In this document: piece by piece, positions 1 through 47,159 of the stretch
Layout: each line of letters starts with the position of its first letter
How positions within the stretch are numbered: the stretch's first letter is position 1
Source: Octopus bimaculoides
Taxonomy: Eukaryota
Assembly (NCBI RefSeq): GCF_001194135.2
Contig: NC_068994.1
Coordinates: 30,325,022 to 30,372,180, forward strand
Reading direction: 5' to 3'
Length of the DNA: 47,159 nucleotides
Position numbers and translations under genes: made by a program
The notes under the pieces: generated by a model
What the model saw: the letters and a program-made list of their open reading frames with translations, nothing else
Told to the model about the DNA's origin: nothing
Database searches by the model: none

Positions 1-28
1 TTTATCATTATTAATAAATCTATTCTAA

Positions 29-1230
29 AATGCACCAAAAATATTCAATAATATTGAGATCTGGGGACTGTGGTGGCCAGAGATGTTCAACTTCACTAGA
101 ATGTTCCCTGTGTCATTCAGTAACAATTTTAGCTGTGTGAATTGGTGCATTATCACCCTGAAAGATTGCATTTCCCTCCGGAAACAGTTCCGCAACCATA
201 AAATGAATTTTATCAGATAAAATGCTTAAATAGTCTTGGCTATTATTTCTGCCATGAAGGGAAACCGTTGGGCCGGCGGATTTCCAAGATATAGCTCCCC
301 TAGCCCAACACAGATCCTTCTCCATGTTTAACATTTGGAAGAAGGCAGTCTGAGTCAAATGCTTCTTTTGGCTGTCACCACACGTATACTCGGCCGGTGG
401 TCGGAAATAAGGCAAAGGATGACTCGTCCGAGAAAATAACATTCTTCCACTGTTCTAGGGACCAAATCTGTAAGTTTTTACACCGCTCTAAACGCTTTGC
501 AACGTTTGTTTTTGAAAGTAGTGGCTTTCTGATTGCAGCCCTCCCATGAAATTCGGCTTTGTGCAGCTCTCGGAGAACAGTTTTTGTGAAAACTGGGTTC
601 TCGAGGTGGTCATTAAGCTCTGTAGTAATTTTGGGAGCTGTACTTTTGTGATCCTTTCTAACAATTCGCGTAAGAGTCCGACGGTCCCTATCTNNNNNNN
701 NNNNNNNNNNNNNNNNNNNNNNNNNNNNNNNNNNNNNNNNNNNNNNNNNNNNNNNNNNNNNNNNNNNNNNNNNNNNNNNNNNNNNNNNNNNNNNNNNNNN
801 NNNNNNNNNNNNNNNNNNNNNNNNNNNNNNNNNNNNNNNNNNNNNNNNNNNNNNNNNNNNNNNNNNNNNNNNNNNNNNNNNNNNNNNNNNNNNNNNNNNN
901 NNNNNNNNNNNNNNNNNNNNNNNNNNNNNNNNNNNNNNNNNNNNNNNNNNNNNNNNNNNNNNNNNNNNNNNNNNNNNNNNNNNNNNNNNNNNNNNNNNNN
1001 NNNNNNNNNNNNNNNNNNNNNNNNNNNNNNNNNNNNNNNNNNNNNNNNNNNNNNNNNNNNNNNNNNNNNNNNNNNNNNNNNNNNNNNNNNNNNNNNNNNN
1101 NNNNNNNNNNNNNNNNNNNNNNNNNNNNNNNNNNNNNNNNNNNNNNNNNNNNNNTATATCTTTTAAATTTGTTTGTGGGAAACGTTTTGAATATGTAAAT
1201 AAAGCTCCTATTCCATTATGCAGGCCACTG
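29..1230 (-). mobile_element. Tc1-family DNA transposon remnant (pseudogenised transposase, 3' truncated, partly in an N gap)
   Basis: Minus-strand translation gives HTH-like RTLTRIVRKDHKSTAPKIT, then WKNVIFSDES (first D), FQGDNAPIH (second D) and WPPQSPDLNIIE (E). TGA stops at 375-377 and 113-115, frameshift near 300. CAGTGGCCTGCATAA at the right end (about 1230) looks like a Tc1 terminal repeat. Confidence 0.9.
694..1154. other. Assembly gap (others at 2388-2508, 8980-8989, 12180-12189, 18056-18065, 18548-18557, 19778-20257, 37138-37292, 44666-44675)
   Basis: Runs of N. Confidence 1.
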
Positions 1231-2353
1231 TGTAACGATACTGACTGGCGAACCAATTTTTGAGGGTTGCACCGAGCTGTACAGATATAATGTAAGATAA
1301 ATATAGTAATAATAACAATAACCCTCGGATGGAATTTATAAACATTTAATGCATCCCTACACGCGTTTCCACAAATCACATATCTCTTAAGATCGCTGTC
1401 CGTATTCCTGGGATGATTACAGTGTAGTCCGTAGTATCCGTAGCCATCGTGCCGATCATCTTCATGGATTCATTTCTTCAGGCGATATAACATTAATGGA
1501 TGTTTAACAGAGGGCTGCTTATCTCTTTTGACCAGTGCGAAGGTTGATTGAGTTATGTATGTATTTCTGTGTATTTGGAGAGAGAGGAGGGGAAGGTGAT
1601 GGAAAGAGAGGAATGAAAGGTAGTAGTATGGGTATGGAGGTGTGTGTGGTGGTGATGGACTTATTTTGCTATTCAGTCTGCAGATGATGTCAAGGATGGG
1701 TAGCACATTCCTTTGTTCGATCTCATTTAAAGCATGACTATCTTCAAAGAATTCTGAAGTAAACTGGTCAGCTGGTACATCCACTACAACCATCGGCCGT
1801 TGGGGTTTATTGTCTGAATTATATATACATGTGTGCATGTGTGTGCATGTATGTGTGTAACGTGATGATAGTTTTTCAAATCTATAACTGTATACTATGA
1901 TCTAAGTGGCCATTGAGCTAAGAAGAAACTGTAGTTTAAATTGTTAACGATTTACTACGCAATCCGAGTTTTCGTTAAAGCGAAATTACAGACCTTATCT
2001 CGAAATTATGGTCATAATTTAAATTTCCGTAAGCGCAAAGTCCTATTACCTGAGGTAACCGCAACGTTGGGGATGCCGGTATTTAAGTACCTAAATGTCA
2101 ACTTTGTTCATAGCGAACTATTCGGCTCAGACTCGATCATTTTGACTAGATTGCTCACCAGTTAGGTCATTATTTAACATTAATTAATTTTAGTCAAATA
2201 CATTGATACAATCTGTGTATAACTAATTCTGATATTTAGGCACGCAGAGCAGTGTCGCTGATGATGTTAAAAATCGTTGAGAAGACGTTTTTCCATTACT
2301 GAACGCATAACTTCTTAACCATTTATACGGTATCACAGGTCATTGCTTTGGCA

Positions 2354-3051
2354 TTTCGGTTCTCAACCGGGGTCCATATGACCCTTTNNNNNNNNNNNNN
2401 NNNNNNNNNNNNNNNNNNNNNNNNNNNNNNNNNNNNNNNNNNNNNNNNNNNNNNNNNNNNNNNNNNNNNNNNNNNNNNNNNNNNNNNNNNNNNNNNNNNN
2501 NNNNNNNNATAATATTTAATTAAGGATTTTTTAAACAGCGAATGGCTACGAGGGTCCACCCAAGTAAAATTGCAATCAACAGGATCCAGAGGCAGGGCCG
2601 GATTAAGACCCATCGAAGCCCTAACCACTTAAAAGATTTTGGTACCCCCATAAAAGATTATGTAATTCAAAATATAAACAATAACAAACCATAAAATAAA
2701 TTTTTAGTTTTCAAAACGAAACAAAACAGTAAGAGGGAAAATAATGTTTATTTCTATATACTTCCACTTTATTTATATATGAAAAGTTTCCTCCTACTTT
2801 TTTGAATTGCAAAGTCTTTGATCAGATCTTCAAAATTAATCTTAGGTAATACATCTGCATCTATACTTAGTAAAGATAAAGACATCCCAAATATTATTTT
2901 AGCAAGTTTAAAGTGATTTCTTTTGTGCCGTAAGCCATTTACTATTTCTGTGGTGCTTCCTCCTTCCCTTGATGCCCTAAGCACATGCTTATTTTGCATA
3001 ATGGTTAATTCAGCGCTGTCATAGGTAAAAAAAAATGGTTGAGAACCACTA
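2354..3051. mobile_element. Non-autonomous hAT (Charlie/Buster-like) MITE, interrupted by a nested hAT
   Basis: Ends GGTTCTCAACC...GGTTGAGAACCACT; internal sequence matches the copies at 6807-7300 and 34457-34792. Confidence 0.7.
2593..3018 (-). mobile_element. Internally deleted hAT element keeping the transposase C-terminal dimerisation region, nested in the MITE
   Basis: Imperfect TIRs CAGGGCCGGATTAA / TTAATTCAGCGCTG (11 of 14 match); degraded TSD tccagagg / tc-atagg; ORF 2769-2999 ends SLSLLSIDADVLPKINFEDLIKDFAIQKSRRK, typical of hAT C-termini. Confidence 0.75.
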
Positions 3052-4771
3052 TTCCAGATCTTTCTTCTCGACGATTGTCAACCTAGAGTCAATTAATGGC
3101 GTCGTGTTTTATGATTCGATACACAGATTTTGGGCTCCATGCGAATTATTTATGACCGACAGTTCTATATTCTTGGATTAATTTATTTAAGGGAAGTCAA
3201 TTGATAGACTCTAACGAGTTTGCTAATCGACAGTCCTGAGTTGTTATTGTTTCATGTAGCTCTCTGCCTTGTTTTCTTCCCCAGTCTCTCTTAGAATCAC
3301 TTATGTTCTGAGAAGTTCACAGGGAGTGGAGGCGGAACCACTCACAACACTTACTTCTCCCAAGAAATGGAGGAAGGTTGAGCGACCTCTTCTAAACGAG
3401 TGTCCCAACAAACGATAAAAAAAAAAAAGAGGAAAACTGTCCAAAGCAACCAGCCAGAGACCATAAGCTGTGGACAGACCAATGTACTGTTTCGCACAGA
3501 AAGTTTAAGAAGAATCACTAATTGGGAGCTAGTCTTGCTTTTAAAACATTTATGGTACATACTGGTATTATCCACTGGCGTGACGTTTCTTCACCGACTG
3601 TCAATGTTGCTTCGGAGGAAGTTGTTGCTTTCCATCCGAGACCGCTCCATTGAATTTTCATCCACATTGTATCGAGGGTTACATTATATCCAATATATCC
3701 TTTAGTTTCAACGATTTAATAAAGACTAAATCGTTAAAGATATGTTTTGAGAAGGATTTGATTACTATATCTAGCAAATCGAACGATCACCTAGAGGTCC
3801 CCGAAGGAGGTTTTTCTTGTTTAATCCCAAGTTTATCTAATAGAGTTGATCTATAATAAAAGTCATTTCCGTCTTGACCATCCAATCTTGATTTTAGACC
3901 TTAGGACTGCGTGATTCAACATTTCCTTACCTTGTTTTAGACGACAGGATGTGATTTGAAGGCGATTTGGTCGTTAACTCTAGCAAGCCAAGTGACCACG
4001 TAATGGTTCTTATGTTGTTTCATTTGCAGAAGATAATCCATTTTTATAGAGTGTTTCAACCATTTCGCTCGATCTTAATTGCTCCCATCTGTTGTTTGAT
4101 CGATAACTATAACACAGATTCACTGTGAACAAATTATCCGGCTTTGATTAATGCTAGCTATTGTATAGCCAACTGATCGATCTCTAATCACATTATATGT
4201 ATTTTAGGTTTTCTAATAGCCCTTGCTTAAAGTTGTTCCAGTCATGACCTTCCAAACTACGTTTTTTCGGTTAATCAAGGCTTAGATTATTCAATATCTT
4301 GTTCCCTTTTAAAATGAGGTATTATTTCAGGGGGATTTTTAGTTCTTATCTCTAGTTGATTCAACGACCATATAGAGTCTCTTTTAATGGTTCATATTAC
4401 GTTGGTTTGTTGTTTAGCCCATGGTCAACCCATGCTGAGCCATCCTTGCATGACCATCACGCCTTTTATATGTGGTATCTAGAACTACATGATCTAGTAT
4501 GTGTCAATCATATTAAGGCAGTGGGGTGTGAATCAGTGAGTGACATAGCAAGGTTTCTCATAGCCTGCGGGTTGGTGTGAAAGCCACCTTAAACATTTGC
4601 TCCCCTTCACACTACTTTTGTTACACTTCTGGTATGATTTGAGGGATATTTGACCACTATTTCTGGCAGGACGTGGGGCAATGTGGAGGCTCGTTTATCG
4701 GTTAATACTGTATTAGCATACAATATAAGTTCTCGAATATTGGTTTGAGTTGGATTTTAGGTTGTCTACAC

Positions 4772-5008
4772 CAGTGGTTCTAAAATTGAAAGCACCAGCT
4801 TCCTCAACCAAATACCCCTCCATCTTTATTAATGAAAAGAAAATCAAAAGTTCGAAGTCTTATAATAATTTTTTTCTTTGACATGGTGTTGGGCAAATTT
4901 AAAAGTTATGAAACCATCTAATTTTATTTTACATGACAATTTGTTCACCGCTTTTTCAACCCTCACAGGTCTCCTCAGAGAGGGGGCTACCCTTTATGAG
5001 AAACACTG
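4772..5008. mobile_element. Short hAT-like MITE
   Basis: CAGTGGTTCTAA ... TGAGAAACACTG (10 of 12 inverted match); flanks gtctacac / gtctctgc are consistent with a decayed 8-bp TSD. Confidence 0.55.
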
Positions 5009-5689
5009 GTCTCTGCTCTTCACTTATTTTTGTAGGGGTCATAAACAGCTGTTGAGGGAATGTGTACTGAGGGTTTGTGAATGATGGTAACGATATCCAG
5101 CGATATCTATCGACACCGTCTTGATATAATTTTGCTCGTAGTTCGTCATTTTAAGATGTATGGCACAGGCAATCGACCGGACTCTTGGGTTCAATCTAAA
5201 GATTCATGTTCCCGGCATAGTTTAGCTTTGCATAGTTGAGGACCATACTTGATACTCTAACATGTAGTGGTTGGTGTTTAGCTCCACCTGCAACAAATAA
5301 TTCTGTTGTTCGGAGGACTTCTTTCATTTCAACGAATGTGAATTGCTGCTATATTTCCTTCGCACTGAAACTCGATATTTCGCATCCTAGGTCTTTTAAT
5401 CGTATTCTTTTATATAAATAATTGGTGAAATTGCCTTGAGATTTCCAAGAGAAACAGTAAAAATCTTGTTACAATTCAAGAAGTTATTGGAACTTTTTTG
5501 AGATAGTTCTGTGTCTTACTTTAGCTAATCTCATGCCCAACCGGAGAATATGAGATATTTTGGCGCAGCAGTTTTGGTGCCGCCTATTTGGCATCGCTGA
5601 TTCGACGCTGACTTATTTGATTTCAAATGTTTTATGTTTCTCTCATTTTAATGTTTCCCTTGTTCTCTCTCTACTTTTTTTTCTCTCTT

Positions 5690-5820
5690 TTTCTGTGTGT
5701 GTGTGTTGTGTGTGTGTTGCGTGTGTTTTGTGTGTATTGCGTGTGTTTTGTGTGTGTTGACTGTGTTTTGTGTGTGTGTTGTGTGTGTGTGTGTGTGAGA
5801 AAGAGAGAGAGAGAGAGAAC
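5690..5820. repeat. Compound (GT)n/(GA)n microsatellite
   Basis: Direct reading; explains the C/V-rich spurious ORFs. Confidence 0.9.
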
Positions 5821-6806
5821 ATATTTCGCTCTGTGAGGAGAAGGAAATTGTTTATGTCCATCATGTTCAATTTATTAATTGTAATCTCTCTCTCCTCTCC
5901 CTCTCGCTCTTTCTATCTGTTTGTGTATATTTCTACTCGTACGTGTACTTGTGTGTATGTGTGCATGTGTTTATGTGTGCGTGTGTATATATGAGTGCAT
6001 CAGTGTAAAAAGTGACCAGGACTTCAAGAGTTGAAGTTTACTGTTGCAACAAACTCTAGAATCTAAAGAAATTGAATTGGCTGTCTATGAAGGACGAACA
6101 CTACAAGTAATATGGCAAGAACTACTTGGTTGCTCGATCTACCAGAAATACAGCCAAATCGCCCTTTAAATCGTATCCACTATCTTAGAAAGGAAGCACA
6201 TATTGTATAAGGTAGGCCAGTTATTCAAAACCGGAAAAAAAGGCACCCCACGCAAAAAATACAAAAAAAAAAAAACCGGTGGGAAGGCCACAACATTGAC
6301 CTACGAATAAACGACTGTCACCACAAGCACAACTGTTACCACTGCCACCTCCACAACCACCAATATCACCATCACCACCACGGCCACCACCACGGCCACC
6401 ACCACCACCACCACCACTACCGCCACTCCCTGCTGGATTGTTCATTATATTCCTTAGCTTGGCTGAACTATGCTATATCGGCAACAAGGATCTTAAAGGT
6501 CAATTAGTCGTTCGGTCGAAGGGCTGCCGGATAAGAATTGATCTAAGGTTACGCAACAATAACAGCAATTGAATACCTCTCACCATCTCTTCATAAAAAG
6601 TTGTACTTGTAATGGTTTCTTTAAATAAGCAGAAGCAAAGAAGTTTGCTGGGAGGGGAGCGGTCAATTACATCGATTCAGTACATGATTAGTATTTTATT
6701 TTAACGATTGCGGAAAGATGAAAAGCTTAGTTTTTGGTGAAATTAAAACTCGAAATGTAAAGAGCCGGAATAAATACTGTAAGGTTTTTTGGTCGACGTT
6801 CTAACG

Positions 6807-7300
6807 CAGTGGTTCTCAACCGGGGTTCATATGTTCCCGAGTGATGTGGGAGGTTCCATATAAGCTTTTTGGGGGTCCACGCAAGCAAAATAGTAAATTG
6901 GGTATCCACGAGGATCAGTTAATTATGATTGTATTCAACATATTCTCCTCTCAGATTCACAAACTTATTGCAGTAGTTCTTCAGTTTTTCTAAGCCCTGC
7001 AAAAGAACCCGGAAGGTTGGGCCTCCAGCCAGGCCTTTTGTAACACCCTTAAAGCCAGGAACTTTTTAGCACCCACTCGTACTATATTAAGAAGTATATT
7101 AAGGGTCCATGAAAAAATGTTACTTTGGATGTATTTATCATAAGAAACAGCTAGGTTTCTTTCTTTGACATTTTACATAGTTCAGCTTACACAAGTTAAT
7201 GTGTGAAAAGATGAAAAGCAAAATAGGAATTTTGAAAGAAGTAAATATAAAACTAGTTTTAAAACATCGAATGGCTATGGGGGTCCACTACAATAAAATT
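6807..7300. mobile_element. Partial hAT MITE (CAGTGGTTCTCAACC family) with an approximately 180-bp internal insertion
   Basis: Starts CAGTGGTTCTCAACCGGGG; 7095-7300 matches the reverse complement of 34490-34680; right TIR missing. Confidence 0.6.
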
Positions 7301-9041
7301 GGGTTCTTTTCTATTTGGCTGTACCTGTGGAAATTTCAAAGTGAAGGTTTTAAAATTTGGTGTATTGATGTAATTTTCCACGTCGAATGTCGGGGGATAT
7401 TTAACTTTTTCCAGAATTTTTTTAATAGAAAGTTACAGGAGTTTAAAGTTTTATAATCTTTACCCAGTCAGAGAACAGGATTTGGAAGCTGTCATTTTGT
7501 GCGTGACAGCATGTGTTGTCAACTGTAAACGAATGAAATATTGGCAGAATTCTGCATTACGCACGCCATATAACCCCTCATAACTTTTTCATTTTTTGGA
7601 ATTTTCAGAAAACTTTTGCGAATTTGTATTCTACACACAGGAATTTATATGATTATGTAAAAACCAAAAAAACAAAAAAAGAAATTGGTGCGTGATTTAA
7701 GGCCTACTTAGCGACCGGTAGAATAAGTACCAGGCTTCATAAAAAAAGTACTGGGATCTATTCGTTCGACAAAAATTCTTTAAGGCGGTGGTCCAGCATG
7801 GCCGCAGTCTAATGAATGAATGAAACAGCCAATGGATAAAAGATGCTTACTGAAACGGTCGATGAAAGAATCACTGATTAAATATACAAGATTGTACATT
7901 TACTGACATAGGAAACTATAAAGATTTAGAGATGAAATAACCGCGAGACGCCAGCTGCATGAATGTATGATAGTTATGTTAGTGTTAACGTATTTAATGT
8001 GGAGGATATTAAAAAGCTTATTAGGAATAGCTATGTAGTGAGGATAAAACAATATTAGTCGTCATAAGAATTAAGAAACTTCTAGAGAACGTGAAATAAT
8101 TTGTTTTTTATCAGTGGATTTCAAAGCAAATAAAGCTATAAATAACAGCGTGGAAATATGTGCATGCTATTATCTACAGCTTTATCTGCTGTATCTATCG
8201 ATAAAAACGAAATGTTAGTCATATTCTTTTCAGTTTTCCTACAAGGGCAAGAAGTTTGGGCATGTTTTGGTTTTATAACCTCATTAGCCAGTCATAGCAT
8301 CCATTGTACTTACCAAAGTAGTGATGTGATAATAACTTAATAAATGTACGTTATTGTAAATTAGTTGGTGTAGGAAAATACAACGAATATAACTCAGTGG
8401 CACCATCTGTATGAAAATGATAGTTAAATTAGTATTAACATATTTAATACACAGAACATTTAAAAACTAAGGTGAAATAAGTTCGCCAATACAACACCCA
8501 TTCCTTAACTACGTTACTTATCCTCATATCCTTTGCTACACAGCTAATGAAGGGTGGTTACTACGTGACCTTGCCGACACTACTAGGAGACTCACTGCTA
8601 GAGGCTAATCACTCTGAACACAAAAATTAGCACGAGCCAACGACCAACACTATGCGTGGTCGTTCACCTACTTGAAATAGCAGCCAAATATCATTCAAAC
8701 CATGGGTTAATGGAAGATTACATTGGACAATGTTGTTTCCAATTTACAAAAACGGAATGGTCACGGCTGGTGCGTCTTTGATCACATATGTGCTCCACAC
8801 GGCTGACACGTTGCTACCCCTCCCCCCGCCACCACTACAGCAACAGCAGCAGTAGCAACTACAACAGCAGTCACAGCATCAATGTGATACGAAGGATCCT
8901 CTACGTAGTCGTTTGATCGGCTTGAAATAGCAACCAAATTTCCCTCAAATCGCGCGCATTTTTTTTTAACAGAATATGTNNNNNNNNNNTTCGTCAGCCA
9001 TTATAACAACCCTGGGAAGACCCGCCATCTCTTTGGTCTGT

Positions 9042-9225
9042 CACTAGAATTGCTAAAAACAGCAGCCAAATTTCCCGCAAACTAAACTATCTAAAATAAA
9101 ATGAAATTAAGTGAACAATGTAGTCATAGATTTACAAAGAGAAATGGTCATGGCTGGAACCCTTTTGACTATAGGTCTGCTTGATCGGGGTAGGCCTGGG
9201 GTGGGTGAGAGGTCAGATAACAACA
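9042..9225 (+). repeat. Interspersed repeat with GAAATAGCAGCCAAAT core and (AAC)n tail (probable non-LTR element 3' end)
   Basis: Shared motifs GCTAGAAATAGCAGCCAAAT, GGATGGTCATGGCTGGAATGCCTTTGAT and GGGCTAAACAAC recur at about 3860-4010(-), 4405-4470(-), 6120-6220, 8650-8810, 9855-10070, 11150-11340(-), 12870-13030, 16440-16640, 29410-29580, 30315-30690, 34095-34220, 37895-38075 and 38895-39075(-). Confidence 0.7.
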
Positions 9226-9242
9226 AAATGTCTTTTTCATCA

Positions 9243-9353
9243 TCTACTACTACTACTACTACTTCCACTACCACGACCATCATCACTACCACCACCACTA
9301 CTACTACTACAATTACTACCACCACCACTACTACTACTACCACCACCACCACA

Positions 9354-9385
<32 letters not shown>

Positions 9386-9515
9386 CACAACTACTACTAC
9401 TACTACTACTACTTCCACTACCACCACCACTACTACTACTACTACAATTACTACCACCATCACAACTACTACTATTACTACTACTACTACTATTACTACC
9501 ATCACCACCACCACA

Positions 9516-9575
<60 letters not shown>

Positions 9576-9710
9576 GCCACTGCCGCCACAACGAATATTA
9601 CGTATAACCATTAAAATCACCACCTCCGTCATGTTATTGCTTCCATGACCACATCTCGCCAGCATTGTCAAAGCTCCCCCCCCCCACAACTACCACCACC
9701 ACCACCACCG

Positions 9711-9745
<35 letters not shown>
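9243..9745. repeat. Long imperfect (CTA)n/(CCA)n trinucleotide arrays (9243-9590 and 9690-9745)
   Basis: Direct reading; produces poly-T/V/L/S ORFs in several frames. Confidence 0.95.
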
Positions 9746-9746
<1 letters not shown>

Positions 9747-10071
9747 GGAAATGGCTGGATGGTCATGGCTGTGACGCCTTTGACTTATATGTTTGTTCAA
9801 TCAGAGCTGGCCTGCTGGGGTCAAAACGACGACAACAGTTAAGTACCACTGTAGCTAATGAAGAGGTCGTTGAAAATGCTAGAAATGGCAGCTAAGTTAC
9901 TCTCTCAAATTACACCCACTGACAAAAACAACAAAAAAAGACACATTGCTTTATGTGGTTTTTACATACACTATGACTGAAAAATGACAGGGTGATGGTC
10001 ATGGTCGGAATGCCTTTGATTATGGGCCTTCTCGATCAAAGATAACCTGACGCTAAGCTCTATCAACAACA

Positions 10072-10105
<34 letters not shown>

Positions 10106-11149
10106 GCATCGTCAGCTAACTTAATACCAATATTTACTATCCCCACCAGCGACATACTACTAGTTCACCGCTCCCACTACCAATTCCCTCACCGTTGTGA
10201 CTACTACTCAATGAATGCTACGACCACTTTTGCTGCTACCATTACCAACACCACAACACTGACTACGATTTCACAATTACCACCGTTACTACCTCCGCAC
10301 TTCCCATTCCTCTAACAACCACCGCCCTCCACTCCCTCACTATCACAACTATATACGCCGCCGCCAACATGATAACGCTTTACTACCATCACTTCCACCA
10401 CCACCAACACCGATACCAACAATGCAGCTGCCGCCTCCACCATCTAACTAATCATTACCGGTACCGTAACTATAACCACCACCACCGCTACCATCATACC
10501 AGTTCACTACTGCCACAATCGCCACCAGCACCAGCAGAGCAACCTTCAGCACCTCCTCCATCTCTAAAGCAAAGTGCAAAATATGTGTCGGAACCTTCAC
10601 GAAGGAGCAAATGAACGAACTAATGAATGAATGAAAGCATTAATGAATAAGAGAAAGCAAGAAGAACGGAGAGAAAGAAAGAAAGAAAGAAAAGAAGGAA
10701 GAAAGGAAGGACTAGAGGGTAGGTCATTAGAAGTCTTCTTAAAAAAAAAAAAAACTCAAGTGTTACTTATCGTAACAAAAAATAAATAAATAAAAACACA
10801 AACTTTATTATGAAAGGTCAAGAATCACTTCTTCGACAAATGATATTCAGTGTTCAAGTCTGACCGGCGTTAGACCATGAATATGGTAACGCTTCTATGA
10901 CTATTCAATATGATTGGTCAGAATTAAACTCTCAACGATATCTCTCTTAGCACACACATACACACACACACAAAACATATTCTTAATTCATGTTTCCAAA
11001 TAATGCTTCTGCAGGAGAGGATTTTGGTTAATGTCAGAAATTATCAACATCATAATTATGGACACTAATTATCTTAAGTAAAATTAGTAAATGGCTGTTT
11101 AGTTTTATTGTACCAGGCCTCCTTTTTTTTGTCCATTTATTGTTATTGT

Positions 11150-11340
11150 TTAGCCCTAGGTCATTCTTAATTAAGCAGAGACCCTCGATGCAAGGCGGTC
11201 AAGCAATGACTACCATGGCTTTTTAGTGGGTGTCAACGACTACATTATCTAATATGTGTATTGCATTTTTAAACTGAGGTGTAAATTGAGGGAGATTTGG
11301 CTGCTATTTCTAGCAGATCGAGTGACCACCTAGAAGCTCC
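11150..11340 (-). repeat. Copy of the GAAATAGCAGCC/(AAC)n-tail repeat family
   Basis: Contains TGTTTAGCCC and GATTTGGCTGCTATTTCTAGCAG, the reverse complement of the family motifs. Confidence 0.7.
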
Positions 11341-12189
11341 CTCGTTTTTTTTTGATTTTTGTTTTGATTGATCTTTATTGTTTCGGGAGGGTCAAGTGGA
11401 GAAAGTGAGGAACAAACAGCATCCGGTCACTACACACCGCCTACACCGTGGCCGAACTTGGTTAGAACAATGGGAAGTCTCTCCGACCAGGCAATTCTTT
11501 GCGGATTTATTTCTGGTAAAGAATATTATTTACGATGTTTTTTTTTCTTCGTTTTGATTGTTATCAATATCATTGCAACTGCCACTTATCCATATTATTA
11601 TACAGCTCTAGTCTTATGGATTGAGTGTTTAATAATAATTCCTATGATCGTTTATCAATTTAATAAGTTCTTGCGTTTATCAATATCGGAGGCTGAGAGA
11701 GTTCACCGCTAATCTGTCTTTAAAAGCAAACACATTGAAAGAGAGAATGAAATAGTAGAGAGAAAGAGAGAGAGAGAGAGTGTGTGTGCGTGTTTTGAGA
11801 GATAAAATTATATGACGAGTGCTATCGCTGACCTTTAATTACACACAGCAGACGTAGAACCAAGCTGGAACCTGGTACAATATTTTTGTCACCCTACTGC
11901 CGTGTCTTGTGACAAGAGGACCGTCGTTATTATTATTTTTTTTTTTTCGGGTTCTCTGTTTTTCTCTTCGTGCTTTAAATGCTGTTCTTTTTGTTTTTAA
12001 TTCTGAAAAAACTTATACTAAAAAACAAAACAAAACATTATCTGTTTTCTTTTATCGTTTAATATTTGATATATTTTATGTGCTGTATTTTATTGAAGTG
12101 TAATGTTTGGAGAATGGAAAACGAAACAAAATTGGGTTGACCATATTGTGAGTGGAATTTGGTATATGCAAACTGCAAANNNNNNNNNN

Positions 12190-12250
<61 letters not shown>

Positions 12251-13499
12251 ACATACATATACACACGTGTTTGTCGTATTATGTTATCTTCTGAGGATCG
12301 ATGAAATAAGTACTGGGGTCGATGTAATCGAATCAAAGCGATGCTCCAGGAGGGCCGTTGTCCCATACCCGAAACCAATGAGTGTCAAATATATGCTACA
12401 GGAACATAAAGAATATTTAAAATTACTCGGAGGAGGGAATCTATAAAAAAACAGCTGCATGGTTTTAATTATACAAGTTGTAAATACATTAACATTTTAA
12501 ATTAATTTCTTTCCCTGAAACCCATATATATGCATTTGATTTTTCAAACGAGAGAAAATGTACTCAATACATACATATTTTTTTATTGGCATCTTAAAGA
12601 TCGCAGCGGGTGAGAAACTAGCGATGGATTGGATCACCAGCTTCCGCTGGTTCGATTCTAGAAACTACCTGAAATTTTTTTTCTTCTGAATCTTATTGTT
12701 TTCATATGTCCGTCGATTATCATCACTTGTAATTATATAATTGGTTTTATTAATCACGCATACATATAATAAATTAATATATATAACGTGTCAGTTATGA
12801 AACTCCCAGTGAAAAGTGCAACATGGCAGTAATCGCTACGAGTTTCAACAGTTACTCTGAATCCTCTGTGTGGTAGAAATAGCAGCCAAATACTCCTCGT
12901 GTTACACTCTACCATCTGAAAGACGAAAATAATCCATTGGTTTATAGTCTTTGACACTGCTGGAAAGACGGAATGATCTTGGTTGAAATGCCTTTGGTCG
13001 TGTTTGATATGGAATTATAATATGGTGTTATCAAACACCTAATGCTCTCTCTCCCTAGCCACAATACTTAACTTTACTATTGACATTTTTGATCAAGAAA
13101 ATACTGGAAATTATCAGACCCACCTGTTTATCAGGTTCATAGCATTTAACCTGGCAAGTGGTGTACCCCATGACAGGGTGGTCATGACTGGATGAGACTG
13201 ATTTTGGCGACAATGATCATGATGACTGGCTTCTAGCTCAAAGACTGAGACCGATCTACAAACCTGCGAACCAGGCAGTGGCTGGTTACATAAACTATTC
13301 CCCAAGCAATAGTAGCTGTGATGAAAGTTGTTTAACTTTAGATCAACCTTGGTTTAATAGATGTATGATTAACTGGCATGCCATTGGTCACAATGACGAG
13401 GGAACATCCTGCTCATGAAGTTAATGTAGTTCTCGGGGAGATTCAGTGTGGCACAGATTATGACAAGGATCAACCTTTGAATTACTGGTACAACTCATT

Positions 13500-13722
13500 T
13501 TTGCCAGCTGAAATATGATTTGGTAGATGAAAACTGAAAGAAGCCCATCATATGTATATGTATGTGGTTCTGTGTCTAGACATCACATATTGGTTGTAAA
13601 TGAGCATTATTATCATACAAGTGAGGTTGTTCATTTCCAGATCTTTGATAGCAGAATGCTCTTCCTGTCATCTGTTTCCAAGTAAGGTAATATTTTCTCA
13701 ATGCAGGACATTTCACAGAAGA
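13500..13722 (+). mobile_element. Partial tRNA/CORE SINE (RTE-tail subtype) with its 3' part inverted
   Basis: GATTTGGTAGATGAAAACTGAAAGAAGCCC ... GTTCATTTCCAG matches 35500-35645; the next roughly 80 bp match the reverse complement of the following consensus segment. Confidence 0.6.
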
Positions 13723-13724
13723 TG

Positions 13725-14651
13725 GTTATATTCTGGTTATGCAAGGTCTAGATTAGGCAGGGTTAGGCAGCACTTTCAGCCTCTCAAGTTTGTGCTGGGG
13801 CATTGTCATACTGTAGGAGTGCATGTCTCTGACTGACCACTACTGAGTAGCAGGGTTTCAAAGCATCATATAACTTGTTAGCATTGTTTAGCATAAAGGT
13901 CTGTGTTCACAACATGACTATCTGGGATAAACTCTAAGTGCAACTCCCCCACGAAATTCTACCAAACACACAACGTGACCTTTTCTTCAAACTGTCTTTG
14001 TTTGACAACAACTTCCGAAACCTGGCTGGAATGAAGCCACTGATTTCTCTTAATTAGGATTATGAAAATAGATCCATCTTTTATCCCCAGTTATAATTTG
14101 ATGCCAAAATGGGCATCTTGAAGATTTGCCAGCAGTTGTTTGCAAATGTTCACATGTTGAGCCTGGTCATCGGTCATTTCATGAGGAACTTCTTGACAGT
14201 GTCTGCTCGTAAGTCCAAGCTTACGGAAGTGTCGATTGATGATGCTCTGTGATGGACCAAGTTCTGCTGACAATGTACAAGTGCTTGTACTTAGCTGTTG
14301 TTCACTCATTTCAAGCAAGGCCTCATCTTCCATAACAGGAAGTCTCCCTGAACTTGGTTTGTCTTCAAGGCTGGTGTCACCTTCCTTAATGTCTGAACCA
14401 ATTTTGTGCCCTAAGTTCGTTGACAGTTCCCGGGCCTTCCATATCATTAATTTCATTTGCTGTTTCCTTTGCATTCAATCCTTTTTTCTACAGGTAGTGT
14501 AAAATGGCTCTAATTACAATTTTTTCACCACTCATTATCAAAATATTAAAATGAACAATAAACAATTAATGTTTTTGTGTTTTGTATGAAGATAAAGAAT
14601 AAACAATTCAGCAATGATTGGACATCAAGTTGTATCAAATTAATGATATAA
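13725..14651 (-). mobile_element. Old, degraded mariner transposon remnant
   Basis: ORF 14091-14474 has LEDKPSSGRLP and QEVPHEMT (WVPHEL-like). Frameshifted continuation gives IITGDKRWIY, KVTLCVW, LLQYDNAPA and a decayed PHPAYSPDLAP-like motif. TCAGGTTG TIR-like end at about 14651. Confidence 0.8.
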
Positions 14652-14723
14652 CATGGAGGTGCAAGTTGTCAAAATTTATCAGTGAAAATCTTAAAAAACT
14701 AACTCAACCTGAAGTGTGTTTGT

Positions 14724-14772
<49 letters not shown>

Positions 14773-14782
14773 ATATATATAT

Positions 14783-14989
14783 GACCGTGTGTGTATCGTT
14801 GGCGATTTTCTTTCTCCGTCTTCCCTTCTTTGAACTTTTTCTATATTTCTGATGAAGAGCTCCACTCGAAACATGAAATCTTCTCTCTTTTCTTTCCTTT
14901 CCTGAGCGTCCAATAACACTGTATTTATTCCACATCCTCGTGTTGTTGTTTCTTCGTGTTTTTTCTTGCTTGTTCATGTTTGGATTGAC
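14783..14989 (+). mobile_element. Probable Penelope-like element LTR/terminal fragment inserted in (TA)n
   Basis: Flanked on both sides by (TA)n; contains the CTGATGAAG...CGAAAC motif typical of PLE termini. Confidence 0.55.
14845..14879 (+). ncRNA. Decayed minimal type I hammerhead ribozyme motif
   Basis: ATTT-CTGATGA-A-GAG(CTCCA)CTC-GAAA-C-ATG-AAAT: core boxes, a 3-bp stem II and a 4-bp stem I are present; the cleavage triplet reads AUG (non-cleavable). Confidence 0.45.
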
Positions 14990-15024
<35 letters not shown>

Positions 15025-15465
15025 GCGCACACACACTTAAGATTTCTTTTCAGTTTCTGCCTACATCTATTCACAAACCTTTGATCAGCAATGTTGAACT
15101 AAAACTCTATGAACCACAAAGAGGTCATCAAGTATATTTCCTCTTTAAAACATTAATAAGCACAAACATTCAGAGAGTTTATTTTAGAAAGCATGGAAAA
15201 ATATCTTAATAAGTACAGGGACCTGGATTTTAGCGATGCTCAGGTCCTTCACAAAGCTAATACTTAATGACTAAAGAGAAGGAGCAGTAACTCTGGCCAT
15301 TTTCAGGACTTCAGAGAGTAGTCAGAGGAAGTTGTTCTTTGATGAAAGATTTTGTCCCAATACCAACAATAAGATGGAGTCTGCTGAAGGCACCAAAATA
15401 CCTAGTGGTGTGTTAAACCAGATGGTGTATTTACTGACCAAGAACAAGAACCCTCACTCCAAGAA

Positions 15466-15640
15466 GGTTCCAGCTACCAAGTTTCACTCACAAGGCTTGG
15501 CTCAAGCCAGAAGTATGGTAGAAAACACTACCTCACTGTTAGGTACCACAGTACTTCACTGTACTCACAGTACCTCACAGTGAGACTAAACCTGAAACTA
15601 TGTAACTGAAAAGCTAACTCCTCAACCATGCAGCTGTGAC
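15466..15640 (-). mobile_element. tRNA/CORE SINE 5' fragment
   Basis: Reverse complement matches the head of 42769-43197 (GGTTTAGTCTCACTG..., CCTTGTGAGTGAAACTTGGTAG). Confidence 0.55.
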
Positions 15641-15699
15641 TATGAAGGGTGGGGGTTGGGTTCAATAGCTGGGAACTAGGAAGTGAGAGAGAGAGAAAC

Positions 15700-16110
15700 A
15701 GAGAGTGGTAAAGATACTTGCTTCCCAGTCATGTGATCTTGAAGTTAATGCTATTGTGTGGCACCATTGACAAGTGTCTTCTATAGCTCCAGGCTGACCA
15801 AAGCCTTGTGAGTGGATTTGGGAATTTGGTAGATGGAAACTGAAAGAAGCCTATCATGTATGTGTGTGCGTATGTGTATGTTCCCTTGTATAGATATCAC
15901 ATGATGGAGCATCACTGACATGCAAATAGATTGTTCATTTCTAATCTGATGTGAAAAACATGTCCGGCCAGCGGAAAATATTACTTGGCTTGGAAACTGA
16001 TGATGGTTGGTCACAGGAAGAGCATCTGGCCATAGAAAATCTACTTCAATGAATTCTATCTAACTTGTGCAAGCATGGAAAAGTGGACATTAAACTGATG
16101 ATAATTGTAT
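15700..16110 (+). mobile_element. tRNA/CORE SINE with RTE-like 3' tail
   Basis: CORE-like GGCACCATTGACAAGTGTCTTCTA, body GTGAGTGGATTTGG..GAAACTGAAAGAAGCC, tail CAGGAAGAGCATCTGGCC...GCAAGCATGGAAAAGTGGACATTAAA. Confidence 0.75.
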
Positions 16111-16194
16111 GTGAGGCATTAAACTGATGATAATTACAAGTGAGTATGGCTGGATAACAAGTCCCGAGTACCTATGTTGTTGTGAGCAGAAATA

Positions 16195-16415
16195 GACACC
16201 CTTTAAGTCCCCTCACTCTTGAGCTGGTGGAACATATAGAATGTGACAGGTGCAGAGGCACTTAGCTGGAACTTGTTTTTAGCTGAGTAGATTGGAATAA
16301 CATGAAATGAAATGCCTTGCTCAAGGACGCAGTGCACCACCCAGTTCCGGGATTGAGCCCATGACCTTATGATCATGAGCTGAACACTAACTACTAGGCT
16401 ATCTACCTTCAGAAC
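16195..16415 (-). mobile_element. tRNA/CORE SINE, different subtype
   Basis: Reverse complement has a B-box-like GGCTCAATCCC and CORE-like CCTTGAGCAAGGCATTTCA. Confidence 0.55.
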
Positions 16416-16798
16416 CATTACAACAGTTGGAAATTCAAGAAGGACCCTTTAAGTGGTTGCTTGACCTGACTGAAATTGCACCAAGTCTTCAAATCCTCCC
16501 TATTATATATAAAACAATCAGGGGAAAAGACACATTAGATATTGTATTCTGAATACCCACAAAAGATGGTCATGGCTGGAATGCCTTTGATCATTGATTT
16601 TCTTTGTCATGATTGACTTGAAGTTAAACAACAGCAATAATAACAGTTTCCTTACATTTACTATTTTTTTAACTATTGACCAGTGATCAATTTGTAGAAA
16701 TGAGGAATTAACCATTGACATTTTGACTCATAGATCAGTCACTGTGGATTCAAGCAGCAGGAATCCTCTCATTACAAACATGTTTGTTAAAAAGAAGA

Positions 16799-16960
16799 CA
16801 TCATCATCATTTGACATCTGTTCTTCATGTTGGTATGGGTTGGATGGGTTGACCAGAGCTGTCAAGCAATAGGTTCCAGTCTGATTTGGAATGGTTTCTA
16901 AAGCTGGATACCCTTCCTAATGCCATCCACTTTACAGAGTGTGCTGAGTGCTTTTTACAT
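16799..16960 (-). mobile_element. 5'-truncated RTE LINE 3' end
   Basis: Reverse complement AGCACTCAGCACACTCTGTAAAGTGGATGGCATTAGGAAGGGTATCCAGC...CCAACCCATACCAACATG...ATGATGATG, matching the tail at 24905-25090. Confidence 0.65.
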
Positions 16961-17957
16961 ATTTTTCCAATTTGATCCATGGTAGTTAAAAATTCTATGT
17001 TAATTTCCAATGAAACCGAGGTTAATTGTTGGTGCTAATGTTTTTGTAATTGTATTTTCATTAAAATACATTATTTGTGTGTGTTTCAATTAAATTTTAA
17101 ATAATTCTAGGCCTTTGAAGGATTTGATAAACCAACTTTTGCATTATTAAATTGATGTTTGGAATGTAACTTTATGAAAAGTCTTAGATATAATTGTGAA
17201 GAAGTGTTTTAACTTAACCTTAGGCTAACCATCATCAGAGTAGGTATCAAAAGAATATATATTGAAATACATATATTGTAATGCATATCTACAAGTTTTC
17301 TGTTATGTAGCTGTATGTATGGATGTTAGAGATATTGACTAGACTACCTTGTGGTATTCTTTTCAACTCTCTACACTCTGAGTTCAAACCCTGCTGAAGT
17401 CAGATATATCTTTTATCTCTTCAGAATGGATAAATAAAGCGCCAGTCCAGTATTGGAGTCAACTCTGTCTCTCTCTCATATACATATTAGGAATACTAAG
17501 TGTATTTACACCCATGCCTTACTCAAGGCAAGCCAAATATTTAAACATTCTTAGTACTTGTGAATAATGTCTGGGGTTATAAACCAAACTTAAGGGCCTG
17601 AAAATAAGTAGCTGGTTATTTAATTTTAAGTTTCCGTTGGCTTTTTTTCTCTTAAAATCTTCCCAGAAAAACTAAATCTTCTTTTACTCTTTTGTTTTGT
17701 TTCATTCAATAAGCTGTTGCCATGCTAGGGTACCATTGTTTGTGGTATAGTTGATTCTATCAGGGTACTGTTACTGATCTTGCAATAATGAAAGGGAAAG
17801 TCAACTTGGAAGGGATTGGAACTTCAAGCACAAAGGGACGTAACTACCACAAGATATTTTGTCTGACATACCGATTATCCTATTTATCACCTCTGTAGGT
17901 ATACATACAGATACATTATAATGTATTTAGACATTCATTTAATACATTATAATGTAA

Positions 17958-18640
17958 TCTATTACATATGTGGAAAATCAGTGTGTGTTTGTTTGTGGCG
18001 TTGTTAGCTAACTCCTCCTACATCGTTTTATTGATTTTGATGAAACTTAACACGTNNNNNNNNNNTTTATTGATTTTGATGAAACTTAACACGTGAGTAG
18101 AAATCATGTCTGGAAACCTTGTGACATACTTAGATTGTTGAAAAAAATCGATAATACGGCCCCTAGAAGAGACCTTTATATCTACTTCATATAACTAATT
18201 TTTTTTAAATATACAAGGGAAATAACCCATATCATATGTACAATATTTTTTTTAAACAGTCAAGGGAAATAATCCATTTCATTGTTTATTTTCGATTACT
18301 TTGAATATTGATTTTTTGTGTGTCCTATTTCTAATTTTTGCAGACAATATCACTTTTATATTTTATTTGACATGTGAATAGAGCTCATGTCTGGAAACCT
18401 CGTGACATACTTATATTGTTGAAAAAAATCGATAATAGTGCCTTTCCAATGGATCTTTCTATCTACTACATATTACTAATATTTTATTTAAACAACCCAA
18501 GGGAAATAACTCATACCACCTGCAGATTTTAGCGAAGTAATCAATATNNNNNNNNNNAAGGGAAATAACTCATACCACCTGCAGATTTTAGCGAAGTAAT
18601 CAATATTTGATTCTCACGATCAGCCGACCAAATTCTGCAT
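17958..18640 (+). mobile_element. Helitron/DINE-like non-autonomous element with an approximately 281-bp internal duplication
   Basis: A|TC start, (GTTT)n stretch, then AACTCCTCC...GATTTTGATGAAACTT, a motif common in non-autonomous Helitron/HINE families. CATGTCTGGAAACC repeats at 18105 and 18386. No clear 3' CTRR. Confidence 0.35.
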
Positions 18641-19323
18641 TTCACTACTCAGTTTTGAACTGCTAAATATTATTACTGCACTTTCTTAATTTGAATCTTA
18701 AATATTAAAGACTTCATTCATACATTTCTATACATACATACTTTTTTGAATACCCATTACTCCGATAATTCTGCCTTTTTACAGTTACACTTTTTCCATG
18801 ACTGTAGATAAATTTTTTATTCTACAACATATTTGTAGTGGCTTCATACAGGCATAGTGTGGATTTGATCCTTGATTGCCAAATTTCACTTAACACTTCA
18901 GCAGTGCTTTTCTAAAACAATAGTTTTTCTGTGAATGACAGCAGTTATACATTTCCCAGATGCTTTTGCTAAGCAGAATAATGTCTTTGCTTCTCACCAA
19001 CCTCTGACAACTTCTCTCACTAACATCCAAAAACCTCTCTTGCCAACCTCTTTCTGTCCTCCAGCTGACAGTTTTTTGTACTTTTTCGTGATGGAAAATA
19101 CACCTTTTGTGGCAGTTATAATGAAATTGCTTTCTTATATCAGAATAATAAGGTGTTTCAATAGAACATCTTTACCCCTGGAAATTACCGGGTACACCAG
19201 CTAGTTATACATACACATAATAATACATTATAATGTATGTATACACACACATGATGCATTATAATATTTGTATACACTCATATGATACATTGTGTGTATA
19301 CACATACACATTATACATTATGT

Positions 19324-19353
<30 letters not shown>

Positions 19354-19357
<4 letters not shown>

Positions 19358-20634
19358 GTTGTCTGGAAAGTTTGTGCCAATTTTTAAAGGAAAGAAAAAA
19401 GTCAATAAATACTTCCCATTACATTTTTAATCAATCAAATATGAACCATTTTGTTGCACAATGTGTCTCCATCTTTCCTTTAACTTGAAAATACCCTCTT
19501 CCCAGAATTGAGATGGCTTCATGGCAAAGAATTCATCAAGGTATCTTTTTACGTCATCGAAGGAATTGAAATTTTTACCATTAAGACTATTCTGCAGAGA
19601 CCTGAATAAGTGGAAATCCGAAGGAGCAATATCTGGTGAATATGGAGGTTGGGGTAACACATCCCAGCCGAGCTGCAGCAATTTTTGTCTGGTTCCCAAA
19701 GAAACGTGCTGTCATGCATTATCATGTTGGAAAACAACACCCTTCCTGTTGGCCAATTCTGGATGTTTCTCTTGAATNNNNNNNNNNNNNNNNNNNNNNN
19801 NNNNNNNNNNNNNNNNNNNNNNNNNNNNNNNNNNNNNNNNNNNNNNNNNNNNNNNNNNNNNNNNNNNNNNNNNNNNNNNNNNNNNNNNNNNNNNNNNNNN
19901 NNNNNNNNNNNNNNNNNNNNNNNNNNNNNNNNNNNNNNNNNNNNNNNNNNNNNNNNNNNNNNNNNNNNNNNNNNNNNNNNNNNNNNNNNNNNNNNNNNNN
20001 NNNNNNNNNNNNNNNNNNNNNNNNNNNNNNNNNNNNNNNNNNNNNNNNNNNNNNNNNNNNNNNNNNNNNNNNNNNNNNNNNNNNNNNNNNNNNNNNNNNN
20101 NNNNNNNNNNNNNNNNNNNNNNNNNNNNNNNNNNNNNNNNNNNNNNNNNNNNNNNNNNNNNNNNNNNNNNNNNNNNNNNNNNNNNNNNNNNNNNNNNNNN
20201 NNNNNNNNNNNNNNNNNNNNNNNNNNNNNNNNNNNNNNNNNNNNNNNNNNNNNNNNNTCTGCATGATCACTCTTTATCAATAAGGCTACAATCTCCAGCT
20301 CGGAGCCTTGCAAACCACTTCCGTACAGTTCTTTCGGATAAAGAAACATCACCATAAACTGCGCATATTTCTTTGGTTGATTGTGAGGCATTTTTCCCTT
20401 TACAGAAAAAGAAAAGCAACAATTGCCGAAAATGAAGTTTCTTATCTTCCATTTTAAAGGGTTACAGAATTAACACAGGTTATAGGAACATAAACCTTCT
20501 TCCACGAAAAGATAGCTTAAACTGTGCTCTAAATGGAAGTGTAGTCAAATCCTATTTTATGGACTCAACAATATTCTAAAATAAGTCGAAAGGTAAACTA
20601 CTATAAATTGGCACAAACTTTCCAGACAACCCAA
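19354..20634 (-). mobile_element. Full-length mariner (DD34D) element with perfect 30-bp TIRs and TA TSD
   Basis: TTGGGTTGTCTGGAAAGTTTGTGCCAATTT at 19354-19383 and its exact reverse complement at 20605-20634; TA on both sides. Confidence 0.95.
19427..20452 (-). pseudogene. Mariner transposase pseudogene (N-terminus resembles the mellifera subfamily)
   Basis: MEDKKLHFRQLLLFFFCKGKNASQ...; FQHDNA*QH...PPYSPDIAPSD gives D34D spacing; TGA stops at 20267-20269 and 19712-19714; the middle lies in an N gap. Confidence 0.9.
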
Positions 20635-20940
20635 TATATACACACACATACATACATGCTATATGGCTTGTGTATACATACACATTATACATTATATGGT
20701 ATGTATATACATATGCATAGGTCATATGGCATGTATATACATATACATTATAAATTATATGGTATGTATACACATGCACAATTGTTATATAGCATATATA
20801 TATATATACTGCAAGCTCATACGGACCAGCCCCATCTTTCTGACTATTTTGGAGTACTTAATTCTTGGATTGATCTTTACCATTGGATTACGTCACCTTT
20901 TTATTCACTCAGAGTATGCAATTTCTGCACCTTTTGTGTG

Positions 20941-20977
<37 letters not shown>

Positions 20978-21486
20978 CCCCCTACACACATTAGCAATGT
21001 ATCCCGGCATTGCCCAGGTGTTATGACCTACAGGCTCATTGTATTATTTGCTCCTTTCTTATGAGCAGAATCGACACCACTGATATATAGTTAATGGCAT
21101 AAGGGAAGTTATTGTTTGTTTAAAAGTGAAGGAGGAGGGTACAATTTGCATGGCTTTGCATGAAAGTGCTTTCTGTTCTTAAGAAGGATCACAAACTATG
21201 TATTGTTTCAACGTATAAAAGGGGGTTAATACGATTTTGTCCAGAACTCACGTTTACAAAATTTTATTTTTGCCCCATCCTCACCACAGTTTCTTAGTTT
21301 GTATCTTTTCAATTTTTTTTTTTTTTTTGGTGTTATTTATGTAGAAAAATACAGAGATTACGAATCTAGGGAATACAAATATTTTTTATAGTTTAATTTT
21401 TCTTTAAGAAACACTCAAGCCCTTTCCCCACCTCACCCAACCATTACCTCACTTTCACTTTTGTCTGATCTTTCCCACATGCGTAG

Positions 21487-21558
21487 AATTCTATTGAAAT
21501 AGCAGATTTAAAAAATACCAGACCACCACCAGAAAACCTGACATGCTAGAAACAACAG
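21487..21558 (+). other. Candidate non-coding/5'UTR exon (possibly of the zinc-finger gene)
   Basis: Polypyrimidine tract plus TAG at 21484-21486; perfect CAG|GTAAGT donor at 21558/21559; all frames are closed except a terminal ATG (MLETT). Confidence 0.35.
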
Positions 21559-22064
21559 GTAAGTGATATTATTCCTGAAGAAACTTACCCACTTTCCAAA
21601 AAGCTAAAAGTGAAACATTGGGAGTGTGTAGCTTTTTGAAAGTGGTGAGGTGATGGGTAAAATTCTTAAGGATTCGTACCCTCTGTTTTTTCTCCATGGA
21701 TTACCAAGAAAAAATATTTGAGAGAAGTAAAAAATGAATTTGGTGTGGAGAGAGAGAAAATTAAAATATTGGGAACAGTAGGTGAAATCCTACTGTCATG
21801 TATCGCAAACATAGGAATCAGAAGAAATTTCTGAAAAAAATAAGGCGAGGGAGTGGAAGTGTCACCTCGGATATGCTAGAAAGAAGAAGTAAAAGACGGG
21901 ATTTCTGGGAAAACTTTCTTTTAAGTTTATATCGAAGATCATGTTTTTGAGTATGCCCATCGCAAACACAAATTACACAAGATCATTTCAATTGGATGTG
22001 AGCTTTAAATTTGTTTGTGCACTCTGCAAGAAATAACATAATTCGCACAGAAGTTTTACCTAGA

Positions 22065-22098
<34 letters not shown>

Positions 22099-23139
22099 GT
22101 GTGTGTATGTATGTATGTGTGTGTGTGTGCATATGTGTGTGTGTATCAAAGGAAGTTATTTTATGGCATTTTTTCATTTGAAAAAACAAAGTTGTCAACT
22201 CGACATATATGGGATCATATGATTGTTCGTTAATTTCCGTAAAATTCTTTTAATTTCTTTAGGCTTTGAAGAGAGCACCTGACAAAACACCCCTTCAATC
22301 ACTCTCTCTTCCTCTCTCTTTCTCACACACATGTCCATTTCATATACACGTACATACATCTTTCATTTTCTCCTCTCTTTCACTTTAAAACAAAAGTAAA
22401 TAAATAAAAATTTTTTATGGAATTTAACAAATGCAGATGACAGCTCTGGAAGTCAAAATGAAAGATCACCTAAGCAACTTTCTTTATTGTGATACAGATA
22501 TGACTAATTTGGTGAAACATTACTTTCATTATTCACACATCGTCAGTCTTGTAAGCGAACACTGTAATTTTGGTTGAAATTGAAAGTGGGGAAATTTTCA
22601 CTTTCAATGAAACCTCCTAATTGTTGTAACTTTCAATATCAGTGCATTTCACTGTTGGGTGAGTGGGGGTGGGGGGAAAGTCTCATATACTAAGACACAC
22701 AGAGACATACATTAACACACACCTCAAGCCTATCTCTGTCCCTCTGTGTGCCTGTCTGTGTCTTTTGATGTGTGTGTGTATGTGTGTGTCTGTCATCACA
22801 AAAATGTATGTATACTGACACACAGAAACACCATCACACACATACTTGTCAGTCATTGGCCTAATGTACATAACGAGCATGCAAACACATAGAAAATGTG
22901 ACGTCGTTGTTGTGGTGTTGGTGGTGGTAAAAAATGTTGTTTACGATAGATGACTAAATGAAAAATGATAATCTTAAAATTTTGTAATGCAAATAAGTGA
23001 ATGAAAAGATAGTTTAGTTGGTAGCCAAAAGCTGACTAAATCTTTTGATACCCCATACGTGAAAAACAGCAATTTGGTTTTGGAAAACATAAGGATATAT
23101 GTGATAAGCAGGAGGAGGTATAATCAATGGCGAGTATCA

Positions 23140-23330
23140 GTTTAGTGAGGAATAGGAGTGGGTCAAAGAGGAGGATGTAAGTGGCAATACAAACTGAGTG
23201 GAGATATCAGCATAGTAATAAAACTATAGAGGAGAAATAGGGGTTTGATGTAAAGTTTGGGGTATCACTGGCCTATATGAGAGGGTGTTCAATGGAAAAT
23301 ACAGTGGTAAGGGATGATATTGAGAATGCA
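23140..23330 (-). mobile_element. Possible very old L2/CR1-type RT remnant
   Basis: Minus-strand fragments IPQ / PLFLLY / YYYADISTQFVL resemble GVPQGS..PLLFSLY..YADDTQ. Confidence 0.3.
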
Positions 23331-23514
23331 GTGTGAGTGACAAAGAGAGAGTAAATTAGCAACACAAAAGTGGGGATGAAATATTTGTATCTTTGCTTTC
23401 ATATAATTACAGCAACTGAGTAAATAGTGCTGTTGTTAGAAGTGGTGTGAGTGTTGGGAAGATGAATTGTAGGAATGGAATAAAGGTAAGGGCTGAGACA
23501 AACAATGTTTTGAG

Positions 23515-24830
23515 GAGCTCATTTTTGCCAGGTGACTTACTTGTCATCTCAGTTTTTTGTCATCTGTTCTATGAGGCTCAACACCCTGAGGTCATTCTTC
23601 ACCATTTCATCCTACAGTTTTGAGCCTCCCTCTTTCACAGATCCCATCCATATTTAGTGATCGGCACTTCTTTATGTCATCATCCATATGTCTCATGGCT
23701 ATACCAGTACAATCTTCTGTCTTGCGCATTACATCTCGTACCTTTTCTGTCTAATTTTCCTCTCAACACTTTTACACTTGTCATATATGCACACTGATAT
23801 TGCACATCCAGCAGAGCATGATGGCTTCATTTCTTTCTAGTCTAGACATATTACCTGCACTCACAGACCATGTTTTACTACTATGTAGCATTGCTGTTCA
23901 CACACAAGTATCATACAATCTGCCATTGACTCTAAATGAAAGGCCTTTTGTTACCAACAGAACCTTGAACTTTCTTCATCCTATTGCTGTTCTAACAACT
24001 ATACTTTCTGAACCTCCTCCTCCACTGCAAATTAGAGCACCTAGATAACAAAAGCTATCTCTTACCTCTTGCAAACTTTCTTGGCATTTGAGAAAGTCAA
24101 TTTCCTGCGTGTCCTTAGTGTTTATTGCTGTTGCACACTTGTCACAAACATAGTGAACTCTCTCTGATAACCTTCCTGTGATTGTACTCTTATATGCCCA
24201 TAATTTGCACTGGGTACACTATATGGAATATCTGCCTACACCTTTCCAAATATTGAACAGGGCCATTTTCCTGATGGGTGGAGCATCCTCCTTCTTTCCC
24301 TGATTGTCTGTTCAGGTAACTAGGTCATATCTTGGACCATCAAATATTTCAAGCAACTTAGTGGTGATTCCTGATGGATTAAGGGCTTTTCCTACCTTCA
24401 TTTCTTTAATTGTTTAGTCTGTCATACTGCTGTCCACCTGAATAGCTGGTCTCTCTGTTGGGTCCACATTGGGAACACTAAAGGCAAACACCATTATCCA
24501 TCTGTAAACCTGTCTCTCCTACAACACCTCACTTCTCTCTGATATACTGTCTTGCAATCAGGAACATCTCACATCTCTGGCTCTCACAATTTGGTAAGAC
24601 TCTTTCTTTCTGTAGCTTCCTTTGCTTGATAAGCCTGTTGCCCAGTTTCCTTTCTAGTTATGTGGTACATTCTTCACTGGCTCCATTTTCCCAGTCTTTC
24701 CAAGTGTTTCTCTTTGCTTTATGGCCCTGTTTACCTCACTGTTCCACCACCATATCACCCTCAGTCTGGCTGGAACTTTGCATCAGCTACAGATTTGCTT
24801 GTCCCTCTATCATACTTTATCGTTCAACAT
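23515..24830 (-). mobile_element. Degraded RTE-clade LINE with a large internal deletion removing the RT core
   Basis: Fragments VIWWWNSEVNRAIK, IKEMKVGKALNPSGIT, CTQCKLW...YVCDKC, FCYLGALI, GRLYDTCV, MLCWMCNISVH; many stops and frameshifts. Confidence 0.85.
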
Positions 24831-24904
24831 CCAGCATTAAGCCCACTCTATTAAATACATTCCCATTCAATTGAGGGAGCTTTTACCTTTACCTTTTCCT
24901 TTCT

Positions 24905-25090
24905 TTACTTGGTTACCTCACGAGTGTTATGAAAGAAAGCACCCAATACACACTAGCATTAGTCAGGGCATCCAGCCATGGAAAATATGCCAAATTGACA
25001 TTTGGGCCTGATGCAGCTATGTGACTTGTTAAATCCTGTCAAATTGTCCAACTCATGCCAGCATGAAAATGAATTTTAAATGATGGTGGT
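24905..25090 (+). mobile_element. RTE LINE 3' UTR fragment
   Basis: AAAGCACCCAATACAC...GGGCATCCAGCC...CCAACTCATGCCAGCATG...TAAATGATGGTG. Confidence 0.6.
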
Positions 25091-26259
25091 GAATTGGTAG
25101 AATCGTTAAAGTATTGGACAAAATGCCTTGCAGTATTTAGCTATGATTCTTTAAATGTTTGAAGTTCAAATCACATTAAGGTCAACTTTGATTTTCAGCC
25201 TTCTGGGGTTAATGAAATAAAGTACCACTCAAGAAGGAACTTGGTTTGGCTGGCTTTGTGCCTAAATTTGAAATAATTATTAAATAATTTCCTCATTCTT
25301 GTCAGTAATCTTTGTTTTTTATTTGATTTCAGAAAAAACTGTTTGAAAACATGTCTGCTCAAGTGAAAATCAGGAGAAGACCAGTAACAACAACAACATC
25401 AGGAACAAGTTGACAAATAATTTACTGGAAGTACATCATGTTCAGAAATTTGATACCACCCTGGAGCTAGTATTTTGTAGATGGTGGCTGTCTTTTGTGA
25501 TGCAGTTGAAAATGGCTGCCTGCAGCTTTTGCAAATGATCTGTCGCAACCAGACAAGAGACTTATACTGGTTTGAGTGGAAACTACATGCCTTCATGAAA
25601 GATTCCTAATTTTTAGTTTCATTCTTCTTTTTTTGTTTGAAAATGATTTCTTGATTTGTTTGAAAATGTGAGCCTCTCACCCCCTAACTGCCCATGTCTC
25701 AATCTTTTGCTGTTTGTGATTGTGTAAAAAAGAAAGGAATTCATGTGTAAATCCTATTATTTCCTACTTGTAGCCACAATTATTGTGATGGTTCAGTGTC
25801 TGTAAGCACCATAACCATAGAAATTCAGTTGGTCTGACAACTAAATTTGATATTTGTTGTCAATATATTTTATTTATTGACTCATTAATATTTTCAATCT
25901 TTTATTTACAAAAATATTTTGTTTATTAAAAATTTTTTTTTTGTGTCTGTGCAGAAGTACTAAATTAGTATGAGAGAAGAGGAATTATAAACTCCTGAAT
26001 GAATAGTTAGCAAACTCACAATCAGAAAAGCAAAAATGGAAAGTTACTGATTCCCATCCACTACCAGCACCACTACCTATCATTTAATTTCTTAATTTCA
26101 GATTTAAGTGTACTTGTGTCATTGTTGTCCTACCATCCAATGGTTTACTGCTGATCTATTTGTGTTGTCTTTATACATTTCATTATACCTATTTTGTTTC
26201 CTTTTTATATTTTATCTGTTCTGTCTCCTGTTCCCCATCTGACACTGAATGAAGACATC

Positions 26260-27957
26260 ATGTATTCCATGGAACGGTTGTTTGTGTGTGACATCTGTCA
26301 CCAGGTCTTTCAACGGAGTTCTATTCTAGATAATCACATGCGAGCTCATGACGGAGAGAAACCATACAATGACTGTTCTTCCACTTACCAAGAGCTGCAA
26401 GCTGATGCAACCATTGACACTGTTGCTCAAATCCATGCAGCCGAACAAGAGAGTACAGAGAATATGCTGACTAACATTGTTGGGGAAGAAAGTGATCTTG
26501 CTGACCCTAACTCACCAACTGTATCTCTACCAGACTTTGCTCCCCCATCTCCTACAACTCAGATTGTTACTAATGACAAAGACCAAATGTTCCTCACTGA
26601 CCTGACAGACATTGGTGATTGTGAATCTATTAACCAGCTATACACTTGTAAGATTTGCATGGAGATTTTTACCCATCCAGTTTTACTTAGGCAACATTCG
26701 GAAATAGTTCATCCAAAGGAATATGGGAAAGCAAAGATGTTTGTGTGTGATATCTGCCAGAAAGCTTTCCCGGATAACTCTCAGTTAAAAAGACATGTAC
26801 GTATCCATTCAGAGGAGAGACCATTTGTTTGTATCATATGTTCAAAAGGTTTTCGCACCACTGCTCATTTGAAACGCCATTCCTGGATGCACACAAATCA
26901 ACGACCTTATGCCTGCAAAATCTGTGGGAAATCATTTTCTGATAATTCACACCTAAAACGTCATAGCTGGTCCCATAGTGAAAATAAACCATTTCCATGT
27001 GAACTTTGTTCGAAACAGTTTACGGACCGGTCACATTTAAAGCGGCATCTTCAAATACATTTGAACGATCGACCATTTACTTGTGATAAGTGTCCGAAAA
27101 CTTTCTCTGACATTTCTCACTTGAGAAGACATACTAAGGGCCACATCACAGAGAAAATCTTCCAGTGCCCTGTATGTTCAAAAACTTTTATGGATCAATC
27201 ATATCTAAACAGACATGCACGAACACATGTCATCAAAAAGAGTTTTGACTGCTTGGAATGTGGCAAGAACTTTTCTGATCGGTCCCATCTCAAACGCCAT
27301 GCTGTTATGCATTCTGACAATAAACCCTTCCAATGTAGCATGTGTCCTAAATCTTTTGTGGACAGTTATCATTTGAGGAGGCATAGCAAGACACACTCAG
27401 AAGTCAAACCATATTCTTGCTATGTATGTGGCAAGTGTTTTGTTGACAACTCTCACTTGAAGCGACATGCTAGGACACATTCCAGTGAAAGACCCTTTAA
27501 ATGTGAAACATGTAACAAAGGCTTCTTAGATAGGTCTCATCTTAAACGACATGCACAAACCCATTCAGATAACCGGAAGCCTTTTGGCTGTGATATCTGC
27601 GGCAAGTACTTTTCTGATATGTCTCATGTCAAAAGACACCGCAAAACCCATTATGATGAACGCCCTTATCCATGCCATGAATGTGACAAATCCTTTATGA
27701 CTTCATCACACTTGAAACGCCACCTGCTTTGCCATTCAGAAAATAAACCTTATCCTTGTGATCAATGTGACAAAACATTCTCTGACAGTTCCCATTTAAA
27801 GCGTCACTCTCAGACACACTCCATTGAGCAGCCGCCCAGCTGTGGAATCTGCAATAAGACTTTTTCAAGCAATTCCATTCTGAAGCGACACATGCAAGTG
27901 CACACTAATCAAATTCTTCTGAATGTAGGTTATTTACTTGCTACAGATATAGTGTAA
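26260..27957 (+). CDS. C2H2 zinc-finger protein: 16 fingers (2 isolated plus a 14-finger tandem array), acidic spacer, no KRAB/SCAN/BTB/ZAD recognised; 565 aa if unspliced
   Basis: Uninterrupted ORF with 16 C-x2-C-x12-H-x3/4-H motifs. First ATG at 26260 (MYSMERLF...; second ATG at 26269); the track's 26194 start is a TTG in pyrimidine-rich sequence. Acceptor-like TTTCAG at 26096-26101. Confidence 0.95.
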   Translation: MYSMERLFVCDICHQVFQRSSILDNHMRAHDGEKPYNDCSSTYQELQADATIDTVAQIHAAEQESTENMLTNIVGEESDLADPNSPTVSLPDFAPPSPTTQIVTNDKDQMFLTDLTDIGDCESINQLYTCKICMEIFTHPVLLRQHSEIVHPKEYGKAKMFVCDICQKAFPDNSQLKRHVRIHSEERPFVCIICSKGFRTTAHLKRHSWMHTNQRPYACKICGKSFSDNSHLKRHSWSHSENKPFPCELCSKQFTDRSHLKRHLQIHLNDRPFTCDKCPKTFSDISHLRRHTKGHITEKIFQCPVCSKTFMDQSYLNRHARTHVIKKSFDCLECGKNFSDRSHLKRHAVMHSDNKPFQCSMCPKSFVDSYHLRRHSKTHSEVKPYSCYVCGKCFVDNSHLKRHARTHSSERPFKCETCNKGFLDRSHLKRHAQTHSDNRKPFGCDICGKYFSDMSHVKRHRKTHYDERPYPCHECDKSFMTSSHLKRHLLCHSENKPYPCDQCDKTFSDSSHLKRHSQTHSIEQPPSCGICNKTFSSNSILKRHMQVHTNQILLNVGYLLATDIV

Positions 27958-28479
27958 AATGTTCAGTGTTGCACTTGATGGTACTGCATTTCCTCTTGTT
28001 ACTAACAAATTCACACAAACATGTACATCCAGTCTGCTTACACAGACTGATATACACCCCATCTACCTACACAAGCATACACCTGCTATATTTATATTGT
28101 GTGTTGATGAATACACACACACACACACACACACACACATGCGCATATGTACCTGTTTCACACACACATATAATACGTACACACATGCATGTACATGTCA
28201 TATATATAAGCACAACACAGTGTAAATAGGAACTGAAATAGATTTATATATATATTACAAAGTCCCACAGTGGGTGAAACAAGAATGTAATAGAAAGGGA
28301 TGGATGTGCTTACATTGATATTTCACCTCTATGGAGGCAGTGTTTTGTGCAATGGATATAAATACAGGTGGGGGAGGGGAGAAGTCTTACAAAACCGCTT
28401 GAATATAATTAAACGCTGGTTTGAGGTGATCTTTTGATTAACAGATTTTAAACCTTTTGCTTCTGTCTCTCTATTGTAG

Positions 28480-28584
28480 CCAGAGTATAGAGTCGATGGA
28501 TGCTCTATGCTTGCTGCTTTTGTTGGTTCCCGCTCTGCTGAATGTTCTGCTGGTTTCTGTAAAAAGCCTCGATTATTTTACTGA
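28480..28584 (+). CDS. Probable spliced terminal coding exon of the zinc-finger gene (PEYRVDGCSMLAAFVGSRSAECSAGFCKKPRLFY*)
   Basis: Phase-0 donor AAT|GTAGGT at 27924/27925; strong acceptor TTTTGCTTCTGTCTCTCTATTGTAG at 28455-28479; branch-like TTAAC about 40 nt upstream; frame stays open to TGA 28582-28584; ATTAAA just downstream. Confidence 0.5.
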   Translation, partial: PEYRVDGCSMLAAFVGSRSAECSAGFCKKPRLFY

Positions 28585-29559
28585 AACCATTAAAAAAGTT
28601 TTTTTCTTTCAGTTTTTACAAAGATGATATATATAGATATTAATTAAAACTGGCTGGTATCGGTTTGTTTATGTCCCTGTAACTAAGCAGTTTGGCAATA
28701 GAAAGTGATAGAATAAGTACCAGACATGACAATAAGTACTGGAATTAATTTGTATGACTAAACCCTTCAAGGTGGTTACCTCAGAGTGGCTGCAGTCCAA
28801 TAACTGAAATGAGTAAAAGGTAGATGCATACATATATACTTACACACACATATAAATGCACATGCACATAAATGCACACACACATTAACACACACTCATA
28901 CACATATATCAACATACACATATATACACACACATATAAATACATGTATACATATATGTATAACACACACACATATAATTTAATGAAGATGATAAATTGA
29001 TTTACATTTTAATTAAAAAGAATAAAATGCTATTGCATTTTGTGCAACAACAACAATGATTTAGTCATAAAATTTTTTGTGGAGTAGAAGTTAATCAATT
29101 CCTTTGACCCAAGTACTTGACTGGTACTTTATTTTATTGATCTGCAGTGGGTGGGATGAGGGGTGGTGGTGGAGGTGAAAGACGAAGCTGAGCTCAGTAG
29201 GATTTAAACCCAGAACAAAAAGAGCTGGAGAAACTACTGCAAAGCATTTATCTGATGCTCTAATGATCCTCACAATTCAATAATAATAATAATAATAATT
29301 ATGATAATAATATTCACATCCACCTCAGTAAGCAACCGATTGATCATCACAAACTCTACCACAACAATAAAACTTCAAATAAGCCTACAAGGGAATGTCT
29401 ATGTGAAGGTTTGAACTGCTAATAATAGCAGCTAACTGTTCCTCAAGTCTCACTTTTCTGTCTTAAGTAGGTAGGAGAAGGATTCAGTAGATAATGTTGT
29501 ACCATATAAACAGGTTATCGAGAATGCCTATGATTAAGGCAGCATTTGGGCTATGACTA

Positions 29560-29720
29560 CAACAACAACAACAACAACAGCAGAAGGAGCAACAACAGTG
29601 AGACATTGTAAAACAAAAAAACCAAAACCAAACAGCAACAATAATTTTACCCCCAAAACGTCTGTTGACCATTAGGGATAACAGCAATAAAGTGTCGGCT
29701 ATAAATGATTACTCTCATCT

Positions 29721-29755
<35 letters not shown>

Positions 29756-30260
29756 GTTGTTGCAACACAAAAGAAAACAACCTGAAACATAATCATGCCA
29801 ACACAATTACCATCACCATCACTCATCACAGCACATAATCACATCAAACATCACTATGAACAATAACATTTCCATCACAAACATAAACACATCACACCAC
29901 CATTAACAACAACACCACCACCACCATCAAGAAGCCAACTATTATCTCAGCCACCACCACCACCACCACCACTACCACCACCACCAACAACATCAAGAAG
30001 CCAACTACCATCAAAAAGCTAATTATTATTACCACCACCACCACCACCACCACCACCACGATCACTATTACCATCATTAACACCATCACCTCCATTATCA
30101 CAAACATAATCATGCCAAACATCACTATCATCAACACCCATCAATGACAGTACCACTCCACTACTTTCACCACTACCATTATTATCACCAAACCTCTACC
30201 ACTATCAACAACAGTATGATACCAGTGATTAACACATTAACAACCATGACAACAACAGCA
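29560..30260. repeat. Compound trinucleotide low-complexity region (CAA/CTA/CCA/CAT) with short duplicated units
   Basis: CATCAAGAAGCCAACTA and AAACATAATCATGCCAA each occur twice among the triplet runs. Confidence 0.85.
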
Positions 30261-30922
30261 ACACCAAAATCCCACTTTCTCTACCCCAGGAATCATATCC
30301 TCTTTGTACACATGGTCATTCAACCTGCTAGAAATAGCAACACAATATTCACCATATGACATAATATATTAAAAGAGATACACTGCATAATGTAATCCAA
30401 GGTACACTACTAAAATTGAAACAAAACTGGATGGTTATGGCTGGGATGGATTTGGTCAATAGACCTGCTTGATCAAGACAGGCCTTGGGCTAAATAACAA
30501 AACTGTCAGCTCAATGGTAACAATGCTAACAACAATTACATCCCTGTGAAGGAATCTCTGTATAATCACTTTACTTTGCTAGAAATAGCAGCCAAATCTT
30601 TGTTTTAAAAAAATGATGAATGATATCTCAGCCTACATGTTTTTGATAAGTCTATTCAATCAGGGCTGAGCTGGAGCTCAACAAACACATCATTGACTGT
30701 CATCGTCACCAGTACCTTCAATTGCGCATCCCTACATAAAAAGACTACAACAAAATACAAACCAAACAGGGACTATATACTACAAATTGACTCATGATAC
30801 AACAACAACAAAAAAAATGGAAAAAAAATAATAAAGAAGTCAGTTCCAAGATACATTAATAAACTCCATGCTGAGTTAGCTGTGACAGTGACTGCACATT
30901 TGTGTAAACCTGCTTCCTAAAC

Positions 30923-30955
<33 letters not shown>

Positions 30956-31369
30956 CAATAATTTTTTTGAAAAAGTTTTTTTTTTCCTGAAATTATGAAA
31001 TGTCATCAAAGCAAAATGAAATTGCGTTATTTTCTTTTTTCTCTTTCTTCACTCAACAATCCACCAGACTGTTTTATCCTCACTCCCACCACTTCTGTCT
31101 GTTAATTTATCAACACACTTTTACCTTATCTTTCCTACTCCTTGTCTACCTTGTTTCCTGTTATACTATAGCAGCCCAGGTTTGATTTCAGATCACAACC
31201 ATGTTAATGTTGCTTTTGCTTAATTTATAGTAATTGCAATTATTGAATAACAGCATCATTGGTTTCAGGTTTCTGACAAGCTAATCTGGTCCATTGCATG
31301 TATGAAGGTATGAGTGGCATTTGTGATTTAATGCAGAACAAATTACTCAAGAGGCTCCTTTGTAAAGTG

Positions 31370-33057
31370 CTAGGTTATGTCAATGTTTCACAAGCATAAT
31401 AACAAGTAGCTTTGATGAAATTGTTGAAAATGTTAGAGCAGAAGCATGTAGATGTGTGTTGTGTGCAAGTGGTATGATGGAGGGAAGCCTCATTTAGACT
31501 TCATGAGCGAGTGACATAGGTACAAATTCTTCTGGATGGGCAGTAGTGATAGGGAAGGTGGTGTGGGCATACTTTTGGCAGAGAAATGGGTTTTTGATAG
31601 GATTGTTAAGCTAAGACTAGTGTTGGATAATCTAACTGACATTTGTCTCTGGATATGCTCCACATGTTGAGCTAGCAGCTAAATAGGACTGTTTCTATGA
31701 ATATCTTTTACAGATTATCATGATTATGAAAGACAATAACTTTATTGTCATGTTGGTGACTGCAATGGACATGTTGGACAGTACTCCAATGGATTTCATG
31801 GTGTGCTTGGAGGTTATGGCTTTGGTTCTAAAAATGAGGAGGGAATCAGACTGCTAGAGTTCTGTGATGCAAATGACCTGTTGATCTGCAATGTTAACTT
31901 CAGGAAACCAGACAGCCACTTAATCACTTATTAATCAAGCCAGACTTTCTTCACCAGCAAATGGGATAGGCAGATGCTTGTGAATGCAATGTGCTTCCCT
32001 GGTAAAGAACATACAACTCACTATAGGTTAGTGACTTAAGACTCAGAACTATAAGGACTTGGAGACAATCCAATATGGAAGGTTAAAGATCCATTGAACA
32101 GTCAAGAGATTTAGAAACCTAATTGAAGCATTTGATGAGAAGTGGGAGGAAATTGAGACATGTAACATAAAAGATAAAGATAAAGTTCTTATTGGACAAC
32201 CTACTTCTCAGATCAAATGTGACTGGTACAAAGTTCCAGTCAGGCCAAAGGTGACATGGTAGTGGAATGGTGAAGTAGAGAGAGACACGGAAGTAAAGAG
32301 ATAGGATTGGAAGAATGGGGATAGCAGAGAAATATACCTGGTGACTAGAAGGGAAGCTATGTGGCAGGTCTATTTAGCAAGGTGAGAAACAGAAAGGTTT
32401 ACCAATGTTTTACAGTGTGTGGTGTTCCAGATTGTAGAGCAGTGTATCAGAGAAAATTGGAATGAGTGGAAGAAAAAGTATGTATGGATTGATGATGGTA
32501 TATTTACACTGGGTGATTCTGAAGAGAAAGAAATTGAAAGTGCCGCTATGAGAGGCTACTAGATATGGAGAATGAATAGGAGTCTTTCTAATGTAAACCC
32601 GACAGAGGAATCAGCTGTTATAGCTGACAACGGTATATTAGATAAAGCAATTAAGGGCATGAAGACAGGGAAGGCTCTGCTCAAGAATTACTGCTGAGAT
32701 GCTTAAAATATCTGGTGAAACGGGATATAATCTAATCACCCTTGTAATTAATCAGGTAGTACAGGAAGGCATCAAATCCAATGACTTGTGTAGCAGCATT
32801 TTTGTCAACTATTGCAAGGGTAAAGGTGATGCCTTACAAAAATTATCAGAGGTATTAAATTGCTGAACCAGGTCATGAAAGTTACAGAAAGGGTTATGGC
32901 TCAATTAATTCAGAAGAATGTTAGAGAGATGCAGTTTGGTTTTGTGGCAGGGAGAAGTACTACTGATGCCATCTTCCTAGTAAGACAACTGCAGGAAAAG
33001 TAAGCCATTGTACTTGATGCTTATTGGCCTGGAGAAAGCCTTCAAAAGAGACCCTCA
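31370..33057 (+). mobile_element. Degraded RTE-clade LINE: APE endonuclease plus N-terminal RT, 3' truncated
   Basis: MLEQKHVDVCCVQ, YKFFWMGSSDREGGVGILLAEKW, GDCNGHVG, NEEGIRLLEFCDANDLLICN, QFGFVAGRSTTDAIFLVRQLQEK, LEKAF; multiple stops and frameshifts. Confidence 0.9.
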
Positions 33058-34456
33058 TTCAAAGGTTTTTCAGCTATAACCATTCTATCTTTTTGGATAG
33101 CAGGGATTAGATTGTGTCGTGCTGTTTGCCTTTTTTATTTCTTTAAGTCAGTCGGGTGTTTTAGAAGGAATTTAGATGCTCTTTCTAATAGATTGAGACA
33201 TAAAGGCTCTCTTGATGATATTCAAATTTAATATCTACACAAGTACTGGACAAATTCTTCTTATATTTTGGTTCTCCAGACAGATTCCAATGCACAGATT
33301 ACTCTTACCTGGCAGCATTTCTCTCTTCCCACGATTTGTATGCAACCAGGTGAAGACTTTAGTAATTATGCATAAAGCTCAATGAATTCTAAATTTAGAT
33401 TTGTTAATTAAATCATCATTATCATCCTTGTCGCTTCAATGTTTCCCAGTTAGCACTGGAAGTGGAGTTGGGCAGGGTTATGTCTATTATTGATTTTTCT
33501 CCTCCCTATAATCAATCATCAGTTATCTCCCCTGCGAAGCTTAACATTCTGTGATATGATCTTGGAACATATTTATGTTTTTGCATTTTATATTATCTTT
33601 GATAAACAAAGTGTTGTTTATTACAGGTCTCCAATAATTCAAGCATTGGTTCACTGTATTCGTATTGATGAGAGCAACAAAAAATTGTTTGTGCAGCTTG
33701 AACTAAAAAAAATCAGGGAACATTTTTGTATTCAAAAACATTGGTCTATCTATATTCTTATCAACATTTACGTATTTTAATGAAAGCTTGACATGCATGC
33801 ATTCAGAAGATAGACCTATAGATATTGCAAAAGATAGTCATGTAGACATTACTAAAGATATATATGTATGCATACAAAAAGATATGTATCTAGACATACA
33901 AAAGATACACATGTGGGCATAGAAACAAATTAGGCATGCAACAAACTTCTGCTCCCAAGGATTGAACCTAGAGAGCATGGTTATGAAGTGAACTTTTTAA
34001 TCATGCAGAGTTATTCTTTTGATCATCTTAATTATTCTCAGCAGGATATAATTTTACTCCAGCAGGTGTTGTCTATTCCCGAGCCAACAAAAGAGCCACT
34101 ATGCTAGAAATAGCTGCCATATCTCCCTCAAACCACATCCACCATCTTAGGAAAGAAAGTCACATTTGATAATTTGGTTCAGCATGTGCTGTGCTTATGA
34201 AAACGAAGATTATAGTCAATCCCATCATATGATCATAGTTCTGCTTAGTTGAGATTGGCTAGGTGGGATGGGGGTAAACAATAACCAGCAGAATTGTTTC
34301 CCCTGCATACATTGGAAACTTGTTGATGTAGGCTTTGCAGATTCCTGAAGCTCTGACCTGATTTGATAACCATGTTGAACCAGTTCATTTAGAAAATGGC
34401 CTTGACCTCTTTTACAAAATATAAATATATAACATTGTAACACAATTGGTTTAAGA

Positions 34457-34792
34457 AAGGGGTTCTCAACCATTTTTTATCTATAGACCCCTTTGATTAC
34501 TATTTTATTCTGGTGGACCCCATAGCCATTCAATGTTTAAAAACTAGTTTTCTAGAAACTTCTTTTAAAATTCCTATTTTGTTTTTCACACATTAACTTG
34601 TGTAGGTTGAATCATGTAAAATGTTAGAGAAAGAAACCTAATTGTTTCTTGCAATACATCTGAAGCAAAATTTTTGTCAAGGGCCCTTAATATACTGTTT
34701 GTGGATCCCCAGTTTACTATTAAGTTGTGTGGATCCCCTAAAATTGTACATGGACCCTCAGGGGCTATATGGACCCCAGTTGAGAACTACTG
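34457..34792. mobile_element. Complete hAT (Buster/Charlie-like) MITE, 336 bp
   Basis: TIRs AAGGGGTTCTCAAC / GTTGAGAACTACTG; flanks gtttaaga / atttaagg (6 of 8 match, central TA). Confidence 0.8.
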
Positions 34793-34800
34793 ATTTAAGG

Positions 34801-35160
34801 GATGCAGGCTTTGGCTGTGGTTAAGAAACCTGCTTTTAAACCATGCGGTTCCAGGTTCAGTCCCATTACGCTGCCCTGAGTACCAGTGTCTTCTACTGTA
34901 GCCCAGGGTGACCAATGCTTTGTGAATGAATTTGGTTGACAAACTGTGTAGAAGACTGCTCTGTGTGCGTGCTATGTTTCTCTCCCCACTCACCATACCG
35001 CTCGACTGTTGGTTTGTTTACATCCCTCTGACTCAACAATTCATCGAAAGAGACTGATAGAATATGTACTAGACTCAGTTCTTTAAAATAAGTACTTGGG
35101 TTGATTTGTTTGATTAAACCTTTTTATGGTGTTGCTTCAGCATGGCCATAGTTCAATGGC
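34801..35160 (+). mobile_element. tRNA/CORE SINE
   Basis: A-box-like TGGCTGTGGTTAAG, B-box-like GGTTCAGTCCC; body and 3' part match 42769-43197. Confidence 0.75.
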
Positions 35161-35369
35161 GAGGATAATGATATCTCAAAATATCAAGACCTCTTGGGCC
35201 AGTAGTTGGTGTTTAGTCATGTAACTGTGTTAATACTGATGGAGTGTGAGTTGTTTCAGCTGTCAGATATCTCATCGTAGATTGTACAGCCTTGTTTGGG
35301 AAATCTAAAACTGTTCCTTATATTACTGGTTGTGAATGAAACTGAAATATAGTTACGTGTGTGGTTATA

Positions 35370-46963: not shown

Positions 46964-47159
46964 ATCTGGGTTTTTTCCGTCGTTATTTTTAGTATTATAT
47001 ATTTATACATACAGAAATATAGACACCAGATGTTTACACGCATACACACACGCACATACATACATACATACATACATACATACATACACAACTTATGTGT
47101 ACTTATATATATGCATGGGTCTTTATGAGCACATACATCCACATATGGATATATATATA

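Follow-up and report, generated by a model that had tools for sequence, protein, structure and literature searches.

To our knowledge, homotypic zinc-finger arrays that read a DNA repeat have so far been an engineered class. The 11-finger ZF11xHunt-KOX1 and mZF-KRAB proteins are aligned to poly(CAG) and repress expanded repeats in vivo; the CAG helix repeated in ZF11xHunt is QRATLQR, and the mouse-adapted version carries QSGDLTR/QSGDRKR (PMC5013590). Engineered zinc-finger arrays have also been directed to GGAA microsatellites (PMC9374162), and natural C2H2 binders of CA/TG microsatellites include ZSCAN4 and ZBTB43 (PMC12539977, PMC9276527; PDB 8ymz). Octopus bimaculoides has approximately 1,450 C2H2 sequences, and which DNA sites the C2H2 proteins of cephalopods bind is acknowledged to be an open question (PMC12513265). 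Here we describe a natural octopus array in which the same base contacts recur in nearly every finger, with Asp or Thr at helix position -1, His at 3 and Arg at 6 (D/T-H-R) in 11 of 14 fingers and Arg at position 6 (R6) in all 14.

The array lies in Octopus bimaculoides GCA_001194135.2 (CM046614.1, ~30.35 Mb), within a stretch of 47,159 nucleotides that was analysed as a whole and is called the window below. Its open reading frame is the sole zinc-finger gene within the 47-kb window. The frame is already open from 26194 (587 codons), and the 565-amino-acid product is read from 26260-27954 (+), with the stop codon at 27955-27957. Fingers were parsed on the translated frame with the regular expression C-x2-C-x12-H-x3/4-H, giving 16 C2H2 fingers: F1 and F2 are isolated, and F3 to F16 form 14 tandem fingers with a 28-residue period. 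The features, with helices written from position -1 to 6 and DNA triplets as predicted from the recognition code, are as follows.

26260..27957, forward strand: open reading frame of the 16-finger C2H2 protein, intact, 565 codons plus stop by translation
26281..26349, forward strand: F1, isolated, helix RSSILDN, from the regular-expression parse
26350..26640, forward strand: acidic low-complexity spacer, residues 31-127, pI 4.05, 20 Asp and Glu against 2 Lys and Arg
26641..26712, forward strand: F2, isolated, H-x4-H spacing, helix HPVLLRQ, from the same parse
26740..27903, forward strand: tandem array F3-F16, 14 fingers, 28-residue period, pI 9.46
26740..26808, forward strand: F3, helix DNSQLKR (D-Q-R), predicted GAC-like, with Gln at position 3 read by extension from DRSNLTR and DPGNLVR (GAC)
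26824..26892, forward strand: F4, helix TTAHLKR (T-H-R), predicted GGT
26908..27144, forward strand: F5-F7, helices DNSHLKR, DRSHLKR and DISHLRR (three D-H-R), predicted GGC three times
27160..27228, forward strand: F8, helix DQSYLNR (D-Y-R), which breaks the pattern, predicted G-?-C
27244..27651, forward strand: F9-F13, helices DRSHLKR, DSYHLRR, DNSHLKR, DRSHLKR and DMSHVKR (five D-H-R), predicted GGC five times
27565..27582, forward strand: SDNRKP between F12 and F13, the sole six-residue linker, the other 12 having five residues
27667..27735, forward strand: F14, helix TSSHLKR (T-H-R), predicted GGT
27751..27819, forward strand: F15, helix DSSHLKR (D-H-R), predicted GGC
27835..27903, forward strand: F16, helix SNSILKR (S-I-R), with the 5' G alone predicted
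27925..27932, forward strand: possible 5' splice donor AAT|GTAGGT, read from sequence, 25 nucleotides before the stop

If the possible donor is used, the 10-residue tail VGYLLATDIV would be intronic and the true C-terminus would lie elsewhere. Gene calling placed no neighbour gene within 10 kb on either side of the zinc-finger frame, and scanning the window for Rfam families and tRNA genes gave no matches. GC content around the frame is 37%, and the window is CpG-depleted (CpG observed/expected 0.49, TpG/CpA 1.25). A transposon-borne origin of the gene was considered and rejected, the frame being flanked by microsatellites only, with no terminal direct or inverted repeats. KRAB, SCAN, BTB and ZAD had no Pfam match in the 565-residue product, upstream exons being possible. 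The acidic spacer likewise had no Pfam domain match and is a candidate effector or activation region.

All 16 fingers follow the ligand spacing C-x2-4-C-x12-H-x3-5-H and all 64 zinc ligands are intact. Pfam zf-C2H2 (PF00096) scored 257.2 bits against a cutoff of 25.2 over 13 stretches, and PF13465 scored 275 bits on the same product. An AlphaFold2 model of F5-F6 (pLDDT 84.9) showed the beta-beta-alpha order twice, with helices at residues 13-23 and 41-52; Asp12 directly precedes the first helix, which places the aspartate at position -1. In a Foldseek search with this model, 50 of the 50 PDB matches listed were C2H2 fingers, nearly all in DNA complexes. Searching PDB sequences for a D-x-S-H-L-x-R finger of known structure gave generic arrays only (ZFP568, CTCF, PRDM9, Aart); by name, the nearest precedent is 1a1f, in which the Zif268 variant 'DSNR' sits on a GACC site. 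By spacing, profile score and predicted fold, the product is assigned to the classical C2H2 (Krueppel-type) class.

The helix pattern was exactly as the first-pass annotation had listed it: D-H-R in nine of the 14 tandem fingers (F5, 6, 7, 9, 10, 11, 12, 13 and 15), T-H-R in two (F4 and F14) and R6 throughout, leaving F3, F8 and F16 as the exceptions (3/14). Positions invariant across the array are C3, C6, K8, F10, R18 (helix position 6), H19 and H23, and the hydrophobic core residues F10 and L16 are invariant or nearly so across the 14 fingers. The array is basic and its likely backbone contacts are conserved, Lys8 of the C..C.K.F motif being invariant and Lys or Arg standing at helix position 5 in 13 of 14 fingers. 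Mean entropy at contact positions -1, 2, 3 and 6 (F3-F16) was 0.69 bits; the lowest value was 1.84 among 65 comparison arrays and 1.14 among 3383 fourteen-finger windows drawn from 270 other poly-zinc-finger proteins, and none of these 3383 windows carried a single residue at position 6 across all 14 fingers. D-H-R occurs in 0.47% of 1899 fingers and 0.16% of 4963 fingers of other long arrays, and a naive binomial gives ~2e-18 for at least nine of 14, though fingers share ancestry. The framework and linker entropies of the array were average to high relative to the comparison arrays, bearing out the earlier description of diverged linkers and beta-hairpins. In poly-zinc-finger proteins the base-contacting residues normally diversify and the scaffold is conserved; conservation in the octopus array is inverted with respect to this pattern, which points to a repetitive target. 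The uniformity of the array is due neither to chance nor to recent duplication.

That selection, rather than recent duplication, maintains the uniformity had been proposed at first reading, and the codons support it. Arg at position 6 is encoded by all six Arg codons (AGA4/CGC3/CGA3/CGT2/CGG1/AGG1), Leu at position 4 by six Leu codons and Asp at -1 by GAT6/GAC5, and each conserved helix residue is likewise written in mixed synonymous codons. Identity between fingers is ~55% at the nucleotide level and ~17% at variable framework residues, and the divergence among fingers is ancient. The ratio pN/pS was ~0.2 in the helix and ~0.8 in the variable framework, with pS saturated and over-estimated for two-fold codons. 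Nei-Gojobori pS exceeded 0.75-1, with synonymous sites saturated and two-fold codons inflating the estimate, so the argument for selection rests on raw codon counts and not on a dS estimate. A DNA-level tandem repeat or gene conversion was rejected, as neither TRF nor the repeat finder saw an 84-nt period across the array. Duplication of a six-finger block (F5-F10 against F11-F16), which looked related by eye, was also rejected (offset-6 diagonal identity 0.20 against ~0.17 overall at 11 variable framework positions; permutation p = 0.22). By contrast, in a control array whose helices are uniform by recent duplication (P0115), finger DNA is 93-100% identical over four canonically spaced copies. 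The codon evidence thus indicates that purifying selection holds the 14-finger octopus array to one recognition surface.

The proposal that T-H-R reads GGT follows the Barbas GNN modules, in which T-x-x-H-x-x-R corresponds to GGT. Its companion, that D-H-R reads GGC, agrees with two engineered helices, DRSHLTR (Sangamo-type), tabulated as a GGC binder beside DRSNLTR for GAC (PMC4685226), and DPGHLVR (Barbas GNN set), tabulated as a GGC binder beside DPGNLVR for GAC (PMC7317221). On the code, the best reading is therefore a (GGC)n-like target with GGT as two of its triplets. The predicted site, running from F16 to F3, would be 5'-GNN GGC GGT GGC GGC GGC GGC GGC GNC GGC GGC GGC GGT GAC-3'. The contiguous 42-bp site first suggested is an upper bound only, long zinc-finger arrays being reported in a preprint often to yield short motifs (bioRxiv 10.1101/637298). 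We found no GGC runs of at least four units in the 47-kb window, where the only GG[C/T] runs were (GGT)n on the reverse strand, read as (ACC)n on the forward one; with CpG so depleted across the window, tracts of GGC, which carry CpG, would be expected to be few and unstable. An analogy with CTCF, in which Asp at -1 would exclude methylated cytosine, survives in part. The rule that Asp selects unmodified C, and Glu 5mC, stands, CTCF Asp451 reading unmodified C, and the placement at -1 does not: the published numbering, which runs backwards from the first zinc-binding His, gives -1 to Val454 (PMC10484683), so by our conversion Asp451 falls at canonical helix position 3 of ZF7.

The linkers depart from the TGEKP type. 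The 13 linkers in order are SEERP, TNQRP, SENKP, LNDRP, ITEKI, VIKKS, SDNKP, SEVKP, SSERP, SDNRKP, YDERP, SENKP and SIEQP. High-affinity DNA-binding arrays typically have such linkers, although these do not strictly define the class; here Gly stands at position 2 in none of the 13 and Thr at position 1 in one, against 74% and 70% of control linkers (n=4183). Of the 13, 12 still have Lys or Arg at position 4 and 11 still have Pro at position 5, and the DGEKP after F1 is the only remnant of the canonical type. Periodic extended linkers, which let arrays of more than six fingers keep register on DNA, are also absent, SDNRKP being the single longer one. Between the last His of one finger and the first Cys of the next, 12 of the 13 junctions keep the canonical seven residues. 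With Thr-Gly absent, the DNA-induced linker capping of high-affinity arrays may be missing.

The reading we prefer, to which we give about even weight, is that this is a functional solitary gene whose 14-finger array, under purifying selection, reads (GGC)n-type duplex DNA. Selection would have kept the pattern D(-1)-S(2)-H(3)-L(4)-K(5)-R(6) as a common recognition surface through the drift of all other finger positions. The array would read double-stranded DNA canonically in the major groove, one triplet per finger; in each triplet the 5' G would be contacted by Arg6, the G in the middle by His3 and the C at the 3' end by Asp-1, so that the target would be G-rich, 3-bp-periodic and of (GGC)n type. 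The fingers being nearly interchangeable, any contiguous subset of them could dock in many registers, and longer tracts would show higher occupancy; the effector function would lie in the acidic N-terminal spacer. The identity of the triplet, the use of many fingers, the dependence on length and any effect of CpG methylation are predictions of this reading. In a more ambitious form, which we think rather unlikely, the protein would sense the length of unmethylated (GGC)n/(GGY)n microsatellites in a cephalopod genome, its two Thr(-1) fingers reading GGT as the CpG-deamination product of GGC, and would be the first natural counterpart of the engineered triplet-repeat binders and part of a wider unrecognised class that includes a second array (P0053, below).

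A possible though not favoured alternative is a short-motif, GC-box-type promoter factor and not a microsatellite reader. Three to five neighbouring fingers would then engage a 9-15 bp GGC-rich element, e.g. GGCGGCGGC, and the other fingers would be spare, alternative modules or protein contacts. The short motifs that long arrays frequently give, as the preprint above reports, fit this account, as do linkers without Thr-Gly, the lack of long GGC tracts in 47 kb and the position of F8 (D-Y-R), which divides the array into F4-F7 and F9-F15. However, synonymous sites have diverged to saturation while 11 of the 14 fingers kept the same contact residues and every one kept R6, which would be hard to explain if most fingers never met one kind of sequence.

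Binding to G-rich repeat RNA, single-stranded DNA, or a hairpin or G-quadruplex of GGC/CGG-type repeats, in place of B-form duplex, is improbable. Double-stranded-RNA-type zinc fingers have long linkers, whereas the octopus array keeps the canonical seven-residue His-Cys spacing noted above, and the conserved positions are exactly the duplex-DNA contacts -1, 2, 3 and 6. The absence of the TGEKP Thr-Gly from all linkers would suit such a target, and two further Pfam models also score, zf-met (PF12874) at 104 bits and zf-C2H2_jaz (PF12171) at 99.5 bits; yet PF12171 falls on most, and PF12874 on many, generic poly-zinc-finger matches, so both scores are cross-matches without diagnostic value. Some zinc-finger proteins, e.g. 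Zfp106, do bind G-quadruplex RNA repeats (PMC11295049), but the structural neighbours of the octopus model are C2H2 fingers, nearly all solved with DNA.

The highest identity in any protein search was 45%. Orthologue and paralogue searches with the full protein, the N-terminal 183 residues and a two-finger profile returned generic or giant zinc-finger proteins or nothing, and a HMMER scan of 1.84 billion representatives gave generic or giant zinc-finger matches with no close relative. The N-terminal 183 residues had no detectable relatives in these searches, and the exact 565-residue protein was absent from a 15-billion-protein collection. No cephalopod protein was named among the matches listed, many of which are nameless, so the databases may lack cephalopod proteins. 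An unexpressed frame or young pseudogene would agree with this absence, with the lack of detectable relatives for the N-terminal region and with the fact that neither a transcript nor an annotated protein was found, but we consider it highly improbable: a 587-codon frame at 37% GC that preserves every one of 64 zinc ligands as well as the Phe/Leu core is unexpected without purifying selection, and the missing entries probably reflect database content. That the uniformity is a historical accident of recent tandem duplication or gene conversion, with no selected function, is scarcely credible, for although such arrays occur (in P0115, nine fingers are T-R-R and eight of them share the helix TRSRLKR), the ~0.55 nucleotide and ~17% framework identities of the octopus fingers, all six Arg and six Leu codons at invariant residues and an 84-nt repeat invisible to TRF and the repeat finder already contradict it.

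A second natural, near-uniform array was observed in a 10-finger Q-x-T-N-L-x-N protein of a eukaryote (P0053; ENA ERZ21867824, locus L002). As in the octopus array, contacts recur, with Q-N-N in 6 of 10 fingers, Gln at -1 in 8, Asn at 3 in 8 and Asn at 6 in 9, and codons are scrambled at 58% nucleotide identity. It differs in its canonical TGEKP linkers and in the A-rich target predicted by the code. Together, the two suggest that selection-maintained homotypic arrays recur.

Among described systems, the cephalopod C2H2 expansions involve the same species and superfamily as the octopus array gene (PMC12513265). Lineage-specific expansion clusters comprise many close paralogues, usually in tandem. 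This gene is solitary in 47 kb and had no match above 45% identity in databases that may lack cephalopod proteins. If the (GGC)n reading is true, one of the ~1,450 octopus C2H2 proteins (PMC12513265) would gain a first concrete DNA target; if it fails, the inverted conservation pattern would still want explanation. The engineered GGC modules share the contacts Asp -1, His 3 and Arg 6 with the octopus fingers, and DRSHLTR differs from the octopus helix DRSHLKR (F6, F9, F12) at position 5 only. Engineers mount those modules on Zif268 or Sp1C frameworks, join them by TGEKP linkers and combine different specificities in arrays of 3-6 fingers. The octopus array is a natural one that repeats the helix in 9-11 of its 14 fingers, and its linkers are not of the TGEKP type. 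ZSCAN4 and ZBTB43 have few fingers (four in ZSCAN4, PMC12539977), dinucleotide targets and SCAN or BTB domains, unlike the octopus product, which has neither domain.

The octopus array is real, uniform and maintained by selection, and our analysis suggests that it may read a GGC-type triplet repeat. If so, evolution would have reached the engineers' design for triplet-repeat targeting, and the protein would offer a natural non-TGEKP-linker scaffold for long repeat-reading arrays. ZF11xHunt and the GGAA arrays resemble it as long arrays with repeated helices of one specificity, theirs aligned to a simple repeat. They are man-made, carry KRAB or EWS effectors and have extended TGSQKP spacers after every two fingers that relieve strain, whereas the octopus array has one six-residue linker, no periodic extended linkers and an acidic N-terminal region.

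The locus lies at ~30.35 Mb on Octopus bimaculoides chromosome CM046614.1 (GCA_001194135.2), in an AT-rich window (GC 28-40% per 2-kb window, 37% overall) with abundant microsatellites, assembly gaps and transposon fragments. The zinc-finger open reading frame stands alone, as no second C2H2-encoding sequence was found in six frames of the 47 kb and no neighbouring gene calls were found within 10 kb on each side. A pattern parse of the product identified 16 fingers (F1-F16), located as follows:

26194-27957, + strand: long open frame (first ATG 26260; product of 565 residues)
26281-26349, + strand: F1, isolated N-terminal finger (pattern parse)
26641-26712, + strand: F2, isolated N-terminal finger (pattern parse)
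26740-27903, + strand: F3-F16, fourteen tandem fingers (pattern parse)

The product scored 257 bits against Pfam zf-C2H2 (cutoff 25.2) and was classified from its sequence as a classical C2H2 protein. No KRAB, SCAN, BTB or ZAD domain was found in it with Pfam; the N-terminal spacer (aa 31-127, pI 4.05), which had no Pfam domain match, is a candidate effector region. A 5' splice donor-like sequence (AAT/GTAGGT, 27925-27932) was observed shortly ahead of the stop codon, and read-through into an intron could account for the C-terminal tail VGYLLATDIV.

Helix positions -1, 3 and 6 were D-H-R in F5, 6, 7, 9, 10, 11, 12, 13 and 15, and T-H-R in F4 and F14, with the remaining fingers being D-Q-R (F3), D-Y-R (F8) and S-I-R (F16). 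Position 6 was Arg in 14 of 14 tandem fingers, and what the first-pass annotation had reported of these residues was correct throughout. An AlphaFold2 model of F5-F6 (pLDDT 85) contained the beta-beta-alpha fold twice, and the helix Asp was placed at position -1 because it directly precedes the helix in this model. All 50 of the structural neighbours listed for the model were C2H2 fingers, nearly all in DNA complexes. Lys8 in C..C.K.F was invariant across the array and position 4 was K/R in 12 of 13 linkers (array pI 9.46); these residues are likely DNA backbone contacts retained in the array. The Gly of TGEKP was observed in none of the 13 linkers and the Thr in one, versus 74% and 70% of control linkers (n=4183), and the array contained only one extended linker.

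The D-H-R triple made up 0.47% of 1899 fingers from 120 generic long zinc-finger proteins and 0.16% of 4963 fingers from 150 further proteins. Per-position entropy showed an inverted conservation pattern in the array, in which the DNA-contact positions were nearly uniform while the beta-hairpin, position 1, H-x3-H spacer and linker were at least as variable as in controls.

Entropy at the DNA-contact helix positions (array; control mean)
Position -1: 0.95 bits; 2.54 bits
Position 2: 0.73 bits; 2.33 bits
Position 3: 1.09 bits; 2.73 bits
Position 6: 0.00 bits; 2.53 bits

The mean contact entropy of the array (0.69 bits) was below that of all 65 comparison arrays (minimum 1.84) and of every one of 3383 14-finger windows from 270 proteins (minimum 1.14), and none of these 3383 windows had a single residue at position 6 across 14 fingers.

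Under the standard recognition code of one triplet per finger, Thr-1/His3/Arg6 would specify GGT, as in the Barbas GNN set. The engineered helix DRSHLTR, one residue apart from the octopus DRSHLKR, is tabulated for GGC (PMC4685226), as is DPGHLVR (PMC7317221), while the Asn3 counterparts of both are GAC binders (PMC4685226, PMC7317221); the 'DSNR' Zif268 variant is seen on a GACC site in PDB 1a1f. Read from the C- to the N-terminal finger, the array is predicted to recognise 5'-GNN GGC GGT GGC GGC GGC GGC GGC GNC GGC GGC GGC GGT GAC-3'. Support for this (GGC)n-like target comes entirely from sequence analysis; the proposed mechanism is a reasonable code-based prediction, to which we give about an even chance, on an anatomy that is solid and unusual.

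The main alternative, unlikely in our estimation, is that a subset of the fingers reads a short GGC-rich motif. Short motifs are common from long arrays (bioRxiv 10.1101/637298), and the contiguous 42-bp site of the first-pass interpretation is thus an upper bound. The GGC assignment of that interpretation, which is supported in part, agrees with the engineered helices. No runs of at least four GGC units were found on either strand of the 47-kb window. Ten GG[C/T] runs were observed, all in one orientation, as + strand (ACC)n or GCC(ACC)n, equivalent to (GGT)n of up to nine units on the opposite strand, so the local genome offers (GGT)n rather than (GGC)n tracts. The window is depleted in CpG (o/e 0.49, with a TpG/CpA excess of 1.25), and GGC tracts bearing CpG should therefore decay; speculatively, deamination of GGC to GGT ahead of a G could be a reason for Thr at -1 in two fingers. 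Over the 2 kb that precede the gene (24001-26000) CpG o/e was only 0.05-0.10, an apparent deamination signature that suggests heavy germline methylation of this intergenic stretch.

The analogy earlier drawn with CTCF for methylation sensitivity holds in part: Asp451 does recognise cytosine in its unmodified form, and PMC10484683 gives the general rule 'Asp for C, Glu for 5mC'. In the numbering of that paper, which counts back from the first zinc-binding His, Val454 is position -1, and by our conversion this puts Asp451 at canonical helix position 3 of ZF7 and not at -1.

An RNA or non-B nucleic acid ligand is improbable; the conserved set of -1, 2, 3 and 6 with core Leu4 and Lys5 coincides exactly with the surface through which classical fingers contact duplex DNA. 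We give very little weight to the frame not being expressed. Recent duplication as the source of the uniform helices is essentially refuted by the use of all six Arg codons, the ~17% amino-acid identity at 11 variable framework positions over all finger pairs and the 84-nt period undetected in the array by Tandem Repeats Finder and a repeat finder. The invariant Arg6 is encoded by AGA (4), CGC (3), CGA (3), CGT (2), CGG (1) and AGG (1), Leu4 by six codons, Asp-1 by GAT (6) and GAC (5), Ser2 by TCT (5), TCA (4) and TCC (3), and His3 by CAT (7) and CAC (4). Nucleotide identity between fingers averaged ~0.55, and no signal of higher-order block duplication was detected among them (permutation p = 0.22). 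The helix showed ~0.2 non-synonymous divergence against ~0.6 for the variable framework, and synonymous sites were saturated. The scrambled codons and low finger identity indicate old fingers sharing a recognition surface under purifying selection, as the first-pass annotation had proposed.

A contrast case of duplication-derived uniformity is the comparison protein P0115 (L003 3001-5067, ENA ERZ23491296), with nine T-R-R fingers, eight carrying the identical helix TRSRLKR, in alternation with RKDTLSS fingers. Among the four canonically spaced TRSRLKR copies compared, DNA identity was 93-100%, and the uniformity of this array is therefore attributed to very recent tandem duplication. The 10-finger array of P0053 (L002 3001-5040, ENA ERZ21867824 contig ctg71672l) has near-uniform Q-x-T-N-L-x-N helices (six of the ten fingers carry Q-N-N; eight have Q at -1, eight have N at 3 and nine have N at 6), canonical TGEKP linkers, scrambled codons and 58% nucleotide identity between fingers. 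Judged from its sequence, P0053 is another homotypic array maintained by selection, and the code predicts A-tracts as its target.

GGT-type tracts flank the octopus gene; as the window has further tracts of this kind, any link to the gene is unproven. One lies 3.3 kb upstream (22903-22933, GTTGTTGTGGTGTTGGTGGTGGT, + strand), and an (ACC)n-rich repeat of 84-bp period lies 2 kb downstream (29895-30070; (ACC)n run 29914-30057). A compound triplet microsatellite (9244-9571, 9692-9745, 10072-10105) consists of ~108 (CTA)n units with embedded (ACC)4-6 islands, or (AGT/GGT)n on the minus strand, and further (ACC)n runs were found at 6395-6415 and 10475-10486. Adjoining an assembly gap (37138-37292), head-to-head telomere-type repeats at 37318-37391 comprise ~five (TAACCC) units directly followed by ~seven (TAGGGT), i.e. 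(CCCTAA)n to (TTAGGG)n, and would be an interstitial telomeric fusion point or else an artefact of scaffolding at this gap. A 218-bp unit repeated 2.7 times at 40588-41181 (95% identity, TRF score 1050) gave no hit in Rfam and tRNA scans and is possibly a satellite or tandemly duplicated SINE. Transposon remnants included a Tc1/Tc3-type transposase HTH (PF01498, 51.7 bits) broken by a 461-N gap, a mariner-like ORF fragment without a significant Pfam match and a DUF4371 (hAT/ZBED-like) fragment with a sub-threshold score, at:

375-1379, - strand: transposon remnant
14091-14474, - strand: transposon remnant
44595-45107, - strand: transposon remnant

Large protein searches with the zinc-finger protein returned no match above 45% identity, the N-terminal region had no match in protein databases, and the exact 565-residue protein was absent from a 15-billion-protein collection. 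No cephalopod-attributed protein was among the matches listed, so the poor yield most likely reflects a database gap rather than true absence. PMC12513265 explicitly treats the question of which DNA targets cephalopod C2H2 proteins bind as open. The prediction for the array is cheap to test, and its inverted conservation pattern should be striking to a specialist.

We found no description in the literature of a natural, long, selection-kept homotypic array predicted for a triplet repeat. Natural microsatellite binders ZSCAN4 and ZBTB43 target CA/TG repeats, ZSCAN4 with four fingers (PMC12539977), and engineered long homotypic arrays against simple repeats are already known (PMC5013590; PMC9374162). 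The nearest functional analogue is an engineered 11-finger array whose repeated CAG-binding helices are aligned to poly(CAG) and which represses expanded repeats (PMC5013590). By analogy, the octopus array could dock on a GGC-type tract in many registers, and its occupancy would rise with tract length.
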